DNA from: Candidatus Latescibacterota bacterium
GTDB lineage: Bacteria > Latescibacterota > UBA2968 > GCA-2709665
Assembly: GCA_965219455.1 (NCBI GenBank)
Contig: OZ244744.1
Span: 384,001-448,000 of the forward strand
Reading direction: 5' to 3'
DNA length: 64,000 nucleotides
Shown here: in pieces, positions 1 through 64,000 of the stretch
Position numbering within the stretch: position 1 is the stretch's first letter
Layout of the letters: each line of letters opens with the position of its first letter
Made by a program: the position numbers and the translations under genes
Notes under the pieces: model-generated
What the model saw: the letters and a program-made list of their open reading frames with translations, nothing else
Told to the model about the DNA's origin: nothing
Database searches by the model: none

Positions 1-1
1 G

Positions 2-2830
2 GACGGCGAGGCCCACGGCTATGTAGAACCCACCAATGCCTTTTATTTCAAAGCCCTCTGCTGGATGAATACCCTCCGCGACCTGGCCGGCAACGTGCTC
101 CATCGCCTGGGCGAAGCCTTCCATGCTGCAGGATTAAAATCAGACCCCGAAACGGCAAGGCGGCATGCCCGCAAGGCCCGGGTCCTCCTCGTGACGCTTT
201 CCAGAGCCTTCCTGGGCGACCCGTATCTTGCCGCAATCCTGAAAACATCCGAAACGAACCTGCAGGAGCGCCTCGCCAATTTTTACGAGACTGGCGCTCC
301 GGACAAATCCTATCCCGGCTACCGCCTCTACGCCCCGTTCGATCATATTGAAGGCGACCCGAAACGCACGTTGAACGCCCCCGGAGACCGCTACGGTACC
401 AAAGGCGCTTCCATCTACCCTGGCGTGTGGAACTGGAAAGCCAGCCTCGCCCAGGATCTCATGGTCGGTTACAGCCTGATTGCCGAATCCTTCGACGAAA
501 CCGAGTCCGATCTGAAAACCGCCGCCCTGCGCATCGTCACGTCCGTCGAAGGCGATTCCCTGAAATTGCAGACCTCCGGCCAAAAACTCAAACGCGGCAT
601 TCTGGAGTACACGCTGCACCCCTACGCGCTCGTCACCGGCGCTGACAACCTCTCCACCTCTACCCAGATGCCCAGGTTGCAACTCGGGCGCATTGTCGGC
701 GACGACCGGATCATCGAAAACGTCGCCAGAGACATTGTCTACTTTCTGCATAATTTCTTTACCGGCGACGGTCTGGGCAAGGAAGGCTCTCCCTCCTACA
801 CCAGTTGGGGAATTTCAAGCGTCATGGCCGCATGCCACGGCCAGCAGGGCGCATTCGACCGGACCGCCCCTTATTACGATGGGGGACGAAACGCAATCAA
901 CCTGCTTGCCCTGCCCGTCTTCAAGCATGGCCTGGGTCAGTACCTTAAGACCGGGTTCCCCGACGGTCGCCCCATCACCTGGGAAGACTGTGTGATCCGG
1001 GCCGCCATGCCCCTGGAACAGCTCGCCCTGGCTGAAACCCTGGGCGGCGGCATCCCTGATGCCTATCGCGAGTATCTGAACATCGATCCGGAGGGCGATC
1101 CCGTCGTCTCCCTCAGACTCCCCATGCCCCTCCCCTCCCACCTGCTGGGCCAGAACCGCAAAGCCATCCTGCGCAGCGGCGAGGGAGACCGTACCCGAAC
1201 GCTCTCACTCGACTTCACGGAGCGTGTGGGTCACTACCACATGGCGCCCCTCAACCTTACGCTCTACGCCATCGGCCACGAACTGGCCACCGACCTCGGT
1301 TACATGGGCTCCACACATTTTATGACGGTGGATTGGATTAAAACCTTCCCCGCCCACAACACCGTCGCCATCCGCACCCGGGACGGCGACCCGATGGGTA
1401 CGGACAACCTCCGTGGAGACCTTCGGTTTTTTGTGGATCTGCCCGGCTTCAAAGCCATCGATGCCGCGGAGGAGGACGCAGACGAACTCGGCAAAGTACC
1501 CGGCACCGACCGCTACCAGCGCACCGTCGCCCTCATTGACAGCGACCCCGAAGATGCCTACGTTATTGACGTCTTCCGGGTCAACGGCGGCAACATGCAC
1601 GACTGGACCTTCCACGGCAATGGTCATCGTTTTTCGACCGAAGACATCGACCTCACAGGCCGGCCGGACCCTGCGGAATCTCTCTACGACTACAGCGGCT
1701 TCACTTTCACGCCGGCTCGCCGCACCCCCCGGGCCGGCGCCAGGTGGGGCACCCAGCGCGTTACGCATCTCAGCGCTGGCCATAGCCACGGACCGTGGAC
1801 GGCAACCTGGGGCGACGTTACCGAATACCCGAACGCGGACGGCTCACCGGAAACCGACCCGGACGCCTTCCTCAAATTACACATGCTCGACATGCCCGGA
1901 TCCGAGATCATCGTGGGCAACGGCCCCGCCCAGCGCTGGCTGGACAACCGCGACCTGGGTGAGGAGATGAAAATCATCACCGTCCGCCGCCAAAACCATC
2001 ATCTCCTGAACACCTTTCTGGCCGTCCACGAACCCTACCGGAATGCCCCGTTCATCAGACAAGTCAGCCGTTTATCCTGCGAAAATCAGGAAGCCGCAGG
2101 TGTACAGGTGACCCACAACCGGGGTATGGATCTGATCCTTAGCAACACGTCCGGCGCCCCGTGTAAAATCTCCCATAACGGCCTGGCGCTGCACAGTGAC
2201 GGCGAAATCGCCTTCGCGTCATTTGATGCACACGGCCTCCGCGCTCTTGCTCTTGTCGGCGGAACGGCCGCCGAAGCCGACGGCCATAAGATCGAACCCT
2301 TCCCCACCCTCGAAGGTCTACTCACCGGATTTGACGACGTTGAAAAATCCCTGACGATCCAGCCTGAGGCCGATATTGCGGACCCCGACGCACTTTTCAG
2401 AAAGACCATCACCATCCGCCACCGCGAACGTGCCTCCGCCTACACCATCCTGTCCGCCGAACGGAATCCTGACGGAGCGTGTACCCTGCATCTGGACGGC
2501 TTTCCCCACCTGGCCGTCGGCTATCTGCTTGTCACCGCCGTCGAGAGTGACCGCGCCTGGGTGGAGCCGCCCCCGGTTATCCAGGGCAAAGAAAACAACC
2601 TCAACATCTTCAAAGCAGGACCGGATCGAAGCCTTACCTTCCTGCAACCTCTGGACAACCTCGTCTCGGAGGACATCCTGGACGAACGGGGTACCCGCAT
2701 CCGCACCCGACACGCCCTGCTTCTGGACGATGCCGAACACCTGTCCGCCGGGAACGAGATCGCCTTTTCAGCGCTGCACCCGGGCGTGGATCGATTCCGG
2801 ATCCTCGGTTCGGGTCACTGGCAACGGTGA
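2..2830 (+). CDS. Heparinase II/III-like (polysaccharide lyase-like) protein, 5' end outside window
   Basis: Frame is open from base 2 through the ATG at 65. Contains GHYHMAPLNLTLY...DLGY, AHNTV, YQRTVALID and YVIDVFRVNGG..HDWTFHG motifs typical of heparinase II/III C-terminal domains. Confidence 0.65.
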   Translation, partial: DGEAHGYVEPTNAFYFKALCWMNTLRDLAGNVLHRLGEAFHAAGLKSDPETARRHARKARVLLVTLSRAFLGDPYLAAILKTSETNLQERLANFYETGAPDKSYPGYRLYAPFDHIEGDPKRTLNAPGDRYGTKGASIYPGVWNWKASLAQDLMVGYSLIAESFDETESDLKTAALRIVTSVEGDSLKLQTSGQKLKRGILEYTLHPYALVTGADNLSTSTQMPRLQLGRIVGDDRIIENVARDIVYFLHNFFTGDGLGKEGSPSYTSWGISSVMAACHGQQGAFDRTAPYYDGGRNAINLLALPVFKHGLGQYLKTGFPDGRPITWEDCVIRAAMPLEQLALAETLGGGIPDAYREYLNIDPEGDPVVSLRLPMPLPSHLLGQNRKAILRSGEGDRTRTLSLDFTERVGHYHMAPLNLTLYAIGHELATDLGYMGSTHFMTVDWIKTFPAHNTVAIRTRDGDPMGTDNLRGDLRFFVDLPGFKAIDAAEEDADELGKVPGTDRYQRTVALIDSDPEDAYVIDVFRVNGGNMHDWTFHGNGHRFSTEDIDLTGRPDPAESLYDYSGFTFTPARRTPRAGARWGTQRVTHLSAGHSHGPWTATWGDVTEYPNADGSPETDPDAFLKLHMLDMPGSEIIVGNGPAQRWLDNRDLGEEMKIITVRRQNHHLLNTFLAVHEPYRNAPFIRQVSRLSCENQEAAGVQVTHNRGMDLILSNTSGAPCKISHNGLALHSDGEIAFASFDAHGLRALALVGGTAAEADGHKIEPFPTLEGLLTGFDDVEKSLTIQPEADIADPDALFRKTITIRHRERASAYTILSAERNPDGACTLHLDGFPHLAVGYLLVTAVESDRAWVEPPPVIQGKENNLNIFKAGPDRSLTFLQPLDNLVSEDILDERGTRIRTRHALLLDDAEHLSAGNEIAFSALHPGVDRFRILGSGHWQR

Positions 2831-3008
2831 CCCTCCGCCCATGAGGGGCGGGCAGGAAGCGGGCAAGAGATCCGGCATATGTAAAACCAGGTCTTACGGT
2901 GCGAATTTGAGGATTAATTTCCAGATTCACTGACGTACCACAACGGATAACACACCTCTAATTGTTCCCCTCGCTTCCCACTCGGGAAGGGGGTCAGGGA
3001 GATAAGGC

Positions 3009-4763
3009 ATGTCCGACCAATCGTCCCGCCTCACGATCGACCCCATCACCTTCGAAGTGATGAAGAACGCACTGCTCAACGCCACCGAAGAGATGGCGTA
3101 TACCATACGCCGCACCGCGTACTCCACCAATATCAAGACCCGTGCCGATTTCTCATGCGCCTTCTTCGACGCGGCATTCCGGGTGGTCGCACAATCCTTC
3201 TCCCAGCCGCCGCACCTCTCTTCCATGAAGAACGCGATCCCGAACGCCCTCCGGGAATACGGCGCCGAGAATCTCGCGCCCGGCGACGGCCTCATCCTGA
3301 ACGATCCTCATCGCGGAAGCAGCCACCTCAACGACATCGCGCTGATCGCGCCGGTCTTTGCAGGAGAGACCCGGCTTGGGTACCTCGCCAACATGGCCCA
3401 CCACGTCGACGTGGGGGGCAGCACGCCGAGCAGCCTGGGAGTAAACCGCGAAATCTACCAGGAAGGTATCATCATACCGCCCACGAAAATCATGCGGCGG
3501 GGGGAAATCGACAACGACGTTCTGGGCCTCATTCTGGAGAACGTGCGGGCGCCTCACGAGACCGGAGGCGACCTCCGCGCCCAGATGGGAGCGAACCTCG
3601 TGGGGGCAAGGCGCATCGCGGAACTGATCGACCGCTACGAAATCGCCCAGGTCGAAGCCTTCTTCGACGAACTGCTCGATTACACGGAGCGATGGGCGCG
3701 GCGCGAGATCGCCGCACTGCCGGCCGGTGTGTATAAGGCCGAAGGGTTTCGCGACAACAACGGATTCGACGACGAACCGGTCAAAATCGCCGTTACCGTC
3801 CACATCGGCGACGGAAGCGCCAAACTGGACGTCACCGGGTCCGCGGCGCAGCAGACCGGCCCGTTGAACGCCACCCGCTCCAATACCCTGGCCGCCATTT
3901 CGGTGGTCATCAAGAGCCTGATCGATCCGCGGATCCTGGTCAACGACGGCCTCTACCGATGCCTGGAAGTCATCGGACCGGACAATACCGTGCTCACCGC
4001 AACGTGGCCCGCCGCCGTCGTTGGCGCATGGGAACTGGCGCAACTCACGGCGGAACTTACCCTCACCGCCCTGCACAACGTGTTGCCGGACAGGATTCCC
4101 GCCTGCGGCAAAGGCATTATCTGCAACCTGGGTTTTGCCGGCAACGACCCGCGAAAAAAAGCGTTTTACTGCTACATGGAGACCGTTGGCGGCGGCAATG
4201 GCGCCCGCCCTGCCAAAGATGGCCCCGACGCCATCCAGACGACCATCCACAACACCGAAAACGCGCCGATCGAAGAGGTGGAAATCAACTATCCCATCCG
4301 ATTCGCCCACTACGGCCTCATCACGAACAGCGGCGGCTCCGGCCGGTTTCGCGGCGGCCTCGGGATCAGGAGGGACTTTGAATTTCCCGACTGCGATACC
4401 ACCTTCACCGTCCTCTCGGATGGCACGCGGTTTCCTCCATGGGGGCTCGAGGGTGGTGGCAACGGGCGCCCCGCCCGGTTCGTTCTGGAACCGGAAAGCA
4501 AGGCTGAAAGACTGCCCTCAAAAGTAAGTATCACGGTGCCCAAAGGCGGCCGCGTGAGCGTGCAGACGCCGGGCGGCGGGGGCCACGGCCACCCGCACGA
4601 ACGCGATCCGGATGCCGTCGTGCGGGACGTCCGGGACCGGAAAATAACGCCTCCAGCCGCCCGCGAAACCTACGGTGTCGTCTACAATGCCAGGACCTGG
4701 ACCGTCGACATCGAAGCGACGCAGGGTCTGCGTCGGCGCCTCGAACGGAGTGCGAATTCATGA
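3009..4763 (+). CDS. Hydantoinase B/oxoprolinase family protein
   Basis: DPITFEV, RTAYSTNIK..DFSCA, NDPH.GSSHLND, HHVDVGG, EIYQEG and TPGGGG motifs. Confidence 0.92.
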   Translation: MSDQSSRLTIDPITFEVMKNALLNATEEMAYTIRRTAYSTNIKTRADFSCAFFDAAFRVVAQSFSQPPHLSSMKNAIPNALREYGAENLAPGDGLILNDPHRGSSHLNDIALIAPVFAGETRLGYLANMAHHVDVGGSTPSSLGVNREIYQEGIIIPPTKIMRRGEIDNDVLGLILENVRAPHETGGDLRAQMGANLVGARRIAELIDRYEIAQVEAFFDELLDYTERWARREIAALPAGVYKAEGFRDNNGFDDEPVKIAVTVHIGDGSAKLDVTGSAAQQTGPLNATRSNTLAAISVVIKSLIDPRILVNDGLYRCLEVIGPDNTVLTATWPAAVVGAWELAQLTAELTLTALHNVLPDRIPACGKGIICNLGFAGNDPRKKAFYCYMETVGGGNGARPAKDGPDAIQTTIHNTENAPIEEVEINYPIRFAHYGLITNSGGSGRFRGGLGIRRDFEFPDCDTTFTVLSDGTRFPPWGLEGGGNGRPARFVLEPESKAERLPSKVSITVPKGGRVSVQTPGGGGHGHPHERDPDAVVRDVRDRKITPPAARETYGVVYNARTWTVDIEATQGLRRRLERSANS

Positions 4764-6865
4764 GTGATTCATACCGCATCGGAATCGACATCGGCGGCAC
4801 GTTCACCGATGCCGTGGTGATGGACGAGAAATCCGGCGACTTCCATCCCGTCAAGGTCTCCTCCACTCCGGACGATCCTTCACGGGCTTTCATGGAGGCG
4901 TATACGCGGGGCCTCGCCAACCAGGATCTCACGGCCGAACAGGTGCGTTTTGTGGTACACGGCACCACCGTGGCAACCAACACGATCATTCAACAAAAAG
5001 GCGCGCGGATAGGCCTCATCGCCTCGGAAGGCTTCAGCGACGTTTTCGAGATCGCCTGGCAGATCCGCCCGAACCTCTACGACCTCGATTACGACAAACC
5101 CCCTCCGCTCGTGCCGCGGCACCTCTGCATGGGCGTCCCCGAACGCATCGACGCCCATGGCGGGCTGCTTGTCCCTATGGACGAAGGCGCCGTGTACCGT
5201 GCCGCCCGTAAACTGGCGAAAGATCGCGTAGAAGCGATTCTCGTCTGCTTTCTTCACGCCTATAGAGACCCGACCCACGAGCGCCGCGCCGCTGAAATCA
5301 TCCAGGAAGCCTGCCCCGGTCTACCCGTCTGTATCTCCTCCGACATCTGTCCCGAGTACCGCGAATATACCCGCGCCAGCACGACCGCCGTCAACGCCGC
5401 CCTGCTTCCCGCCGTGGGCGCCTACGTGGAGCGGCTGGAGGATCGGCTCGGGAATGTGAACGCGGGCTCCGGCCTGTTCCTGATGACCTCCGGCGGCGGG
5501 ATCATTGCCTCCGGCACCGCCAGACAGCAGCCCGTACAACTCATCGAATCCGGGCCGGCAGCGGGCGTGATCGCCGCTTCGTACATCGGCCAGCTCGCCG
5601 GTTTCGAAAACCTTATTGCTCTGGACATCGGCGGCACGACCGCGAAGGCCGCCCTCATCGAAGACGGCCGGCCGCGCCTGGCCGCCGAATTCGAGGTTGG
5701 CGACGCCGCCGTCGCAACCACCACCAGGGACAAGGGCCAGGGATATCCGGTAAAAACACCGGTCATCGATCTGGTTGAAATCGGATCCGGCGGCGGCAGC
5801 ATCGGCCACGTCGATCCAGGCGGGGCGCTTGCCGTCGGCCCGCAATCCGCGGGCGCGGCGCCGGGACCCGCCTGTTACGGGAGAGGGGGTTCCGAACCCA
5901 CGCTCACGGACGCAAACCTTGTTCTCGACCGGCTCAATCCCCACTATTTTCTGGGCGGAGAACTCTGCCTTCACAAGTCTCTCGCGAAAGAGTCGATCGA
6001 GAGTCGCATCGCCGGGCCCATGAATATGGACGTCGAAGAAGCGGCCGCCGGCCTGATTGAAATCGCCAACGCCAACATGACCGGCATCCTTCAACTCGTT
6101 TCGGTACAGAAAGGCGTGGACCCACGCGCGTTCGTACTGGTCGCTTTCGGCGGCGCCGGCCCCCTCCACGCCGCCGCGCTCGCAATGGCGCTGCATATCC
6201 GCACTGTACTCGTACCGCCCAGCCCGGGCGTTACCACCGCGCTCGGTCTGCTCGTTACCGACCTGCGTCACGACTACGTTCGTACCTACATTTCAAAAAC
6301 GGACGACCTGGACCTGCCCGGCCTTTCGGGCATCTACGGCGAATTCGAAGAAAATGCGACCCGCCTGCTTTTGAGCGAGGGCGTCTCCCGCTCCAATATC
6401 CGCTTCGTCCGGGAGGCGGACATGCGGTATACGGGCCAATCCTACGAACTTCGAGTACCCGTGAGCCGGTTGTCAAAGGATCTTCCCGAGAAACTAGACG
6501 CCGCTTTCTTCGCCGCACACCGGCGCCAGTACGGTTTCGCAACCCGGGATGAGCCCACGGAAATCGTCAATGTACGCCTCTCCGCCGTGGGAGCCGTTCC
6601 CCGCCCCAGCCGGCGGCAGGCTCCCAAAGGCAGACCATCCGCGCACGCCGCACTGAAGGCCGAACGCGACGTCCAAATGCCCGGGTCGGCCGGCCGGGCG
6701 ACAACGGCGATTTATGACCGGTATCGCCTGAAGGCGGACAACCGCTTCACGGGCCCCGCCATTGTTGAGGAAATCGACTCCACAACGTTTATTCCCCCAG
6801 GGTGTACGGTAAACGTAGACGACTACGGCAATCTCGTTATCGACACCGGCCCAGGGCCGCCGTAA
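4760..6865 (+). CDS. Hydantoinase A/oxoprolinase family protein (ATP-binding subunit)
   Basis: IGIDIGGTFTD, HGTTVATN, ESGPAAG, DIGGTT, GPQSAGA.PGPACYG and FGGAGPLHA motifs; ATGA overlap with the upstream gene. Confidence 0.93.
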   Translation: MSDSYRIGIDIGGTFTDAVVMDEKSGDFHPVKVSSTPDDPSRAFMEAYTRGLANQDLTAEQVRFVVHGTTVATNTIIQQKGARIGLIASEGFSDVFEIAWQIRPNLYDLDYDKPPPLVPRHLCMGVPERIDAHGGLLVPMDEGAVYRAARKLAKDRVEAILVCFLHAYRDPTHERRAAEIIQEACPGLPVCISSDICPEYREYTRASTTAVNAALLPAVGAYVERLEDRLGNVNAGSGLFLMTSGGGIIASGTARQQPVQLIESGPAAGVIAASYIGQLAGFENLIALDIGGTTAKAALIEDGRPRLAAEFEVGDAAVATTTRDKGQGYPVKTPVIDLVEIGSGGGSIGHVDPGGALAVGPQSAGAAPGPACYGRGGSEPTLTDANLVLDRLNPHYFLGGELCLHKSLAKESIESRIAGPMNMDVEEAAAGLIEIANANMTGILQLVSVQKGVDPRAFVLVAFGGAGPLHAAALAMALHIRTVLVPPSPGVTTALGLLVTDLRHDYVRTYISKTDDLDLPGLSGIYGEFEENATRLLLSEGVSRSNIRFVREADMRYTGQSYELRVPVSRLSKDLPEKLDAAFFAAHRRQYGFATRDEPTEIVNVRLSAVGAVPRPSRRQAPKGRPSAHAALKAERDVQMPGSAGRATTAIYDRYRLKADNRFTGPAIVEEIDSTTFIPPGCTVNVDDYGNLVIDTGPGPP

Positions 6866-7005
6866 TGGACCTGCAACTGGCAACAACGGGCATTACATGG
6901 CAACTCGTGGCCTTCTGCGGCCTTTCCCTATCGGTGGGATGGGGCATCCGGGGCAGACGAATACGGCGCAGCCATACCGGGCGCACTGGCCGCAACCGCC
7001 ACTTC
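6865..7005 (+). pseudogene. Frameshifted, truncated remnant of a membrane protein
   Basis: ATG overlaps the upstream TAA (TAATG). It reads MDLQLATTGITWQLVAFCGLSLSVGWGIRG; the hydrophobic sequence resumes in the +1 frame at 6956 as DEYGAAIPGALAATA. Confidence 0.55.
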
Positions 7006-7102
7006 GAGAACAATCCCCGCCGGGCATCCCGGCCCCGTGGCCCCAATCCCTCCCCGACATTTTACCCTCCCCCGTACCCCTTTGCAACAAGGAGCCACAA
7101 CA

Positions 7103-9454
7103 ATGAACGTCGCCGTCACCGAAGGCGTCTATTCAAAAGACAGCTATGAACCCAACCTCTGCACCCTTCGTGACGACAAAACGTGCTGGACCGGCTGGGC
7201 GGCCTACGGCGCCGCGGGGTCCAGGACATTTGTCCGGAAATTCGTCGGGGAGAACGCCGGTCCCGTGGAGCCGCTGTCCCCCAACAACACCATGCAGACG
7301 CGCCCCATCTGCATCCCGAACGGAGGTCAGTTGGTGTTTGTATGGCTTGAAAAAACCGGCCGGGAATACGCGTTTTGGACCCGCAAACATGATGGAAATG
7401 CGTTCACCCGGTGCCGGAAATGCCACGTCCTGCCCGCTTCGGCGAAGGTCTGGGAGCCGCAGGCCCTCGTCGACGAAAGCGGCGCCCTCTGGATCTGCTG
7501 GGCCCACTCCGTCAGGGGAGACAGCCGCATCGAAATCGTCAGAAACCTCCCCGATGGCGAGACCGCAACGTATTCGATCGGAAACCGGGTACGCTACAAT
7601 TACCGGCCCAGGATGGTCGAACGGGGGTCGGACGGCGTCTACATCATCTGGGACAGCTACGTCGGCCGCACCTACGACGTCTACGGCTGTGCGGTCGATC
7701 CGGCGGGCCCTCGGAAAGAGGTCAAGATCAGCCGCGGCGACGGGTGGGAAAACAGGCCGACCCTCTGCCGGGACGGCGGCGGTGCACTCTGGGCGGTGTG
7801 GGTGCACGGCGTGGACGTTATGTACAGATGCAGCACCCTCCAACAGAAATACTCATTGCGGGGCGCCCGTCTGGACGGTCGGTCCTGGGAGCCCCTGTCG
7901 GGTGCGGAAGGAGGGGCCGACATTGCGCCGCTCCACTACGGGCTGTTAACCGATTTCCCGAAACCGCCCAACCTGGGGCATATGGGCAGGCAGCTCTTCC
8001 CCATTCTCAAGGGCGCCGAAGCCGACGGCGTCTGGCTTTTCTACGAGGTCAAAGCGGACAGCGAGCAGGGCACACTCACGTCCAGGGGCCGCCTCTTCGG
8101 CCATACCTGCGCCGATGGCGTCTGGTCGGATCCGTACGACGTGGCCGAAGGAAACATCTTCTACGAGCTACCCCACAACGGCTCGGTCGGAACGGCGGTC
8201 CACCTCCTGTCCCAGGACATGATCACCGATGAGCGGTACCTGGAAAGGGTCCAACTCTCCACCGACCTCCCCGTTGTGCCTCCTGAAAAACGCCGCATTC
8301 ACCTGACCGAATGGAAGGAAGTCCGGCTTCCGTTCGAGAAACTTCGAGAGACGGGCCGCCCCCGCAACGAGCTTCCCGGCGGGGAGAGCGAAAAATACCA
8401 CCTCTTCTGGGTGGACCTGCACTGCCACTCGGCAGCCTCCATCGAAATGGAAGGTGAGCCGGATGAGTTGGGCCACTACGCCCGGCACAAAGCACAGATC
8501 GACGGGCTGACCGTTTCCGACAACGACTGCTTCTGGAACCTGCCCACCCGTCAGAACGTGCGCCACCTGAAGGACTACGAGTGGGACTACGTCAAAGGCA
8601 ACGCGATGGTCCTCAACGACCCCGGACAGTTCGCCATGTTTCCCGGCTACGAAATGACCATCACCGACCGGGTGGACTCCGGGCGGGACCACCGATCGGT
8701 GATGTCGGGCGACGACGAAATGGAAATGGACCTGCTTCACTTCAAGTACAAGGAGGCCCATACGAAAGGTGAGCGGCATACCCACAAGGACACCGGGGAG
8801 TGTCTCGCCTGGTTCAAAGAAAAGGGCTACCTCTCCCTCCCGCACCCCCACAACGGGAAATGGAACCTCTACGACACGGACGTCGAGTGGGGCATCGACG
8901 TGTGTGCCGCCTGGATGATCAACATCGACCTTTACGACATCTATTTCAGATACCTCGATGCGGGCCATAAATTCGCCTTCACCGGCAGCGGAGACAGCCA
9001 CCACCGAAACCCCGGCTTGAGCGGCGCGCTCACCGGCGTCTGGGCCGAACGCCTGGACCGTGCCGCCTTTCTGAACGCGATCAAAGCGAGACGCTGTTAC
9101 GCAACGGCCGGGCAGAAAATCCTGATCGAATTCACGATCAACGATCAGATGATGGGTAGCTCGCTGGTTGTCGAGGACGACCCGGTGTTGAAGTGGCGCG
9201 TCGTGGGCGAAGCGGGCCGGGAATACATCCTGCGCGTCCACCGGGACGGGCGTCTGATGCACGACGACCGGTTCATCGGCCAGACCCGGGGAGAGCGAAG
9301 AGAATTCCAATTGCGCCGGTATCGCCCCGGAAAGCACTACTACTACCTCGAAGTCCTGTCACCCGACCCCATCCCCCAATACCCGAACAACGTCGCGCAC
9401 GCCATGGGCGCCAGGGGATGGAGCACACCCATCTGGGTGGAGACATCGGAATGA
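7103..9454 (+). CDS. PHP-like/DUF3604-like metallohydrolase with N-terminal beta-propeller-like region
   Basis: GGAG RBS at 7091. DLHCHS, PGYE, HPH, GSGDSHH, LTGVWA..L.R...AIKARRCYAT and WSTPIWV motifs. Confidence 0.7.
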   Translation: MNVAVTEGVYSKDSYEPNLCTLRDDKTCWTGWAAYGAAGSRTFVRKFVGENAGPVEPLSPNNTMQTRPICIPNGGQLVFVWLEKTGREYAFWTRKHDGNAFTRCRKCHVLPASAKVWEPQALVDESGALWICWAHSVRGDSRIEIVRNLPDGETATYSIGNRVRYNYRPRMVERGSDGVYIIWDSYVGRTYDVYGCAVDPAGPRKEVKISRGDGWENRPTLCRDGGGALWAVWVHGVDVMYRCSTLQQKYSLRGARLDGRSWEPLSGAEGGADIAPLHYGLLTDFPKPPNLGHMGRQLFPILKGAEADGVWLFYEVKADSEQGTLTSRGRLFGHTCADGVWSDPYDVAEGNIFYELPHNGSVGTAVHLLSQDMITDERYLERVQLSTDLPVVPPEKRRIHLTEWKEVRLPFEKLRETGRPRNELPGGESEKYHLFWVDLHCHSAASIEMEGEPDELGHYARHKAQIDGLTVSDNDCFWNLPTRQNVRHLKDYEWDYVKGNAMVLNDPGQFAMFPGYEMTITDRVDSGRDHRSVMSGDDEMEMDLLHFKYKEAHTKGERHTHKDTGECLAWFKEKGYLSLPHPHNGKWNLYDTDVEWGIDVCAAWMINIDLYDIYFRYLDAGHKFAFTGSGDSHHRNPGLSGALTGVWAERLDRAAFLNAIKARRCYATAGQKILIEFTINDQMMGSSLVVEDDPVLKWRVVGEAGREYILRVHRDGRLMHDDRFIGQTRGERREFQLRRYRPGKHYYYLEVLSPDPIPQYPNNVAHAMGARGWSTPIWVETSE

Positions 9455-9486
9455 CCGCCGCCGTGGTTCACGCGCCCTAAGCATGG

Positions 9487-9518
9487 AAAAAAAAGGGCGG
9501 CCCCGACCGGCCACCCTT
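9487..9518 (-). terminator. Intrinsic terminator downstream of the Nramp-like gene
   Basis: Stem AAGGGCGGCC/GGCCACCCTT (one G-U pair on the minus strand) with an A-run at 9487-9494 forming the U-tract on the minus strand. Confidence 0.65.
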
Positions 9519-9544
9519 GAACATCTCCACGTCTGTCCGGGTAC

Positions 9545-10888
9545 TTAGCGGGTCCAATTCAAATACAGGTTAACTGCGGTAAAGTTGACGATCGCCCAGA
9601 TCGTCAACAGCAATCCAAGTTCCGTCCAGACGGACATCCGTTCCCTGTCCGCAGCGCGCATCGCCAGGTGCACCACACCGTAGGCCATCGGAATCAGCAG
9701 CAGGTTGTTGGCGTTGGCCCCGATCAGCACCAGGGCAAGCGGCGTATCGGGAGTTGCAACGGTCACACAAAGCCACAGAAACGGAAAGCCGATCTGCAAT
9801 GCCCGCAGCAACCGAAGACGGACCTCGTCGCTATCCAGCCTGGCGACGCCCGTCTGCCTCAGAAAATCCACGCTGATGCGACCTGAACTGGCCGTAAACA
9901 CGAGCAGCGTGGAAAACAGCGTGCAGAAAGCGCCGAACATGAACACGTTTTTCGTCCACGGACCGATACTTCGGGTAAAAATCAGCGAAACCTGCTCCAC
10001 GACCTCCATGCCCTGGGGGACCACGTTCAGCTTCTTCAATATCGAGGCCCCAAGCAAATAGTAGGCGCAGGTAATCACCAATGCGATCCCGGTGCATACC
10101 AGCGCGTCGGTCTTCAGCACCCGCATCCAGCCCCGATACCGCGCCCGCCATTCGGGCGTATCCTCCCGGGGCCCCACAAAATCCGCGTATCCCTTCTCCC
10201 GCACCCAGTATGGATACATAAACAACTCCACCGCAGTCGCGCCCACGGACCCCATCACGGCCAGGGCCACAAACGCCCCGTCCGCGGGCAGGGCAAAGCG
10301 AAACCCCGATAGGACCTCCTCGCCCCCCACGGCGTATGGCGTCGCCTGCATCGCCAACACCGACCCGATTACGACAAGGCTGAAGCCCGCGACCAGTATG
10401 GTGATCATTCGCTCCAGATCGGCGTACAAGCCCCTGTAAAGCAGCGCAGAGATGGCCGCAAAAATCAGCACGGCCCACACGTTGTACGGGACGCCGGGAA
10501 AGAGGGTTACCATCAGTCCGGCCACGGACCCAAGGATGCCGATCACGGCAATCATCACCGAAAAATAACCCAGAACGCACAACCATGCCGCCCAGGAGGT
10601 ATTCACCAGCCGTATCCCGGGCACGCGGTCCAGTACCTGTATCGTCGTGCTGTTGTGCAAAACGCACTGGCGCCCGAGTTCAAGTTGAATGAAGAACTTG
10701 ATCACGCAAGCCAGGATCACCCCCCAGAGAAACGCGAAGCCCACCTCCGCCCCCATGCGCGTGGTCACCAGCAACTCGCCTGAGCCGACGACCGAACCCG
10801 ACACAACCACGCCCGGTCCGATATTCCGCAGCAATCCCCCCACGCCCCGCGGCGCCTCTCGAACCGGCCGCTCAGCTGTATTCTCCAT
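9545..10888 (-). CDS. Nramp-like (YcsG-type) secondary transporter
   Basis: Multiple TM segments. IGPG..SGSVVGSGEL, KFFIQLELGR and YPYWVREKGY motifs; lacks the MntH DPGN motif. Confidence 0.75.
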   Translation of the reverse strand: MENTAERPVREAPRGVGGLLRNIGPGVVVSGSVVGSGELLVTTRMGAEVGFAFLWGVILACVIKFFIQLELGRQCVLHNSTTIQVLDRVPGIRLVNTSWAAWLCVLGYFSVMIAVIGILGSVAGLMVTLFPGVPYNVWAVLIFAAISALLYRGLYADLERMITILVAGFSLVVIGSVLAMQATPYAVGGEEVLSGFRFALPADGAFVALAVMGSVGATAVELFMYPYWVREKGYADFVGPREDTPEWRARYRGWMRVLKTDALVCTGIALVITCAYYLLGASILKKLNVVPQGMEVVEQVSLIFTRSIGPWTKNVFMFGAFCTLFSTLLVFTASSGRISVDFLRQTGVARLDSDEVRLRLLRALQIGFPFLWLCVTVATPDTPLALVLIGANANNLLLIPMAYGVVHLAMRAADRERMSVWTELGLLLTIWAIVNFTAVNLYLNWTR

Positions 10889-10983
10889 AAACGAACCCCG
10901 CGACTTTATCCGACACTGCACAGTTTACGATGAGCCGAATGCCGCATGCCCGGACGAGGCCGGCACACACCCCGCGCCTGGCA

Positions 10984-12318
10984 TTAGTAGACCGGCAGAT
11001 AGCGTTCACGCTCCCACTGGTCGACGTGCAGATGGTACTCCGCCCACTCTTCGCGCTTCACCTGCACGTAATAGTCAGCATACTCCGTACCCAGCGCTTC
11101 CCGGACCACATCGTCGGCCGCCAGGTGATCGGCCGCCTCCGCGAGGGTACCCGGCAGCAGGTCGATACCCCGCGCTTGCAACTCGCTCTCGGGCACCTCG
11201 TAGAGATTGCCCTCGTTGCGCTCGCCCGGTTCCATGCGGTTTTCGATGCCATCGAGCCCGGCCGCCAGCATCGCCGCGGCCGTCAGATATGGATTGGCCG
11301 CCCCGTCGACGGCCCGATTCTCGATACGGCCCGCGTCCGGGATTCGAATCATCTGTGTCCGGTTTGATCCGCCATAGGTGATGCAGATCGGCGCCCAGGA
11401 CGCGCCCGAACGCGGTGCGCCCCTCGTGAGGCGCTTGTAGCTGTTCACCAGAGGCGCGGAAACGGCCGAAATCCCCTTTGCATGGTTAAGGATCCCTGCC
11501 ATAAACCAGTAGGCTTCCTTCGACAGGCCGTTTTCATCCGCCTCGTCGAGGAACAGGTTCGTCCTGTTCTCAGGATCCCACAGGCTCAGGTGATAATGCG
11601 CTCCGCTTCCCGTGAGATGAGAAAACGGCTTCGGCATAAAGGTCGCGTGGTATCCGTGCCGCTCCGCGTTTACTTTCACCATCCATCTGAAAAAGGTCTG
11701 TCGATCGGCGGTCGTCAGCGCGTCGGAATAGGTCCAGTTGATCTCGAACTGGCAATTTGCGTCTTCGTGGTCGTTGGCATAGGGTTCCCAACCCAGTTCC
11801 TGCATATATCCGATCAGCGTGGTCATCACATCCAGGTTGCGATGCAAGGTTACGAGATCGTAGCAGGGCTTCTCCAATGTGTCCAGCGGATCGGCCAGCG
11901 CATAATTGTTCCGGTCGTCTTTTTTCAGGAGGATGAACTCCGCTTCCACGCCCAGATTCAACCGATATCCCTTCGCCTCCGCCCGTGCAAGTTGCCGTTG
12001 CAGAATCGTGCGCGGACAGTACCCGAAAGGCTCTCCCTCGACCTGGATATTGCCCGCCACCCACGCCGTATTCTTGCGCCACGGCAATACGGTCATTGAA
12101 TTAAAATCCGGTATATTCATCATATCGGAATCGTGCGGCCCCTGCCCCATATTCCCGGCCGCGAACCCCGCGAATCCCGCGCCATCCGAGGCCATATCGT
12201 CAAGGTGTGTGACGGGCACCACCTTGGCCTTTGGCATCCCGCCCATCTCCACAAACGAACACAGAAAGAAGTCTACTCCATTCCTGGCTACGAATTCTTT
12301 TACCTGGTCCAGCGTCAT
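10984..12318 (-). CDS. gmaS: Type III glutamate-ammonia ligase / gamma-glutamylmethylamide synthetase
   Basis: KAKVVPV, GAGFAGFA, KPCYD, NDHEDANCQFEINW, FMPKPF and YGG.NRT motifs; located in a cluster with tdm and mgsC-like genes. Confidence 0.85.
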   Translation of the reverse strand: MTLDQVKEFVARNGVDFFLCSFVEMGGMPKAKVVPVTHLDDMASDGAGFAGFAAGNMGQGPHDSDMMNIPDFNSMTVLPWRKNTAWVAGNIQVEGEPFGYCPRTILQRQLARAEAKGYRLNLGVEAEFILLKKDDRNNYALADPLDTLEKPCYDLVTLHRNLDVMTTLIGYMQELGWEPYANDHEDANCQFEINWTYSDALTTADRQTFFRWMVKVNAERHGYHATFMPKPFSHLTGSGAHYHLSLWDPENRTNLFLDEADENGLSKEAYWFMAGILNHAKGISAVSAPLVNSYKRLTRGAPRSGASWAPICITYGGSNRTQMIRIPDAGRIENRAVDGAANPYLTAAAMLAAGLDGIENRMEPGERNEGNLYEVPESELQARGIDLLPGTLAEAADHLAADDVVREALGTEYADYYVQVKREEWAEYHLHVDQWERERYLPVY

Positions 12319-12338
12319 CGTCTGATCTCCCTCAAAAA

Positions 12339-12575
12339 TCAAGGTTGGGAATTCTTGCCCTCGCCTTCTATTGCCGTTGCGAGATGACTCGCCTCGGCCA
12401 ACTGATCCAACTCGTCCTGATAATTTGCTCTCTCGTGTCTGATCTGCCAGAATGTGTACGCTATCCACAAGCCAAGACAAAACACGAAGAGAGGAACCTC
12501 GTACCCGACAAAGGGATACATCGGACCCACGTCGGCCGGATTCCCCACCCACGTGTCTATCAAACCCGTGCTCAT
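12339..12575 (-). CDS. Small single-TM membrane protein in the methylamine cluster
   Basis: AAGGAGG RBS; 78 aa; DVGPMYPF.G.E followed by one hydrophobic helix; ends 20 nt before gmaS. Confidence 0.7.
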   Translation of the reverse strand: MSTGLIDTWVGNPADVGPMYPFVGYEVPLFVFCLGLWIAYTFWQIRHERANYQDELDQLAEASHLATAIEGEGKNSQP

Positions 12576-12722
12576 CTGCCGCCTCCTTACATTGGTGTGT
12601 TTACAAATACGAGTCGTTTCATTCGGGACCGCAAGCGAAGCGTCTCAGATCGGGAATTGACGGATTTCCAACCTGCCCTGCTCGTTGGAAATGGCGATCG
12701 CCACCGATATCGGCTCTCGGCG

Positions 12723-14408
12723 TCAGAACAGACCGACGGTCTGTCCCGCTTCATCGAAATCGATCGCTTCTGCCGAAGGCTTTCGTGGAAGCCCGGGCAT
12801 CGTCATGACGTCACCCGTGAACACCACCACAAAACCGGCCCCTGCAGACACCCGCACGTCGCGGATGGGCACGTCGAAACCCGTGGGTCTTCCCTTCAGC
12901 TTCGGATCGGTCGAGAGCGAATACTGTGTCTTGGCCATGCACACCGGCAGACGCCCGTAACCCTGTTCATCGAGCCTTTTGAACCGGGCTCTCAAGCGCT
13001 TGTCTCCCATAATATCGTCGGCGCCGTAAATTTTCCGGGCTACAATTCGTGCTTTATCCCACAACCGCCGATTATCAGGATAGAGAAGGGTGAAATCGGA
13101 GGTCGCCGTCTCTGCTGCTTCAACCACCGCGCGTGCAAGCGCTTCGGCCCCGACCCCGCCTCTCGCCCAGTGTTCCGATGGCACGATCGGGACTCCCAGG
13201 CAGACGGATTTTTCCTGTATTAACCTTACTTCTTCGGACGTGTCAGACAGAAAGACGTTTACGGCCACGACAACGGGCAAGTCGAAAAGCCGGATATTCT
13301 CGATATGCTTCTTCAGATTCTCCAACCCCTTTTCAGTCGCAGACATGTTGGGCAGTTCGAGCTGCCTGACCGGAATTCCGCCATGGTATTTCAACCCACG
13401 GACGGTGGCCACCAGCACAACCGCGTCGGGCCGGATGCCAGCCTGCCGGCACTTGATGTTCAGGAACTTCTCCGCGCCAAGATCCGCGCCGAATCCGGCC
13501 TCGGTCACCGTATACTCGGAAAGGCGCATCGCCAGCTTGGTCGCAATCACCGAATTGCAGCCGTGCGCGATATTGGCGAACGGGCCCCCGTGAACAATGG
13601 CCGGGTTGTTCTCGAGTGTCTGGACCAGATTCGGCTTTAATGCGTCTCTCAACAGCACGGCCATCGCCCCGTGCACGTTGAGATCTGCTGCCGTGAGCGG
13701 TTCGTTTGCCCGCGTGTACGCCACGATGATCCGACCCAATCGCTCCCGCAGTTCCCCAAGCGATTCTGACAGGCAAAGGATCGCCATCACCTCGGATGCG
13801 ACCGTAATTTCAAACCCCGATTCACGGGGATAGGAATTCCCCGTACCTCCCAGACCGATAACGGTTTCCCGCAGCGCCCGGTCGTTCATGTCCATCACGC
13901 GCTTCCACAGGATGCGCCGGGGATCGATGTCCAGCCTGTTCCGGTGATGAATATGATTGTCAATCGCCGCGGCCAACAGATTGTGGGCGACACCGATAGC
14001 ATGGATATCGCCCGTAAAGTGCAGGTTGATGTCCTCCATCGGCGCAACTTGAGACGCGCCGCCGCCTGCAGCGCCGCCCTTCATGCCGAAACAGGGACCC
14101 AGAGAAGGCTCCCGGAGACAGATGACCGCTGGCTTTCCCAGCCGATTCAGCGCATCACCCAGACCCACGGTTGTGGTTGTCTTGCCCTCTCCGGCAGGCG
14201 TCGGATTGATCGCCGAGACCAGCACCAGCTTGCCCGTGGAATTTCCGGCCACGCTGTCGTAAAAGTCCATCGAAACCTTGGCCTTGTACCTGCCGTAGAT
14301 TTCGAGCTGATCTTCGGGTACCCCCAATGTTTGCGCGACCTCGCCGACATGAAGCAAATCGGCTTGCCTCGCGATTTCGATGTCCGGCAACACGCCATGA
14401 TCGCGCAT
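12723..14408 (-). CDS. fhs: Formate--tetrahydrofolate ligase
   Basis: [52 protein letters not shown] and MTMPGLP motifs. Confidence 0.97.
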
Positions 14409-14417
14409 AGGTCCTCT

Positions 14418-15812
14418 CTAGTTTCCCCTTTGCGCTTCATCGATTTCCACCTGAACGAGTTCGTTTGCGTCCGCCGTTTCGTTCTCGATCGTCCGGTGAT
14501 CCATACCCGCCAGTTCAATTCGCCTCGGGATGCGGAGAACCCCAAGCTTCTTGAGGATTGCCCCCACGACGTAACACGGCAGAAAACCCAGCACAAAAAA
14601 CATGATGACGGCCCCGAGCGTCTGTCCCCACGGCGTAATCGGCGCGTAAGCGGGATTCGCACCCGGATACCCCCAAAGTACGAATCCTGCGACGATCACC
14701 CCGATGACCCCGGCATATCCATGTACCGCCACGGCGCCCACGGCATCGTCAATTCTGAAACGGCGTTCGATCCAGTTGTGCAACTTGTAGATGCAGAACG
14801 TACCGAATGCGCCGATGAGAAGCGCCTGCATCGGATGGTACAGGTCGTTTCCCGCCGATGCCGTGATGATGCCCGCCAATCCGCCGGAGAAGGTCCAGTA
14901 CGGATCGCCTTTGGACACGAAATACCCCATCATCAATCCGCCCGCAAGGGACATTAGAAAATTAAAGGTGATGGCGCTGAGCGTCGTCGGCGTAAGATAA
15001 ATCGTAGTGGCCGAAAAGAACGACCGGCCGTCCGCGGGATCGATGTCCATAATGGGCACGTTGCAAGCCGCATAGAAGCCCCAGAATCCCGTATAAATCA
15101 AAAACAGCCCGATGATCACCAGCCAGGTGTTGTGCGGCGGGAAATTTCTCGGTGACCCGTCCGGCTTGAACCTGCCGATGCGCGGCCCCAGGTGATAAAG
15201 AATCGCCAGCGCGGACCCGCCGCAGATCGCGTGGATCACGCCGGACGCGTACGCATCGTGATACCCCAGTACCTGCACCATCCAACCGTCTGCGGACCAT
15301 CCCCACGCCGCGTCGACTACCCACGTTACCGATCCCACCAACACCGCAAAAATCCAGAATGCGCTGGATCGGATGCGTTCAATCACCGCGCCCGAAAGAA
15401 TCGATCCCGCCGTCCATGCAAACAACAGAAACGCCGCCCAGAACACGCCGTTCAACCGCGCCCAGAGCGCCGTATCGGCCCCTGTCAACCCCCCTCCATG
15501 CGGCTTTCCTCCCATATGTGTTCCCATCAGCTCATTCCAGGGCGCAGCCCATGCGGCTTCGATAAGCCCACCCGTGATCCCGGGCCCGTTTTGAACCGCG
15601 AAATAGATCCACCACCCGAAAAAATAGAACGTGACGGTTACCAGAGGAATCAGCATCGCGTTCTTCATCAGGGTGTGCATCATATTCTTCCGCCTGGACA
15701 CGCCGACTTCGTACAGACAAAACCCGACATGGATCAGGAACATGAGCACGATGCATATCCAGTAATAGAACTCTGTAAACACAACGGTCAATGCACTGAG
15801 TTCGTTATCCAT
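14418..15812 (-). CDS. amt: Ammonium transporter family protein (possible methylamine transporter)
   Basis: About 11 TM segments. SGAVIER, GVIH, LGPRIGRF and DDAVGAVAVHG motifs (twin His retained). Confidence 0.88.
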   Translation of the reverse strand: MDNELSALTVVFTEFYYWICIVLMFLIHVGFCLYEVGVSRRKNMMHTLMKNAMLIPLVTVTFYFFGWWIYFAVQNGPGITGGLIEAAWAAPWNELMGTHMGGKPHGGGLTGADTALWARLNGVFWAAFLLFAWTAGSILSGAVIERIRSSAFWIFAVLVGSVTWVVDAAWGWSADGWMVQVLGYHDAYASGVIHAICGGSALAILYHLGPRIGRFKPDGSPRNFPPHNTWLVIIGLFLIYTGFWGFYAACNVPIMDIDPADGRSFFSATTIYLTPTTLSAITFNFLMSLAGGLMMGYFVSKGDPYWTFSGGLAGIITASAGNDLYHPMQALLIGAFGTFCIYKLHNWIERRFRIDDAVGAVAVHGYAGVIGVIVAGFVLWGYPGANPAYAPITPWGQTLGAVIMFFVLGFLPCYVVGAILKKLGVLRIPRRIELAGMDHRTIENETADANELVQVEIDEAQRGN

Positions 15813-15866
15813 ATCTACCCCCCGTTTAAACTTGAGGAAAACCCTCAGGCATAAGAAAGAAGCTCT

Positions 15867-16355
15867 TCAGACTTTGGCCGACCCTTCCGACATCCGGCAA
15901 TACTTCCCGCGGTAAAACAGCAGCGGACGACCCGCGCCCGCATCGCCCGCTACAATCTCACCAACGAAAATGTCGTGGTCCCCGGCTCGCAACACGTCGA
16001 CCAGCAGACACTCCACGTGGCCCAGCGCGTCCACGAAAACCGGCGCACCTGTCCGGTTCGTGGTTGTGGCCACGTTTGAAAAATCCTTGGGACCCGGTCT
16101 GGCAAACTGCGTGGAAAGCGCTTCCTGATCCTCGCTGAGAATATTCAATGCAAAAACCCTGCTTCCACTCAGATGGGCGTGCATCTGCGCCCCTTTGTCC
16201 ACGGCCACCATGACCAGCGGCGGATCCAGCGACAGCGAGGTCACCGCATTGGCCGTCATCCCCCGCGATTCGCCGCCTGCAACCGTCGTCACAACGGTTA
16301 CGCCGGTTGCAAAACAACCCATAATGCGGCGTTGCTCCATCGGGTCGAACGCCAT
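15867..16355 (-). CDS. Flavin reductase family protein (HpaC/RutF-like)
   Basis: FATGVTVVT, GMTANAVTSLSLDPPL, GDHDIFVG and PLLFYRG motifs. Confidence 0.92.
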   Translation of the reverse strand: MAFDPMEQRRIMGCFATGVTVVTTVAGGESRGMTANAVTSLSLDPPLVMVAVDKGAQMHAHLSGSRVFALNILSEDQEALSTQFARPGPKDFSNVATTTNRTGAPVFVDALGHVECLLVDVLRAGDHDIFVGEIVAGDAGAGRPLLFYRGKYCRMSEGSAKV

Positions 16356-16474
16356 TCCAATACCCTTTCAGCGAAAGCGGTGTCGCATACGGCGCCGTCC
16401 GCCGCCGGACATCCGGGCCCCTCGAACGGGGCCGCCGTGATGACCGGTGAAGAGTAGCAGATTCTGCTTTGTGA

Positions 16475-18808
16475 TCAGGAACGCGGCCGGGTTTTCTCCG
16501 GATCGTAAAACGGAAACCGCACCACCCGGGCGGGGATGCGCTTCTGATGACCGTCCAGCCTTCCCACCTCCACTTCCACGCCGATCGCGGCGTACCCGGA
16601 CGCCATGCGGCATAGCGCGATATTCTTGCGCAAAATGGGTGAGCGGCTGCCGCTGGTGATCACGCCCACGCGGCCGCGCCCATCGTAGACGCCGTCGCCG
16701 GTGGCGGCCGGTTCGTTTCCGGACACCTCCAGCCCCACCAGCGCCCGTTGCGGATGCGACCGCCTTCGAATCAGCGCCTCTTTACCTATAAAATCGTCTT
16801 TCTTGCGCTTGAGCGGAACGGTGAAGCCTATACCCGCCTCAAACGGGTCCGTCTGATCGTCAAACTCACAGCCCGCGAAGACCAGACCAGACTCAATCCG
16901 CAGCATGTCCAGGGCTTCCAATCCAAGCGGTGTCAGGCCATACGGCTGTCCCGCCTCCCAAATGGCATCCCAGACCGCAGGCGCATCGTGGGGATGGCAC
17001 CATACCTCATAACCCAGTTCGCCCGTGTAACCCGTCCGGGATACGACAATTGCCGCTCCGCTGCCATCGCCAATTCGACCCACCGTAAATCGGAACCAGC
17101 CCAATTCGTCCAGTGACGGGCGGGACGGAGGCGTCCAGATGATTTCGCGCAGAATTTCCCGGCTCCTGGGGCCCTGAACGGCAAGATTGTGGAGTTGGTC
17201 GGTCGAGTTTCTGACCCATACACGCATCCCCAGGCGACCCGCCTGCTCGCGCAACCACGTACCCCCGTAATCGTCGCCGCAGATCCAGCGGAAATTCTCG
17301 GACCCCAACCGAAACAGCGTGCCGTCGTCCAGCATCCCGCCTGTTTCGTAACACATGGCGGAATAAGTCACCTGCCCCGCCGAAAGCCTGCGAACGTCGC
17401 GTGTGAGCGTGTGCTGCAACAGCGCCTCGGCGTCCGGCCCGAGAACCTCGAACTTGCGAAGCGCGGACAGGTCCATCACCACCGCCGCCTCGCGGCAGGC
17501 GTAATATTCCTCAACGACGCCCTTCCCGGTATAGCTGGCGGGCAGCCAAAAACCGCGATATTCCTCAAAATGGCGAGTCAAGGCAGAGGTGCGTTGGTGG
17601 AAGGCCGTCTCCCTCGTCAACCTCGGCTCGGCGTCTGCTGTCATCCGGTGAGCAATCCCTCTGGAAAACCGGTACCGTTCAGGGTAAACGCGGACCTGAA
17701 TCTCCGTTGGCTCCCAGCCATTGGCCGGATCGATATCGTCCGGGCACGCGGACGACAGGCAGACCAGGTCCGTTAAGGCTTTCAACAGCACGTAATCGCC
17801 CGGACGAGACCATGGCTCATCCATGAAAAGGACGTTATTTCGATCGATTCTCGTATTGTAGAAAAAATTCACCGCGGGCCAGCCACGCCGGCGCTGAATC
17901 GTATACGGGTCCAATGCCACGTTGAAGTTGTCCGTACAGTTGACGTGACCGGGATAACCCATATCCTCGTAATATTTCGCGGTGCAGGCAAGCGCAAACG
18001 TATCGTGCCGCCCTACCGTATCCCGAACGACTTCGACCAGCGGCTGCATATCCTGGTCGTAAAATTTCGAAAACAGGCCCGGACCGGGATAGGCCGCGCC
18101 CATGAGCGTCCTCGTCGTGGTCGCATCCAGCCCCCGCTCGACACCCCGCTGCAATTGCCTGGCGTCGAATGCCAGAAAATCGGAACACTGGCGACCAGCG
18201 ACGTCGATCACCTGGATGAACTCTCCCGCCTTGACCTCGTAGGCAATTGCCGACGCCCTTTCTACCTCCCGATCCAGGCGCATGTCACCCAGGGGCGCGG
18301 GCATAGGGGGGCGTTCGGGCATTTCTACACGGGAACGCCTGACCACGACTTCCAGGTCCGTGGGGGGATCCTGGGCATCGGCCCTCATCGGACCGCCGGG
18401 CGCCGCAATTACGCAAACGGCGTCCCTCTCGACGGCGAAACACGCTTCGGTGCCCGCTTTCGTCTCTCCACCGAAAACCTGCGCCGCCCGTGCGTCCGAC
18501 AGGTCGACGCCCCTCCGCCGCAGGGCAGCATCAGCCGCCTGCGCGCTTTCGTCCCCGCGCCGGAGCGCCGCCGCGAAACCCTCCATCGCGCCGTCCGCCC
18601 GGAGGCCCAGCCTCGACGGATCGTCACCCCCGTCCGGGCCGAATACGCCCAGTTCGCAACGCTGGCGCCCTTCCACGTCCACAACCGCCAGTTGATCGCC
18701 CTGTGACAGCGCCAGGGCGATCGCCCCGCCGCCCGGCACCCGGTAGCGCTCCCTGCCCGGTGACCACCTCAGCAATCCGGTTCCCGTCATTTGGACGTTT
18801 GCAGGCAT
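16475..18808 (-). CDS. tdm: Trimethylamine N-oxide demethylase (DUF1989 + GcvT-type aminomethyltransferase)
   Basis: DUF1989 region (GRQCSDF, RHDTFALAC, GHVNC, SACPDDIDPAN) fused to a GcvT domain (DLSALRKFE, SRTGYTGELGYE, LRIESG, FYDPEK); TGATG coupling to the upstream gene. Confidence 0.85.
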   Translation of the reverse strand: MPANVQMTGTGLLRWSPGRERYRVPGGGAIALALSQGDQLAVVDVEGRQRCELGVFGPDGGDDPSRLGLRADGAMEGFAAALRRGDESAQAADAALRRRGVDLSDARAAQVFGGETKAGTEACFAVERDAVCVIAAPGGPMRADAQDPPTDLEVVVRRSRVEMPERPPMPAPLGDMRLDREVERASAIAYEVKAGEFIQVIDVAGRQCSDFLAFDARQLQRGVERGLDATTTRTLMGAAYPGPGLFSKFYDQDMQPLVEVVRDTVGRHDTFALACTAKYYEDMGYPGHVNCTDNFNVALDPYTIQRRRGWPAVNFFYNTRIDRNNVLFMDEPWSRPGDYVLLKALTDLVCLSSACPDDIDPANGWEPTEIQVRVYPERYRFSRGIAHRMTADAEPRLTRETAFHQRTSALTRHFEEYRGFWLPASYTGKGVVEEYYACREAAVVMDLSALRKFEVLGPDAEALLQHTLTRDVRRLSAGQVTYSAMCYETGGMLDDGTLFRLGSENFRWICGDDYGGTWLREQAGRLGMRVWVRNSTDQLHNLAVQGPRSREILREIIWTPPSRPSLDELGWFRFTVGRIGDGSGAAIVVSRTGYTGELGYEVWCHPHDAPAVWDAIWEAGQPYGLTPLGLEALDMLRIESGLVFAGCEFDDQTDPFEAGIGFTVPLKRKKDDFIGKEALIRRRSHPQRALVGLEVSGNEPAATGDGVYDGRGRVGVITSGSRSPILRKNIALCRMASGYAAIGVEVEVGRLDGHQKRIPARVVRFPFYDPEKTRPRS

Positions 18809-20202
18809 CACCCCTCATCGGCTTCGGCCAGAAGCTGCCGCGCGAGTTCCTCCTTTTCCTTACCGTCCATCTTCCTGATTTCGTTCCTCAATAACCGTTC
18901 GTTCACGGACTGGTTCCAATAATCCAGGGAGTCAAAACCCAGCAGCACGCTCTTGCCCACAAACTGGCGGAGGACCTCGTTGGTTGGGCCCATCACCCAA
19001 CCGGCCTTACCGTCACGCAGGTATCGTTCGATCCCCAGATCGGGTTTGTACCCGGTACCGCCACAGGCATGAAGCATCTTGTCGGAGACGTTCGCCACGT
19101 TCTTTGCCGCCGTGAACTTCACCTGCCACATCCAGTGCAGCACCTGTGCCCGGGGCAGGCAGGCGAGGTCCTCGTGGATCGACCAGTCGCACTGGTTCGT
19201 CACATCGTCCATCGCCCTGGCCATCAGGTAGACAAAGGACCGGGAGGTGTTGGTATCGATCACGGCCTCGCCCACGTAATCCTGGATCGTCGGATAGTCC
19301 GCCACCCGCATACCCACGTCCGCGTGCCGTCTGGCGGTCGTGTGTCGCGTGGCGATATCGATCATCCCCAAAGAAATGCCGTTCCAGCAAGCCGATGAGC
19401 ACAACAGGAAAAACGGATCCACCGTTTCGTCGTTCGAATTCGCCCCGTCGCCCACGGGCCCGACCAGCCTGCCCTCCGGCATCGTCACGTTGTCGACCTC
19501 AAGCGTGCCGGACTGGTTCCCGCGCAGCCCCAGGCCATCCCACAGGGACGGCTCGGCTTTCACCTCGTCGGCCATCACGAGAAAACAGGACAGATTCGAA
19601 TAATCCCCCGCGAAATCCGGACTCGTCGTCTGCACGATGTACCAGTCGGCAAAACCCGCGGACGTCGTCCACGACGCCTTTTTCCGCACCTTCCAGCCGT
19701 CCGCCACCCGCTCGGCCCCGGAAGATATCGGATACCAGAAATGAGAACCCGTCTCCGGGTCCGAGTAGGATAACGTGCCTACCAGCACGTCTTCGTCGAG
19801 GCGTTTCATGAGATCCTGGAGGGTCGGGTTGTCGTGCGCCCGGAACAACGCCGCGGCCACGGCCCCGATGTGCATGGTATAACACATCGCCGTACTGGCG
19901 CACCCGTACCGCGCAAGCGTCTCCACCACCATCGCCGTACACGTATGGTTTTCCCCCAACCCTCCCCACTCCCGGGGTACGTTCAATCCGAGCAGGCCCA
20001 GCGAAGCCATCGCCTCGAAGTTTTCCCGCGGAAACACAAGGTTGCGATCGCTCTCTACCGCGTTATCCCGCAGCGTTGTCCGGCAAAGTTCGATCAGTTT
20101 CTCCTGTAGCGCCTCCTGCTCAGGTGTCAGTACCCATTGGGGGTCCCAGTCGTAGTCCATACCCCAGAACGCCTCCGGGCCCCACATCTTTGTTTTGCTC
20201 AT
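18808..20202 (-). CDS. Acyl-CoA dehydrogenase-fold flavoprotein (non-canonical; possible monooxygenase)
   Basis: GLLGLNVP.EWGGLG, SDPETGS, W.GLGLRG..S and GG.GY....IERYLRD motifs; the catalytic IYEGT Glu is absent (WVMGPT). Confidence 0.85.
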   Translation of the reverse strand: MSKTKMWGPEAFWGMDYDWDPQWVLTPEQEALQEKLIELCRTTLRDNAVESDRNLVFPRENFEAMASLGLLGLNVPREWGGLGENHTCTAMVVETLARYGCASTAMCYTMHIGAVAAALFRAHDNPTLQDLMKRLDEDVLVGTLSYSDPETGSHFWYPISSGAERVADGWKVRKKASWTTSAGFADWYIVQTTSPDFAGDYSNLSCFLVMADEVKAEPSLWDGLGLRGNQSGTLEVDNVTMPEGRLVGPVGDGANSNDETVDPFFLLCSSACWNGISLGMIDIATRHTTARRHADVGMRVADYPTIQDYVGEAVIDTNTSRSFVYLMARAMDDVTNQCDWSIHEDLACLPRAQVLHWMWQVKFTAAKNVANVSDKMLHACGGTGYKPDLGIERYLRDGKAGWVMGPTNEVLRQFVGKSVLLGFDSLDYWNQSVNERLLRNEIRKMDGKEKEELARQLLAEADEG

Positions 20203-20413
20203 AATGCCTCCCCGGTTTTAGCTGATGCCGGCAATCAGAGTCGAACGCGCCCTGGGAGAAGCACGCCGTCTGAGAATGACATAAGACACGTATTAAAAAG
20301 GAGTCACAACGATTTCCGCCGACAGCGCATCACCGGACTGCTCGCCGGTCGGTCTTTCGCAGGAGCGTTGCCGTGCGGCCGCCCGGCGCACCGCAGCAGA
20401 CTCTTTGCACTGG

Positions 20414-20830
20414 TTACCCGGAGGACCCGGCATCGTCTTCAAGCTTTATTCCGTATGCATCTCTGAGTTCCATAATTGGATGCTTCCCGGACATTTGAAA
20501 CTTGACAAGCAGTTCCCGTGCAATCATGTCACGCTCCTGCTGGTTGCCGGGCAATGCCATATCTTCGGGAACCAGAACCCAGCCATTGATATTCCGGTCG
20601 AATACCGCGGGCTTTCCGTCTTCGTATCCCATATGTACATCTTCCAGCCAGTTCAGGTCACGCCACCCCATCAACTCGATGTATCGCTTCAAGAACGGCG
20701 TCAGGAGCGTATAATCCGGAGGCAGGTTTACGTCGTACCGGTATCCAATGTGCTGTCCGATTTCTTTTTCGCGGTCCGAGTCCAGACCCCTGGACTTCAG
20801 GTAATAGTTCACGTCGTTGGCTTCGTCCAT
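20414..20830 (-). CDS. Hypothetical protein in the methylamine cluster
   Basis: AAGGAG RBS; 138 aa with protein-like composition (HIGYRYDVNL, MGW.DLNWLEDVHMGYE, DRNINGW); co-directional within the operon. Confidence 0.75.
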   Translation of the reverse strand: MDEANDVNYYLKSRGLDSDREKEIGQHIGYRYDVNLPPDYTLLTPFLKRYIELMGWRDLNWLEDVHMGYEDGKPAVFDRNINGWVLVPEDMALPGNQQERDMIARELLVKFQMSGKHPIMELRDAYGIKLEDDAGSSG

Positions 20831-20917
20831 CGAATTCTCCTTGCCACCGCCGCAACCACCCGGGTGGCGTGCGGCCACGGCCGGACCTGACGATCACTGT
20901 GCGGTCCTTTTCGGAGG

Positions 20918-22288
20918 TCAGTACCTGTTCATTTCGGGATGTCCGACGGTATAGCGGGTGCCTGCCAGCGGCACCTCCGCCATGGCGGATGCCTCCATTG
21001 TGAGCGCGGCAAGATCCTCCGGCTCCAGGGAATGCACATCCGTCTTTCCGCAAGCCCTGGCGAACATCTGACATTCGATGGCCAGGGTATGCAGGAAGTT
21101 GAATACCCGTTCGGCCGCCTCGTCCGGGTCCAGACGGCTTCGCAGCACCGGATCCTGAGTGGCCACGCCCACCGGACACAGTCCGGTGTGGCAGTGATAG
21201 CAGGAACCCGCCGGTACGCCGACCGTGCCCTCGTAATCCGCCTCGGGAATATCCTTGTTGCAATTCAGCGCCACCATCGCCGCCGTGCCGATGGCCACCG
21301 CGTCGGCGCCGAGCGCCAGCGCCTTGGCAAGGTCGGCTCCGTTGCGAATCCCGCCTGCATAGACGAGCGTAATCTCCCCGGTCTTGCCCACGTCGTCCAG
21401 GGCCTTTCTGGCCTGCCTGATGGCCGCAATGCCCGGTACGCCCGTCTCCTCGGTGGCCAGGTGGGGACCCGCGCCCGTTGACCCCTCCATTCCGTCCATA
21501 TAAATGCTGTCGGGGCCCGTCTTCGCCGCCATCCGCACATCGTCGTAAACCCGAGCCGCGCCAAGTTTCAACTGAATGGGAATCTGCCAGTTGGTCGCCT
21601 CGCGAATCTCCTCGATCTTCAACGCCAGATCGTCGGGCCCCAGCCAGTCCGGGTGCCGCGCCGGCGAACGCTGATCGATCCCCGCCGGCAACGAACGCAT
21701 CTCGGCCACCTGGTCGGTCACCTTCTGGCCCATCAGATGTCCGCCAAGCCCTACCTTGCATCCCTGACCGATAAAAAACTCCACGCCGTCGGCGAGACGC
21801 ATATGGTGTGGATTGAACCCGTAGCGTGACTGAATGCACTGGTACAGCCATTTCTCCGAATACCGGCGTTCGTCGGGCAGCATGCCGCCTTCTCCGGAAC
21901 ATGTCGCCGTACCCGCCATCGTGGCCCCTCTCGCCAGCGCCACCTTCGCCTCGTAGGACAGCGCCCCGAAGCTCATCCCCGTTATGTAGACAGGAATATC
22001 CAGCACCAGCGGCCGCCTGGCCATAGGCCCCAGGACCGTCCGGGTTTCACATTTTTCACGGTACCCCTCGATCACGAACCGGGTGAGCGTGCCCGGCAGA
22101 AACGTCAGGTCGTCCCACGATGGAATCTGCTTGAAGAGCGCCATACCGCGCATACGGTACCGACCCAGATTCGCCTTGATGTGTATATCGTCGATCACAT
22201 GGGGCGGAAACATGAAATTCCTGCCCAGAACCTGCGGGTTCCGGTCGGACCTTCCATTGTCGTGGCCATTATCTCTACGCGCTTCCAT
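20918..22288 (-). CDS. mgsC: FMN-binding glutamate synthase family protein (N-methylglutamate synthase subunit C)
   Basis: GMSFGALS, SGEGG, GQG.K.G.GG.L.G.KV, SPARHPD and CxxCxxxxCP.G.ATQD Fe-S motifs; heads the gmaS/tdm cluster. Confidence 0.8.
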   Translation of the reverse strand: MEARRDNGHDNGRSDRNPQVLGRNFMFPPHVIDDIHIKANLGRYRMRGMALFKQIPSWDDLTFLPGTLTRFVIEGYREKCETRTVLGPMARRPLVLDIPVYITGMSFGALSYEAKVALARGATMAGTATCSGEGGMLPDERRYSEKWLYQCIQSRYGFNPHHMRLADGVEFFIGQGCKVGLGGHLMGQKVTDQVAEMRSLPAGIDQRSPARHPDWLGPDDLALKIEEIREATNWQIPIQLKLGAARVYDDVRMAAKTGPDSIYMDGMEGSTGAGPHLATEETGVPGIAAIRQARKALDDVGKTGEITLVYAGGIRNGADLAKALALGADAVAIGTAAMVALNCNKDIPEADYEGTVGVPAGSCYHCHTGLCPVGVATQDPVLRSRLDPDEAAERVFNFLHTLAIECQMFARACGKTDVHSLEPEDLAALTMEASAMAEVPLAGTRYTVGHPEMNRY

Positions 22289-22401
22289 AAGACAATACTC
22301 CCGGCTTCGCATCTGGGGGATGACGGCCTTGTCCCCGTCGATTCGCCGATTACGGGGCGCACTAAAGCGTTTCGTTGTATTTGCGGACGGGAAATTGCTA
22401 G

Positions 22402-22429
22402 ATGATACGGCAAGGGCGCGTCATGTCAA
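22402..22429 (-). promoter_or_regulatory. Putative sigma70 promoter for the methylamine operon
   Basis: Minus strand TTGACA-16 nt-TATCAT, about 115 nt upstream of the mgsC start. Confidence 0.55.
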
Positions 22430-22607
22430 AGAGGGAAACAGTGCGGAGGCAAACGTGGAGGGCACAGGCGTTTCGGGATTCTCATATGCCATGTTTTCGT
22501 TAATGGCCAGCGGGCGAAAGGATGTTGTCTTGCTCTTTGGCAGACCCGTGTCTGATGTATCGTGGGGTATGGTCGTTGTCGACGGCGGCGACGTGAAGCC
22601 CGGCATT

Positions 22608-23339
22608 TCAACTTTCTTTCGATGCGAGATAGAGTCCACGATCTCTCATCAATCCGTGTTTGTCGAATCTTGGCCGGAGTCCCTCATCGGCCAGAATCTC
22701 GAGAAATCGCTCGCTGTCGAACAATGCCAATTTGTGGGTGTCCCGGAAGTACCGTACGCCCTTTTTTGTGGATAGAAGAAAATGGAAGTCGAGAACGGCC
22801 AGGTTTCCGCGACGCCTGCTCACGTTGTGCCTGGAGATTCTGACACCCTCTCCTTCCATGGTGCCACCGTGGATCGATCCCGGCCGAAATGTTTTCTTCG
22901 AGTAAAAGGGCTCTATGACAAGGATGCCACCCGGTTTCAGATGTTTTGCAAAACACGCGATTGCTCTCTTCAGATTCCGGTAGGTTCTTACGTAGGCGAT
23001 TGAGCTGAACAGGCAGACGACGGCGTCGAAGCGTCGCTTCATGTCGAATAAGGTCATGTCGCGGCGAAGGAATGAGACACCAGGAATCTTTTTGCGGGCA
23101 ACCTTCAGCATTTCCGGATTCAGATCGATTCCCGTTACACGATAGTGTTCGCGCAGAAACCGGGTATGTCCCCCGGTTCCGCACGCGACATCCAACAGGG
23201 CGTTGCCTGATGACAACCGATGCGTTTGGATCAATTGATGAACCCGTTCCGCCTCGGCGCGATAGTCCTTCCACTGATACATCACGTCGTAGAACGGCGC
23301 CAGTTCAGCCCACATCTTTTCGGTTTCTTTCGGTGCCAC
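22608..23339 (-). CDS. Class I SAM-dependent methyltransferase (TylM1/DesVI-like)
   Basis: KDY.AEA, LLDVACGTG.H, FDAVVCLFSSIAY and HLKPGG motifs. Confidence 0.88.
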   Translation of the reverse strand: MAPKETEKMWAELAPFYDVMYQWKDYRAEAERVHQLIQTHRLSSGNALLDVACGTGGHTRFLREHYRVTGIDLNPEMLKVARKKIPGVSFLRRDMTLFDMKRRFDAVVCLFSSIAYVRTYRNLKRAIACFAKHLKPGGILVIEPFYSKKTFRPGSIHGGTMEGEGVRISRHNVSRRRGNLAVLDFHFLLSTKKGVRYFRDTHKLALFDSERFLEILADEGLRPRFDKHGLMRDRGLYLASKES

Positions 23340-23380
23340 GTCAGCCCCCCACCTCTACCGAAACCACGCGATGCGGTCGC

Positions 23381-24355
23381 TTACCTAGCCAGGAAATGAT
23401 ACGTGGCGCCCACATGGAACTGGTAATCGGAGGTTAGCTGGCTTTCGTTCACGTTCTGGTAAACGGGAAGCGGCAACCTCGCTTCGAGGCTCAGATTCTC
23501 CATTGCCCGTACGCCCAGCTTCGGCGCAAGATAAAGCCACGTGCCCCCGCGTTTTCGGGCTATCTTTCCATATTGGAAATAGTCGCGAGCCGTGTGAACG
23601 TGGTTCAGGCTGAGACCCGCAATAAACATGTCTCCATGCATATATTCCATTGAAAAGATGCCCTGAAACTCGTTCCCGTATTTGTAGCCATATACATTCT
23701 CGCGGGAAATAATGCGTGTGAAAAGCATACCGGAGAAAAACAGGTTGTCGAAGGCGCGCGACAGACTAACGGAGAAGATGGGGTCCATGCTGCCGGAACC
23801 CACCTGCAGCAAGTCGGCGAACCGCTGGCCATACTCATCGACCGCATGGGTCGACCCGTTCGCGAGCTTGACGCCTGCCGAAAAAAGCAGCCCAGGCAAT
23901 GCTTCCGGCAGAGGCGGAGCAAAGTTCAACATCAGGACAACGTCGCCGAGACCGGCGGCACTCCGGACATACTCGCCGCCCAGATACTGGTTGTCGTACT
24001 GACCCGGAAGAAGAAATTTGTCGTTGGTTATGGAACGAAACGGAAGAACAACGGCAGCTCCGAACCATTCGTTGACACCATAACTTGCGAACACCGACAC
24101 CGTTGAAATGCTGGTCACTTCCTGGTTGACGTTGGGGATCGGCCCTGTACCGAACATCGCATCGCCCAGAAACTCATGCTCGTAGTTCACGCTCAGAACG
24201 AAAAGATCCTGGGTAATCAGACTGCCCTGGAGCATTCTCCCGCCCGGGAGCACGGGACGACGTCAACTCACGCCTGGTTGCGCCGGCACAGATTTGTTTC
24301 CCGGAACCAGGTGGGTAAAAAGGACCAACGCCAAAACCGGTAAAACCCGTTTCAT
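23381..24355 (-). CDS. Putative selenoprotein outer-membrane beta-barrel (MetA-pathway/transporter-like), in-frame TGA at codon 31
   Basis: GAGGAG RBS 8 nt before ATG 24355. Signal peptide MKRVLPVLALVLFTHLVPGNKSVPA, then QPGVS-TGA(24265-24263)-RRPVLPGG, in frame with the 290-aa ORF (GLGDV, QVGSGS.D, Y.YGNE, C-terminal aromatic strand). Confidence 0.7.
24237..24250 (-). promoter_or_regulatory. SECIS-like hairpin
   Basis: CTCCC-GGGC-GGGAG; the loop begins 17 nt after the in-frame TGA. Confidence 0.55.
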
Positions 24356-24397
24356 CGTCCACGCTCCTCAAGCATTGTGGTTGGCGTTCAATAAAAA

Positions 24398-24901
24398 CTA
24401 GCCCTTCAATGCCTTATCCAGCAATTTTCTGAATTTTCGAAAGGAAGCGTACCCGGAAAATAGGACCTCCCCCCGGCCGTCTACGATCACCACGGTGGGT
24501 GTAAGCCGGGTCTCGAAGGCCTCGAACACTCGCCCATCCGTATCGATATAGCTGTGCAGAGATTCTTTCCTGCCGGCAAAATAGGTCTGGATCTCCTCCG
24601 CGCTGTTCTTCCACGCGATGCCGAAGACCTGGACCTTCTCTCCGAATTTCTCCCTTAACTTGAAGACATGCTTCATATCCTTCTTACATGTCGTGCACCA
24701 GGTGGCCCACAGATAAATGAAGGATGTCTTTCCTTCGCAAACCTCCGCCAGACTCAACGTATCACCCTCGAGCGTGACGACCTGCACCAGAGGCAACGGA
24801 TTGGAATTTTCGTCATTTGCGAACCCGATATCGGGGAAACAGAAGATAAGGCCCGCCCCCAGCATAACACCGGTGATCCAGACCCGTTTCGTCCCGCCCA
24901 T
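24398..24901 (-). CDS. TlpA/ResA-type exported thiol-disulfide oxidoreductase
   Basis: AAGGGAG RBS; signal peptide; LWATWCTTC and TPTVVIVD motifs. Confidence 0.85.
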   Translation of the reverse strand: MGGTKRVWITGVMLGAGLIFCFPDIGFANDENSNPLPLVQVVTLEGDTLSLAEVCEGKTSFIYLWATWCTTCKKDMKHVFKLREKFGEKVQVFGIAWKNSAEEIQTYFAGRKESLHSYIDTDGRVFEAFETRLTPTVVIVDGRGEVLFSGYASFRKFRKLLDKALKG

Positions 24902-24966
24902 AATCACTCCCTTAAAGAACGGCATCCATACCCGAAAACGATGTCGCCGGCCGACCGATTGATAGA

Positions 24967-26163
24967 TCACCTTTTGACGATTTCCTTGTACACCACGCGA
25001 ATCCGATGGTTGAACGTATCGGCGATGTACAGATTCTCGTCCTGATCGAGCGCGACCCCATAGGGATTCCTGAGTTTTCCCCATCGGGGATGGTCGCTGT
25101 CGCCCTTGAAACCCGGCTCACCACACCGGCCGGCCAGGGTGGTAATGATACCGCCGGTATCCACCTTGCGGATGCAATGGTTACCGGTATCGGCAATGAA
25201 CAGGTTTCCCTCCGCATCGACGACCACGTCGCTGGGGCGCGAAAGGTTGGCCTCGGTCGCCGGTCCGCCATCTCCCGAATACGTTCCGGCAGTCGGGCCG
25301 ATACTGCCGCCGCCGGCCACCGTGCTGACCCTGCCGTTGGTGTCCACCATGCGGATGCGATTGTTGAACGTATCTGCGATATAGAGGTTGCCCCGGATAT
25401 CCAGGGCAATCCGGCCGGCGGGCTGCGCCGCGTCTCCCGTCGGCGCATAGAGGTCGGCCAGAATGGCAGGGCCACCGTCGCCGGCAAGTCCTTCCCGTCC
25501 GGTTCCCGCAATCGTCGAGATCAAACCGTTCAAATCCACCATACGAATGCGAAGGTTGCCCTGATCCGAGATATACATACGGCCGGATTCGTCGAAGGCC
25601 GTGGAACTCGGAAGATTCAACGAGGCCTCGAGAGCGGGGCCGCCGTCGCCCCCGAAACCGCGTTCGCCCCGGCCGGCGATGGGTTCGACGCGGCCCGTGG
25701 TGAAATCATACCTCAGGATCCTGGAATTCTGCCAGGCCGAAAGGATCAGCCGTCCCTGAGGATCGAATGAAATATGGGTCGGGTGGTCGATGCCCACCCG
25801 CAGCGCCGGACCCGCAGGCGCATCGCCCGGTTCGCCGTTGCCGATAAGAGGACGGACGACTCCGTTGTGGATCTCAAGAACGCGATTGTTGTTCCAATCC
25901 AGAATGTACGTCCGCCCGTCGGGACCGACAGTCATATCCTGGGGAAAATACAGGTGCGTATCCAGAGGACCCAATCCCGTGGCGTTCCTGCCTGCATCTC
26001 CGGTGCCGGCGAGGGTGATCATGATCCCGTAGGGCAACCCCGGGTACTCTTCGTACAGATCATCGTCCACGGTGGGCGGCGTTTTGCCGCAGTCAGCCAC
26101 AGAGAGGAGCAGGCCGAACGCAAGCAGGTACCGCGCCCACACATGTTCGAGGATTCTCTTCAT
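24967..26163 (-). CDS. NHL-repeat (teneurin-like) exported protein, possible lipoprotein
   Basis: Repeated GNLYIADT.N.RIR and GF.GDGGPA..A.L..P units; N-terminal hydrophobic stretch followed by Cys. Confidence 0.85.
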   Translation of the reverse strand: MKRILEHVWARYLLAFGLLLSVADCGKTPPTVDDDLYEEYPGLPYGIMITLAGTGDAGRNATGLGPLDTHLYFPQDMTVGPDGRTYILDWNNNRVLEIHNGVVRPLIGNGEPGDAPAGPALRVGIDHPTHISFDPQGRLILSAWQNSRILRYDFTTGRVEPIAGRGERGFGGDGGPALEASLNLPSSTAFDESGRMYISDQGNLRIRMVDLNGLISTIAGTGREGLAGDGGPAILADLYAPTGDAAQPAGRIALDIRGNLYIADTFNNRIRMVDTNGRVSTVAGGGSIGPTAGTYSGDGGPATEANLSRPSDVVVDAEGNLFIADTGNHCIRKVDTGGIITTLAGRCGEPGFKGDSDHPRWGKLRNPYGVALDQDENLYIADTFNHRIRVVYKEIVKR

Positions 26164-26362
26164 CCGTATTTGTACGACCTCTCCAAGTTGAGCAGAAACG
26201 GCGCCTATCCGAGCCAGGAACGATACCTAACAAAAATAGGTACAATGAAGCACCGATTCAACCCCGAAATTGAACCAGATCTCAAAATGGGGCGCGCCGA
26301 ACGGGAATCTCTGGACCCGGCGATGGTCGGCGCAAGTCGATCGATGATACAACCGCGTGCTT

Positions 26363-27247
26363 TTATACGCCCGAAAACGCCTGATATTCTGCCAGTGGCT
26401 GGCTCATCCGGTCGTCGACCTCCGTTAACGCAAGGCGCATGCGAACCGTGCGACGACTGCCGGGTACGAGGTCGTCGCCGAAGAGAGAAAAATCAAATGC
26501 GCTGTAATCCGTCATGCGATCGGCTTCGTCCGCAACGTGGTAACGGGTACTGATGGCATAGCAGTCCTCTTCCGTAGACATCAACACGACCCCCAGCCGA
26601 TTCCCGGGGGCCGTCAGGAAGGAAAACGGATACCCGTAATACCTCACCGGGCACATCTGGACAGTGGGCGAGTTGCTCTCACTACGATTCCAACGTCCGT
26701 CTACGCAGCGCCTCGCGGCATGCGGGTCCCGTGGAAACACAATGACGGTTCCTCGAAAGACGTCGTTCACCATGGGAACGACCCGTTCGGGGTCCACGCT
26801 CGCGCGGCCGTACCGGCTTCCGTGGAGATAGATGTGGGGTCGTAACGCCTTGTCGAAATAGTTGGAAAGGAAGAGCTCATATCCCGCATAGGTCCCGTCA
26901 CACCTCACCGTCACCGTCAGGTCGATGTGATTCGGCTCGCCCACCTCGTAGCGGGCGGTCAACGCGCCCTGATGGGTTTCAGTGGCGGCCCAATGCACCT
27001 CAACGGCGTTGTCCCGGGCTTCGACGGTGCGGTCCATCAGGCGCGGTTGGTCCAGACCCTGATGAACGGCAAATAGCCGAAACAGGTTCAATGCCGAATA
27101 TTTCGGATGGATCACCTGTCTCCCTGTGTTCCTTTCCGTTAGTGTCCAGACCCCGTGATAGTCTCCCGATGCCCGAATTTCGCCGGTCATGGCTTCCGTC
27201 TCGAATTGATATGTATCGGTGCCGGCATCGTATACCAGTTCGGCCAT
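26363..27247 (-). CDS. Hypothetical protein
   Basis: GGAGAG RBS before MAELVYD; 294 aa; directly downstream of the ceramidase-like gene. Confidence 0.7.
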   Translation of the reverse strand: MAELVYDAGTDTYQFETEAMTGEIRASGDYHGVWTLTERNTGRQVIHPKYSALNLFRLFAVHQGLDQPRLMDRTVEARDNAVEVHWAATETHQGALTARYEVGEPNHIDLTVTVRCDGTYAGYELFLSNYFDKALRPHIYLHGSRYGRASVDPERVVPMVNDVFRGTVIVFPRDPHAARRCVDGRWNRSESNSPTVQMCPVRYYGYPFSFLTAPGNRLGVVLMSTEEDCYAISTRYHVADEADRMTDYSAFDFSLFGDDLVPGSRRTVRMRLALTEVDDRMSQPLAEYQAFSGV

Positions 27248-27261
27248 GTCGATCTCTCCGT

Positions 27262-28719
27262 TTAAGACTGACGTGCAACCACGAGTTCCTCGATTCGTTC
27301 CGCAATCGCGTCTGTCAGGGTCTCCAGACAGCCCGGGGCCAGGCTCGACGGCTCCTCCTGGTAAAGGCCCTTGCCGTACGCGTCTTTCCGCAACAGATAA
27401 GCGACCTGTAAATTGCCCGAAAGTGGAGAAACCAGAATCACGAACCCGGGAAATCGCCGGCGCAACTCGACCTGCAGAAAGCTGTACGGTTCCCCGCCGC
27501 AGGTCACCCAGATCGCGTCTCCCATTCGATAGACGGAGAATCGATACGGGTATGTCTCGCCCGGCGGCAGGTTCGCGATCCGCGCCAGCCATCGCCTCGC
27601 CCGCTCCGCCCGGGCACCGCACGATCGGGCCTGCGGGGCGTCTCCGGCCGCGTCGGCTTCCCGCTCGGCTTCCGACCACCGTGCCAGATCCGCCAGGAGC
27701 GCTTCACGGTCCGGCTGTTTTTTCATCGGGAGGTCCACGGAATATACGCCGCCGGAAATGACCGAAACGCCGCGCAAACGCCCATCTCCGAATCCCACGT
27801 GCGCCCATGCACCCAGCGTGGCGCCTGAGATCACGGGACCCTGGTATTCGAAATCCGTGCCCGGCGGACCCATGGACATGACCACGGACAGCGCCGCAAA
27901 CCCGAGCTGGCGTCCGTTCTTCTCAGCGACTTCCGGATCTCCCAAAAATCCGTCTCTCGGCCCCAGATCCCCGCATGGCGCCAGGGCGAACGTGCAGGGC
28001 GCCCCGGTTACCCTCTCGACTTCCTCCCGCATCGCACCCACGTAATCCGGGCTGATCAGGGTATTTTTCCAGGCCAGCGTGGTCGGATGGCATCCGTAAT
28101 TCACCACCGTCGCAGTGGTCCTGCCCTCTCCGTCGCTTATCCGTCCCACCAGCAGCGTATCGTCACCCTCACCCTCCGGATTATACCCGCATACGTAGCC
28201 TCCGAAGACTTTATCCCGATAGTCCCTGTCAGCCGCCATGTTGCAATGCCCGCGCGCATAGGTAATCAGCACCTCCCGCATACCCGCCAGCGCCTCCCCG
28301 CAGGCCCGCGCCAGCTTTTTCTCCACGTCCTTCAGAAACGGCTCGATCAGTTCGCCTCCCGGCAATTCGAAACGATCCGGCGCGTACCATCCGGAGGAAT
28401 GGGTGTGGGAGTACGTCACGTCCACCCGATCCTGCCCCACCCCGGCGGCAACGCTGAGCGAATCCACGAGCGCCGCGTGCTGCTGAGCCACCAGGCCGAC
28501 CAGGTCCACGTGCGCCCGAACCAGCCGTATTTCTCCGGGTGCGTCCACCGGCCCGAAAACCAGCACGTCACCCGGAATCGAACGATGAACGCCCGTTGCC
28601 CTGTCGTGCCTGGCCGCGCCCCACATCCGGTGATAAATCCCCACCGGCGGCGTTATATCCACACGGGCGAAACCGAGCCGAACCCTGGAGGTCGGGGCCG
28701 GCACTTTTCTTCGAACCAT
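27262..28719 (-). CDS. Neutral/alkaline ceramidase-like amidohydrolase
   Basis: G.ARVDITPP.G, SHTHS, NYGCHPT, ISPDYVG and CGD motifs. Confidence 0.75.
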   Translation of the reverse strand: MVRRKVPAPTSRVRLGFARVDITPPVGIYHRMWGAARHDRATGVHRSIPGDVLVFGPVDAPGEIRLVRAHVDLVGLVAQQHAALVDSLSVAAGVGQDRVDVTYSHTHSSGWYAPDRFELPGGELIEPFLKDVEKKLARACGEALAGMREVLITYARGHCNMAADRDYRDKVFGGYVCGYNPEGEGDDTLLVGRISDGEGRTTATVVNYGCHPTTLAWKNTLISPDYVGAMREEVERVTGAPCTFALAPCGDLGPRDGFLGDPEVAEKNGRQLGFAALSVVMSMGPPGTDFEYQGPVISGATLGAWAHVGFGDGRLRGVSVISGGVYSVDLPMKKQPDREALLADLARWSEAEREADAAGDAPQARSCGARAERARRWLARIANLPPGETYPYRFSVYRMGDAIWVTCGGEPYSFLQVELRRRFPGFVILVSPLSGNLQVAYLLRKDAYGKGLYQEEPSSLAPGCLETLTDAIAERIEELVVARQS

Positions 28720-28813
28720 ACTGACCCTCTCTGTGTTATCAATGATGGATGCAGACGTATATCGATCTGTGCACGCGCCAGCTACCCTCTCCCACCGTCG
28801 CCGTTCCCGGCCA

Positions 28814-29536
28814 CTATCGCAACTGATACGCGATCGCGTAGGCCGTCTTGTGCGCGCCCGAACGGTTTACCTCCGACCGATGCCACGTGTAATTCGAGAA
28901 AAACGCGGCGTCCCCCGGCTGCATCGACAACACGACTTCCCTGGATAGGTCCAATCCCTCTGTCGGAATGCGCCAGCGGGTGAACGGTTCGGCCGTCCGG
29001 GCGGCATAATAATTGGGCTCATCGTAATAACGCTCGTGGGTTGTCAGGGTCCAATCCCTGTGAGTCCCGGGCAGAATACCCAGCGCGCTGGCGTCGACTC
29101 CTACTTCATCCAGCGCGATCCAGGCATTGCAACCCTGCCTCGGCTCGATCTTCCAGTAGTAGGAATCCTGGTGATAGAACGACTGGCCGTCGATTGCCCG
29201 GTTCTTGATTAACGCCTGATCCGTAAAACGCTTCACCTGACCGCCCAGAAGCCGGGACATCGCCCCCTGCAAATTGACGTGGTCCGCAACCTGCCGGAAG
29301 ACGGCCTCCTGTCTGGCGGGTCTCTGGACGCCGATCGGCACGAACTCGTCCCTCGTGTTGCGGAACTTCACGGGATCCAATATCTGAAAATGCAGATCCG
29401 GCCAGTCGTGCTCTCCCTCCAGTAATTCCAAAAGCCGCTTCCGCACCGCGGCCGCCTCAGCTGCCGAAATCAGCCCCTGTACGGTGGTATATCCCTCTTC
29501 CTCGTACTGCCGCAATTTCGACTCGTCCAGTTCCAT
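28814..29536 (-). CDS. Phytanoyl-CoA dioxygenase (PhyH) family protein
   Basis: Y.EEGY, HQD, WIALD, PGTH, PGDA.FF and WHRS..N (HxD...H facial triad). Confidence 0.88.
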   Translation of the reverse strand: MELDESKLRQYEEEGYTTVQGLISAAEAAAVRKRLLELLEGEHDWPDLHFQILDPVKFRNTRDEFVPIGVQRPARQEAVFRQVADHVNLQGAMSRLLGGQVKRFTDQALIKNRAIDGQSFYHQDSYYWKIEPRQGCNAWIALDEVGVDASALGILPGTHRDWTLTTHERYYDEPNYYAARTAEPFTRWRIPTEGLDLSREVVLSMQPGDAAFFSNYTWHRSEVNRSGAHKTAYAIAYQLR

Positions 29537-29625
29537 GTGACGTTCTCCTGATCACCTGCGTTTATCATAACGCTATAGCGGATATGGTGTCGCCGCGTGC
29601 AGGGCCCACGTCGAATAATCCAGAA

Positions 29626-30627
29626 TCATCCCTCACTCTCGACCCTTCCCACCGCGTATCCCATCCCCGTTGCACCGAACCCGTTTCCGGTATACCAGCA
29701 CCTGTATTCGTCGCCGCATTTAACGACACTCACGTAACACCGTTGCTTGTCGTCGAACGCGCCCGGCGCGCCCACGCCCAACTCCCCGTCGGACCCGCTT
29801 TCGCACCAGCGCCATTCCTGTCCGTCGGGTCCGACCAGACTCCTTATCCGATAGGCCGTACCAAACGTGTTCACCCACATCCTGTAACCGTCAGGTTCCC
29901 GCAAGACGAAGGGCTTTGAACAGATGTACTCGTAGGGTTCGGTGTCGAAACCCCTTGGACTGACCATCAGACCATTCAGCGGCTTGGCCCACGTCAACCC
30001 GTCTGCCGAAACCGCGTAACCGACCCCTATGCGGGGTATCACATCACCGTGGCCCGTCCTGGCGCCCTCGGGCCGGGCGAAATAGGCCCCGATAGCCGTA
30101 TAATACATATGGTACCGATCGCCGTCGTGCAAGACAAATACGCTTCCGGTTCCCTCTCGGTCCCAGTCCCGGTCCATCAGCAAAATCGGTTCTTTTTGCA
30201 GGTAATCAAAACGGTATCCGCCGTCTGCGCTGAACGCCACGCCCGTGGTGTTGGGCAGTTTGCCGTCCGCCCTGGGTTTCCCCCACCCGCAGAAATACAG
30301 GAGCCATGGGCCGTCTTCCCTGGGAACCACGAACGGGAACCCCGGCCCCTGATCGTTATACGCCGTGCCGGGCTGCCGGTCCAGCACGGAGCCCAGCGGC
30401 CGCCAGTCGTTCGGCGCATCAATATGGCTCTCGGCCAGCAGATTGTGATGGTACCCATCCGTTCCGGTTCCCCAGTAATACATCCGGTATCGATCTCCGA
30501 CCTGGACAACATGCGCGGCGCCGGCGCGCCGGCTATCCATATCTGCGTGCAGCTGACCCGGCGCGACCACCGGATTGTCGCCGCTGAACCTCCAGACTAT
30601 CCGTCTGGAAAGCGGGTTCCGTTCCAT
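29626..30627 (-). CDS. Five-bladed beta-propeller glycoside hydrolase-like protein (GH32/43/130-like)
   Basis: Repeated Y.MYY, A.S.DG..W and P.V motifs; ends YTGNGFG.TG.GYA. Confidence 0.65.
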   Translation of the reverse strand: MERNPLSRRIVWRFSGDNPVVAPGQLHADMDSRRAGAAHVVQVGDRYRMYYWGTGTDGYHHNLLAESHIDAPNDWRPLGSVLDRQPGTAYNDQGPGFPFVVPREDGPWLLYFCGWGKPRADGKLPNTTGVAFSADGGYRFDYLQKEPILLMDRDWDREGTGSVFVLHDGDRYHMYYTAIGAYFARPEGARTGHGDVIPRIGVGYAVSADGLTWAKPLNGLMVSPRGFDTEPYEYICSKPFVLREPDGYRMWVNTFGTAYRIRSLVGPDGQEWRWCESGSDGELGVGAPGAFDDKQRCYVSVVKCGDEYRCWYTGNGFGATGMGYAVGRVESEG

Positions 30628-30682
30628 TAATCACCTCCACGGGGAAAGATGCGGGAGTAGCGCGATGTGGGTCTGAAGCCCG

Positions 30683-32272
30683 TCAGGCTCGGCGAAGCAC
30701 CTGGCCGTACCGCTGTCCCGTGACAGCGCCGTCCCTTACTGTGAAGCCGCCGTTTACCAGCACGTGCCGCATACCCACGGCTGTCCGATTGGGCTCTAAC
30801 GTGGTTCCTCTCTCGGCAAACATACTCGGATCGAAGACGGCCAGGTCCGCCCGCGCACCCTTGCGTATCGCGCCGCGGTCGGTCAGCCCCAACCGCGCGG
30901 CCGGCAGCGACGTCAACCTGCGCACGGCCTCCTGCGGATTGAGCAGCTTCCGTTCGCGGACGAAATGACGGTAAAACCATGATGCCCACGTATAGGCGCC
31001 GTGGAAAGTATTATCCTTCAACGGGCCGTCCGCGGCCAGCGCGGTCGCATCGGATCCGACCATGCAGAACGGGTGTTCAAATGCCGGTCGAACGTCCTCC
31101 TCGCGATAACTGAACGCGATCACCATAATTTCGTGCAGATAGTCGATTCCCGCATACAAAATATCGCAGATGACGTCAATGGCATTGCCGGTTCCGGCGG
31201 CAGTGAGTTCGGCAATACGCTTTCCCGTCAGTTCCGGCTGCGCGGGGGAGTGGAAGATGACGATCCGTCCCCAGTCGCCCTGCGCCAGCGCAGCAACGAT
31301 ACTCTGATAGCTTTCCATCTCGCGGCGGACGGACGGATCCCGCAGCCGCCTCGCGATGTCTTTTGAACGTCCCTCCAGCGCCCATGGCGGCAGAGCGGCG
31401 CTCAAGTTGGTGGTCCCGAAGAGCCGTGTATGCATATCGAACTGCACGTCCAGCCCGCTGCTGCGCGCCCGGTCGACCTGCTCGAGCGCCTGTTCGACCG
31501 CCCACCGGCCGTCTTCCGCGAGCCTGGCAACGGACGAAATATGCGAGATCTGCAGGGGCGCGTCTGCCGTTTCGGCCGTGCGAATCGCCTCCGCGACGGT
31601 CTCCTCCGCCTCTCCCACACGGTTGCGGGTATGGGTCGAGTAGATCCCGCCGTATTCGGCAGCGATCGCGCACAGCTCGGAAATCTGTCTCTCGGGGCAA
31701 TCCCGCTCCGGACCGTATTCAAGGCCCGTGGAATATCCCGCCGCCCCCTCCTCCATCCCCTGCGCCAGCAGGCGCTTCATCGTCCTGTGTTCGTCCGGCG
31801 TGGACGGACGATCCACCGCCTCGCAGACCGCCAGTCTCAGATTTCCGTTGGGCACCAGCGTCATGACATTTACGGCCGGACGCTGCGCCTCCAGGCGATC
31901 CAGGTACTCGCCCATGGTGCGCCAGTCAATCTTATGCTCGGCTCTACATCCGTATATGTTCGCCCTGGCACGCGCAGGGTCGCCAATCGGCGCGCACCCA
32001 TGCCCGCAGTTCCCCACCACCTCGAGCGTTACGCCCTGCAAGACCGAACTCACCGCCCGCGGGTCCACGACCAGGGTGAAATCGGAATGACTGTGAATAT
32101 CGATAAACCCGGGCGCCACGTAGCAGCCGGCCGCATCCACACACGGTACGCCCTCCGGCCGCCGGAACCGGCCGACGTCGACGATCCGGCCGTCGGCCAC
32201 GGCCACGTCGGCCCGGACCGGCGGGCTACCCGTACCGTCAACTACCGTCCCGCCCGAAATCACCATATCCAT
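30683..32272 (-). CDS. N-acyl-D-amino-acid deacylase (amidohydrolase)
   Basis: VVDGTG, APGFIDIHSHSD, GVT..V.GNCG, STGL.Y, GSD, RGAI..G..AD..VFDP and VLVNG motifs. Confidence 0.9.
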   Translation of the reverse strand: MDMVISGGTVVDGTGSPPVRADVAVADGRIVDVGRFRRPEGVPCVDAAGCYVAPGFIDIHSHSDFTLVVDPRAVSSVLQGVTLEVVGNCGHGCAPIGDPARARANIYGCRAEHKIDWRTMGEYLDRLEAQRPAVNVMTLVPNGNLRLAVCEAVDRPSTPDEHRTMKRLLAQGMEEGAAGYSTGLEYGPERDCPERQISELCAIAAEYGGIYSTHTRNRVGEAEETVAEAIRTAETADAPLQISHISSVARLAEDGRWAVEQALEQVDRARSSGLDVQFDMHTRLFGTTNLSAALPPWALEGRSKDIARRLRDPSVRREMESYQSIVAALAQGDWGRIVIFHSPAQPELTGKRIAELTAAGTGNAIDVICDILYAGIDYLHEIMVIAFSYREEDVRPAFEHPFCMVGSDATALAADGPLKDNTFHGAYTWASWFYRHFVRERKLLNPQEAVRRLTSLPAARLGLTDRGAIRKGARADLAVFDPSMFAERGTTLEPNRTAVGMRHVLVNGGFTVRDGAVTGQRYGQVLRRA

Positions 32273-32320
32273 GGTATTTTTTTCGATTCGCGAACCTGAT
32301 GGAACCAACTCGCCCATACT

Positions 32321-32359
32321 AAAAAAACAGTCTCGCAAGGTAACGCCATTACGAGACCG
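32321..32359 (-). terminator. Intrinsic terminator after ankyrin gene 1
   Basis: Minus strand GTCTCGTAA-loop-TTGCGAGAC followed by TGTTTTTTT. Confidence 0.75.
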
Positions 32360-32390
32360 TCCCGACACCTGGCACCAATACTGAAAGCAC

Positions 32391-33113
32391 TTACCTGTTA
32401 CTCCCTTCAAGCAACCGCAGGTCGGCCTTTATTAGAAGATTCACGATATCCAAATGCCCATTCTCGTAAGCCAAATCCTGTGCGGTTTTTCTGTCCGGCG
32501 AATCGTGAACCTGTTGGGGATACGTACGATTAAGATATCCGATCCTCTTAGGCGTGCGGCTGTTTGCGTCGACACCGGCGTGTCCACGTCGATCATAAAG
32601 GCGACTTCGAGTAGAGCCACTTTTTTTACGCACGTCCGCGCCTGCCTGGATCAGCGCTTTGACGATCTCCACGTGCCCCCTCTCAGCGGCGAACATCAGC
32701 GCCGTTTTCCCGTCTCTCAGCGCAAGGTTGGCGTGGTAACGGGAACGATGCGCCATGAACAGGGACTGAGGTCCGGAACTGTCGACATTTACGAACCGCT
32801 CTCGGGTAAGCTCTGGAGCCAGATGGCGGTAGATGCGCGTACGCGAATTTGCGCCTATAGTCCAAGCCCTGACATCCAGTTCCGCACCGGCCTGAATCAA
32901 CGCCCGGACTACGTCCAGGTGCCCTTCCCTGGCCGCCAGCGTCAGCGGGCTTTGCCCCTGAACCGTCCTGGCATTCACGTCGTGTCCATCGTGCAACGCC
33001 CGCTGCACGGCTTGCAGGTCTCCGAGCTCTGACAATTCCATCAACGAGGCGCCGCAACCCCCCACACCCATCACGATCAACAGAAATGCAAATGGCTTGA
33101 TCGTTCGAGACAT
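32391..33113 (-). CDS. Ankyrin-repeat lipoprotein
   Basis: GGAGG RBS; lipobox VGGC; GQSPLTLAAREGHLDVV and GKTALMFAAERGH ankyrin repeats. Confidence 0.85.
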   Translation of the reverse strand: MSRTIKPFAFLLIVMGVGGCGASLMELSELGDLQAVQRALHDGHDVNARTVQGQSPLTLAAREGHLDVVRALIQAGAELDVRAWTIGANSRTRIYRHLAPELTRERFVNVDSSGPQSLFMAHRSRYHANLALRDGKTALMFAAERGHVEIVKALIQAGADVRKKSGSTRSRLYDRRGHAGVDANSRTPKRIGYLNRTYPQQVHDSPDRKTAQDLAYENGHLDIVNLLIKADLRLLEGSNR

Positions 33114-33163
33114 TGGCCGCCTCCGCTGTGAGTCGATCATCGATCCTGCTCGTTCCAATCGAA

Positions 33164-33192
33164 AATATATCCACCTTCGCCTTTTAGGTCAA
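33164..33192 (-). promoter_or_regulatory. Putative sigma70 promoter for ankyrin gene 1
   Basis: TTGACC-17 nt-TATATT on the minus strand. Confidence 0.55.
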
Positions 33193-33244
33193 ATCGTATC
33201 TCGACCCCCAATACCATAGCCGGAATTCTCCGCGACTAATTCGC

Positions 33245-33928
33245 TCATGGCCCTTCGACATCGACCCCGTTTTTAAGTAGCCTCAAGACTTCCTTCTCCA
33301 CTTCATCGTAGTCTATCTTTCCCGACCACTGCGCCACGATCCGACTCTCTCTATCGAGAAGATACATGGCCGGAATCGCTTTCACCTTGAACTGATACCA
33401 CGCGGGGGTCTGTTTCTCTTCGACAAAGATGGGATAGGAAATATCCAATTTGCCCACCATCTTCCTGATCTTCTCAACGCGGTCTTTGTCTTCATCAATA
33501 GACACACCCCAGACGTCAAAACCCTTGCCGGAATACGCGCTGTAGAGTTTCTGCAACCGGGGCATCGTCTCAAGACAGGGTTTGCACCACGTGGCCCAGA
33601 AATCCACGAGCACGACTTTGCCCTTCAAATTCCTCAACGACTTGTCCCCGCCCTCCAGTGTTTCAATGACGAAGGCAGGTGCAGGCCGCGGGAATACCGG
33701 TGGCAAATAAGCCACGGGATCTGCGTCGAATTCCTTTTCGCAGTTTTCAGAACAGAAATAGTACGCCTTGCCTTCATATTCAGAATGGGCTTTGACCTTT
33801 TCCAACTCCGTCTCGCCGCCCTTCAATGCACAGACAGGGCAGAGCGCCGTTTCGGGAATCCGCGTTTCAGCGAGAAGCGCTGGCGGACCTGACAAAACAA
33901 TCAGAATTAACAGAACGCTAAAACGCAT
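33245..33928 (-). CDS. Exported YHS/TRASH-domain + TlpA redoxin fusion
   Basis: Signal peptide; CPVC...YEGKAYYFCSENC...F..DP (YHS/TRASH); GKVVLVDFWATWCKPC (TlpA); GGAGG RBS. Confidence 0.88.
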   Translation of the reverse strand: MRFSVLLILIVLSGPPALLAETRIPETALCPVCALKGGETELEKVKAHSEYEGKAYYFCSENCEKEFDADPVAYLPPVFPRPAPAFVIETLEGGDKSLRNLKGKVVLVDFWATWCKPCLETMPRLQKLYSAYSGKGFDVWGVSIDEDKDRVEKIRKMVGKLDISYPIFVEEKQTPAWYQFKVKAIPAMYLLDRESRIVAQWSGKIDYDEVEKEVLRLLKNGVDVEGP

Positions 33929-33939
33929 TGATCCTCCAT

Positions 33940-34602
33940 CTAAAACCCGAGTGAAAGCGACAAACCCATGGTTTCAAGCCACACATAAATCACACTCACT
34001 CCGTATTGAGCGGCGAAATAATTCAGCATCAGGTGCCCCCGGTCGCCGTCGTACATCGGTCGAAATGAAAAGCCTTTGCCCAATTCGACCCCCACGCCAA
34101 AGGGAACATTGAGCTTCTCATCCCATTCCGAATAATTCAAACTGCCATAAAAAGACGTGCGCAGCCGGGGTATATATTTGCTTATCGTCGCAAAGTAAGA
34201 TTGTTCGCCCGCCGGCGAACCGATTCGATCCGAACTCGTGCCCAAGAAGAGCGCAGGCCGCGTCTCGGTCTCGGTTAACAGGAACAGAGTCACAAGAGGT
34301 CCCGCCTCTTTGGCTTTCGGGTTCAGCTCAACCCCGACCTGCAGGCGATGATGCAAACTGTAATTGGCGGTGAACCGCCACTGCGGGCGGTCCATTGAGG
34401 TATCTACGTACCGCCCCGAAAATGTAATCTTCGTATGGATGCCACTCCCCCGGAGTGGTGCGCCTTCGCCCGGTCAGCCTACTCACGTAGGTGTCATCGA
34501 AAATGTCGGCCGTTCACTCCGCGTGGAATCCGCGTCCGATTCCTGTGCAAAAACGGGGGAGGTACCGAGGTATAGGATCAAGAAAAAAAGGACGAATTTC
34601 AT
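33940..34602 (-). CDS. Putative UxxU selenoprotein outer-membrane beta-barrel (in-frame TGA at codons 40 and 43)
   Basis: GGAG RBS before ATG 34602. Signal peptide MKFVLFFLILYLGTSPVFA, then ...MTPT-TGA-V-G-TGA-PGEGAP... in frame with the 151-aa ORF, which ends in an amphipathic strand with terminal Phe (GLSLSLGF). Confidence 0.72.
34442..34458 (-). promoter_or_regulatory. SECIS-like hairpin
   Basis: CCACTCC-GGG-GGAGTGG; the loop begins 22 nt after the second TGA. Confidence 0.55.
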
Positions 34603-34727
34603 CAATGTGCTCCGTTGACCGAGCCAAAATAATTCACGAAATGCCGTTTTCTTACTCAAGTCATTGTATTATGGTTAGACCAACAAACCTGCAATAACGA
34701 ACTTCAGGGACACAACTCGCGCATACC

Positions 34728-34770
34728 ACAAAATTCGGTCTCGCAAGATAACGCTTTTACGAGACCGAAT
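34728..34770 (-). terminator. Intrinsic terminator after ankyrin gene 2 (homologous to 32321-32359)
   Basis: Minus strand ATTCGGTCTCGTAA-loop-TTGCGAGACCGAAT followed by TTTGT. Confidence 0.7.
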
Positions 34771-34798
34771 CTCCAACGGAGAAGACCGCTCCAGGGTC

Positions 34799-35596
34799 CT
34801 ATCTTGAACTCGATGGAGTCATCCCGGCGCCCGTTTCCAGGAGTAAATCGATGATCTCTTTATGTCCGTTCTGGTAAGCGAAGTCCAGTGCCGTGCTTCC
34901 GCCGATCGACCAGGAAGGACGGCCGGGGTATGAATGGACAATATCGTAATAGAGATGGCGGCCATGCTCAGGCCCGTAGTAACTGCCGCCATGTTTATCC
35001 TCTTCGTGTCCGATGTCTTCCGGTTGCGCGCCGGTGTAACCAGCGATATACCCGTCATAATCCTTATACGAAGGCATTCCGGAGGTCACGATTTCACCGC
35101 CGCTTGTCGCGAACAGGTCGGCGCCGCCTTCGACAAGCGCCTCGACAACATCCAGGTGACCGCCCTCGGCAGCAAGCATCAACGCTGTTTTACCGTCTCT
35201 CAGTACCCAACTCGCCGAGCCGCGTGTACGCTGCGCCATAAACCTGGACTGGGGCCCGGAACTGTCGGGGTTGACATACCGTTCCCTGATGAACGCGTAG
35301 CCGCCATGTCGATCCTGGCTTTCGACAGTATGGGCGCCTACGGTCCATGCCACGGCGTCGAGGTCCGCGCCGGCCTGGATCAGGGCCAGAACGACCTCCA
35401 GGTGACCCGCCCTGGCTGCCAGCGTCAACGGGCTGTGCCCCTGAGGCGTCCTGGCATTCACGTCGCGCCCGCGATCGAGGGCCCGCTGGACGCCCGTAAT
35501 GTCTCCACGCTGTGACAATTCTGTCAGCGAAGCGCTGCATCCGGCCGCGCCCACCAGTAAAAGAATCAGCGTTAATCTATTGATTTTAAAGGACAT
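34799..35596 (-). CDS. Ankyrin-repeat lipoprotein (paralog of 32391-33113)
   Basis: Lipobox AAGC; GHSPLTLAARAGHLEVV, GKTALMLAAEGGH and TALDFAYQNGH repeats. Confidence 0.85.
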   Translation of the reverse strand: MSFKINRLTLILLLVGAAGCSASLTELSQRGDITGVQRALDRGRDVNARTPQGHSPLTLAARAGHLEVVLALIQAGADLDAVAWTVGAHTVESQDRHGGYAFIRERYVNPDSSGPQSRFMAQRTRGSASWVLRDGKTALMLAAEGGHLDVVEALVEGGADLFATSGGEIVTSGMPSYKDYDGYIAGYTGAQPEDIGHEEDKHGGSYYGPEHGRHLYYDIVHSYPGRPSWSIGGSTALDFAYQNGHKEIIDLLLETGAGMTPSSSR

Positions 35597-35669
35597 AGGT
35601 ACCTATAAAATGCATCCTGCTGAACGTACTCGAAGGCCCATGCAAATATACAGCCTTTCCAGCGCCGAG

Positions 35670-37427
35670 TCAACCTGCTTTGCCACTGCACAGGACGGCT
35701 CCGTGTTCCACCATCCGTTGCCGCGTGTCCGCGGTTTCCGTCTCGCACACCGCGAGGTTCGTGGGGTCCAACACCACGCCGTACTCCTCCCGCGCCTGTT
35801 TCACGGATACTTTCCCGTTCTTTACGTCCCGCGCGACGGCCTCGGGGTCCCGTTCCATCGGGTCGCCCCATCCGCCTCCACCCGCCTGGCGGTGGTAGAT
35901 TCGCTCACCGGCCGACATCGTCGTTGATATCATGGTCGGCAACACCTTGCTGCCATCTTTATGATACAGCACATTGTTCGATCCCGTCGCCGGCCGGCCC
36001 CCGTACAATCCATACGGCAGGTGGTCCCTTCGGTCGGACCGAATCGCCAGGTGCGCCTCCCCGGCGAGCAGCGTCCACTCCCGCTCGATCGCCAGCCCGC
36101 CACGATATCGTCCGGCGCCCGCGCTGTCGCAAACCAGTCCGTACCGGTCGATCCTGACCGGATATTCGCACTCCGCCTGTTCAATGGGAATATTGCTGGC
36201 CACGTTCGCCGGATTGCACAGCCCGTCGTTTCCGTCCCGGTCCGGCCGCGCGCCCCAGGTTCCGGAGAGCAACTCATAGTAGACATAGGGCGACCGGTCC
36301 TGACGTTGGCCGCCGATGATCACCAGCGTATTGCCGCCCTCGCCCGCCGCCAACACCCGGTCGGGGAGCAGCCCGGCCAGCGCCCCGAATACCACGTCGG
36401 TCATCCGAAACCCCGTCACGCCGCGCATCGAGGACGCGCCGGGCATCCGCACATTCACGAGCGTGCCCTCTGGCGCGATGATCTCCAGCGGCCGGAACAT
36501 GCCTTCCGTGTTCGGAATCTCCTCCCGCATCACGGCGCGCACGCACAGGGCCACCACCGCTGCCGTAAACGAGAGCGTGCTGTTGACCGCCCCCGAGACC
36601 TGGGGGTCCGTCCCCGTGAAATCGGCAGTGAGCGAATCTCCCCGCACGGTCACGGTCACCCGGATTTGCACCCGGGGGCCGCCCACGCCATCGCTGTCCA
36701 GATAATCGGTAAAGGTATGGGATCCATCGGGCCAGGACGCGATCTCCGACCGTACCAGCCTTTCCGTATAGTCGATCAGATCCCGGGCGCACGCCAGGAA
36801 CATGTCGCGTCCGTACCGCTCAATCAGCGAATGCACCGCCCGCTCCCCGATGTGGCAGGCCGCCAACTGCGCCCGGATATCCCCGATCGTCATCTGCGGT
36901 ACCCGCACATTCGCCCGGATCAGGGAAAATATGGACTCGTCCGGCTCGCCCCGGCGATAGAGCTTCAACCACGGAATGCGAATGCCTTCCTGAAAGATCT
37001 CCGTGTTGTCGCACGCGGAACTGCCGGGCAGGCGTCCGCCCAGGTCAAGATGATGCGCCGTACTCACCGCAAAGGCCACCCGTTCGCTTTCCCAGAAAAT
37101 CGGCTGCACAATAAAGATGTCCGGAATGTGCATCCCGCCGTCGAAAGGATCGTTCAGAATGAACACGTCGCCAGGGTCGATGTCATCGCCGAAGCGTTCA
37201 AACAGTGCGGCCATCGCGTACGGTACCGACCCCAGATGCAGTGGGATCGTCACGCCCTGCGCGATCATCTGGCCGTTTCCGTTGCACAACGAGGTAGAAT
37301 AATCCAGGCAATCGCGCACAATGGTGGAAAAGGCCGTGCGATACAGCGCGGCGCTCATTTCATCGGCGGCCGCTGCAAGCGCATTCTGCATGATCTCACG
37401 GGTAATGGGGTCAATTTCCGTCATCAA
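35670..37427 (-). CDS. Hydantoinase B/oxoprolinase family protein
   Basis: DPITREI, RTAFSTIVR..LDYS, NDPFDGGMHIPD, HHLDLGG, EIFQEG and GGGGWGDP motifs. Confidence 0.92.
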   Translation of the reverse strand: MMTEIDPITREIMQNALAAAADEMSAALYRTAFSTIVRDCLDYSTSLCNGNGQMIAQGVTIPLHLGSVPYAMAALFERFGDDIDPGDVFILNDPFDGGMHIPDIFIVQPIFWESERVAFAVSTAHHLDLGGRLPGSSACDNTEIFQEGIRIPWLKLYRRGEPDESIFSLIRANVRVPQMTIGDIRAQLAACHIGERAVHSLIERYGRDMFLACARDLIDYTERLVRSEIASWPDGSHTFTDYLDSDGVGGPRVQIRVTVTVRGDSLTADFTGTDPQVSGAVNSTLSFTAAVVALCVRAVMREEIPNTEGMFRPLEIIAPEGTLVNVRMPGASSMRGVTGFRMTDVVFGALAGLLPDRVLAAGEGGNTLVIIGGQRQDRSPYVYYELLSGTWGARPDRDGNDGLCNPANVASNIPIEQAECEYPVRIDRYGLVCDSAGAGRYRGGLAIEREWTLLAGEAHLAIRSDRRDHLPYGLYGGRPATGSNNVLYHKDGSKVLPTMISTTMSAGERIYHRQAGGGGWGDPMERDPEAVARDVKNGKVSVKQAREEYGVVLDPTNLAVCETETADTRQRMVEHGAVLCSGKAG

Positions 37428-37462
37428 TTAACACTTCTCCCTAGTCCTGCCGCGGGCCATTT

Positions 37463-39556
37463 CTACGCCCCGGCCCCTTCCAGGACCACAAAGTCCTGCC
37501 TGTCACGATACACGCGCATGTCCGGAGGGACCACAATCGTGGAATCGTATTCATCGATCAGCAGGGGTCCATCGCGAGGCTCCGTCAACGCCGTGCGGTC
37601 GATTACGGGGGTTTCCACCCTTCCCCAGGCCTTCCCGAAATACGCCGGACGTGCGGACATCTTCCGCCCGCCCCGCCGCGCGGACCGTATTCGTCCGCTC
37701 CTTTCGGGTTGGGCGGTTCTGCCGATCAGGCGAACGGCAACCACCTCAACCGGATTATCGGGGTCTGACGAATGCCCGTATTGCTGCCGGTGTGCGCGTT
37801 CAAACGCTTTACAGAGGCTTTCTACCGTGGCATCCGTCCCCGGCGACTCCGGCACCGGAATCCGGATTTCCGATGCCTGGCCTCTGAAGCGCACGTCGAC
37901 ACTGTCGTTCAAATCCACCTGTTCGGCGGAATAACCCTCGGCCTGGAACCGGGCCACCATCTTTGTCTTCAGATCCTTCTGAATGGCACCCAGCGTTTCG
38001 TCACTCAAACCGTCCCCTGAGAGCAGGCAACTGAACACATCGTGATGCTCCACGCCCGAGTACAGAAGCCCCAACGCACTGAACAACCCCGGCAACGGAG
38101 GCACAATGACTTTCGGACTGCGCAGTTCTGCGGCCAGCCCGGCGGCATGAATCGGTCCGGAACCGCCGAACGCGATCAGGGAGAACGCCCTCGGATCCCG
38201 CCCCCGCTCCGTGGACACGGCCCGAAGCGCCCGCATCGACCGGGCATTGGCAATCCGGTGTATGCCCTCCGCGGCCTCGAGCAGATCCAGACCCAGCGGG
38301 GCTGCGATCCGATCCTGGACGACCCTTCGCGCGGCCTCGACGTCTACGGAGACCTCGCCGTCGGCCAGTTCACCCGGCCGGATGTATCCGAGTACCACGT
38401 TGGCGTCCGTTACCGTGGGTTCCTCTCCTCCACGGCCGTAACAGGCGGGACCCGGCACGGCGCCGGCGCTTCTGGGACCGACCCGCAACCCGCCGGCCCG
38501 ATCCAGATACGCCACGCTTCCTCCGCCCGATCCCACCTCGGCGATATCGATGCTCGGCGCACGGATCAACTCGCCGCCCCCGCCCACCAGCCTGTTTCCG
38601 GCCGACACGGATGCGCCGACCTCGTATTCCGTGCTGTAGGAAATCTCCCCATCTTCGACGATGGACGCTTTCGCTGTGGTGCCTCCCATATCGAACGTGA
38701 TGAGATCGGCGATGCCCAGCCGGGTTCCGGCGAAACGGGCCGCAAATACACCCGCCGCGGGGCCGGACTCGAGTACATAGACCGGTCGCCGCGCCGCATC
38801 CCCCTCCGGCGTCAACCCCCCGGCGGACTGCATGATCAACAACGGCGCCAGAACGCCTTCTTTTCTCATGCCATCCCGCATCGCCCTGAGATAACGCTGC
38901 ATGACCGGACGCACGTACGCATTCAGCACCGTGGTTGCCGTACGTTCGTACTCGCGCCGTTCCGGCAGAATCTCCGACGAGAGAGACACCGGTACGTCCG
39001 GAAACGCGCTTTTGAGAAACTCACCGATAGCATGTTCGTGCGAGGGATATGCGTAGGAGTGAAGCGTGCATACCGCAATCGACTCCACCTGCTCATGTTC
39101 CAACGCCGCTTTGACCGCTCCGAGTTCCGCTTTGTGCAGGGGCACAAGCACTTCGCCGCCGGCGGCAATGCGTTCCGTCACCTCAAACCTCAGGTGCCGG
39201 TCTACCAGCGGTTCGGGTTTGTCAAAGAACAGATCGTACATCTGAGGCGCCCTGATACGCCGCAATTCCAGGACGTCGCGAAATCCGCGCGTGGTAATCA
39301 GCGCCGTCCTGGCGCCCCGACGCTCCAGGACGGCGTTGGTCGCCACGGTGGTCCCATGCGAGACGTCCCCAATCGAACCGCCCGGTACGGAGGACTCCAG
39401 CAGCAGGCGCCCGACGGCGTCCAGAACGGCCCGCTCAAAATCCGGCGGCGTAGAGGGTATTTTATGCGTCCATATATTCCCCTCAATGTCCATGAGGATC
39501 ACATCTGTGAACGTCCCGCCGACGTCGGCGCCGATTCTATACGATGGCTCATTCAT
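37463..39556 (-). CDS. Hydantoinase A/oxoprolinase family protein
   Basis: IGADVGGTFTD, HGTTVATN, ESGPAAG, DMGGTT and FGGSGPIHA motifs. Confidence 0.93.
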   Translation of the reverse strand: MNEPSYRIGADVGGTFTDVILMDIEGNIWTHKIPSTPPDFERAVLDAVGRLLLESSVPGGSIGDVSHGTTVATNAVLERRGARTALITTRGFRDVLELRRIRAPQMYDLFFDKPEPLVDRHLRFEVTERIAAGGEVLVPLHKAELGAVKAALEHEQVESIAVCTLHSYAYPSHEHAIGEFLKSAFPDVPVSLSSEILPERREYERTATTVLNAYVRPVMQRYLRAMRDGMRKEGVLAPLLIMQSAGGLTPEGDAARRPVYVLESGPAAGVFAARFAGTRLGIADLITFDMGGTTAKASIVEDGEISYSTEYEVGASVSAGNRLVGGGGELIRAPSIDIAEVGSGGGSVAYLDRAGGLRVGPRSAGAVPGPACYGRGGEEPTVTDANVVLGYIRPGELADGEVSVDVEAARRVVQDRIAAPLGLDLLEAAEGIHRIANARSMRALRAVSTERGRDPRAFSLIAFGGSGPIHAAGLAAELRSPKVIVPPLPGLFSALGLLYSGVEHHDVFSCLLSGDGLSDETLGAIQKDLKTKMVARFQAEGYSAEQVDLNDSVDVRFRGQASEIRIPVPESPGTDATVESLCKAFERAHRQQYGHSSDPDNPVEVVAVRLIGRTAQPERSGRIRSARRGGRKMSARPAYFGKAWGRVETPVIDRTALTEPRDGPLLIDEYDSTIVVPPDMRVYRDRQDFVVLEGAGA

Positions 39557-41220
39557 CCGGGAATCACCGGCAAACGCAGGTATGAAGCATATTGGCGGCT
39601 ATGATGGATCGTCTGGCGGGCGACCCGTACATCATCGTCCAGACCCGGGGTATTCCCCGTATTCAGGTTCCTGTCGAAACGCGGAAAGTTGCTGCTGGAA
39701 ACTTCCAACCTGATCCGATGGCCAGCCTTAAACGAATTACTGGTCTCCCATAGGACGATCCTGTATTCCACGACCGCCCCCGGGCGAATCAGACTCGGTC
39801 TGTGATACGACTCCCGGAATCTCGCCCGTACGATGCCCTCCGTAATGTGGATCGCCATGCCATCCGGATGTACGTCGACGAGGGTGGCCGTAAAATCCGT
39901 ATCCCGTGCATCCGATGCGGCAAACAGGGTGAGTTCCACCGGACCGGTCACTTCCACATCCGACGCCAACGCTTCCGTCGTATACACCAGTACATCCTCG
40001 CGACGTTCCACCGAACACCGATCCCTGGGACCCGTGTTGGCGGGAAACATACTCTGTCCGCCCATCGTCGGTACCGGATCCTCGGGATCGTAGTCGAACC
40101 GATCCGCGGGCTCGTCTCCCGGGCCTTCGCGAGTGAGTTCTCCGTCGCCGAGCAGCGAGCCGGCGCGGCCGCCGCTGTGCAGATAGTACGCTGTGTACTC
40201 CGTTCGCGCCAACGGCCACTCGTTTTCCCAGCGCCAGACATCTTCGCCCATCACGAAAATCCTGACGGGCGGTTCTTCGTCGATCCCGGTATCGATCCCG
40301 CGCAACCGTTGATCGTACCAGCGCAGGTGTTCACGGGGAATATCCACCACGGCGTCAGACCCGAAGTCAATATCTCCAAAGGGTTCCGCGCTCCCGATCT
40401 GCGAATGCGTCCAGGGACCCACCATCAGACGGCTCAATCGCCGGGTCCGGGCGTCGCCTGCGTCCATCCGCCATCCGCGAAAACACTTGAAGCCTTCGTG
40501 GACCAGATTGTCGTACCAGCCCGTCACGAAATAGGCCGGCGTTCTCACCTCCCTGTACCGGCCTTTCATGCTGTATGACGACCAGAACGCGTCGAATTCG
40601 TTGTGCCTGACCACCTCCCTGAAGAACGGCCGGTCCGCGATACCGTCCATGGCCGAAATCAACGGCAGCCGGCGGTAGATCCGGTCCCAGTCCAGCAGGT
40701 CCCGGGGCGCGTTCTGATTGGTCCGTTCGCCGAGCCAGATCCAGTTCATCGCATTCTGCAATTGGAGGACGCCGTTGTAACGCAGGTGCCCGTAGTTGTC
40801 CTCCTGATTCGCAATGGGCATCAGTCCCTTCACGAAGGGACTCCGATGCGGCGCCGGCAGAATTTGGGTGAATCCCGGGTAGGATATCCCGAACATCCCG
40901 ATATTCCCGTCGCACCACGCCTGCGCCCCGATCCATTGCTGCGTGTCATAGCCGTCCCGCGCCTCGTCCACGTACGCCCGCCACTTTCCCTCGGACTCAT
41001 AACGCCCCCGGCTGTCCACCATGATCACCGCGTATCCGGAACTCGAAAAACGCACGGCCCAATCCACATACCTGGGGTGCTGCGTACTGTAGGGCGACCG
41101 GATCAGCAGAACGGGAAACCGCTCTCCACGCGCGGGGCGATACGCCGCACCGTAAAGGTTCACCCCGTCTCTCATGGGGATTTTCAGGTCCAGTTGAATC
41201 CGAATGTCCGCAACCGACAT
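39553..41220 (-). CDS. CocE/NonD family hydrolase
   Basis: IPMRDGV.L, RSPY, DSRGRY.SEG, GISYPG (nucleophile), GWYD, GPWTH and SSSNFPRFDRN motifs. Confidence 0.92.
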   Translation of the reverse strand: MSVADIRIQLDLKIPMRDGVNLYGAAYRPARGERFPVLLIRSPYSTQHPRYVDWAVRFSSSGYAVIMVDSRGRYESEGKWRAYVDEARDGYDTQQWIGAQAWCDGNIGMFGISYPGFTQILPAPHRSPFVKGLMPIANQEDNYGHLRYNGVLQLQNAMNWIWLGERTNQNAPRDLLDWDRIYRRLPLISAMDGIADRPFFREVVRHNEFDAFWSSYSMKGRYREVRTPAYFVTGWYDNLVHEGFKCFRGWRMDAGDARTRRLSRLMVGPWTHSQIGSAEPFGDIDFGSDAVVDIPREHLRWYDQRLRGIDTGIDEEPPVRIFVMGEDVWRWENEWPLARTEYTAYYLHSGGRAGSLLGDGELTREGPGDEPADRFDYDPEDPVPTMGGQSMFPANTGPRDRCSVERREDVLVYTTEALASDVEVTGPVELTLFAASDARDTDFTATLVDVHPDGMAIHITEGIVRARFRESYHRPSLIRPGAVVEYRIVLWETSNSFKAGHRIRLEVSSSNFPRFDRNLNTGNTPGLDDDVRVARQTIHHSRQYASYLRLPVIPG

Positions 41221-41280
41221 TAGAGGTACCCGGTTTGAAGATTCCCGAACCGTTGAGTCCGGGTCCGCAATCGACCCGCG

Positions 41281-42720
41281 CTATGTCGCCAACCTGTCGA
41301 GTACGTTACGCGTGATGGTCGCGACCGCGCTGCGGTCCCTGTACAGCCCGTGCGCCCACTCGATGGTCGCGGCATTGAATACCGTACCCTCGAACTCCGT
41401 TTCATTTATGGCCACCGTGCCGTAGCACCTGGCTTCACCCTCTTTCCCGCCCTCCTTGACCAGACGGTGGCCGTCGGGCGTCATACATTCGGCAAGGGCC
41501 ACAATTCTATATTCCGGCGACACGCCATCCGTGCCGGTGTACTGCGGCCGTCCATTTTCGAATTTCAGGTCCGCCGCATCCGCCTCCACACCTACGATCG
41601 AGTCCTCCCTTCCGAATTCGTCCCCTTCTTCCAGCTCTGTACCCCCAAACACCCAGTGGTCCGCATCGCACACACGATAATATCCCCAATCTTCGGTCGT
41701 AGGGGCCAGGAACACATTCGGATCGGGTGTCTTTGTGTGGACAAACGACGTGTAGAACAAGCCGATGGTCCTCTGGCGCAAATCGTCCAGAAAACACAGA
41801 AACGACGTCTCCGGTCGCTCGGGGGTCGGATGGTCGTGATAATAGGGCTTCGCGCAATAGATCTGCCTGCCCTGATTTCTCAACTCGATCTCCTGGCAGA
41901 AACAATTCCCGCCGAAGAGAATCAAATTGCCCCCATCCTGAACGAAACGCTGCAGCTGTTCGCACTCGCTCCGGCTGTTGTATTCATCGTGACCGAAGCG
42001 CACATTCGCCCGGTAGTCTTTCAGAATATCGGGTTCCGCGTCGTGGTCGCCGTTCACACAATAATCGACGCGGTACCCTTCGGCATCCAGCCAGGACGTG
42101 AAAAACTGATCCCAGATATAGAAGTTACCCAGACATTCCATCTGAAGGGGGCGTTCGAAACTCAGTAGCTTGGCATGCTGCCGATCTGTGGAAATGTAGT
42201 CGTAGAAGCACTTGCCGCCCACGTTATTGTAGGCCTGGTAGGTATTTGTCGCAACCGTAAGCAACATCGGCGCTTCCGGAGACCTGGGCCGCACCACGAA
42301 GAAAATCTCCCGCAGCCCCTGTCCGGTGGGGAAGGTTGCAAGATAGATCCCGCTCGTCCAGGTATCCGGAACGACGAAAGACACCGTCGGCGCCCACCTG
42401 TATCCATCCTGATAGCCCAGCGCCGGAACCTCCTGAAGCGCCCCCCGGAGGCCCTCGATTGTCTTGACCAACTCCCGCCTGGCACCTTCACGGAAAAGGA
42501 AAATCTCGTAGTATGACCGCGAGTTTGAAATGTGAAACGTGATCTCGTCGCCGGGTCTCACGCTCTGCCGGTCCGCATAGCCGCCCTCCATCAACTTCCA
42601 GCTGATCGTCGCATCCCATTCATGATGCGCCCAGATATGTTCTCTCTTCATCGTGGATACCGCCTTTCTCCGAATGGCCTGATCGCCAGCGACCGCGTGG
42701 TTGTGGGTTGTCCTTGACAC
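41281..42720 (-). CDS. N,N-dimethylformamidase beta-subunit-like (DUF6605-like) protein
   Basis: GYADRQSVRPG, W.SG.Y, FFVVR, TYQAYN..GG, SFERP, GHDEY and HWVF.GT motifs; start may instead be ATG 42651. Confidence 0.75.
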   Translation of the reverse strand: MSRTTHNHAVAGDQAIRRKAVSTMKREHIWAHHEWDATISWKLMEGGYADRQSVRPGDEITFHISNSRSYYEIFLFREGARRELVKTIEGLRGALQEVPALGYQDGYRWAPTVSFVVPDTWTSGIYLATFPTGQGLREIFFVVRPRSPEAPMLLTVATNTYQAYNNVGGKCFYDYISTDRQHAKLLSFERPLQMECLGNFYIWDQFFTSWLDAEGYRVDYCVNGDHDAEPDILKDYRANVRFGHDEYNSRSECEQLQRFVQDGGNLILFGGNCFCQEIELRNQGRQIYCAKPYYHDHPTPERPETSFLCFLDDLRQRTIGLFYTSFVHTKTPDPNVFLAPTTEDWGYYRVCDADHWVFGGTELEEGDEFGREDSIVGVEADAADLKFENGRPQYTGTDGVSPEYRIVALAECMTPDGHRLVKEGGKEGEARCYGTVAINETEFEGTVFNAATIEWAHGLYRDRSAVATITRNVLDRLAT

Positions 42721-42795
42721 AGGTATTCACTCATTCCCATATTGCCCATGCACTCGGGAATTTCAAATCGCCGCCAAGTACGGAAGGGGTCTCCA

Positions 42796-43581
42796 ATGAA
42801 GTCCATCCGACTGGATGTCCGGTATTACCACCTCACCAGGAAAGCCTCCGTTGAAGAAAAAGACTTCCATCTCAGGATCCTTCAGCATGAATACCCGGTG
42901 GACCGGGTCGCGCTGGTGCTCGTCGACGTGTGGAGCGACCACTTCGTATCCACGCATCTGCAGCGCGGCAGGAACATCACCATAGAACGTATTCTTCCCG
43001 TTGCCGACGCCTTCCGATCCGTCGGGGCCGCGGTGATTCACGCGCCCAGCCCCGACTGCGCCAAACGCTATGCGGCGTGGACCCGTTTCGCGGGCGATGA
43101 GGAAGTCTTCGGCCGTTCGTCCCCGCCCCGGGACGACTGGCCGCCCGCGGAATTCCGATCAGGAACGGGCGACTATGAAGAGTGGGCCCAGCCAAAGGAT
43201 CCGCACGACGAGGTCTTCGAAGACATCATCAAGAACCGCCGCATCATTCCCGAAGCCGAACCCCGCGCCGGTGACGACGTTATCGTAACCGGCGCCCAAC
43301 TGCACCGCCTCCTGAAATACAGGGGAATCCTGCACCTGTTCTACGCCGGCTTCGCCGCCAACATGTGCGTCCCCTTCCGGGACTACGGCATGCGGGCAAT
43401 GAAGGACCGCGGCTACGACATTGTCCTCATCAGGGACTGCACCACGGCTATTGAAGTCGCGGAAACCTCCGAGAACCTGGACCTGTCACGGGCGGCCGTA
43501 ATCGACACGGAAGTCAACATAGGATACACGACGTCCCACAGCGACCTGGTTGCGGCCTGCCGGCAGGCGCAGCGAACGTAA
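42796..43581 (+). CDS. Isochorismatase/cysteine hydrolase family protein
   Basis: ALVLVDVW, VIHAPS, YAGFAANMCV and LIRDCTTA motifs. Confidence 0.8.
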   Translation: MKSIRLDVRYYHLTRKASVEEKDFHLRILQHEYPVDRVALVLVDVWSDHFVSTHLQRGRNITIERILPVADAFRSVGAAVIHAPSPDCAKRYAAWTRFAGDEEVFGRSSPPRDDWPPAEFRSGTGDYEEWAQPKDPHDEVFEDIIKNRRIIPEAEPRAGDDVIVTGAQLHRLLKYRGILHLFYAGFAANMCVPFRDYGMRAMKDRGYDIVLIRDCTTAIEVAETSENLDLSRAAVIDTEVNIGYTTSHSDLVAACRQAQRT

Positions 43582-43628
43582 GCATCTCCGTGCTTAAGGG
43601 ACTCCTCCTTGGCGCGGTTCACAGCGAC

Positions 43629-44627
43629 CTACGACGGCCCCAGAACGAACCTCGCGGCGTGTTGAATCACCTCCACGCCCGATCCGGGCCTGTGTGCGTT
43701 CTCGCTCAGGTGCCGACGCCAGGCGCGGGCCCCGGGCATTCCCTGAAAGAGGCCCTGGATGTGCCGCGTCATGCCGACAAGCGGCATGCCCAGGCGCAAC
43801 TGATCTTCAACGTACTCGCAGAAACGATCCAGGATTTCCCGCCGAGCGGCCACGGGGCGGGTATCGCCGTAGAACAACTGATCCATCGAAGCCAGAAAAT
43901 AGGGATTCTGATAGGCCTCGCGTCCAATCATCACGCCATCCACATTTTCGAGGTGCCGACGCACCTGGTCGCGGGTCGTGATTCCTCCGTTCAGAATCAC
44001 CTCCAGGTCCGGGAAGTCCTGTTTCAGCCGATACACCACGTCGTATCGCAACGGTGGGATCTCCCGGTTCTGCTTTGGACTCAACCCCTGCAGCCAGGCC
44101 TTTCTGGCGTGAACGACGAACACCCGGCATCCGCCGCCGGAAACGGTCCGTACGAAGTGGACGAGGTCCGCGTATGATTCCCGGCCATCGATTCCAATCC
44201 TTGTCTTCACGGTTACCGGAATCCCAACCGCATTGCGCATCGCCGCCACGCACCGGGCGACCAGGTCAGGCTCCGCCATGAGGCACGCGCCGAACCGACC
44301 GGCCTGCACCCGGTCGCTCGGGCATCCCACGTTCAGATTGATCTCGTCGTACCGGAAGTCTTCGCCGATCCGGGCACAGCGTGCCAGCGCCGCCGGATCG
44401 CTTCCTCCCAGTTGAAGCGCCACCGGATGCTCCCGGCGATGGCGTTTCAGAAGCTGCTCGCGGCGACCTCGTAGGACGGCATCGGCCGTAATCATCTCGG
44501 TATAGAGCAGAATATGCCTGGAAAACAACCTCAGGAAATACCGTTCATGCCTGTCGGTCCAATCCATCATCGGCGCCACCGACAGGCGTCTGTTGACCGT
44601 TTTTTCCGCCAACGTCAAACTCCACAA
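43629..44627 (-). CDS. dusA: tRNA-dihydrouridine(20/20a) synthase
   Basis: SVAPMMDWTDRH, EHPVALQLGGSDP, NLNVGCPSDRVQ.G.FGACLM and HARKAWL.GLSPK.NREIPPL.Y motifs. Confidence 0.95.
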   Translation of the reverse strand: MWSLTLAEKTVNRRLSVAPMMDWTDRHERYFLRLFSRHILLYTEMITADAVLRGRREQLLKRHRREHPVALQLGGSDPAALARCARIGEDFRYDEINLNVGCPSDRVQAGRFGACLMAEPDLVARCVAAMRNAVGIPVTVKTRIGIDGRESYADLVHFVRTVSGGGCRVFVVHARKAWLQGLSPKQNREIPPLRYDVVYRLKQDFPDLEVILNGGITTRDQVRRHLENVDGVMIGREAYQNPYFLASMDQLFYGDTRPVAARREILDRFCEYVEDQLRLGMPLVGMTRHIQGLFQGMPGARAWRRHLSENAHRPGSGVEVIQHAARFVLGPS

Positions 44628-44701
44628 AAATAGACGGACCGTGGGACCAGGAGTGCCGCCGCCGGTACCTGATCTCCGCCCGATTCCGGGAGACCCTTTC
44701 T

Positions 44702-45559
44702 ATGCGCGTTGAACGCCTGCCGAACAACCCCATCATCCGCCCGCACATGGACGCCCGGATGGGGGCCAACATCAACGGTCCATCGCTGGTCCGGGCTCCC
44801 GACTGGCTGCCGAACCCCATCGGGAAGTATTACCTCTATTTCGGCCACCATAGAGGCGAGTACATCCGCGTCGCCTATTCGGACCGTCTCTCCGGTCCGT
44901 GGACAACCTACGTGCCTGGCGTGCTGGACCTCAACGAAGCCTACACGACAGGTCATCTCGCCTCGCCGGACGTTCATGTCGACGACGAGAGTCGCACAAT
45001 CAGGATGTACTATCACGGCCCGGTACCGGACCGTGGCCAACAGTCCAAGGTCGCGCTGTCTTCCGACGGGATTAACTTCACAGCTCGTCCGGAAGATCTC
45101 GGCAATTCCTACTTCCGGGTCTTCCAGTGGCGGGGCGCAACGTACGCGTTGGGTATGCCCGGCATCTTCTATCGATCGTCGGATGGCCTCACGGATTTCC
45201 GGCAGGGTCCCGTGCTATTCTCCGAAGACCAGCGGCACGCCGCGCTGAAACTGGATGGCAACACGCTCTCGGTCTTCTATTCCAACGCCCACGACTGCCC
45301 CGAACGCATCCTGCGGTCCAGGATCGACCTGACGCCGGACTGGATGAATTGGCGGGCGTCAAAGGCTGAGGTTATCCTCGAACCCGAAACCGTCTACGAG
45401 GGCGCGGACCTTCCCCTGCAACCCTCCAGGCGCGGATGGTCCCCCGAGCGGGTGCGTCAGCTTCGGGATCCGGGGGTCTTCAAGGAGGGCCCCGACACCT
45501 ATCTCCTCTACTCTGTTGCCGGTGAATCCGGAATTGCCATTGCAAAGATAACGGAGTGA
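44702..45559 (+). CDS. Beta-propeller GH43-like hypothetical protein
   Basis: NINGPS, YYLYF.HH.G.YIR.AY.D...GPW, H.ASPDV and QLRDP motifs. Confidence 0.7.
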   Translation: MRVERLPNNPIIRPHMDARMGANINGPSLVRAPDWLPNPIGKYYLYFGHHRGEYIRVAYSDRLSGPWTTYVPGVLDLNEAYTTGHLASPDVHVDDESRTIRMYYHGPVPDRGQQSKVALSSDGINFTARPEDLGNSYFRVFQWRGATYALGMPGIFYRSSDGLTDFRQGPVLFSEDQRHAALKLDGNTLSVFYSNAHDCPERILRSRIDLTPDWMNWRASKAEVILEPETVYEGADLPLQPSRRGWSPERVRQLRDPGVFKEGPDTYLLYSVAGESGIAIAKITE

Positions 45560-45660
45560 CCGACGGCGTGCCACGAAAAACCGAGCGGCGGGATTTCACG
45601 CCTTGTTTGCGCAGAACCCCGCCGCTGTATTGCAAATATTCCGCATAAACACCGGTTCAG

Positions 45661-46806
45661 TTACCCGGCAACCGGCAGTCCCAGTTCTTCTGCATTCACA
45701 ATACTCGGACAAGCGTTGGGCGCCCCGTCGCTCAAAAACGGCAGTATATCGTCCTGGTCCGCCCACGTGGGAAAGCCCCTCAGAATGCCGGCCACGTTGC
45801 TGGCGGCGAGCGTCGCCATGCCTTCGCGGGTCCAACTCGTCGCCGACGCGATATGGGGAACAATCACCACGTTGTTCAACTCATTCAATCCGGGTTTCAT
45901 TTCCGGCTCGTCTTCGAAGACATCCAGCCCGACGCGGAAGTCGGGATTTTTTCTGCAGTGCGCCACGAGTGCGCTTTCGTCGATGACTGGACCCCGGCTG
46001 GCATTCACGAGAATCGCATCACGTTTCATCAGGTTCAGAGTTTCCTCGTTCATCAGATTGTGGGTCGTCGAATCGAGAAGCGGATGCAGGCTGACCACGT
46101 CGGCCTCGCGCAACACCTCGGCTACGGAATCCGCTCTGGTAACGCCAACAGGCTCTTCACCCTGCCCCTCCAGGAACGCGGCGTAATCCCGAATGTAGTT
46201 CTCGAGCCTTTCGTTGGGATAGGGATCGTAATAGATAAAGTTCATCTTGAACCCTTCGACCATCATGCGGGCATAGGTCGCGCCGATCCGCCCCGCGCCG
46301 ACCACGCCCACGGTCTTCCGGTTCAGCAACTGCCCCAGGAACAGGGTAGGCAGCCATCCCTCGTACCTGCCGCCTCGCATGTATTCGTCGGCCTCCACCA
46401 CGCGACGCGCAGCCGAGAACGTAAGCGCAATCGCCATCTCGGCCGTGGTCTCAGTCAACACGCCAGGCGTATTTCCCACCGGGATTCCATTCTGTGTTGC
46501 CGCATCCACATCCACATTGTTGAAACCCACCGCATAGTTGCTATACGCCTTGCCGCCGGCCGCTTTCAGTGCCGAGAATAGTGGTTGGCCCCAGTCTTCG
46601 GTAAGCTGTCCGATCACGGCGTCGCACCGATCGCCTATTGCCGCCTTGATTTCATTCACCTGTAATATCCGGATGGAGGTATTATATTCAACGCAACAGC
46701 CCGCCTGTTCCAGAATATTCAGCCAGCGGTCGCCAGGAAGCTCCTTGGTAACCACCACGCGCAGATTCCCCGAAGCATTGAACGTCGTCCACTCTTTAGC
46801 AGCCAA
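45661..46806 (-). CDS. D-glycerate dehydrogenase / hydroxypyruvate reductase (plant HPR1-like)
   Basis: AAGGAGG RBS with TTG start. VIGQLTEDWG, NTPGVLTETTAE, GAGRIG..YARMMVEGFKMN, SRG and PHIASA..WTREGMA motifs. Confidence 0.9.
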   Translation of the reverse strand: MAAKEWTTFNASGNLRVVVTKELPGDRWLNILEQAGCCVEYNTSIRILQVNEIKAAIGDRCDAVIGQLTEDWGQPLFSALKAAGGKAYSNYAVGFNNVDVDAATQNGIPVGNTPGVLTETTAEMAIALTFSAARRVVEADEYMRGGRYEGWLPTLFLGQLLNRKTVGVVGAGRIGATYARMMVEGFKMNFIYYDPYPNERLENYIRDYAAFLEGQGEEPVGVTRADSVAEVLREADVVSLHPLLDSTTHNLMNEETLNLMKRDAILVNASRGPVIDESALVAHCRKNPDFRVGLDVFEDEPEMKPGLNELNNVVIVPHIASATSWTREGMATLAASNVAGILRGFPTWADQDDILPFLSDGAPNACPSIVNAEELGLPVAG

Positions 46807-46969
46807 AACACGCCCTCCTTGGAAATTGAAGATTGGGTACGATGCTGTCGGCACACCGTGGCTCCGACCGGACCCGTCTCAGAAATTTCGCTTGATTTCC
46901 CGTCGAATATACGCAATCGGGTGCGCCAATCCGCCAACACCGGCGCCTGCCGGCTTGTGACGGCAGGAC

Positions 46970-48019
46970 TCAATCAGCCCTGTAGTCCGGAACGTCAACC
47001 GGCACGCTTCCCTGTTGGGCGGACAGATGCGCGCACAGACCCGGTGTTGAGAAGTCAAGGGACCTGTAAACATCTATCGGCACCGTCCCACGGCCGTTGA
47101 CCGCCCGTACGAACCGGTCCACCATGAAATATTCCGACGTCCCGTGCCCGCCCGCCAGCGCCTCATCGGGCGCATCGGGATCCGAGTCTTCGGCAGGAAT
47201 TGTCACCATTGGCCCCTCGCCCGAACGGGAAATCTTGGCCTCTTCCCACGGCGCCCGTCTATTTTCCAGGGTACCTTCGGTGCCGTAGAAAACCTGCCAG
47301 TGCATCGCAGGCTCCCGGGTCACGGTAAATCCGCACAGGATCTTGATGACGCATCCCTTCTCCGTCCGAAACAACCCCACCTCCATGTCAATCGAGCCGA
47401 TCTCGGGCGCGGTATGCGTGCCGGTTGACATGCCCACCGCGGAGACACAACGGTCGTCAAGGATATCCAGCACCGGTCCCAGGCTGTGCGTACAATAGTA
47501 GATGGGCGGCATCGACGCCCGCCACGTCAGCTGTCCCCCCGGACCTCGCATCAGTTTCCGGCAATCGTGTATATACTCCGCTTCCGCGTAGAAAACACGC
47601 CCGATCGCACCCGACTGGATTTTCGTCTTCCAGTCTTGAACATAATGGTAAAAGTTCATATTCTCAGCCATCATGTAGACCCGTCCGGTGCGCCGAACGG
47701 CTTCCGCCAACGCCTCACATTCCTCCAGCGTCCAGGCTGCCGGCACCTCGCTCAGGACGTGCGCGCCGGCTTCCATTGCCCGAATGGATTGTACCGCATG
47801 CAGGGGCGCCGGAGTCGCCACGACAACCACGTCCAGGTCCGCCGATAGAAATGCGTCAAAATCCGCGTACGTCTGTCCGACACCGAAAGCCTCGGCCGCC
47901 TGTTCCCGCCGCTCCGCTTCCGGTTCGCAAATCGCCGCCAGTTGCGTTTCCCGATGGTTTTGAAACGTATTTGCAAGGCTTCGTCCACGCCTCAAACCGG
48001 CTACGCCGACCTTTAACAT
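46970..48019 (-). CDS. Gfo/Idh/MocA family oxidoreductase
   Basis: KVGVAG, VVVATP..LH, HVLSEVP, YMMAEN, YCTHS and GGHG motifs. Confidence 0.88.
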   Translation of the reverse strand: MLKVGVAGLRRGRSLANTFQNHRETQLAAICEPEAERREQAAEAFGVGQTYADFDAFLSADLDVVVVATPAPLHAVQSIRAMEAGAHVLSEVPAAWTLEECEALAEAVRRTGRVYMMAENMNFYHYVQDWKTKIQSGAIGRVFYAEAEYIHDCRKLMRGPGGQLTWRASMPPIYYCTHSLGPVLDILDDRCVSAVGMSTGTHTAPEIGSIDMEVGLFRTEKGCVIKILCGFTVTREPAMHWQVFYGTEGTLENRRAPWEEAKISRSGEGPMVTIPAEDSDPDAPDEALAGGHGTSEYFMVDRFVRAVNGRGTVPIDVYRSLDFSTPGLCAHLSAQQGSVPVDVPDYRAD

Positions 48020-48082
48020 ATTTCCGTCCGAGACAGGGCGAGGCGGCATCGAGAGACTGCCGGACCTCCGCCGACTTACGCA

Positions 48083-51000
48083 TTAGACCCGTTCAACGAC
48101 GGGCTCGATGGAAAGATAAGGTTCGGTAGACGGGAGATGTCCGTTGCCGTTCATCGTCGCCGCCGCGGCCTGATACGCGGCCTCGATTTTGGGACGGATC
48201 ACCTCGCGATAACCGCGCACCTCGTCCGGCATCCGGAACAAGCGTACGTAGTCCCCGTACCGCTCTTCATGATCGAATTCAAACCGATCCACAAACTCGA
48301 CATACCAATCGCGGTACGCCTTCTCCTCTTTATGCCACGCCGGCATCAGTTTGCGCAGGAACTTCATGCGTTTCATCAGCTTCAGCATCCAATCCCGGGT
48401 CGTCAGTTTGAGATAGACATTGAACCCGAGGATATTGAAATTGCCCCGGTTGAAGTGACGGTAGGCAATCCGGTCTCCGCGCTCGGCGCACACGTTGTAT
48501 CGTTCGCAATCGCGCCGGTATTTCTCTTCGCTTGTCAGCAGATGCGCAACGTACACTTCATCTTTGTAAGCCATCACGCGGGGCAGGTACCTGATGACCG
48601 CGCGGGTCGCCTCGTACCCCTCCTCCGGCCGGTCGTTTCCGTACATCTTCCGCACCCGTCGTACGTAAGACCTGGCATAGTCCGCGCCGTCCCACTGCAT
48701 CAGATCGTACACGCCCAGGGCAAACTGCAGGCAATCCTCTTCGTCAAGGGCCAACGGCTCCACCTCAGCCGCCAATTCAAGATAGACATCGCGCGCTTTC
48801 CTGCCCTTTCCGCGTTCGAGAATGCCAGCCTTGTCTTCGACCAATTCCATGTAGGAAAGCGAGCGCTTCTCCTCGGCGACGACGTCCGGGTCGATGGCGA
48901 TTTTGCGCCCGAGGTCAAACGCTTTCAAATTGGACTCAAGGTCGCTACGTTTGAGGTTGCGCTCCATTGACCATTTTATGTGTTCCAGTTCCAGCGGCAA
49001 CACGCCCCGCTGATAGGCAACCCCGAGAAGGATGCTGTTGGCATAGATCTTATTGCCCAGAAAACGCTCCGAGATCTCCCCGAGGTCCATCCCGAAAAAT
49101 CCCTCTGCATTCGTGTGTTGTTTCAGCACGTCCTCCAGTTCCGAGGTATCGAATTCGTCCTGTCCCGTAAGCGTCAGTACCGTATGCCGCTTCCCTGTTT
49201 CCACTACCGCGGTGGTATGTCTCGGGCTGGCGACACGGCCGTTTCCCATGGACTCCAGCCCGCGCACCGCCTCCAGGATATCCAGGCCAAGAAGCAGATC
49301 GGCATGGCCGTAGGGGGTGATTTGAGATATAACGCGGTCGCCCTTTGCAAAACTTACATGGGAATACACAGCCCCATTTCGGATGGCCAACCCCTTTTTG
49401 TTGGTAAATCGAACGGCATAACCCTGCCGGGCGCCGGCCACGGAGAGAATCGCGGCGATGGTATTGATGCCCATGCCCCCCACCCCGGCAATGTACGCGT
49501 ACCACGTGGCGTCGAATGCCTTCACTTCGGGCGCAGGCAAGTTTGAAAGGTCGATTGCTTCCGTCTGCCTCTGCGCGGGCCCGGTGCGCTTTACAATGAC
49601 CTCCTCAAACGACGGGCAGGTGCCATCCCCATTGGAAACGGTCACCCTGGTACACGCTCCGTCCGCCACACACAGAGAAAGATCCGTGGCGATCTTGGGC
49701 CCGTGCAACGTCTGCTCAACCGTCAATCCGCTGCAACCGGTTGCCCGCGTGCATTCCAGGCAATATTCGCAGACCTCCGGCGTAATGTTGATATGCCGCT
49801 CCTCGGGCAGGTATCCCCTATCCTGAACGACCTCGTTCTGCGTCGCGCGCTGCCGGCGGTGGAATGTTATTCCGCACTCCTTGTCCGCAATGACAATCTT
49901 CACGCCATCCTTCAACAGCGCGCGCTCCAGTGTCTGCCGGTAGGACGTCCGTTCCGCTGGATTCATCCGCGCGACAAACACGCAATCTCCGGTGCCTGCC
50001 ATGCCCCGCACAACCTGTTCGATATCCTGGGCAAATGTCGGCTTGCCCAGAATATCCACGTCTACACCCGGCGTGGGCTGGTGCCCCGTCATTGCCGTTG
50101 TTTTATTGTCCAGAATGACGTAGGTAATGTCCTGACCGTGTTTTATCGAATCGGAGATCGCCGCCATTCCGCTGTGAAAAAAGGTCGAGTCTCCCATAAA
50201 GACAAGCTGCTTGTTGTCGATATACGGATCGATACCGGCTCCTGTGCCCCCGCCCAACCCCATCCCGGACAAATTGTGCATCAGCCGGTCGAATGGTTTG
50301 TATTTCAATAGGGAATAACAGCCGATATCTCCATGAAACACCAGGTCGGCCGGGTCTCTCTGGTGGTTTTTCTGCATATAGTCCGTACTGCTGAAATCGT
50401 CGACTACCCGATTCAACACACTGGCGGAATCCCGATGCGGGCAACCGGGGCAGAAGGAAGGGGTGCGAACCGCCGCCTGCACCAGGTAGTTGGCCGTCTC
50501 GTCAACGAGATCGACCTCCCGCACAATCCGATCCCGGTCGATGGGCACTGTGGGATCGTTCAGGCCCAGCAACACGGGAGCCAACGCCTTGAGCAGAATG
50601 GATGGATTCATACCCTTGCTGTCCGGGAAGCCCGGTTGACCGTTTGGAAAGCGCTTTCCCCAGATTCGGAACGGGCCGATCTCTCCATCCTGATGCAATC
50701 CCTGCAACGCGGCCGTGACCTGCCCTTCCAGAAACCCGCGCTTCTCTTCCACCACATATATCTCGTCGACAATGGCCACGAAAGCCTTCAGTATCTCAGG
50801 ATCTACGGGATACGTCAGCCCATATTTCAAAATTGGAATGCTGCCCTCCAGCCCCACCATATTCATCACATGCTCAAGGTAGCAATAGGCGAGACTGGAA
50901 CTGATGAATCCAACCCGCTTTTTCCCGGAAGCAGGCGGATACAGAATACGGTTCAGATTGTATTCGCGGGCATATTCGAGCAACTCCGGCATCCGTCGAT

Positions 51001-51688
51001 GAAGTACATCTTCCTCCTTGATGGCCGTGCTGGGGGGAATGATCACCCGGTCGTCGAGCGGAATCGACTCGCTGTCGATAGTTATTGGCGTGTGCGCCGT
51101 CAGTTCCGGGAAACGATTCGGCCCCACCGTAACGGTGCCCCCGCCATCCGCCTGGTTGGAGGTAATGAGATAGGCCACATAAAGGCGTGTTTTTTCCGAC
51201 AGATCGAACGCGACCCCGATCCAGTCCTTGATTTCCTGGAACGTACTCGGCTCAAGTACGGGCATATAAAGGTGTTTCGCGATAAACCGGGAATCGGCCG
51301 GCACCTGGGTGCCTTCGGACCACGTATCGTCGCCAAACACCGCCACCGCAGCACCCCCGGGGGCCGTACCCGCCATGTTACCAAGAGCAAGCCCGTCGGA
51401 CGCCACATGCGCACCCACACTCTTCATCACCGCCATAGCGCGGACGGACGCCATCTGGGAACCGTTCAACCGCGCGGCGCTGAGCGCTTCGTTATTGGCG
51501 ATCTGCACCACCACGCCCTGCTCAACCAGCAGTTCCCGGATGCGTTCCGCGGCATCGAAGACCTCGGCCACCGGAGAACCCGGGTAGCCCGTCAGCATAC
51601 CCATGCGGTGTTCCAGACCGCCCTTGACAATGAGCTCATTGCCGGTAAAGATCCCGACGCCTTCTTCCAGGAGAAATCTCGGATCCAC
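48083..51688 (-). CDS. Fused indolepyruvate:ferredoxin oxidoreductase family protein (alpha+beta, C-terminal DUF6537-like)
   Basis: GYPGSP, RTPSFCPGCPH, GDIGC, GDSTFFHSG, N..TAMTG.QP, CEYC.EC, GVGG.G and MAYKDE motifs; GTG start after AAGGA (alternative TTG 51724). Confidence 0.88.
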   Translation of the reverse strand: MDPRFLLEEGVGIFTGNELIVKGGLEHRMGMLTGYPGSPVAEVFDAAERIRELLVEQGVVVQIANNEALSAARLNGSQMASVRAMAVMKSVGAHVASDGLALGNMAGTAPGGAAVAVFGDDTWSEGTQVPADSRFIAKHLYMPVLEPSTFQEIKDWIGVAFDLSEKTRLYVAYLITSNQADGGGTVTVGPNRFPELTAHTPITIDSESIPLDDRVIIPPSTAIKEEDVLHRRMPELLEYAREYNLNRILYPPASGKKRVGFISSSLAYCYLEHVMNMVGLEGSIPILKYGLTYPVDPEILKAFVAIVDEIYVVEEKRGFLEGQVTAALQGLHQDGEIGPFRIWGKRFPNGQPGFPDSKGMNPSILLKALAPVLLGLNDPTVPIDRDRIVREVDLVDETANYLVQAAVRTPSFCPGCPHRDSASVLNRVVDDFSSTDYMQKNHQRDPADLVFHGDIGCYSLLKYKPFDRLMHNLSGMGLGGGTGAGIDPYIDNKQLVFMGDSTFFHSGMAAISDSIKHGQDITYVILDNKTTAMTGHQPTPGVDVDILGKPTFAQDIEQVVRGMAGTGDCVFVARMNPAERTSYRQTLERALLKDGVKIVIADKECGITFHRRQRATQNEVVQDRGYLPEERHINITPEVCEYCLECTRATGCSGLTVEQTLHGPKIATDLSLCVADGACTRVTVSNGDGTCPSFEEVIVKRTGPAQRQTEAIDLSNLPAPEVKAFDATWYAYIAGVGGMGINTIAAILSVAGARQGYAVRFTNKKGLAIRNGAVYSHVSFAKGDRVISQITPYGHADLLLGLDILEAVRGLESMGNGRVASPRHTTAVVETGKRHTVLTLTGQDEFDTSELEDVLKQHTNAEGFFGMDLGEISERFLGNKIYANSILLGVAYQRGVLPLELEHIKWSMERNLKRSDLESNLKAFDLGRKIAIDPDVVAEEKRSLSYMELVEDKAGILERGKGRKARDVYLELAAEVEPLALDEEDCLQFALGVYDLMQWDGADYARSYVRRVRKMYGNDRPEEGYEATRAVIRYLPRVMAYKDEVYVAHLLTSEEKYRRDCERYNVCAERGDRIAYRHFNRGNFNILGFNVYLKLTTRDWMLKLMKRMKFLRKLMPAWHKEEKAYRDWYVEFVDRFEFDHEERYGDYVRLFRMPDEVRGYREVIRPKIEAAYQAAAATMNGNGHLPSTEPYLSIEPVVERV

Positions 51689-51782
51689 AGCAATTTCCTT
51701 GGATGGTTGCCCGCTTGACGTCAACTTTTACCGCAAACCCGGAACCGCACCGGCCCCGAATTCTCCGGCCCGTGCACGAGCA

Positions 51783-53159
51783 CTATTCCATCAGCCGCCA
51801 TTGCGGGTTATACGTTTCCGCCGGATGCGTGGAGTGCACCAGTTCGAAGACTCCTGCGCCGCGACGATCCTTGAAGATGAATCTGACACCCCTCTGTTCT
51901 TCGTAAGTCCAGACTTCAAACGGCTTTTCATTGGAAGACGCCAGATTGTATTGAATGTCGCTCGGCTCGCCGAATTTGACGTAGATTCGTCCCTTGTCCG
52001 TATCCGACCCCCGCCTGCCCCGGCCAGCCGCGTAGTTGTTCTCGGCAAACCGCATTCGCTGGATGTGTTGAATCAGGCGTTCGTTTTCATCGGTTGCCGG
52101 CGTTGGATCCAGTTCCTTCCAGAACATTTTCAGATACGCCATCTGATCCTGCCTACCCTTCAGTTCTTTGTATTCCTTCCGCTGCGAACCCCTGGCAATA
52201 TATCGAATGGCTTTGTAATAGCGAATATTGTCCCGTTCCTCCTGAGTCAACTCCACGACTTTCTGCTGCACGCCCAGCGAAACCATCCGCCTCGCCCGGA
52301 GAACGGCGCGGTTGCTCCGGTCAAGCGCCTCTACTTGCAGGTAATACGTGCCCGGAGGCAGGTCGCCGGTATTGAAGACCTCTGTTTTTACCGCGCTTGT
52401 ACCTGGCTTCAGCAATCGCTGGTCGGCAAACTCCATCAGCGCGACGCCGGCCGTATCAAGCATGCTGTAACCCAGTATGAAAGTATTGTCTGCTCCCTCC
52501 ACAGGGGGCGACAGGTGATAGATCTCGAAATAGACTTCGATATCCCCGCCGGCCGGATAGGTGCGCGTCACGTTTGGAGTCACCAGCCAGCCATATCTCG
52601 AAAACCTGCCGTCCGTGTCGGTTTTGGATAGCCCGGATGCGAACAGCAGATCGCTGGATTTCAAGGCCTGCCTCTCAAAATCCCGAACCTGCAAAACACC
52701 TTTGGCCACCGCTTTGTAATCCTGCTTCAGGTCTCGAATCGAAAGCGTCATGCGATAGGTGCCCGGCTTCAGATCGAACCCGATCATATCGCGAAACGGC
52801 AGACCCGCGCCTTCGATATCCTCGGCGTTTTCCACCCAGACCTTCCGCTTCCAGGTCTCTTCGTTGACAACGGTACCTCCCGAGTCGGCCAGTGCGATGG
52901 ACAACTCCAGCTCCGCCTCGTACCGTTTTTTCTTTCGTCTGAATTTCAACTGACTCGCGTCGAGAAGAACGTAAATTTCCTGGCGGGTATATCCGACTGA
53001 ACTCTGAAATCCGGCGGTGTCCGTGAAAAATCTCAAATCTCCTTCGCCCATCAGCGGCAGATCCATGCGCCGCACCTCTCCACCGTGCCCCTCCGAGCAC
53101 CAGACCGTAACGCCCGCAACCAGCAGGGCGCCTATCCAAATCCGCTTCGCGATCCTCAT
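51783..53159 (-). CDS. GWxTD-domain exported protein
   Basis: Signal peptide; FWKELDPTP.T.ENE, GSDTDKGRIYVKFGEP and EVWTY motifs. Confidence 0.82.
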   Translation of the reverse strand: MRIAKRIWIGALLVAGVTVWCSEGHGGEVRRMDLPLMGEGDLRFFTDTAGFQSSVGYTRQEIYVLLDASQLKFRRKKKRYEAELELSIALADSGGTVVNEETWKRKVWVENAEDIEGAGLPFRDMIGFDLKPGTYRMTLSIRDLKQDYKAVAKGVLQVRDFERQALKSSDLLFASGLSKTDTDGRFSRYGWLVTPNVTRTYPAGGDIEVYFEIYHLSPPVEGADNTFILGYSMLDTAGVALMEFADQRLLKPGTSAVKTEVFNTGDLPPGTYYLQVEALDRSNRAVLRARRMVSLGVQQKVVELTQEERDNIRYYKAIRYIARGSQRKEYKELKGRQDQMAYLKMFWKELDPTPATDENERLIQHIQRMRFAENNYAAGRGRRGSDTDKGRIYVKFGEPSDIQYNLASSNEKPFEVWTYEEQRGVRFIFKDRRGAGVFELVHSTHPAETYNPQWRLME

Positions 53160-53246
53160 TTCCAAGGTCTCCAAGTTTGTTTGGATCTATTCGCAGCCGG
53201 GAATCAACTGCGGGAGGGGGGCTTTCCGCCCCGGGCCGAAACAGGC

Positions 53247-53275
53247 AATGTATTGAACTCCAACATTCAAGTCAA
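53247..53275 (-). promoter_or_regulatory. Putative sigma70 promoter for the GWxTD gene
   Basis: TTGACT-17 nt-TACATT on the minus strand. Confidence 0.55.
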
Positions 53276-53397
53276 CTCCAAAGCACCCGGCAATCCGTCA
53301 GGCCCTGGTGTCCCGTCCCAGAAATATGTCACCATTCATCCGCCGGTTCATCCCGTCTCGCAGCGTTGCCTTCGCTCGGCGGCCGAATTCAGGCAAT

Positions 53398-53802
53398 CTA
53401 TTTCCGGGACAGAACACTAGCGTCGGGCGAGACAAAAATCTCATCCTGCCGGATACGCACCGGGTATTTTCTGATTTTGAAATGCGGCGCCTCGGGACAA
53501 GCGCCGGATTCAAGATCGAACGTCAGGTTGTGCCAGAAACAGGTTAGCGTGCCGCCCCTGATCCCATCTGTCCCGATGGGGCGCTGGTTGTGTGGACAGA
53601 TATTGTCAATCGCCTCAATTCTGCCGCCCACGTTGAAAAGCCCGATTTCTCGGCCCATCATCATCACCAGCTTGCCGGTGCCGGGGGGGACTTCACGCAT
53701 CGAAGCCACACGAAAAAACCGCTGGTTTCGCCCAGAGCCGCCGGGGGCGTACTGACCGGTCCGGCACTGGCCTTTCGGACGCCATCGATTCAACTTGAAC
53801 AC
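53398..53802 (-). CDS. Rieske 2Fe-2S ferredoxin (NirD-like)
   Basis: AIDNICPH...CFWH..FDL.SG motif; start uncertain. Confidence 0.8.
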   Translation of the reverse strand: MFKLNRWRPKGQCRTGQYAPGGSGRNQRFFRVASMREVPPGTGKLVMMMGREIGLFNVGGRIEAIDNICPHNQRPIGTDGIRGGTLTCFWHNLTFDLESGACPEAPHFKIRKYPVRIRQDEIFVSPDASVLSRK

Positions 53803-53806
53803 GGTC

Positions 53807-54715
53807 TCACCCTGCAACGACGTGGTTTGCGGCGTGGTAGGAACTCCGTACCAGCGGACCCGACTCCACGTGGCGGAATCCTCGCATCTGCGCAAAAATC
53901 CGGATCTTCTCGAATTCTTCCGGATGGTAAAATCTGGCAATGGATACGTGGGCCGGCGAGGGCTGCAGATATTGCCCCACGGTCAGAATATCGGTTCCCT
54001 GTTCGGCAATGTCGTCGATGGTCTGGTAAACCTCTTCCATGGTCTCGCCCGCGCCAACCATAATGCCGGACTTCGTTGTGATATCGGCATTGGCCACGCC
54101 GGCGCGGCGCAGCAATTCGAGGGACTGCACGTAATTCGCCTGGGGGCGCATCGTTCGATACAGTCTGGGCGGCGTCTCCACGTTGTGGTTCAGAATATCG
54201 GGACCGGCGGACATCACCGCCTCCAACGCGCGCCAGTTTCCCCGAAAATCAGGAATCAACACTTCCACCCGGGCTTCAGGACTAAGCCGGCGGATCGCCC
54301 GGATGGTGGCTGAAAATATCGACGCGCCCCCATCCGGCAATTCATCGCGGTTCACAGATGTCACTACGGCGTGTCTCAGCCCCAGCCGCCGGACGGCTTC
54401 GGCGACCCGGCCGGGTTCTTCCACGTCGAGACCTTCGGGCCGCCCGGTCTTCACCGCACAAAACCCGCAGCTGCGAGTACAGATGTCTCCCAGAATCATG
54501 AACGTGGCCGTACCGGCCCCCCAGCATTCACCGATATTCGGACACTTCGCACTTTCGCAAACGGTGTGCAGATCCAGTTCCCGCATGAGCCGGTTCAATT
54601 CGCGGTACCCGGCATTGCCGGGCGCGGGTACCCGGAACCAGTCGGGCAATCGCCGGTTTTTCCTCGGGTTCGGGTTTTCGATTTGCAGGCTCATAAAGGC
54701 ATGTGGGTCCGGCAT
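53807..54715 (-). CDS. lipA: Lipoyl synthase
   Basis: [20 protein letters not shown] and [11 protein letters not shown] motifs. Confidence 0.97.
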
Positions 54716-54762
54716 CGCTTGCGAAGTCCCGGCGCGACCGCAAGGGGTTTTAAGACAGCTTC

Positions 54763-56139
54763 TCAGCGTTCGGGTTCGCCTATTAGCGTGTGTGACGTTG
54801 CGTTCGTGATTCTGACGTTCACGAATGTATTGGTTTTAATCCCGTTTCTCGGAAACACAACCGTTTTGAATCCGTCTGATTTTCCTACCGCCTGCCCTCT
54901 ACCCCGCTTCGCGTCGCCCTCCACGAGCACCTCCCGTAATTTTCCGACGTAGCGCCTGTTGATCTCGCTGGAGATCCTCGTCTGCTGGGCAATTACGGCC
55001 TCGAGCCGCCGTCCCTTTTCGGTTTCCGACACCGTATCGGGAATCTCCCGGTAGGCCACCGTACCCTTCCTGGGCGAATACTTGAACATAAACGCCGAAT
55101 CGTACCGTACCTGTCTCATCAGCGCCATGGTCGACTCGAAATCCGAATCCGCCTCGCCCGGGAATCCCACAATGATATCCGTGGATAGACAGAGCCCTGG
55201 CAGGGCCGTTCTCAGCCGGGTGACCAGGTTCAGGTACCGGTCCTTGGAGTAGGTCCGCTTCATGGCCTTCAAAACCGTGTCGGAACCTGACTGCACCGGC
55301 AAATGGATGAAACGGCAGATCTTTCTCTCCTCGGCCATGGTACCGATCAGTTTTTCCGAAAAATCGCTGGGATGCGGCGACGTGAAGCGAATCCGCCGTA
55401 TACCGTCCACACCTGCCACCATCTTCAACAGATCGGCAAAATCGGATTCGCCGTCGTGATAGGAATTCACGGTCTGCCCGAGCAGGGTCACCTCCTGGAA
55501 CCCCTCCGACGCAGCCATGCGAACCTGTCGCAACAGGTCGCCGGCAGGCACGCTCCGCTCCCGGCCGCGCACGTAGGGAACGATGCAGAACGTGCAGAAC
55601 TTGTCGCATCCGCGCATGATCGTGATCCAGGCATTGGTGCCTTCCTGGCGAACGGGATCCAGATCCAGATAATCCTCGTGCCGGTCGAGCCGCACGTCCA
55701 ACGCGGGATTCCCGGCCGCCTCTTCGATCAACTGGGGCAGGCGACGATAGGAATCGGGCCCGACCACGAGATCGACGTACGGCAACTCGTTCAGAAGTTG
55801 CTCGGCAAGGTGCTTGGCCATGCATCCGCTCACGCCGAGTACGAGGTCCGGGCGCGTCCGCTTCGCCTGGCTAAGTTGAGAAAGGCGGCCCACCACCCGC
55901 TCCTCCGCCCGCTCTCGAATGGCGCAGGTATTCAACAGCACCACGTCCGCGTCTTCAAGACCGAACGCCCGACGGAATCCCGCCTTCTTCAGAACGCCCA
56001 TCATCAGTTCCGTGTCGGACACGTTCATCTGACAGCCATAGGTCTCAATATAGACCCGATACGCTGCGCCAGAGAAGGGCAGGTTCACTTCATCCGCCAA
56101 GGAAATGTCCGACTGTCGTTCAATGTCCAGAAGCCGCAT
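54763..56139 (-). CDS. miaB: tRNA-2-methylthio-N6-dimethylallyladenosine synthase
   Basis: [35 protein letters not shown] and RFTSPHP motifs plus C-terminal TRAM domain; GGAG RBS. Confidence 0.95.
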
Positions 56140-57370
56140 CCGGCACTCCAGGATGATTGTCCGTCTTCGATGAGTCAGGAGATTTCTGCTTCCTGTCGCG
56201 GAGTCCCCGATGTTCGACCCCACAGTCGATCTCGTCGATCGCCAGCCTGATTTCCTCGCGGACGGCGTCGTCCGTCTCGGCGCCACGGGCCGCTGAAAGC
56301 GCACGGCGCGCATCGGGTCCGCCGATGCGGCCCAGCGCCCAGGCCGAATGCCCGCGGACAAGGGGTTCACTATCGGATAGCGCGGCCACCAACGCGGGAA
56401 TATCGGCCAACGTACCGCGATTGCCCAGAGCCACGGCGGCGTTCCGCAACAACCCGCGCCGTTTGGCGCGTTTGACAGGGCTCCCGCGAAACCTCCGGCT
56501 GAAGGTCGTCTGGTCCATGGCCAGTAACCCGGAGAGGTCGGGCGCGTCCAGATCCTCGCGGGCTTTCAGAGCCGGCTCGTCGGTCGGCCTGGCATGTTTC
56601 AGGTTCCACGGACAGACTTCCTGGCATATATCGCAACCGTAGACCCAGTCCCCTATTTTTTCCCGATAAGGCCTGGGAATCGCGCCTTTCAACTCAATCG
56701 TCAGGTACGAGATGCACCGATTGGAATCCAGCACGTATGGCTGTGGAATCGCTTCGGTCGGGCAGGCATCCATACATAGTCTGCAAGTCCCGCAATGGTC
56801 GGCAACGGGACGGTCGAGGGCCAGAGGCAGGGTCAGCAGAATTTCTCCGAGGAAAAACCACGACCCTCTGCGCTTATGTATGAGGTTGGTGTGCTTGCCG
56901 AACCACCCCAGGCCGGCCCGGGCGGCGAAATCGCGCTCCAGCACAGGACCCGTATCCACGTAGACCCGTCCCCGCACCTCCGGTTTCAGGCCCTGAATCC
57001 ATTCCAGCAAACGCTCCAAACGGGCGGTCATCAGGTCGTGATAGTCGTCGCCCCTGGCATACCTGGAGACCTTCCCCCTGGACCGCCCATCGGCAGAAGG
57101 CGCACCCGTCGCCTGATCGTAATTCATCCCCACGCAAAGGACCGTTCTGGCGCCCGGGAGCACCTGCTCGGGATGCGACCTGCGGTCGAGATTCCGGCCA
57201 AGATAAGCCATCTGGCCGGCATATCCCCGCGACAGCCAGTCCAGATAAAAAGCCCAGTGCTCCGGTGGCCCGGCGGGCGCAACCCCGACGGGGTTAAAAC
57301 CCATCCCGCGCGCCTTCCGCTTGACCTGCGCGGTCAACTTCCGCTGTTCGGTTTCCAAATCCGTGGTCAT
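56120..57370 (-). CDS. queG: tRNA epoxyqueuosine(34) reductase
   Basis: SRYARG.DYH, VDTGPVLER, CGTCRLC.DACPT, CISYLTIE and GCDICQEVCPWN motifs plus C-terminal HEAT repeats. Confidence 0.95.
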   Translation of the reverse strand: MTTDLETEQRKLTAQVKRKARGMGFNPVGVAPAGPPEHWAFYLDWLSRGYAGQMAYLGRNLDRRSHPEQVLPGARTVLCVGMNYDQATGAPSADGRSRGKVSRYARGDDYHDLMTARLERLLEWIQGLKPEVRGRVYVDTGPVLERDFAARAGLGWFGKHTNLIHKRRGSWFFLGEILLTLPLALDRPVADHCGTCRLCMDACPTEAIPQPYVLDSNRCISYLTIELKGAIPRPYREKIGDWVYGCDICQEVCPWNLKHARPTDEPALKAREDLDAPDLSGLLAMDQTTFSRRFRGSPVKRAKRRGLLRNAAVALGNRGTLADIPALVAALSDSEPLVRGHSAWALGRIGGPDARRALSAARGAETDDAVREEIRLAIDEIDCGVEHRGLRDRKQKSPDSSKTDNHPGVPDAASGH

Positions 57371-57387
57371 GGCAGCCAAACAAGCCC

Positions 57388-57421
57388 AAAAGGACAGGGA
57401 ACGGACGCACCCTGTCCTTTT
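57388..57421. terminator. 12-bp perfect hairpin (terminator-like) between the iscU-like gene and queG
   Basis: AAAAGGACAGGG-10 nt-CCCTGTCCTTTT. Confidence 0.5.
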
Positions 57422-57443
57422 CTGTTTAACAACATCAAAACCA

Positions 57444-57824
57444 TCAGGCCCTCACCCGGGACCTGAAATCCGCAACTGCCGCCCTGACTGAATCTCTGGC
57501 CAGCGCGGCCGCATGTCGTCTTGTGGGCGGCAGTCCGCCCAGCCTGGTCTCGACATCCGCCCGGGAAACCGCCCCCGCAGCGGCCACCGACAGCCCTGCC
57601 ACCATTTCCGTCAGTACGGAAGCGGCGGCGATGGTGGCCGTGCATCCCTGAGCCTGAAACACTGCCCGTACGATCCGCTCATCCACGATTTTCAGTTGAA
57701 GCGACACCACCGCGCCCGATGCCGGATTTTCGACGGAGCCGACGCCGTCCGCATCGTGCATGGTTCCTGCGTTGCGCGGATTCCTGAAATGATCCAGGGC
57801 AATTTCGCTATAGGTCTCGGCCAT
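57444..57824 (-). CDS. IscU/NifU-N-like scaffold protein, degenerate
   Basis: YS...LDHF.NPRN.G, F...GC...IA..S.LTE and LGGLP motifs; only one Cys. Confidence 0.82.
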   Translation of the reverse strand: MAETYSEIALDHFRNPRNAGTMHDADGVGSVENPASGAVVSLQLKIVDERIVRAVFQAQGCTATIAAASVLTEMVAGLSVAAAGAVSRADVETRLGGLPPTRRHAAALARDSVRAAVADFRSRVRA

Positions 57825-57845
57825 GGAGCCCAACCACCCGCCGGC

Positions 57846-58343
57846 TCATCGGGTATTTTCAAGTGGCCTTCGAGGCGGCGTAAGCGTCACCCGGTCTTCC
57901 ACGGCCAGCAGTTGCTCTTTGGTATAGATCAGTTCGGCGCGGCTCTCCGCTGCCAGTTCGGTTCGCTCCGTCATGACGATCGCGTCTTCCGGACAGGCTT
58001 CAACACACATGCCGCAGAAAATACACCGGAGCATATCGATGTCAAACCGCTTGGGATGTTTCTCCCGATCCTCCCACGGCGCTTCTTCGGCCTCGATGGC
58101 GATGCAATCCGCCGGACAAGCCGTGGCGCACATGTAGCATGCGACGCATTTCGGGCGACCCTTATCGTCCTTCGTTAGCTTGTGCAGCCCTCGGTATCCG
58201 CTGGGTTTTGTCCAGGTTTCTTCCGGATACTGCATCGTTATCTTCTTGCCGAGCAGATGCCTGAAGGTCAGAGACAGACCCTTTGTGATTGCCGGAAGGT
58301 ACATTCTTTCGGTCAGAGTCATTTCGTGACCGACCTTTTTCAT
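57846..58343 (-). CDS. nuoI: NADH-quinone oxidoreductase subunit I (stand-alone)
   Basis: T.QYPEE, YRG.H.L, CVACYMCATACP and RCIFCGMCVEACP motifs; AGAGGAG RBS. Confidence 0.88.
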   Translation of the reverse strand: MKKVGHEMTLTERMYLPAITKGLSLTFRHLLGKKITMQYPEETWTKPSGYRGLHKLTKDDKGRPKCVACYMCATACPADCIAIEAEEAPWEDREKHPKRFDIDMLRCIFCGMCVEACPEDAIVMTERTELAAESRAELIYTKEQLLAVEDRVTLTPPRRPLENTR

Positions 58344-59961
58344 ATCGGCGTTCTCCTCTCCTGTTTCGGGATCTGCCCTTACGCCGTTTATTGGAACGGC
58401 CCGCCCACTGGGTGGCAACCGTCTGTCGGATGATCGTAACCTGAATCTCGCCGGGATAGGTCATTCCCTCCCGGATGCGCTGCGCAATTTCAAATGACAG
58501 ACCCCTGGCGTGTTCGTCGTCCACCCGGCCGGCATTCACCATCACACGGATCTCCCGGCCGGCATTAATGGCATACGCGTCACGTACGCCATTAAATCCC
58601 CGGGCAATATCCTCCAGATCGCGTACCCTTCGAACATACCCTTCCGCGTCGTCCCGGCGGGCGCCCGGACGGGAGGACGAAATGGCGTCCGCAGCCTTTA
58701 CCAGGAAGGATATGGGAGAACTGGCCTCGGCGTCTCCGTGATGGTAGAGAATAGCATTCCCCACCTCAGGCCCTTCGCCATGTTGCCGCACCATCGCCAC
58801 GCCGATATCGGTATGCGTTCCTTCCTGCTCCTGATCGACCGCCTTACCGATGTCATGCAACAGTCCGGCCCGCCGCGCCAGCATCTCGTCCATCCGCAGT
58901 TCCGCAGCCATTGCGCCTGCCAGGAACGCAACTTCCTTGGAATGTCCCAACACACTCTGACCGTAGCTGGTGCGATACTTCAGGCGTCCCAACATCGTTA
59001 CCAGTTCGGAGTGCAAGTTGTCGATGCCCACTTCCTTGACTGCGCGCCGCCCCTCCTCTTCGATCAGGGTCTCGATACGAGTCTCACAATCGGCCACAAC
59101 CTCTTCCACCCGGCTTGGATTGATTCGCCCCTCCTTCACCAACTGCTCCATCGCCAGCCTGGCCACATCCCGCTTTACCGGATCGAAGCTGGAGAGAACC
59201 ACGGCTTCGGGCGTATCGTTAACGATCACCTTCACACCGGTCGCAGCTTCGAATGAGATAATATTCCGCCCCTCCTTGCCGACGATTCTTCCCTTGATAT
59301 CGTCGTCGGGCAGCGCCACAACCGAAATGGACGATTGTACGGTCTGATCCGTTGAACATCGTTCAATCGCCTGCGCAATGATCTTTTTTGACTCACGCTC
59401 GGACCGGTCCTTGGCCTGATCGATGATCTCCATACCCATCGCGGTCGCCGTATGCCGCAAATCGGTCTCGATCGTCTCCAGGAGCATTTCCCGGGCGCGG
59501 TCCACATTCATGCCGGATATGCGTTCAAGTTGGGCGCGTTGTTCGGTCAGTACCTGATCGAGTTCCTGCTGATTCTGATCCAGGCGTACCACGCGCTGCC
59601 GTACGTCGCGCTCCCGGCGATTCAGCTCCTTGTTTCGCAGTTTGAGGTTATCGTGCTGCTCCAGTATGCCGTTCTCTTTTTCGTTGAGGTCCTCACCCCG
59701 CCGTTCCAATTCACGCCTCTTGCTATCCAGTTCGCGCTCGAACGTCGTCTTGGCATCGTACCACTTGTTCTTCTCTTCGAGAAATGTGGCTCTGCGCTCC
59801 CGGCCCGCCTTCTCAACCAATTTTGAAATCCGACGCTCGGTGTGGTGTTCAATTTCCTGAATTCTGCGGGCCTTGAGCCTCGCGCATAAAAACCACCCGG
59901 CAGCGAAGAGGAGAAACGCGCATGCAATGGCAAGACAAACTGAGTATGCATCCAGCGCCAT
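58162..59961 (-). CDS. rny: Ribonuclease Y, with long basic C-terminal extension
   Basis: N-terminal TM and coiled coil; KGRIVGKEGRNI (KH); RTSYGQ..L.HS; LLHDIGK; ADAISSSRPGAR; GREIRV; YPGEI.VT.IR. Confidence 0.95.
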   Translation of the reverse strand: MALDAYSVCLAIACAFLLFAAGWFLCARLKARRIQEIEHHTERRISKLVEKAGRERRATFLEEKNKWYDAKTTFERELDSKRRELERRGEDLNEKENGILEQHDNLKLRNKELNRRERDVRQRVVRLDQNQQELDQVLTEQRAQLERISGMNVDRAREMLLETIETDLRHTATAMGMEIIDQAKDRSERESKKIIAQAIERCSTDQTVQSSISVVALPDDDIKGRIVGKEGRNIISFEAATGVKVIVNDTPEAVVLSSFDPVKRDVARLAMEQLVKEGRINPSRVEEVVADCETRIETLIEEEGRRAVKEVGIDNLHSELVTMLGRLKYRTSYGQSVLGHSKEVAFLAGAMAAELRMDEMLARRAGLLHDIGKAVDQEQEGTHTDIGVAMVRQHGEGPEVGNAILYHHGDAEASSPISFLVKAADAISSSRPGARRDDAEGYVRRVRDLEDIARGFNGVRDAYAINAGREIRVMVNAGRVDDEHARGLSFEIAQRIREGMTYPGEIQVTIIRQTVATQWAGRSNKRRKGRSRNRRGERRYEKGRSRNDSDRKNVPSGNHKGSVSDLQASARQEDNDAVSGRNLDKTQRIPRAAQANEGR

Positions 59962-60266
59962 TGAAGCCTCCCGTGTTCGAAAAAATTTAGGTCCAGGTCA
60001 ATCGATTCACGCACATTCGGCCCTACCGTGAATTGTCGCTTTTGCTCATTACAGCAATGCGACGCCGGTTCTCCGGAATTCGCCAACAGAGCCAATTGCT
60101 GCCCGCACCCGTGCGGGAGCAGGCTTGCAATGTGCAACAAAATCAACATAAGACTCCGGTTCAGCTGATCGATCGGACGACAAAGGGAGGCATCCGTCCC
60201 GGACCCCTCCCTCCCTTAATCCAGAAACAAACCGGCTGCTGCCACAAAACACGCCGGTTCATTTCA

Positions 60267-60590
60267 TTATACACCAAACGACTCCCCACAGCCGCACTGA
60301 TTCGTGGCATTGGGATTCAGTACCCTGAAGCCCGTACCCATCAGCCCATCGTCATAATCCAGTTCGGACCCGGCGAGATAGAGCGCACTCTTCATGTCCA
60401 CAAACACCCTGACGCCGTTGCTTTCGATAGTGTCGTCATCTTCGCCGGGGCCATCTTCAAAGCCCATCTGGTACTGCAACCCGGAACATCCGCCTCCGAC
60501 CACCTTCATCCGGAGACCGGCTTGGGGAACGCCTTCGCGTTCCAACAGGTTCCTGATCTTTACCGCTGCAGCCTCGGTGACCGTAACCAT
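60267..60590 (-). CDS. iscA: HesB/IscA/ErpA family Fe-S carrier
   Basis: GGGCSG.QY and NPNA...CGCGESF motifs. Confidence 0.92.
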   Translation of the reverse strand: MVTVTEAAAVKIRNLLEREGVPQAGLRMKVVGGGCSGLQYQMGFEDGPGEDDDTIESNGVRVFVDMKSALYLAGSELDYDDGLMGTGFRVLNPNATNQCGCGESFGV

Positions 60591-60630
60591 TGTGCCCTCA
60601 ACCTTCTCGGAAATCTTGAAACGTTACCGC

Positions 60631-61107
60631 TCAACCGATCGTGGAAAGACAGCGTTTTACAGCGTCGAAGTCGGGCAGTTCGGTCGCGTCTTCCGAAACT
60701 TCCGCGTACCGGATGATCCCTTGTTTGTCTACAACGAACGCCGCCCGTTTCGCGACACCCTTGAAACCCAAAAGATCCTGATATTGAGCTCCGTAGGCGG
60801 CGCTCACGTCTTTGTTGAAATCGCTCAGCAGTTGAAAGGATATACTGTTCTGGTCCGCCCAGGCCTCCTGGGCGAACGGACTGTCCACACTAATGCCCAG
60901 CACCTGTGCATTCAGGTCATCATATTCCGAAAGACCTCCGCTCACCGAACACATTTCGTCGGTACAGACCGAGGTATACACCAATGGAAAAAACAGCAAC
61001 ACGACGTTCTTATTTCCCTTAAAACCGCTCAACATAACATCCTCCAGGTCGCCGCGTTTGCTCTTTAACGTGAAGTCTGGCGCCTGATCGCCTACATTGA
61101 GCCCCAT
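60631..61107 (-). CDS. Peroxiredoxin (AhpE/BCP-like)
   Basis: FFP..YT.VCT.EMC, GISVDSP, LLSDFN and R.AFVVD motifs. Confidence 0.9.
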   Translation of the reverse strand: MGLNVGDQAPDFTLKSKRGDLEDVMLSGFKGNKNVVLLFFPLVYTSVCTDEMCSVSGGLSEYDDLNAQVLGISVDSPFAQEAWADQNSISFQLLSDFNKDVSAAYGAQYQDLLGFKGVAKRAAFVVDKQGIIRYAEVSEDATELPDFDAVKRCLSTIG

Positions 61108-61215
61108 CGGTTGATCCTTTCGTGAAATTTCAATAAAGCGGCCGTATATTCAAACAACAAACGAAAATCGTCTACAATGCTCCGGCGCGCGGTTTCGGCT
61201 GACCGGGCGCCCGGT

Positions 61216-61830
61216 CTAGGAGGTCGCTGCCGCGAACCGGGCCGCCACCGCGTCCCAGTCAATCACGTTTCCCCAGGCCTCAATATAATCGGGGCGCAGG
61301 TTCTGATAATTCAGATAGTACGCGTGCTCCCAGACGTCCAGCCCGAGAATCGGCGTGCCGTCGCCCGTCATTAGCGGGCTGTCCTGATTCGCGGTACTGA
61401 GAATCTCCAGTTTTCCGTCGTTCACGACCACCCACGCCCATCCGCTGCCGAAACGGGTGGTTGCCGCCTGGGCGAACTGGTCTTTTGCCGCATCGAGGCT
61501 GCCAAATGCGTCTTCGATAGCGTCGGCCAGATCTCCGGAAGGTTCTCCACCGCCACCGGGCGACATCACCGTCCAGAACAGACTGTGATTGGCATGCCCG
61601 CCGCCATTGTTCCGAACCGCGGTGCGAATTGCCTCCGGAACACCATCGAGATTACTGATGAGATCTTCAACACTCTGGGCGGCCAGATCGGCGTGCCCTT
61701 CGAGTGCGTTGTTCAGATTCGTAATATAGGCGTTATGGTGCTTGCTATGGTGAATCTCCATTGTTCGGGCGTCGATATGGGGCTCCAGAGCATCATAACT
61801 GTACGGCAGATCCGGAAGTGAATATGCCAT
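61216..61830 (-). CDS. sodA: Superoxide dismutase [Mn]
   Basis: [14 protein letters not shown] (Mn-type), FGSGW, NQD and DVWEHAYY motifs; AAGGAG RBS. Confidence 0.95.
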
Positions 61831-61900
61831 TGAGTACACTCCTTGTTGAATGAGGATGGGCGACAGATCCAGATATTACAATCGATTATGAAGGAAACAA

Positions 61901-61929
61901 AATATAACGAACTCCAGGCTCAACGTCAA
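61901..61929 (-). promoter_or_regulatory. Putative sigma70 promoter for sodA
   Basis: TTGACG-17 nt-TATATT on the minus strand. Confidence 0.6.
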
Positions 61930-61968
61930 GTGATTTCCACCCCGCCTTATTTATAAAAAAACTTATAC

Positions 61969-62850
61969 TTATGGTATTTCGTGCAGCGTTGGTCCTTCGG
62001 TTTCCACGACGATATTGTCGATGAGCCGGGATTGGTCAAACTGCACGGCCACCGCCAGAAGCACCCGGCCTTCAAGCCTGTCAACGGGCTGAAAATTCTC
62101 GGTATCGACCGCCGCGACGTAATCGACCTCCGCGCCCGATCTCTGTCGCACGCGGCGGTTCATGGCGGCAACCACCACGGATGCGCGCTTTTCGCCCGCC
62201 AGCACCAGATCTCTTCCTTCCTGCAGGGCCCTGTAAAGCACAGTGGCGCACTGGCGAAAACAGGGTGTCAGGTAAACGTTTCGAGAGCTCTTGGCCAACC
62301 CGTCAGCATCTCTCACCGTCGGCGCGATCAGGATGTCTACGTCAAGATTCAGATCTCTCACCAGCCGGCGGACAACACCCGCCTGCTGGGCGTCTTTCTG
62401 TCCGAATATGGCCAGGTGCGGCTTGACGGCGGTAAAGAGCTTTAACACGACCGTGGCGACACCCCTGAAATGACCGGGGCGGGATGCTCCGCACAGGTGG
62501 TCCGCCAGCTTCTCCACCTCCATGTACGACGCATGGCCGTCAGGGTACATCTCCTCTGTCGAAGGTGCGTAAATCAAATCGCCGCCCTCTGCCCGGATGA
62601 ATTCGCTGTCTCGTGCGAAATCGCGCGGATACGTCGTGAAATCTTCATCAGGGCCGAACTGGATGGGATTGACGAAGGTACTCACGACCGTCCGGTCGGA
62701 CGACCGCCGCACCTGGCGTATCAGACTCGAATGGCCCTCGTGCAGATAACCCATGGTAGGAACCAGTCCGATCCGAATTCCATCCCTCCGCATCTCGTCT
62801 GCAATGCGGTGCATTTCTCTCACCGTCCGTATGACCCGGACCTTTCCCAT
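61969..62850 (-). CDS. panC: Pantoate--beta-alanine ligase
   Basis: VPTMGYLHEGH, FVNP.QF, RPGHF.GV, FGQKD.QQ, SSRN and RLIDN motifs. Confidence 0.96.
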   Translation of the reverse strand: MGKVRVIRTVREMHRIADEMRRDGIRIGLVPTMGYLHEGHSSLIRQVRRSSDRTVVSTFVNPIQFGPDEDFTTYPRDFARDSEFIRAEGGDLIYAPSTEEMYPDGHASYMEVEKLADHLCGASRPGHFRGVATVVLKLFTAVKPHLAIFGQKDAQQAGVVRRLVRDLNLDVDILIAPTVRDADGLAKSSRNVYLTPCFRQCATVLYRALQEGRDLVLAGEKRASVVVAAMNRRVRQRSGAEVDYVAAVDTENFQPVDRLEGRVLLAVAVQFDQSRLIDNIVVETEGPTLHEIP

Positions 62851-62938
62851 CGTCTGGGGGCTGCCTTTCTCCACACAACAACGCAGGGCAAGAGATCCCC
62901 GCCCCGCGTTCTTGTCGCTGTACGACCGGACGTTGTGT

Positions 62939-63823
62939 TTAATCCTCCGCCAGTGCCTTGAACTTCCGTAACTCTTCGTTCCTGATTCGATAACGATGTT
63001 CCTCGGCAGGATACCGCTTCGCCTTCACATCGTTTACGTACGCCGAAAAGGCTTTGCACATGGTACTTCCCAATTCCGCGTACCTTTTGGAATACCGAAA
63101 TGAAAAGTCGTTGAGGCCCAACAGATCCGGCGCCACGAGCACCTGCCCGTCGCACCGGCGGCCCGACCCGATGCCGATCGTGGGAATGCTCAGTGCGCGC
63201 GAAACAACGCCGGCCACCTGCTCGGGAACACATTCCAACACCACGGCGACCGCCCCGGCGACCTCCAGCGCGAGCGCGCCCGCAAGGACCAGCGCGGCCT
63301 CATCCGCCCGGTCTCCGTAGACATGCCGGTTTCCCTTCCAGGTCTGCGGCATATGGCCCACATGGCCAACCACCGGAATGCCCTCGGCCGTAATCGCCGC
63401 GATTCTCCCGGCCACATCCTCGGCGCCCTCGAGCTTTACCATATCGGCCCCCGCGTCCGCCAGCAACCGGGCGTTGTTGACCGCCTGGGAATCTGTCTCA
63501 TAGGACCTGTAAGGCAAATCCGCCAACAGGATTGCCTTCTGGACACCCCGCCTGACCGCGCGGGTATGGTGAAGCATATCCGCCATGGTAACCTGTTGGG
63601 GACTCTCGTATCCCAATATATTGATCCCCACCGAATCGCCGACCAGGATGACATCCAAGTTCGATGCATCCTGCAGGATGGCGGTCGGAAAATCGTAGCA
63701 CGTCAGCATGGAGATCGGTTCGCCTCGCCTTTTCATCTCCACCAGAAAATTGGGAGTGGCACGCAATTGCTCGTCGGACACGCCTTGAACTCCCTTATCG
63801 GTATATCCGTATTCCATATCCAT
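62939..63823 (-). CDS. panB: 3-methyl-2-oxobutanoate hydroxymethyltransferase
   Basis: MLTCYD, LVGDS, VKLEG, GHVG..PQ, LECVP and IPTIGIG.G..CDGQVLV motifs. Confidence 0.96.
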   Translation of the reverse strand: MDMEYGYTDKGVQGVSDEQLRATPNFLVEMKRRGEPISMLTCYDFPTAILQDASNLDVILVGDSVGINILGYESPQQVTMADMLHHTRAVRRGVQKAILLADLPYRSYETDSQAVNNARLLADAGADMVKLEGAEDVAGRIAAITAEGIPVVGHVGHMPQTWKGNRHVYGDRADEAALVLAGALALEVAGAVAVVLECVPEQVAGVVSRALSIPTIGIGSGRRCDGQVLVAPDLLGLNDFSFRYSKRYAELGSTMCKAFSAYVNDVKAKRYPAEEHRYRIRNEELRKFKALAED

Positions 63824-63832
63824 ATTCCGTCA

Positions 63833-64000
63833 TCAGGCCTTAATTTGAAACGGACAATAGTAGCGAGTGCCCGCAGGTGGCGCTTTCACCTGCTGCAGCA
63901 ATACCTCCAGGCCCTCCGGATTCCGCACGAAGTCGACCTGTGACACGTTGATGATGAGCAAAGGCGATTCGGTATAGTGAAAGAAAAAATGGGTGTACGC
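63833..64000 (-). CDS. Deoxynucleoside kinase family protein, C-terminal part
   Basis: Reads AYTHFFFHYTESPLLIINVSQVDFV...KA*, a typical dNK C-terminus, in the usual position upstream of panB. Confidence 0.75.
   Translation of the reverse strand, partial: AYTHFFFHYTESPLLIINVSQVDFVRNPEGLEVLLQQVKAPPAGTRYYCPFQIKA

What the first reader, a model, noticed from the sequence alone, without database searches (positions are those of the whole stretch)
33940..34602. Hidden UxxU di-selenocysteine outer-membrane beta-barrel missed by the ORF track
Seen: the 151-aa ORF (33940-34395) extends in frame to ATG 34602, which has a GGAG RBS and a clean signal peptide (..SPVFA|QE). The only interruptions are two TGAs three codons apart (34485-34483 and 34476-34474: T-*-V-G-*-P), the spacing of a CxxC redox/metal motif. 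A CCACTCC-GGG-GGAGTGG hairpin follows, and the C-terminus is an amphipathic strand ending in Phe. Known: bacterial Sec is UGA with a SECIS hairpin just downstream, and a terminal Phe is the BAM beta-signal. Inferred: a 220-aa exported barrel with an N-terminal U-V-G-U motif. Di-Sec motifs and outer-membrane selenoproteins are both unusual.
Basis: partly seen in the sequence, partly recalled or inferred. Interest (0 to 1): 0.92.

Follow-up and report, generated by a model that had tools for sequence, protein, structure and literature searches.

The report
Two-selenocysteine outer-membrane barrel protein gene
The two "stop" codons are almost certainly read as selenocysteine, so this is one 220-residue exported barrel protein from a widespread family that databases record only as a shortened hypothetical protein.

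Summary

**The frame.** On the minus strand, 34602-33940 is one frame. It is broken only by TGA at codons 40 and 43 (T-U-V-G-U-P).

**Conservation.**
- All 28 intact orthologues found in 168 genomes of the phylum carry TGA at both positions. So do 11 of 11 metagenome loci of a sister clade. Identity falls to 55%.
- Distant homologues in Armatimonadota have Cys at both positions (P-T-C-A-G-C).
- Two database proteins show Trp there. These are gene calls that read TGA as Trp, because their DNA relatives carry TGA at both positions.

**Recoding signals.**
- The hairpin CCACTCC-GGG-GGAGTGG lies 15 nt after the second TGA and 24 nt after the first. It is 97% paired and shows compensatory changes at silent codon positions.
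- The genome has selA, selB, tRNA-Sec and a Sec-containing selD.
- TGA is the genome's commonest stop, so there is no general recoding.

**Structure.** The predicted structure is a 12-stranded outer-membrane barrel. The best structural match is FapF (Z 16.1). The U-x-G-U motif sits on a low-confidence N-terminal arm.

**Partner genes.** A YHS-TlpA-like thioredoxin gene follows in 26 of 28 loci. In the Cys forms the YHS domains are fused to the barrel, and a thioredoxin gene follows in 12 of 21 loci.

**Function and novelty.**
- The function is inferred, at about 45%: a soft-metal or redox site kept reduced by the thioredoxin.
- The family matches no Pfam or NCBIfam model.
- UxxU motifs and barrel selenoproteins have both been predicted before in other families.

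The parts
33940..34602 (-). Complete selenoprotein gene: 220 codons plus a TAG stop, with two in-frame TGA codons
   Evidence: Full-length orthologues with the same two TGAs appear.
34610..34613 (-). GGAG ribosome-binding site, 7 nt before the ATG at 34602
   Evidence: Read from the sequence.
34546..34602 (-). Signal-peptide-like N-terminus (residues 1-19, ...SPVFA|QE)
   Evidence: by inspection only. A hydrophobic N-terminus is visible in 27 of the 28 orthologue frames printed; in L028 (G147) an extra TAA cuts it off.
34429..34545 (-). N-terminal arm (residues 20-58) carrying the T-P-T-U-x-G-U-P-G-E-G-A-P-L-R-G-S-G motif
   Evidence: The motif is present in 28 of 28 loci. Most of the arm is low-confidence in the model: pLDDT is under 50 for residues 18-35 and 44-55.
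34483..34485 (-). First TGA (codon 40), read as selenocysteine
   Evidence: TGA here in 28 of 28 phylum loci and 11 of 11 metagenome loci. Cys at this position in distant homologues.
34474..34476 (-). Second TGA (codon 43), read as selenocysteine
   Evidence: Same evidence as for the first TGA.
34442..34458 (-). SECIS-like hairpin: 7-bp stem and GGG loop. The stem starts 24 nt after the first TGA and 15 nt after the second
   Evidence: On 28 sequences, 97.3% of cells are paired. Two pairs show compensatory changes: AU 10, GC 10 and GU 4 at one pair; CG 23 and UA 2 at the other. None of 500 shuffles reaches the covariation score, and slid controls pair only 31-70%.
33946..34428 (-). 12-stranded beta-barrel domain (residues 59-219), ending in Gly-Phe
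   Evidence: AlphaFold2 block-mean pLDDT is 85-94 from residue 61 on. VIA-align matches: FapF Z 16.1, COG4313 channel Z 15.8, KdgM Z 15.8. All top Foldseek hits are outer-membrane barrels.
33245..33928 (-). Downstream partner gene: exported YHS domain plus a TlpA/ResA-like thioredoxin (W-A-T-W-C-K-P-C). It starts 11 nt after the barrel gene's stop
   Evidence: Pfam: YHS 38.8 bits, AhpC-TSA 70.6 bits. NCBIfam: ResA subfamily 94.3 bits, below that model's cut-off. It lies directly downstream in 26 of 28 loci.

Best explanation
**Shown, about 0.9.** 34602-33940 (minus strand) is one gene for a selenoprotein. Both UGA codons, 9 nt apart, are recoded to selenocysteine. A single SECIS hairpin just downstream appears to serve both codons.

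**Predicted, about 0.85.** The product is exported and folds into a 12-stranded outer-membrane barrel. Its N-terminal arm carries a U-x-G-U motif that is equivalent to the C-A-G-C motif of the Cys homologues.

**Inferred, about 0.45.**
- The arm is a selenolate site for a soft metal (Cu is the first guess; Fe, Hg and others remain open). It lies at the periplasmic mouth of the channel or inside its lumen.
- The motif can close to a diselenide.
- The co-transcribed periplasmic YHS-TlpA-like thioredoxin returns it to the reduced, metal-binding state, as TlpA does for the Cys pairs of ScoI and CoxB.
- The YHS domain takes part in handing the metal over.
For: **Recoding**
- Both TGAs are kept in 28 of 28 intact orthologues from 168 genomes of the phylum. 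They are also kept in 11 of 11 loci of a marine metagenome clade. Identity falls to 55%.
- The 11 codons after the motif differ among orthologues almost only silently: 1316 synonymous against 54 non-synonymous pairwise codon differences.
- Homologues have Cys at both positions.
- The hairpin shows compensatory changes at third codon positions.
- The genome holds a selA-selB-tRNA-Sec cluster and a selD with its own in-frame TGA.
- SelA is found in 27 of the 28 genomes that carry the gene. The exception is an 81%-complete assembly.
- TGA closes 1111 of 2190 long frames in this genome and ends 8 of the 28 orthologues, so it is an ordinary stop here.
- Contigs from an RNA library span both TGAs and the start codon. 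This is a weak hint only.

**Barrel**
- The structure prediction and both fold searches agree.
- The C-terminal residue is Phe in 25 of 28 orthologues.

**Function**
- A YHS-thioredoxin gene lies directly downstream in 26 of 28 loci.
- In Armatimonadota the YHS region is instead fused to the CxxC-barrel protein in 19 of 21 loci by tblastn. Pfam confirmed YHS on two loci and two database proteins.
- There a stand-alone thioredoxin gene follows in 12 of 21 loci.
- TlpA keeps the Cu-binding Cys pairs of ScoI and CoxB reduced (PMC6669012, passages read).
Against: - No protein-level evidence exists. Selenium incorporation, export and membrane location are all untested.
- The arm has low model confidence, so its position is unknown.
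- No Rfam SECIS model matches the region.
- It is not established for this organism that one hairpin can serve two UGA codons whose distances to the stem differ by 9 nt.
- The thioredoxin partner is missing in some loci: L010, the one marine-clade locus whose neighbours I read, L074, and 9 of 21 Armatimonadota loci. It therefore cannot be obligatory.
- Family members with no Cys or Sec motif exist. The barrel therefore has a role that does not need the motif.
- The metal is a guess. A YHS + CxxC + thioredoxin set also occurs in an iron-uptake cluster (PMC10783030, passages read).
Confidence: 0.8

Rival explanations
1. The gene and recoding are as above, but the U-x-G-U arm is a redox catalyst and not a metal site. 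It would be an envelope selenol/diselenide oxidoreductase tethered to the barrel and fed with electrons by the TlpA-like thioredoxin. Candidate substrates are peroxides, disulfides or polysulfides.
For: - Most predicted bacterial selenoproteins are thiol-type oxidoreductases with UxxC, CxxU or UxxU motifs (PMC9312934 and PMC13188914, passages read).
- A thioredoxin-fold partner is conserved next to the gene.
Against: - The motif lies on a flexible arm and not in a thioredoxin fold.
- YHS domains are linked to the system in two different gene arrangements. YHS is generally taken to be a metal-binding domain; that description is recalled, not from a call.
- The Cys form, T-C-A-G-C, resembles the metal-binding M-x-C-x-x-C motif. 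This resemblance is also recalled.
Confidence: 0.3
2. Only one of the two UGA codons is read as Sec. The other is read through by a near-cognate tRNA (Trp or Cys), or it terminates most ribosomes.
For: In E. coli the spacing between UGA and SECIS is reported to be tight (recalled, not from a call). Here the two codons lie 15 and 24 nt from the stem.
Against: - Both TGAs are invariant in 39 of 39 loci.
- Both positions are Cys in the homologues.
- If either position tolerated Trp or Cys, some lineage would be expected to have fixed that sense codon. None has.
Confidence: 0.05
3. The TGAs are true stops. The real products are a 39-residue leader peptide and the 151-residue ORF (33940-34395), as gene callers annotate.
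For: - Public gene calls give pieces of 121-173 residues for 118 of the 120 best hits.
- They also give separate 39- to 41-residue N-terminal pieces.
Against: - A 151-residue product would have no signal peptide and would lack the first barrel strand, residues 59-66.
- The stretch between the second TGA and Met70 is strongly conserved as protein.
- The Cys homologues are continuous through this region.
- Under this reading, the hairpin covariation would have no explanation.
Confidence: 0.03
4. The locus is a pseudogene or carries a sequencing error, or TGA is a sense codon throughout this genome (code 4 or 25).
For: - Two database proteins show Trp at both sites.
- A few relatives do carry broken copies: G147 has an extra TAA, G145 an extra TAG, and the G138 copy is split.
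Against: - The Trp forms are TGA in the DNA of close relatives of P0064.
- TGA is the commonest stop of long frames in this genome.
- Both codons are conserved across 39 loci.
- Independent contigs cover the site, and no variant is listed at the TGAs. However, 205 variant rows were not shown.
Confidence: 0.01

Closest known systems
Bacterial selenoprotein families with a UxxU motif: Prx-like thiol:disulfide oxidoreductase, metal-binding 'putative mercuric reductase' (NF041115) and the FmdB family (TIGR02605), as listed in PMC13188914 (passages read)
   Same: Two Sec residues three positions apart, in place of a CxxC motif. The mechanism is in-frame UGA plus a downstream hairpin.
   Different: - There is no sequence relation: the protein has 0 NCBIfam matches at E <= 1 and 0 Pfam matches.
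- Those families are soluble redox or metal-binding folds. Here the motif lies on the N-terminal arm of a membrane barrel.
Predicted outer-membrane barrel selenoproteins: GSU2204/MtrB-PioB family (NF041027) and the FCYXU-type TonB-dependent receptor (NF049945), from the same review table
   Same: A Sec-containing protein destined for the outer membrane.
   Different: - Those are large barrels with one Sec. This is a 12-stranded, roughly 160-residue barrel with two Sec residues.
- Neither model matches the protein.
12-stranded outer-membrane channels FapF (5o65), COG4313 channel (4rl8) and KdgM/NanC porins (4pr7, 2wjr), and autotransporter beta-domains
   Same: - The fold matches: Z 16.1 (rmsd 2.4, 167 aligned), Z 15.8 (2.8, 167), Z 15.8 (2.5, 152) and Z 13.7 (2.9, 152).
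- FapF, COG4313 and the autotransporters have an N-terminal segment inside the pore. Their alignments reach back to model residues 31-42, which include the arm.
   Different: - Sequence identity is 5-14% and no Pfam family matches.
- None of these proteins has a CxxC or UxxU arm.
- The arm's place in the model has low confidence.
TlpA with ScoI and CoxB of Bradyrhizobium (PMC6669012, passages read)
   Same: A periplasmic TlpA-type thioredoxin is encoded with, or acts on, a protein whose paired Cys (here Sec) must be reduced before it can bind copper.
   Different: - The proposed target here is a barrel arm and not a Sco fold.
- The thioredoxin carries an extra YHS domain.
- Neither the interaction nor the metal has been shown.
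PcoB copper-resistance outer-membrane protein (7pge)
   Same: A barrel preceded by a flexible N-terminal region thought to bind metal (that description is recalled, not from a call). The fold match is weak: Z 9.0, rmsd 4.6, 154 aligned.
   Different: - The structural match is much weaker than for the 12-stranded channels.
- There is no sequence relation.
- PcoB has no Cys or Sec pair.
Eukaryotic SelL, a UxxU protein reported to form a diselenide
   Same: A UxxU motif able to form a diselenide.
   Different: SelL has a thioredoxin-like fold, is eukaryotic and uses a 3'-UTR SECIS. It is not a membrane protein.

Membership tests
Bacterial selenoprotein (UGA recoded to Sec) | The in-frame TGA is conserved among orthologues, with coding conservation on both sides | tested here: met
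   TGA at both positions in 28 of 28 phylum loci and 11 of 11 metagenome loci. After the motif, pairwise codon differences are 1316 synonymous against 54 non-synonymous.
Bacterial selenoprotein (UGA recoded to Sec) | Homologues carry Cys at the Sec position | tested here: met
   P-T-C-A-G-C in P0146, P0166, P0174, P0150, P0154, P0157 and others and in 18 of 21 Armatimonadota loci.
Bacterial selenoprotein (UGA recoded to Sec) | A SECIS hairpin lies just downstream of the UGA, with G in the apical loop | tested here: met
   A 7-bp stem with a GGG or GUG loop, 15 and 24 nt after the two TGAs. It is 97.3% paired with 2 covarying pairs. The selD hairpin of the same genome also has a GG-first loop. 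No Rfam model matched, and bSECISearch was not available.
Bacterial selenoprotein (UGA recoded to Sec) | The genome encodes SelA, SelB, SelD and tRNA-Sec | tested here: met
   SelA 481 bits, tRNA-Sec with anticodon TCA, the SelB wing domain in a 684-aa frame between them and SelD 359.8 bits.
Bacterial selenoprotein (UGA recoded to Sec) | Selenium is found in the protein | not testable with these tools
   This needs 75Se labelling or mass spectrometry.
Outer-membrane beta-barrel protein (BAM substrate) | A closed, antiparallel barrel with an even number of strands | tested here: met
   12 strands with block-mean pLDDT 85-94. The best structural matches are all outer-membrane barrels. This is a prediction, not a solved structure.
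Outer-membrane beta-barrel protein (BAM substrate) | An N-terminal signal peptide and a C-terminal aromatic residue | tested here: inconclusive
   The signal peptide was judged by eye only. The C-terminal residue is Phe in 25 of 28 orthologues, Ile in 2 and Trp in 1. No signal-peptide predictor was available.
NCBIfam selenoprotein models, including NF041115, TIGR02605, NF041027 and NF049945 | A score above the model's cut-off | tested here: not met
   0 families at E <= 1 for the read-through protein.
KdgM/NanC porin family and other Pfam barrel families | A Pfam profile match | tested here: not met
   0 Pfam families for the window protein. The only trace is a sub-threshold DUF5777 hit (14 bits, cut-off 23.1) on one distant homologue.

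The most novel reading that the evidence does not exclude
This is a widespread and so far unannotated family of small outer-membrane channels. Its N-terminal arm carries a pair of selenocysteines, made from two UGA codons served by one SECIS hairpin. The arm would act as a redox-switchable, metal-binding plug or hand-over site. It would sit in or under the pore and cycle between diselenide and di-selenolate under control of a dedicated periplasmic YHS-thioredoxin. If so, selenium chemistry would be working at the outer membrane to move or trap a soft metal.
Probability: 0.3. Interest if true: 0.8.

Novelty: new variant of a known kind. Interest (0 to 1): 0.62.

Why it matters
- **Annotation.** Public gene calls cut this family at the TGAs. 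Of the 120 best database hits, 118 are pieces of 121-173 residues and 2 are mistranslated with Trp. The search found 869 protein clusters at E <= 0.001. A profile that allows Sec would correct all of these records.
- **Recoding.** The gene offers a natural case of two UGA codons, 9 nt apart, served by one bacterial SECIS hairpin. This can test how strict the codon-to-hairpin spacing really is.
- **Function.** It places a di-selenol site in the cell envelope, tied by gene order and by domain fusion to YHS and TlpA-like modules. That gives a concrete, testable hypothesis for a role of selenium in envelope metal or redox handling.
- **Uncultured groups.** It would add an outer-membrane component with no assigned family to bacteria that are mostly uncultured.

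Tried and rejected
- **Rfam.** A scan of 34300-34640 at E <= 10 gave 0 matches.
- **Promoter and terminator scan.** The scan of 33000-34900 gave counts at the level of shuffled sequence, so I draw no operon boundary from it.
- **Second small hairpin.** A possible hairpin at alignment columns 23-25/30-32 shows only one-sided changes and no compensatory ones. I do not claim it.
- **Complex prediction.** I ran the Armatimonadota CxxC-barrel with its neighbouring thioredoxin. The tool gave no verdict (score 0.00 against a mark of 0.32). This is not evidence for or against binding.
- **Protein atlas.**
  - A query with the Cys homologue P0225 returned only hypothetical Armatimonadota clusters and a YjbH (PF06082) look-alike. 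That is a lead, not a finding.
- **Earlier findings of this scan.** Nothing by place or by sequence.
- **P0134.** This protein reads C-V-G-W at the motif and may be a CxxU form. No DNA for it was found in the phylum; the search found only the UxxU genes again. It stays unresolved.
- **Codons upstream of the first TGA.** The 17 codons there are only weakly constrained (1563 synonymous against 2011 non-synonymous differences). They add little beyond the conserved motif.
- **RNA library X16.** It covered only parts of the downstream gene. Contigs cannot show transcription levels or transcript ends.
- **Literature.** Searches for this family found no description of it: UxxU bacteria; YHS/outer membrane/TlpA; sponge symbiont selenoprotein; diselenide/two UGA; selenoprotein/Latescibacter. 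I read the review tables only as passages, and supplements were closed, so a listing there cannot be excluded.

Full report
**1. The observation**

Read on the minus strand, the window has an ATG at 34602. It is preceded by GGAG at 34613-34610 and followed by a hydrophobic N-terminus ending ...SPVFA|QE. One frame runs from there to TAG at 33942-33940. It is broken only by TGA at 34485-34483 and at 34476-34474, giving T-U-V-G-U-P. Under table 11 only the last 151 codons are listed as an ORF. The hairpin CCACTCC-GGG-GGAGTGG lies at 34458-34442, and the protein ends ...SLSLGF. All coordinates in the finding are correct.

**2. Are the two TGAs conserved?**

I ran a six-frame search with the read-through protein.
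- In 61 related genomes it found 14 full-length matches, every one with "2 TGA" inside. A fifteenth match was a short fragment that does not cover the site.
- In all 168 genomes held for the phylum, 34 genomes matched.
- I extracted 28 loci with an intact motif. All read P-[TS]-U-[VTSM]-G-U-P-G-E-G-A-P-L-R-G-S-G, with overall identity from 99% down to 55%.
- A few relatives carry damaged copies: G147 has an extra TAA, G145 an extra TAG, G138 is split and G136 is only a short piece.

The 11 codons after the motif vary almost only at third positions. Variable sites by codon position are 1, 1 and 10, and pairwise codon differences are 1316 synonymous against 54 non-synonymous. The 17 codons before the first TGA are a looser linker, at 1563 against 2011.

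**3. What do homologues have at these positions?**

The large protein database holds 869 clusters at E <= 0.001. Of the 120 best, 118 are pieces of 121-173 residues, which is what a gene caller produces when it stops at the TGAs. Separate N-terminal pieces of 39-41 residues also exist.

Two full-length entries, P0019 and P0064, show Trp at both sites. All 11 loci, 73-98% identical to it, have TGA at both sites and keep the hairpin. The Trp is therefore a code-4 style translation artefact.

A profile-free search of 1.84 billion representatives found distant members at 26-38% identity.
- Many have Cys at both positions (P-T-C-A-G-C-A-G-E-A).
- One reads C-V-G-W (P0134). Its DNA was not found.
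- Several have no such motif at all.

A genome scan placed the Cys form in Armatimonadota. There were 21 loci, and the C-A-G-C motif was recovered in 18 of them.

On a maximum-likelihood tree of 65 rows, the 32 UxxU rows fall on one side of a branch with support 100/95. The root is only a midpoint root, so no direction of change is claimed.

**4. Recoding machinery and signal**

The genome has the full Sec machinery.
- SelA scores 481 bits.
- A tRNA-Sec with anticodon TCA lies 2 kb downstream of selA.
- A SelB wing domain sits in a 684-residue frame between them.
- SelD scores 359.8 bits and has its own in-frame TGA, at C-G-U-A-A-K.

SelA is present in 131 of 168 genomes of the phylum. It is present in 27 of the 28 genomes that carry this gene, and the exception is an 81%-complete assembly in 810 contigs.

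TGA is not generally reassigned. It closes 1111 of 2190 long stop-to-stop frames in this genome, and it is the real stop of 8 of the 28 orthologues.

On an alignment of 28 sequences, the 7-bp stem is paired in 97.3% of cells. Two pairs change on both sides: AU 10, GC 10 and GU 4 at one pair, and CG 23 and UA 2 at the other. None of 500 shuffles reaches the covariation score, and slid controls pair only 31-70%. The covarying bases are silent third positions of Pro/Ser and Leu/Gly codons, so the signal is in the RNA and not the protein.

The stem starts 24 nt after the first UGA and 15 nt after the second. The selD hairpin of the same genome starts 12 nt after its UGA and also has a GG-first loop. 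From memory, bacterial SECIS searches accept roughly 16-37 nt from the UGA to the loop, and both codons here fall within that range. No Rfam model matches the region.

**5. Independent sequence support**

Contigs from two other DNA data sets cover the region, and no variant is listed at the TGAs. However, 205 variant rows were not shown. Three contigs from one metatranscriptomic library bridge both TGAs. One is identical to the window over 189 nt (34346-34534). Another reaches 34646, beyond the start codon. DNA can contaminate such libraries, so this is only a weak hint of transcription.

**6. The protein**

Neither Pfam nor NCBIfam matches the protein.

I ran AlphaFold2 on a 50-row alignment. 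It gave mean pLDDT 79.8 and pTM 0.73. Residues 59-219 form 12 strands, with block means of 85-94 from residue 61 on. The arm is mostly low-confidence: pLDDT is under 50 for residues 18-35 and 44-55.

All top Foldseek hits are outer-membrane barrels. VIA-align gives:

| Match | Z | rmsd | aligned |
|---|---|---|---|
| FapF | 16.1 | 2.4 | 167 |
| COG4313 channel | 15.8 | 2.8 | 167 |
| KdgM | 15.8 | 2.5 | 152 |
| Autotransporter beta-domains | 13.6-14.6 | | |
| NanC | 13.7 | | |
| PcoB | 9.0 | | |

Several of these proteins have a segment inside the pore, and their alignments reach back to model residues 31-42. This makes a plug-like position for the arm conceivable but unproven.

With 12 strands, both ends of the barrel should face the periplasm. 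This follows from general knowledge of such barrels and was not tested here.

**7. Neighbours and function**

Eleven nucleotides after the stop begins a gene for an exported protein. It has a YHS domain (38.8 bits) and a TlpA/ResA-like thioredoxin domain with W-A-T-W-C-K-P-C.
- This gene follows directly in 26 of 28 loci.
- One contig ends too early to tell.
- One locus, L010, has a different gene there.

In Armatimonadota the arrangement is shuffled.
- The barrel protein carries N-terminal YHS domains. Pfam confirmed them on two loci and on two database proteins, and tblastn finds the region in 19 of 21 loci.
- A plain thioredoxin gene follows in 12 of 21 loci.

YHS fused to one partner in one phylum and to the other partner in another phylum argues that the three modules work together. 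The marine clade locus I inspected (L074) has no thioredoxin neighbour.

TlpA is known to keep the copper-binding Cys pairs of ScoI and CoxB reduced (PMC6669012, passages read). A YHS + CxxC + thioredoxin set also occurs in the Campylobacter fet iron-uptake cluster (PMC10783030, passages read).

My preferred reading, at about 45%, is a soft-metal site on the arm kept reduced by the thioredoxin. A purely redox role comes second, at about 30%. A complex prediction gave no verdict.

**8. Comparison with what is known, and novelty**

A 2026 review table (PMC13188914, passages only) lists UxxU in a Prx-like family, in a metal-binding "putative mercuric reductase" family and in the FmdB family. It also lists two barrel selenoproteins, GSU2204/MtrB-PioB and a TonB-dependent receptor type. 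The 2022 review and the GOS paper agree on the UxxU cases. This protein matches none of those models.

Five literature searches found no description of the family. Supplements were closed and I read the tables only as passages, so a listing under another name cannot be excluded.

I rate it a new variant of a known kind. The recoding is ordinary Sec recoding and the motif is a familiar CxxC-type one. What is new is the protein family, its membrane-barrel setting, and two UGA codons sharing one hairpin.

**9. Verdict**

| Claim | Probability |
|---|---|
| Real di-Sec selenoprotein gene | about 0.9 |
| Outer-membrane barrel | about 0.85 |
| Metal-site mechanism with a TlpA-type reductant | about 0.45 |

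Interest: 0.62.

Noticed in passing
Own genome G000:C1:3407174-3408097 (minus strand), outside the window; locus L040: The selD gene is itself a selenoprotein gene. It has one in-frame TGA at the active-site motif C-G-U-A-A-K, and a hairpin (stem AGUCC/GGACU, loop GGUC) starts 12 nt after it.
   Followed up: partly
Own genome G000:C1:4374337-4377632, outside the window; loci L001 and L039: selA, selB (684-aa frame) and tRNA-Sec lie together as one cluster.
   Followed up: partly
window 32391-33158 (-) and 34799-35596 (-): Ankyrin-repeat genes flank the barrel/thioredoxin pair on both sides. In at least one relative (L016), an ankyrin-like ORF with a lipoprotein-like N-terminus also follows the thioredoxin gene.
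   Followed up: no
Loci L008-L036 (tree, genome tallies): The gene is patchy: it is found in 6 of the 14 other genomes searched in the window's own genus. Its tree also does not follow taxonomy, because copies from the window's family sit among copies from another family of the same class. This suggests transfer or repeated loss within the phylum.
   Followed up: partly
Genomes G147 (L028), G145 (L038), G138 and G136: These copies look damaged: one has an extra TAA, one an extra TAG, one is split into two pieces, and one is a short piece with three TGAs. The gene appears to be decaying in some lineages.
   Followed up: no
Protein P0134: This distant homologue reads P-A-C-V-G-W-P-G-E-G. If its Trp is another mistranslated TGA, it would be a mixed CxxU form. 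Its DNA was not found.
   Followed up: partly
Loci L054 and L063 (tree): These two contigs are labelled as a Methyloversatilis bin and a Synechococcus bin. Their genes sit among, and are nearly identical to, Armatimonadota copies. Mis-binning is a likely explanation.
   Followed up: no
window 34700-34790 (-), between the upstream ankyrin gene and the start codon: An inverted repeat (GGTCTCG ... CGAGACC) followed by a T-rich run looks like a terminator for the upstream gene. Its loop is too long for the consensus scan, which did not report it.
   Followed up: partly
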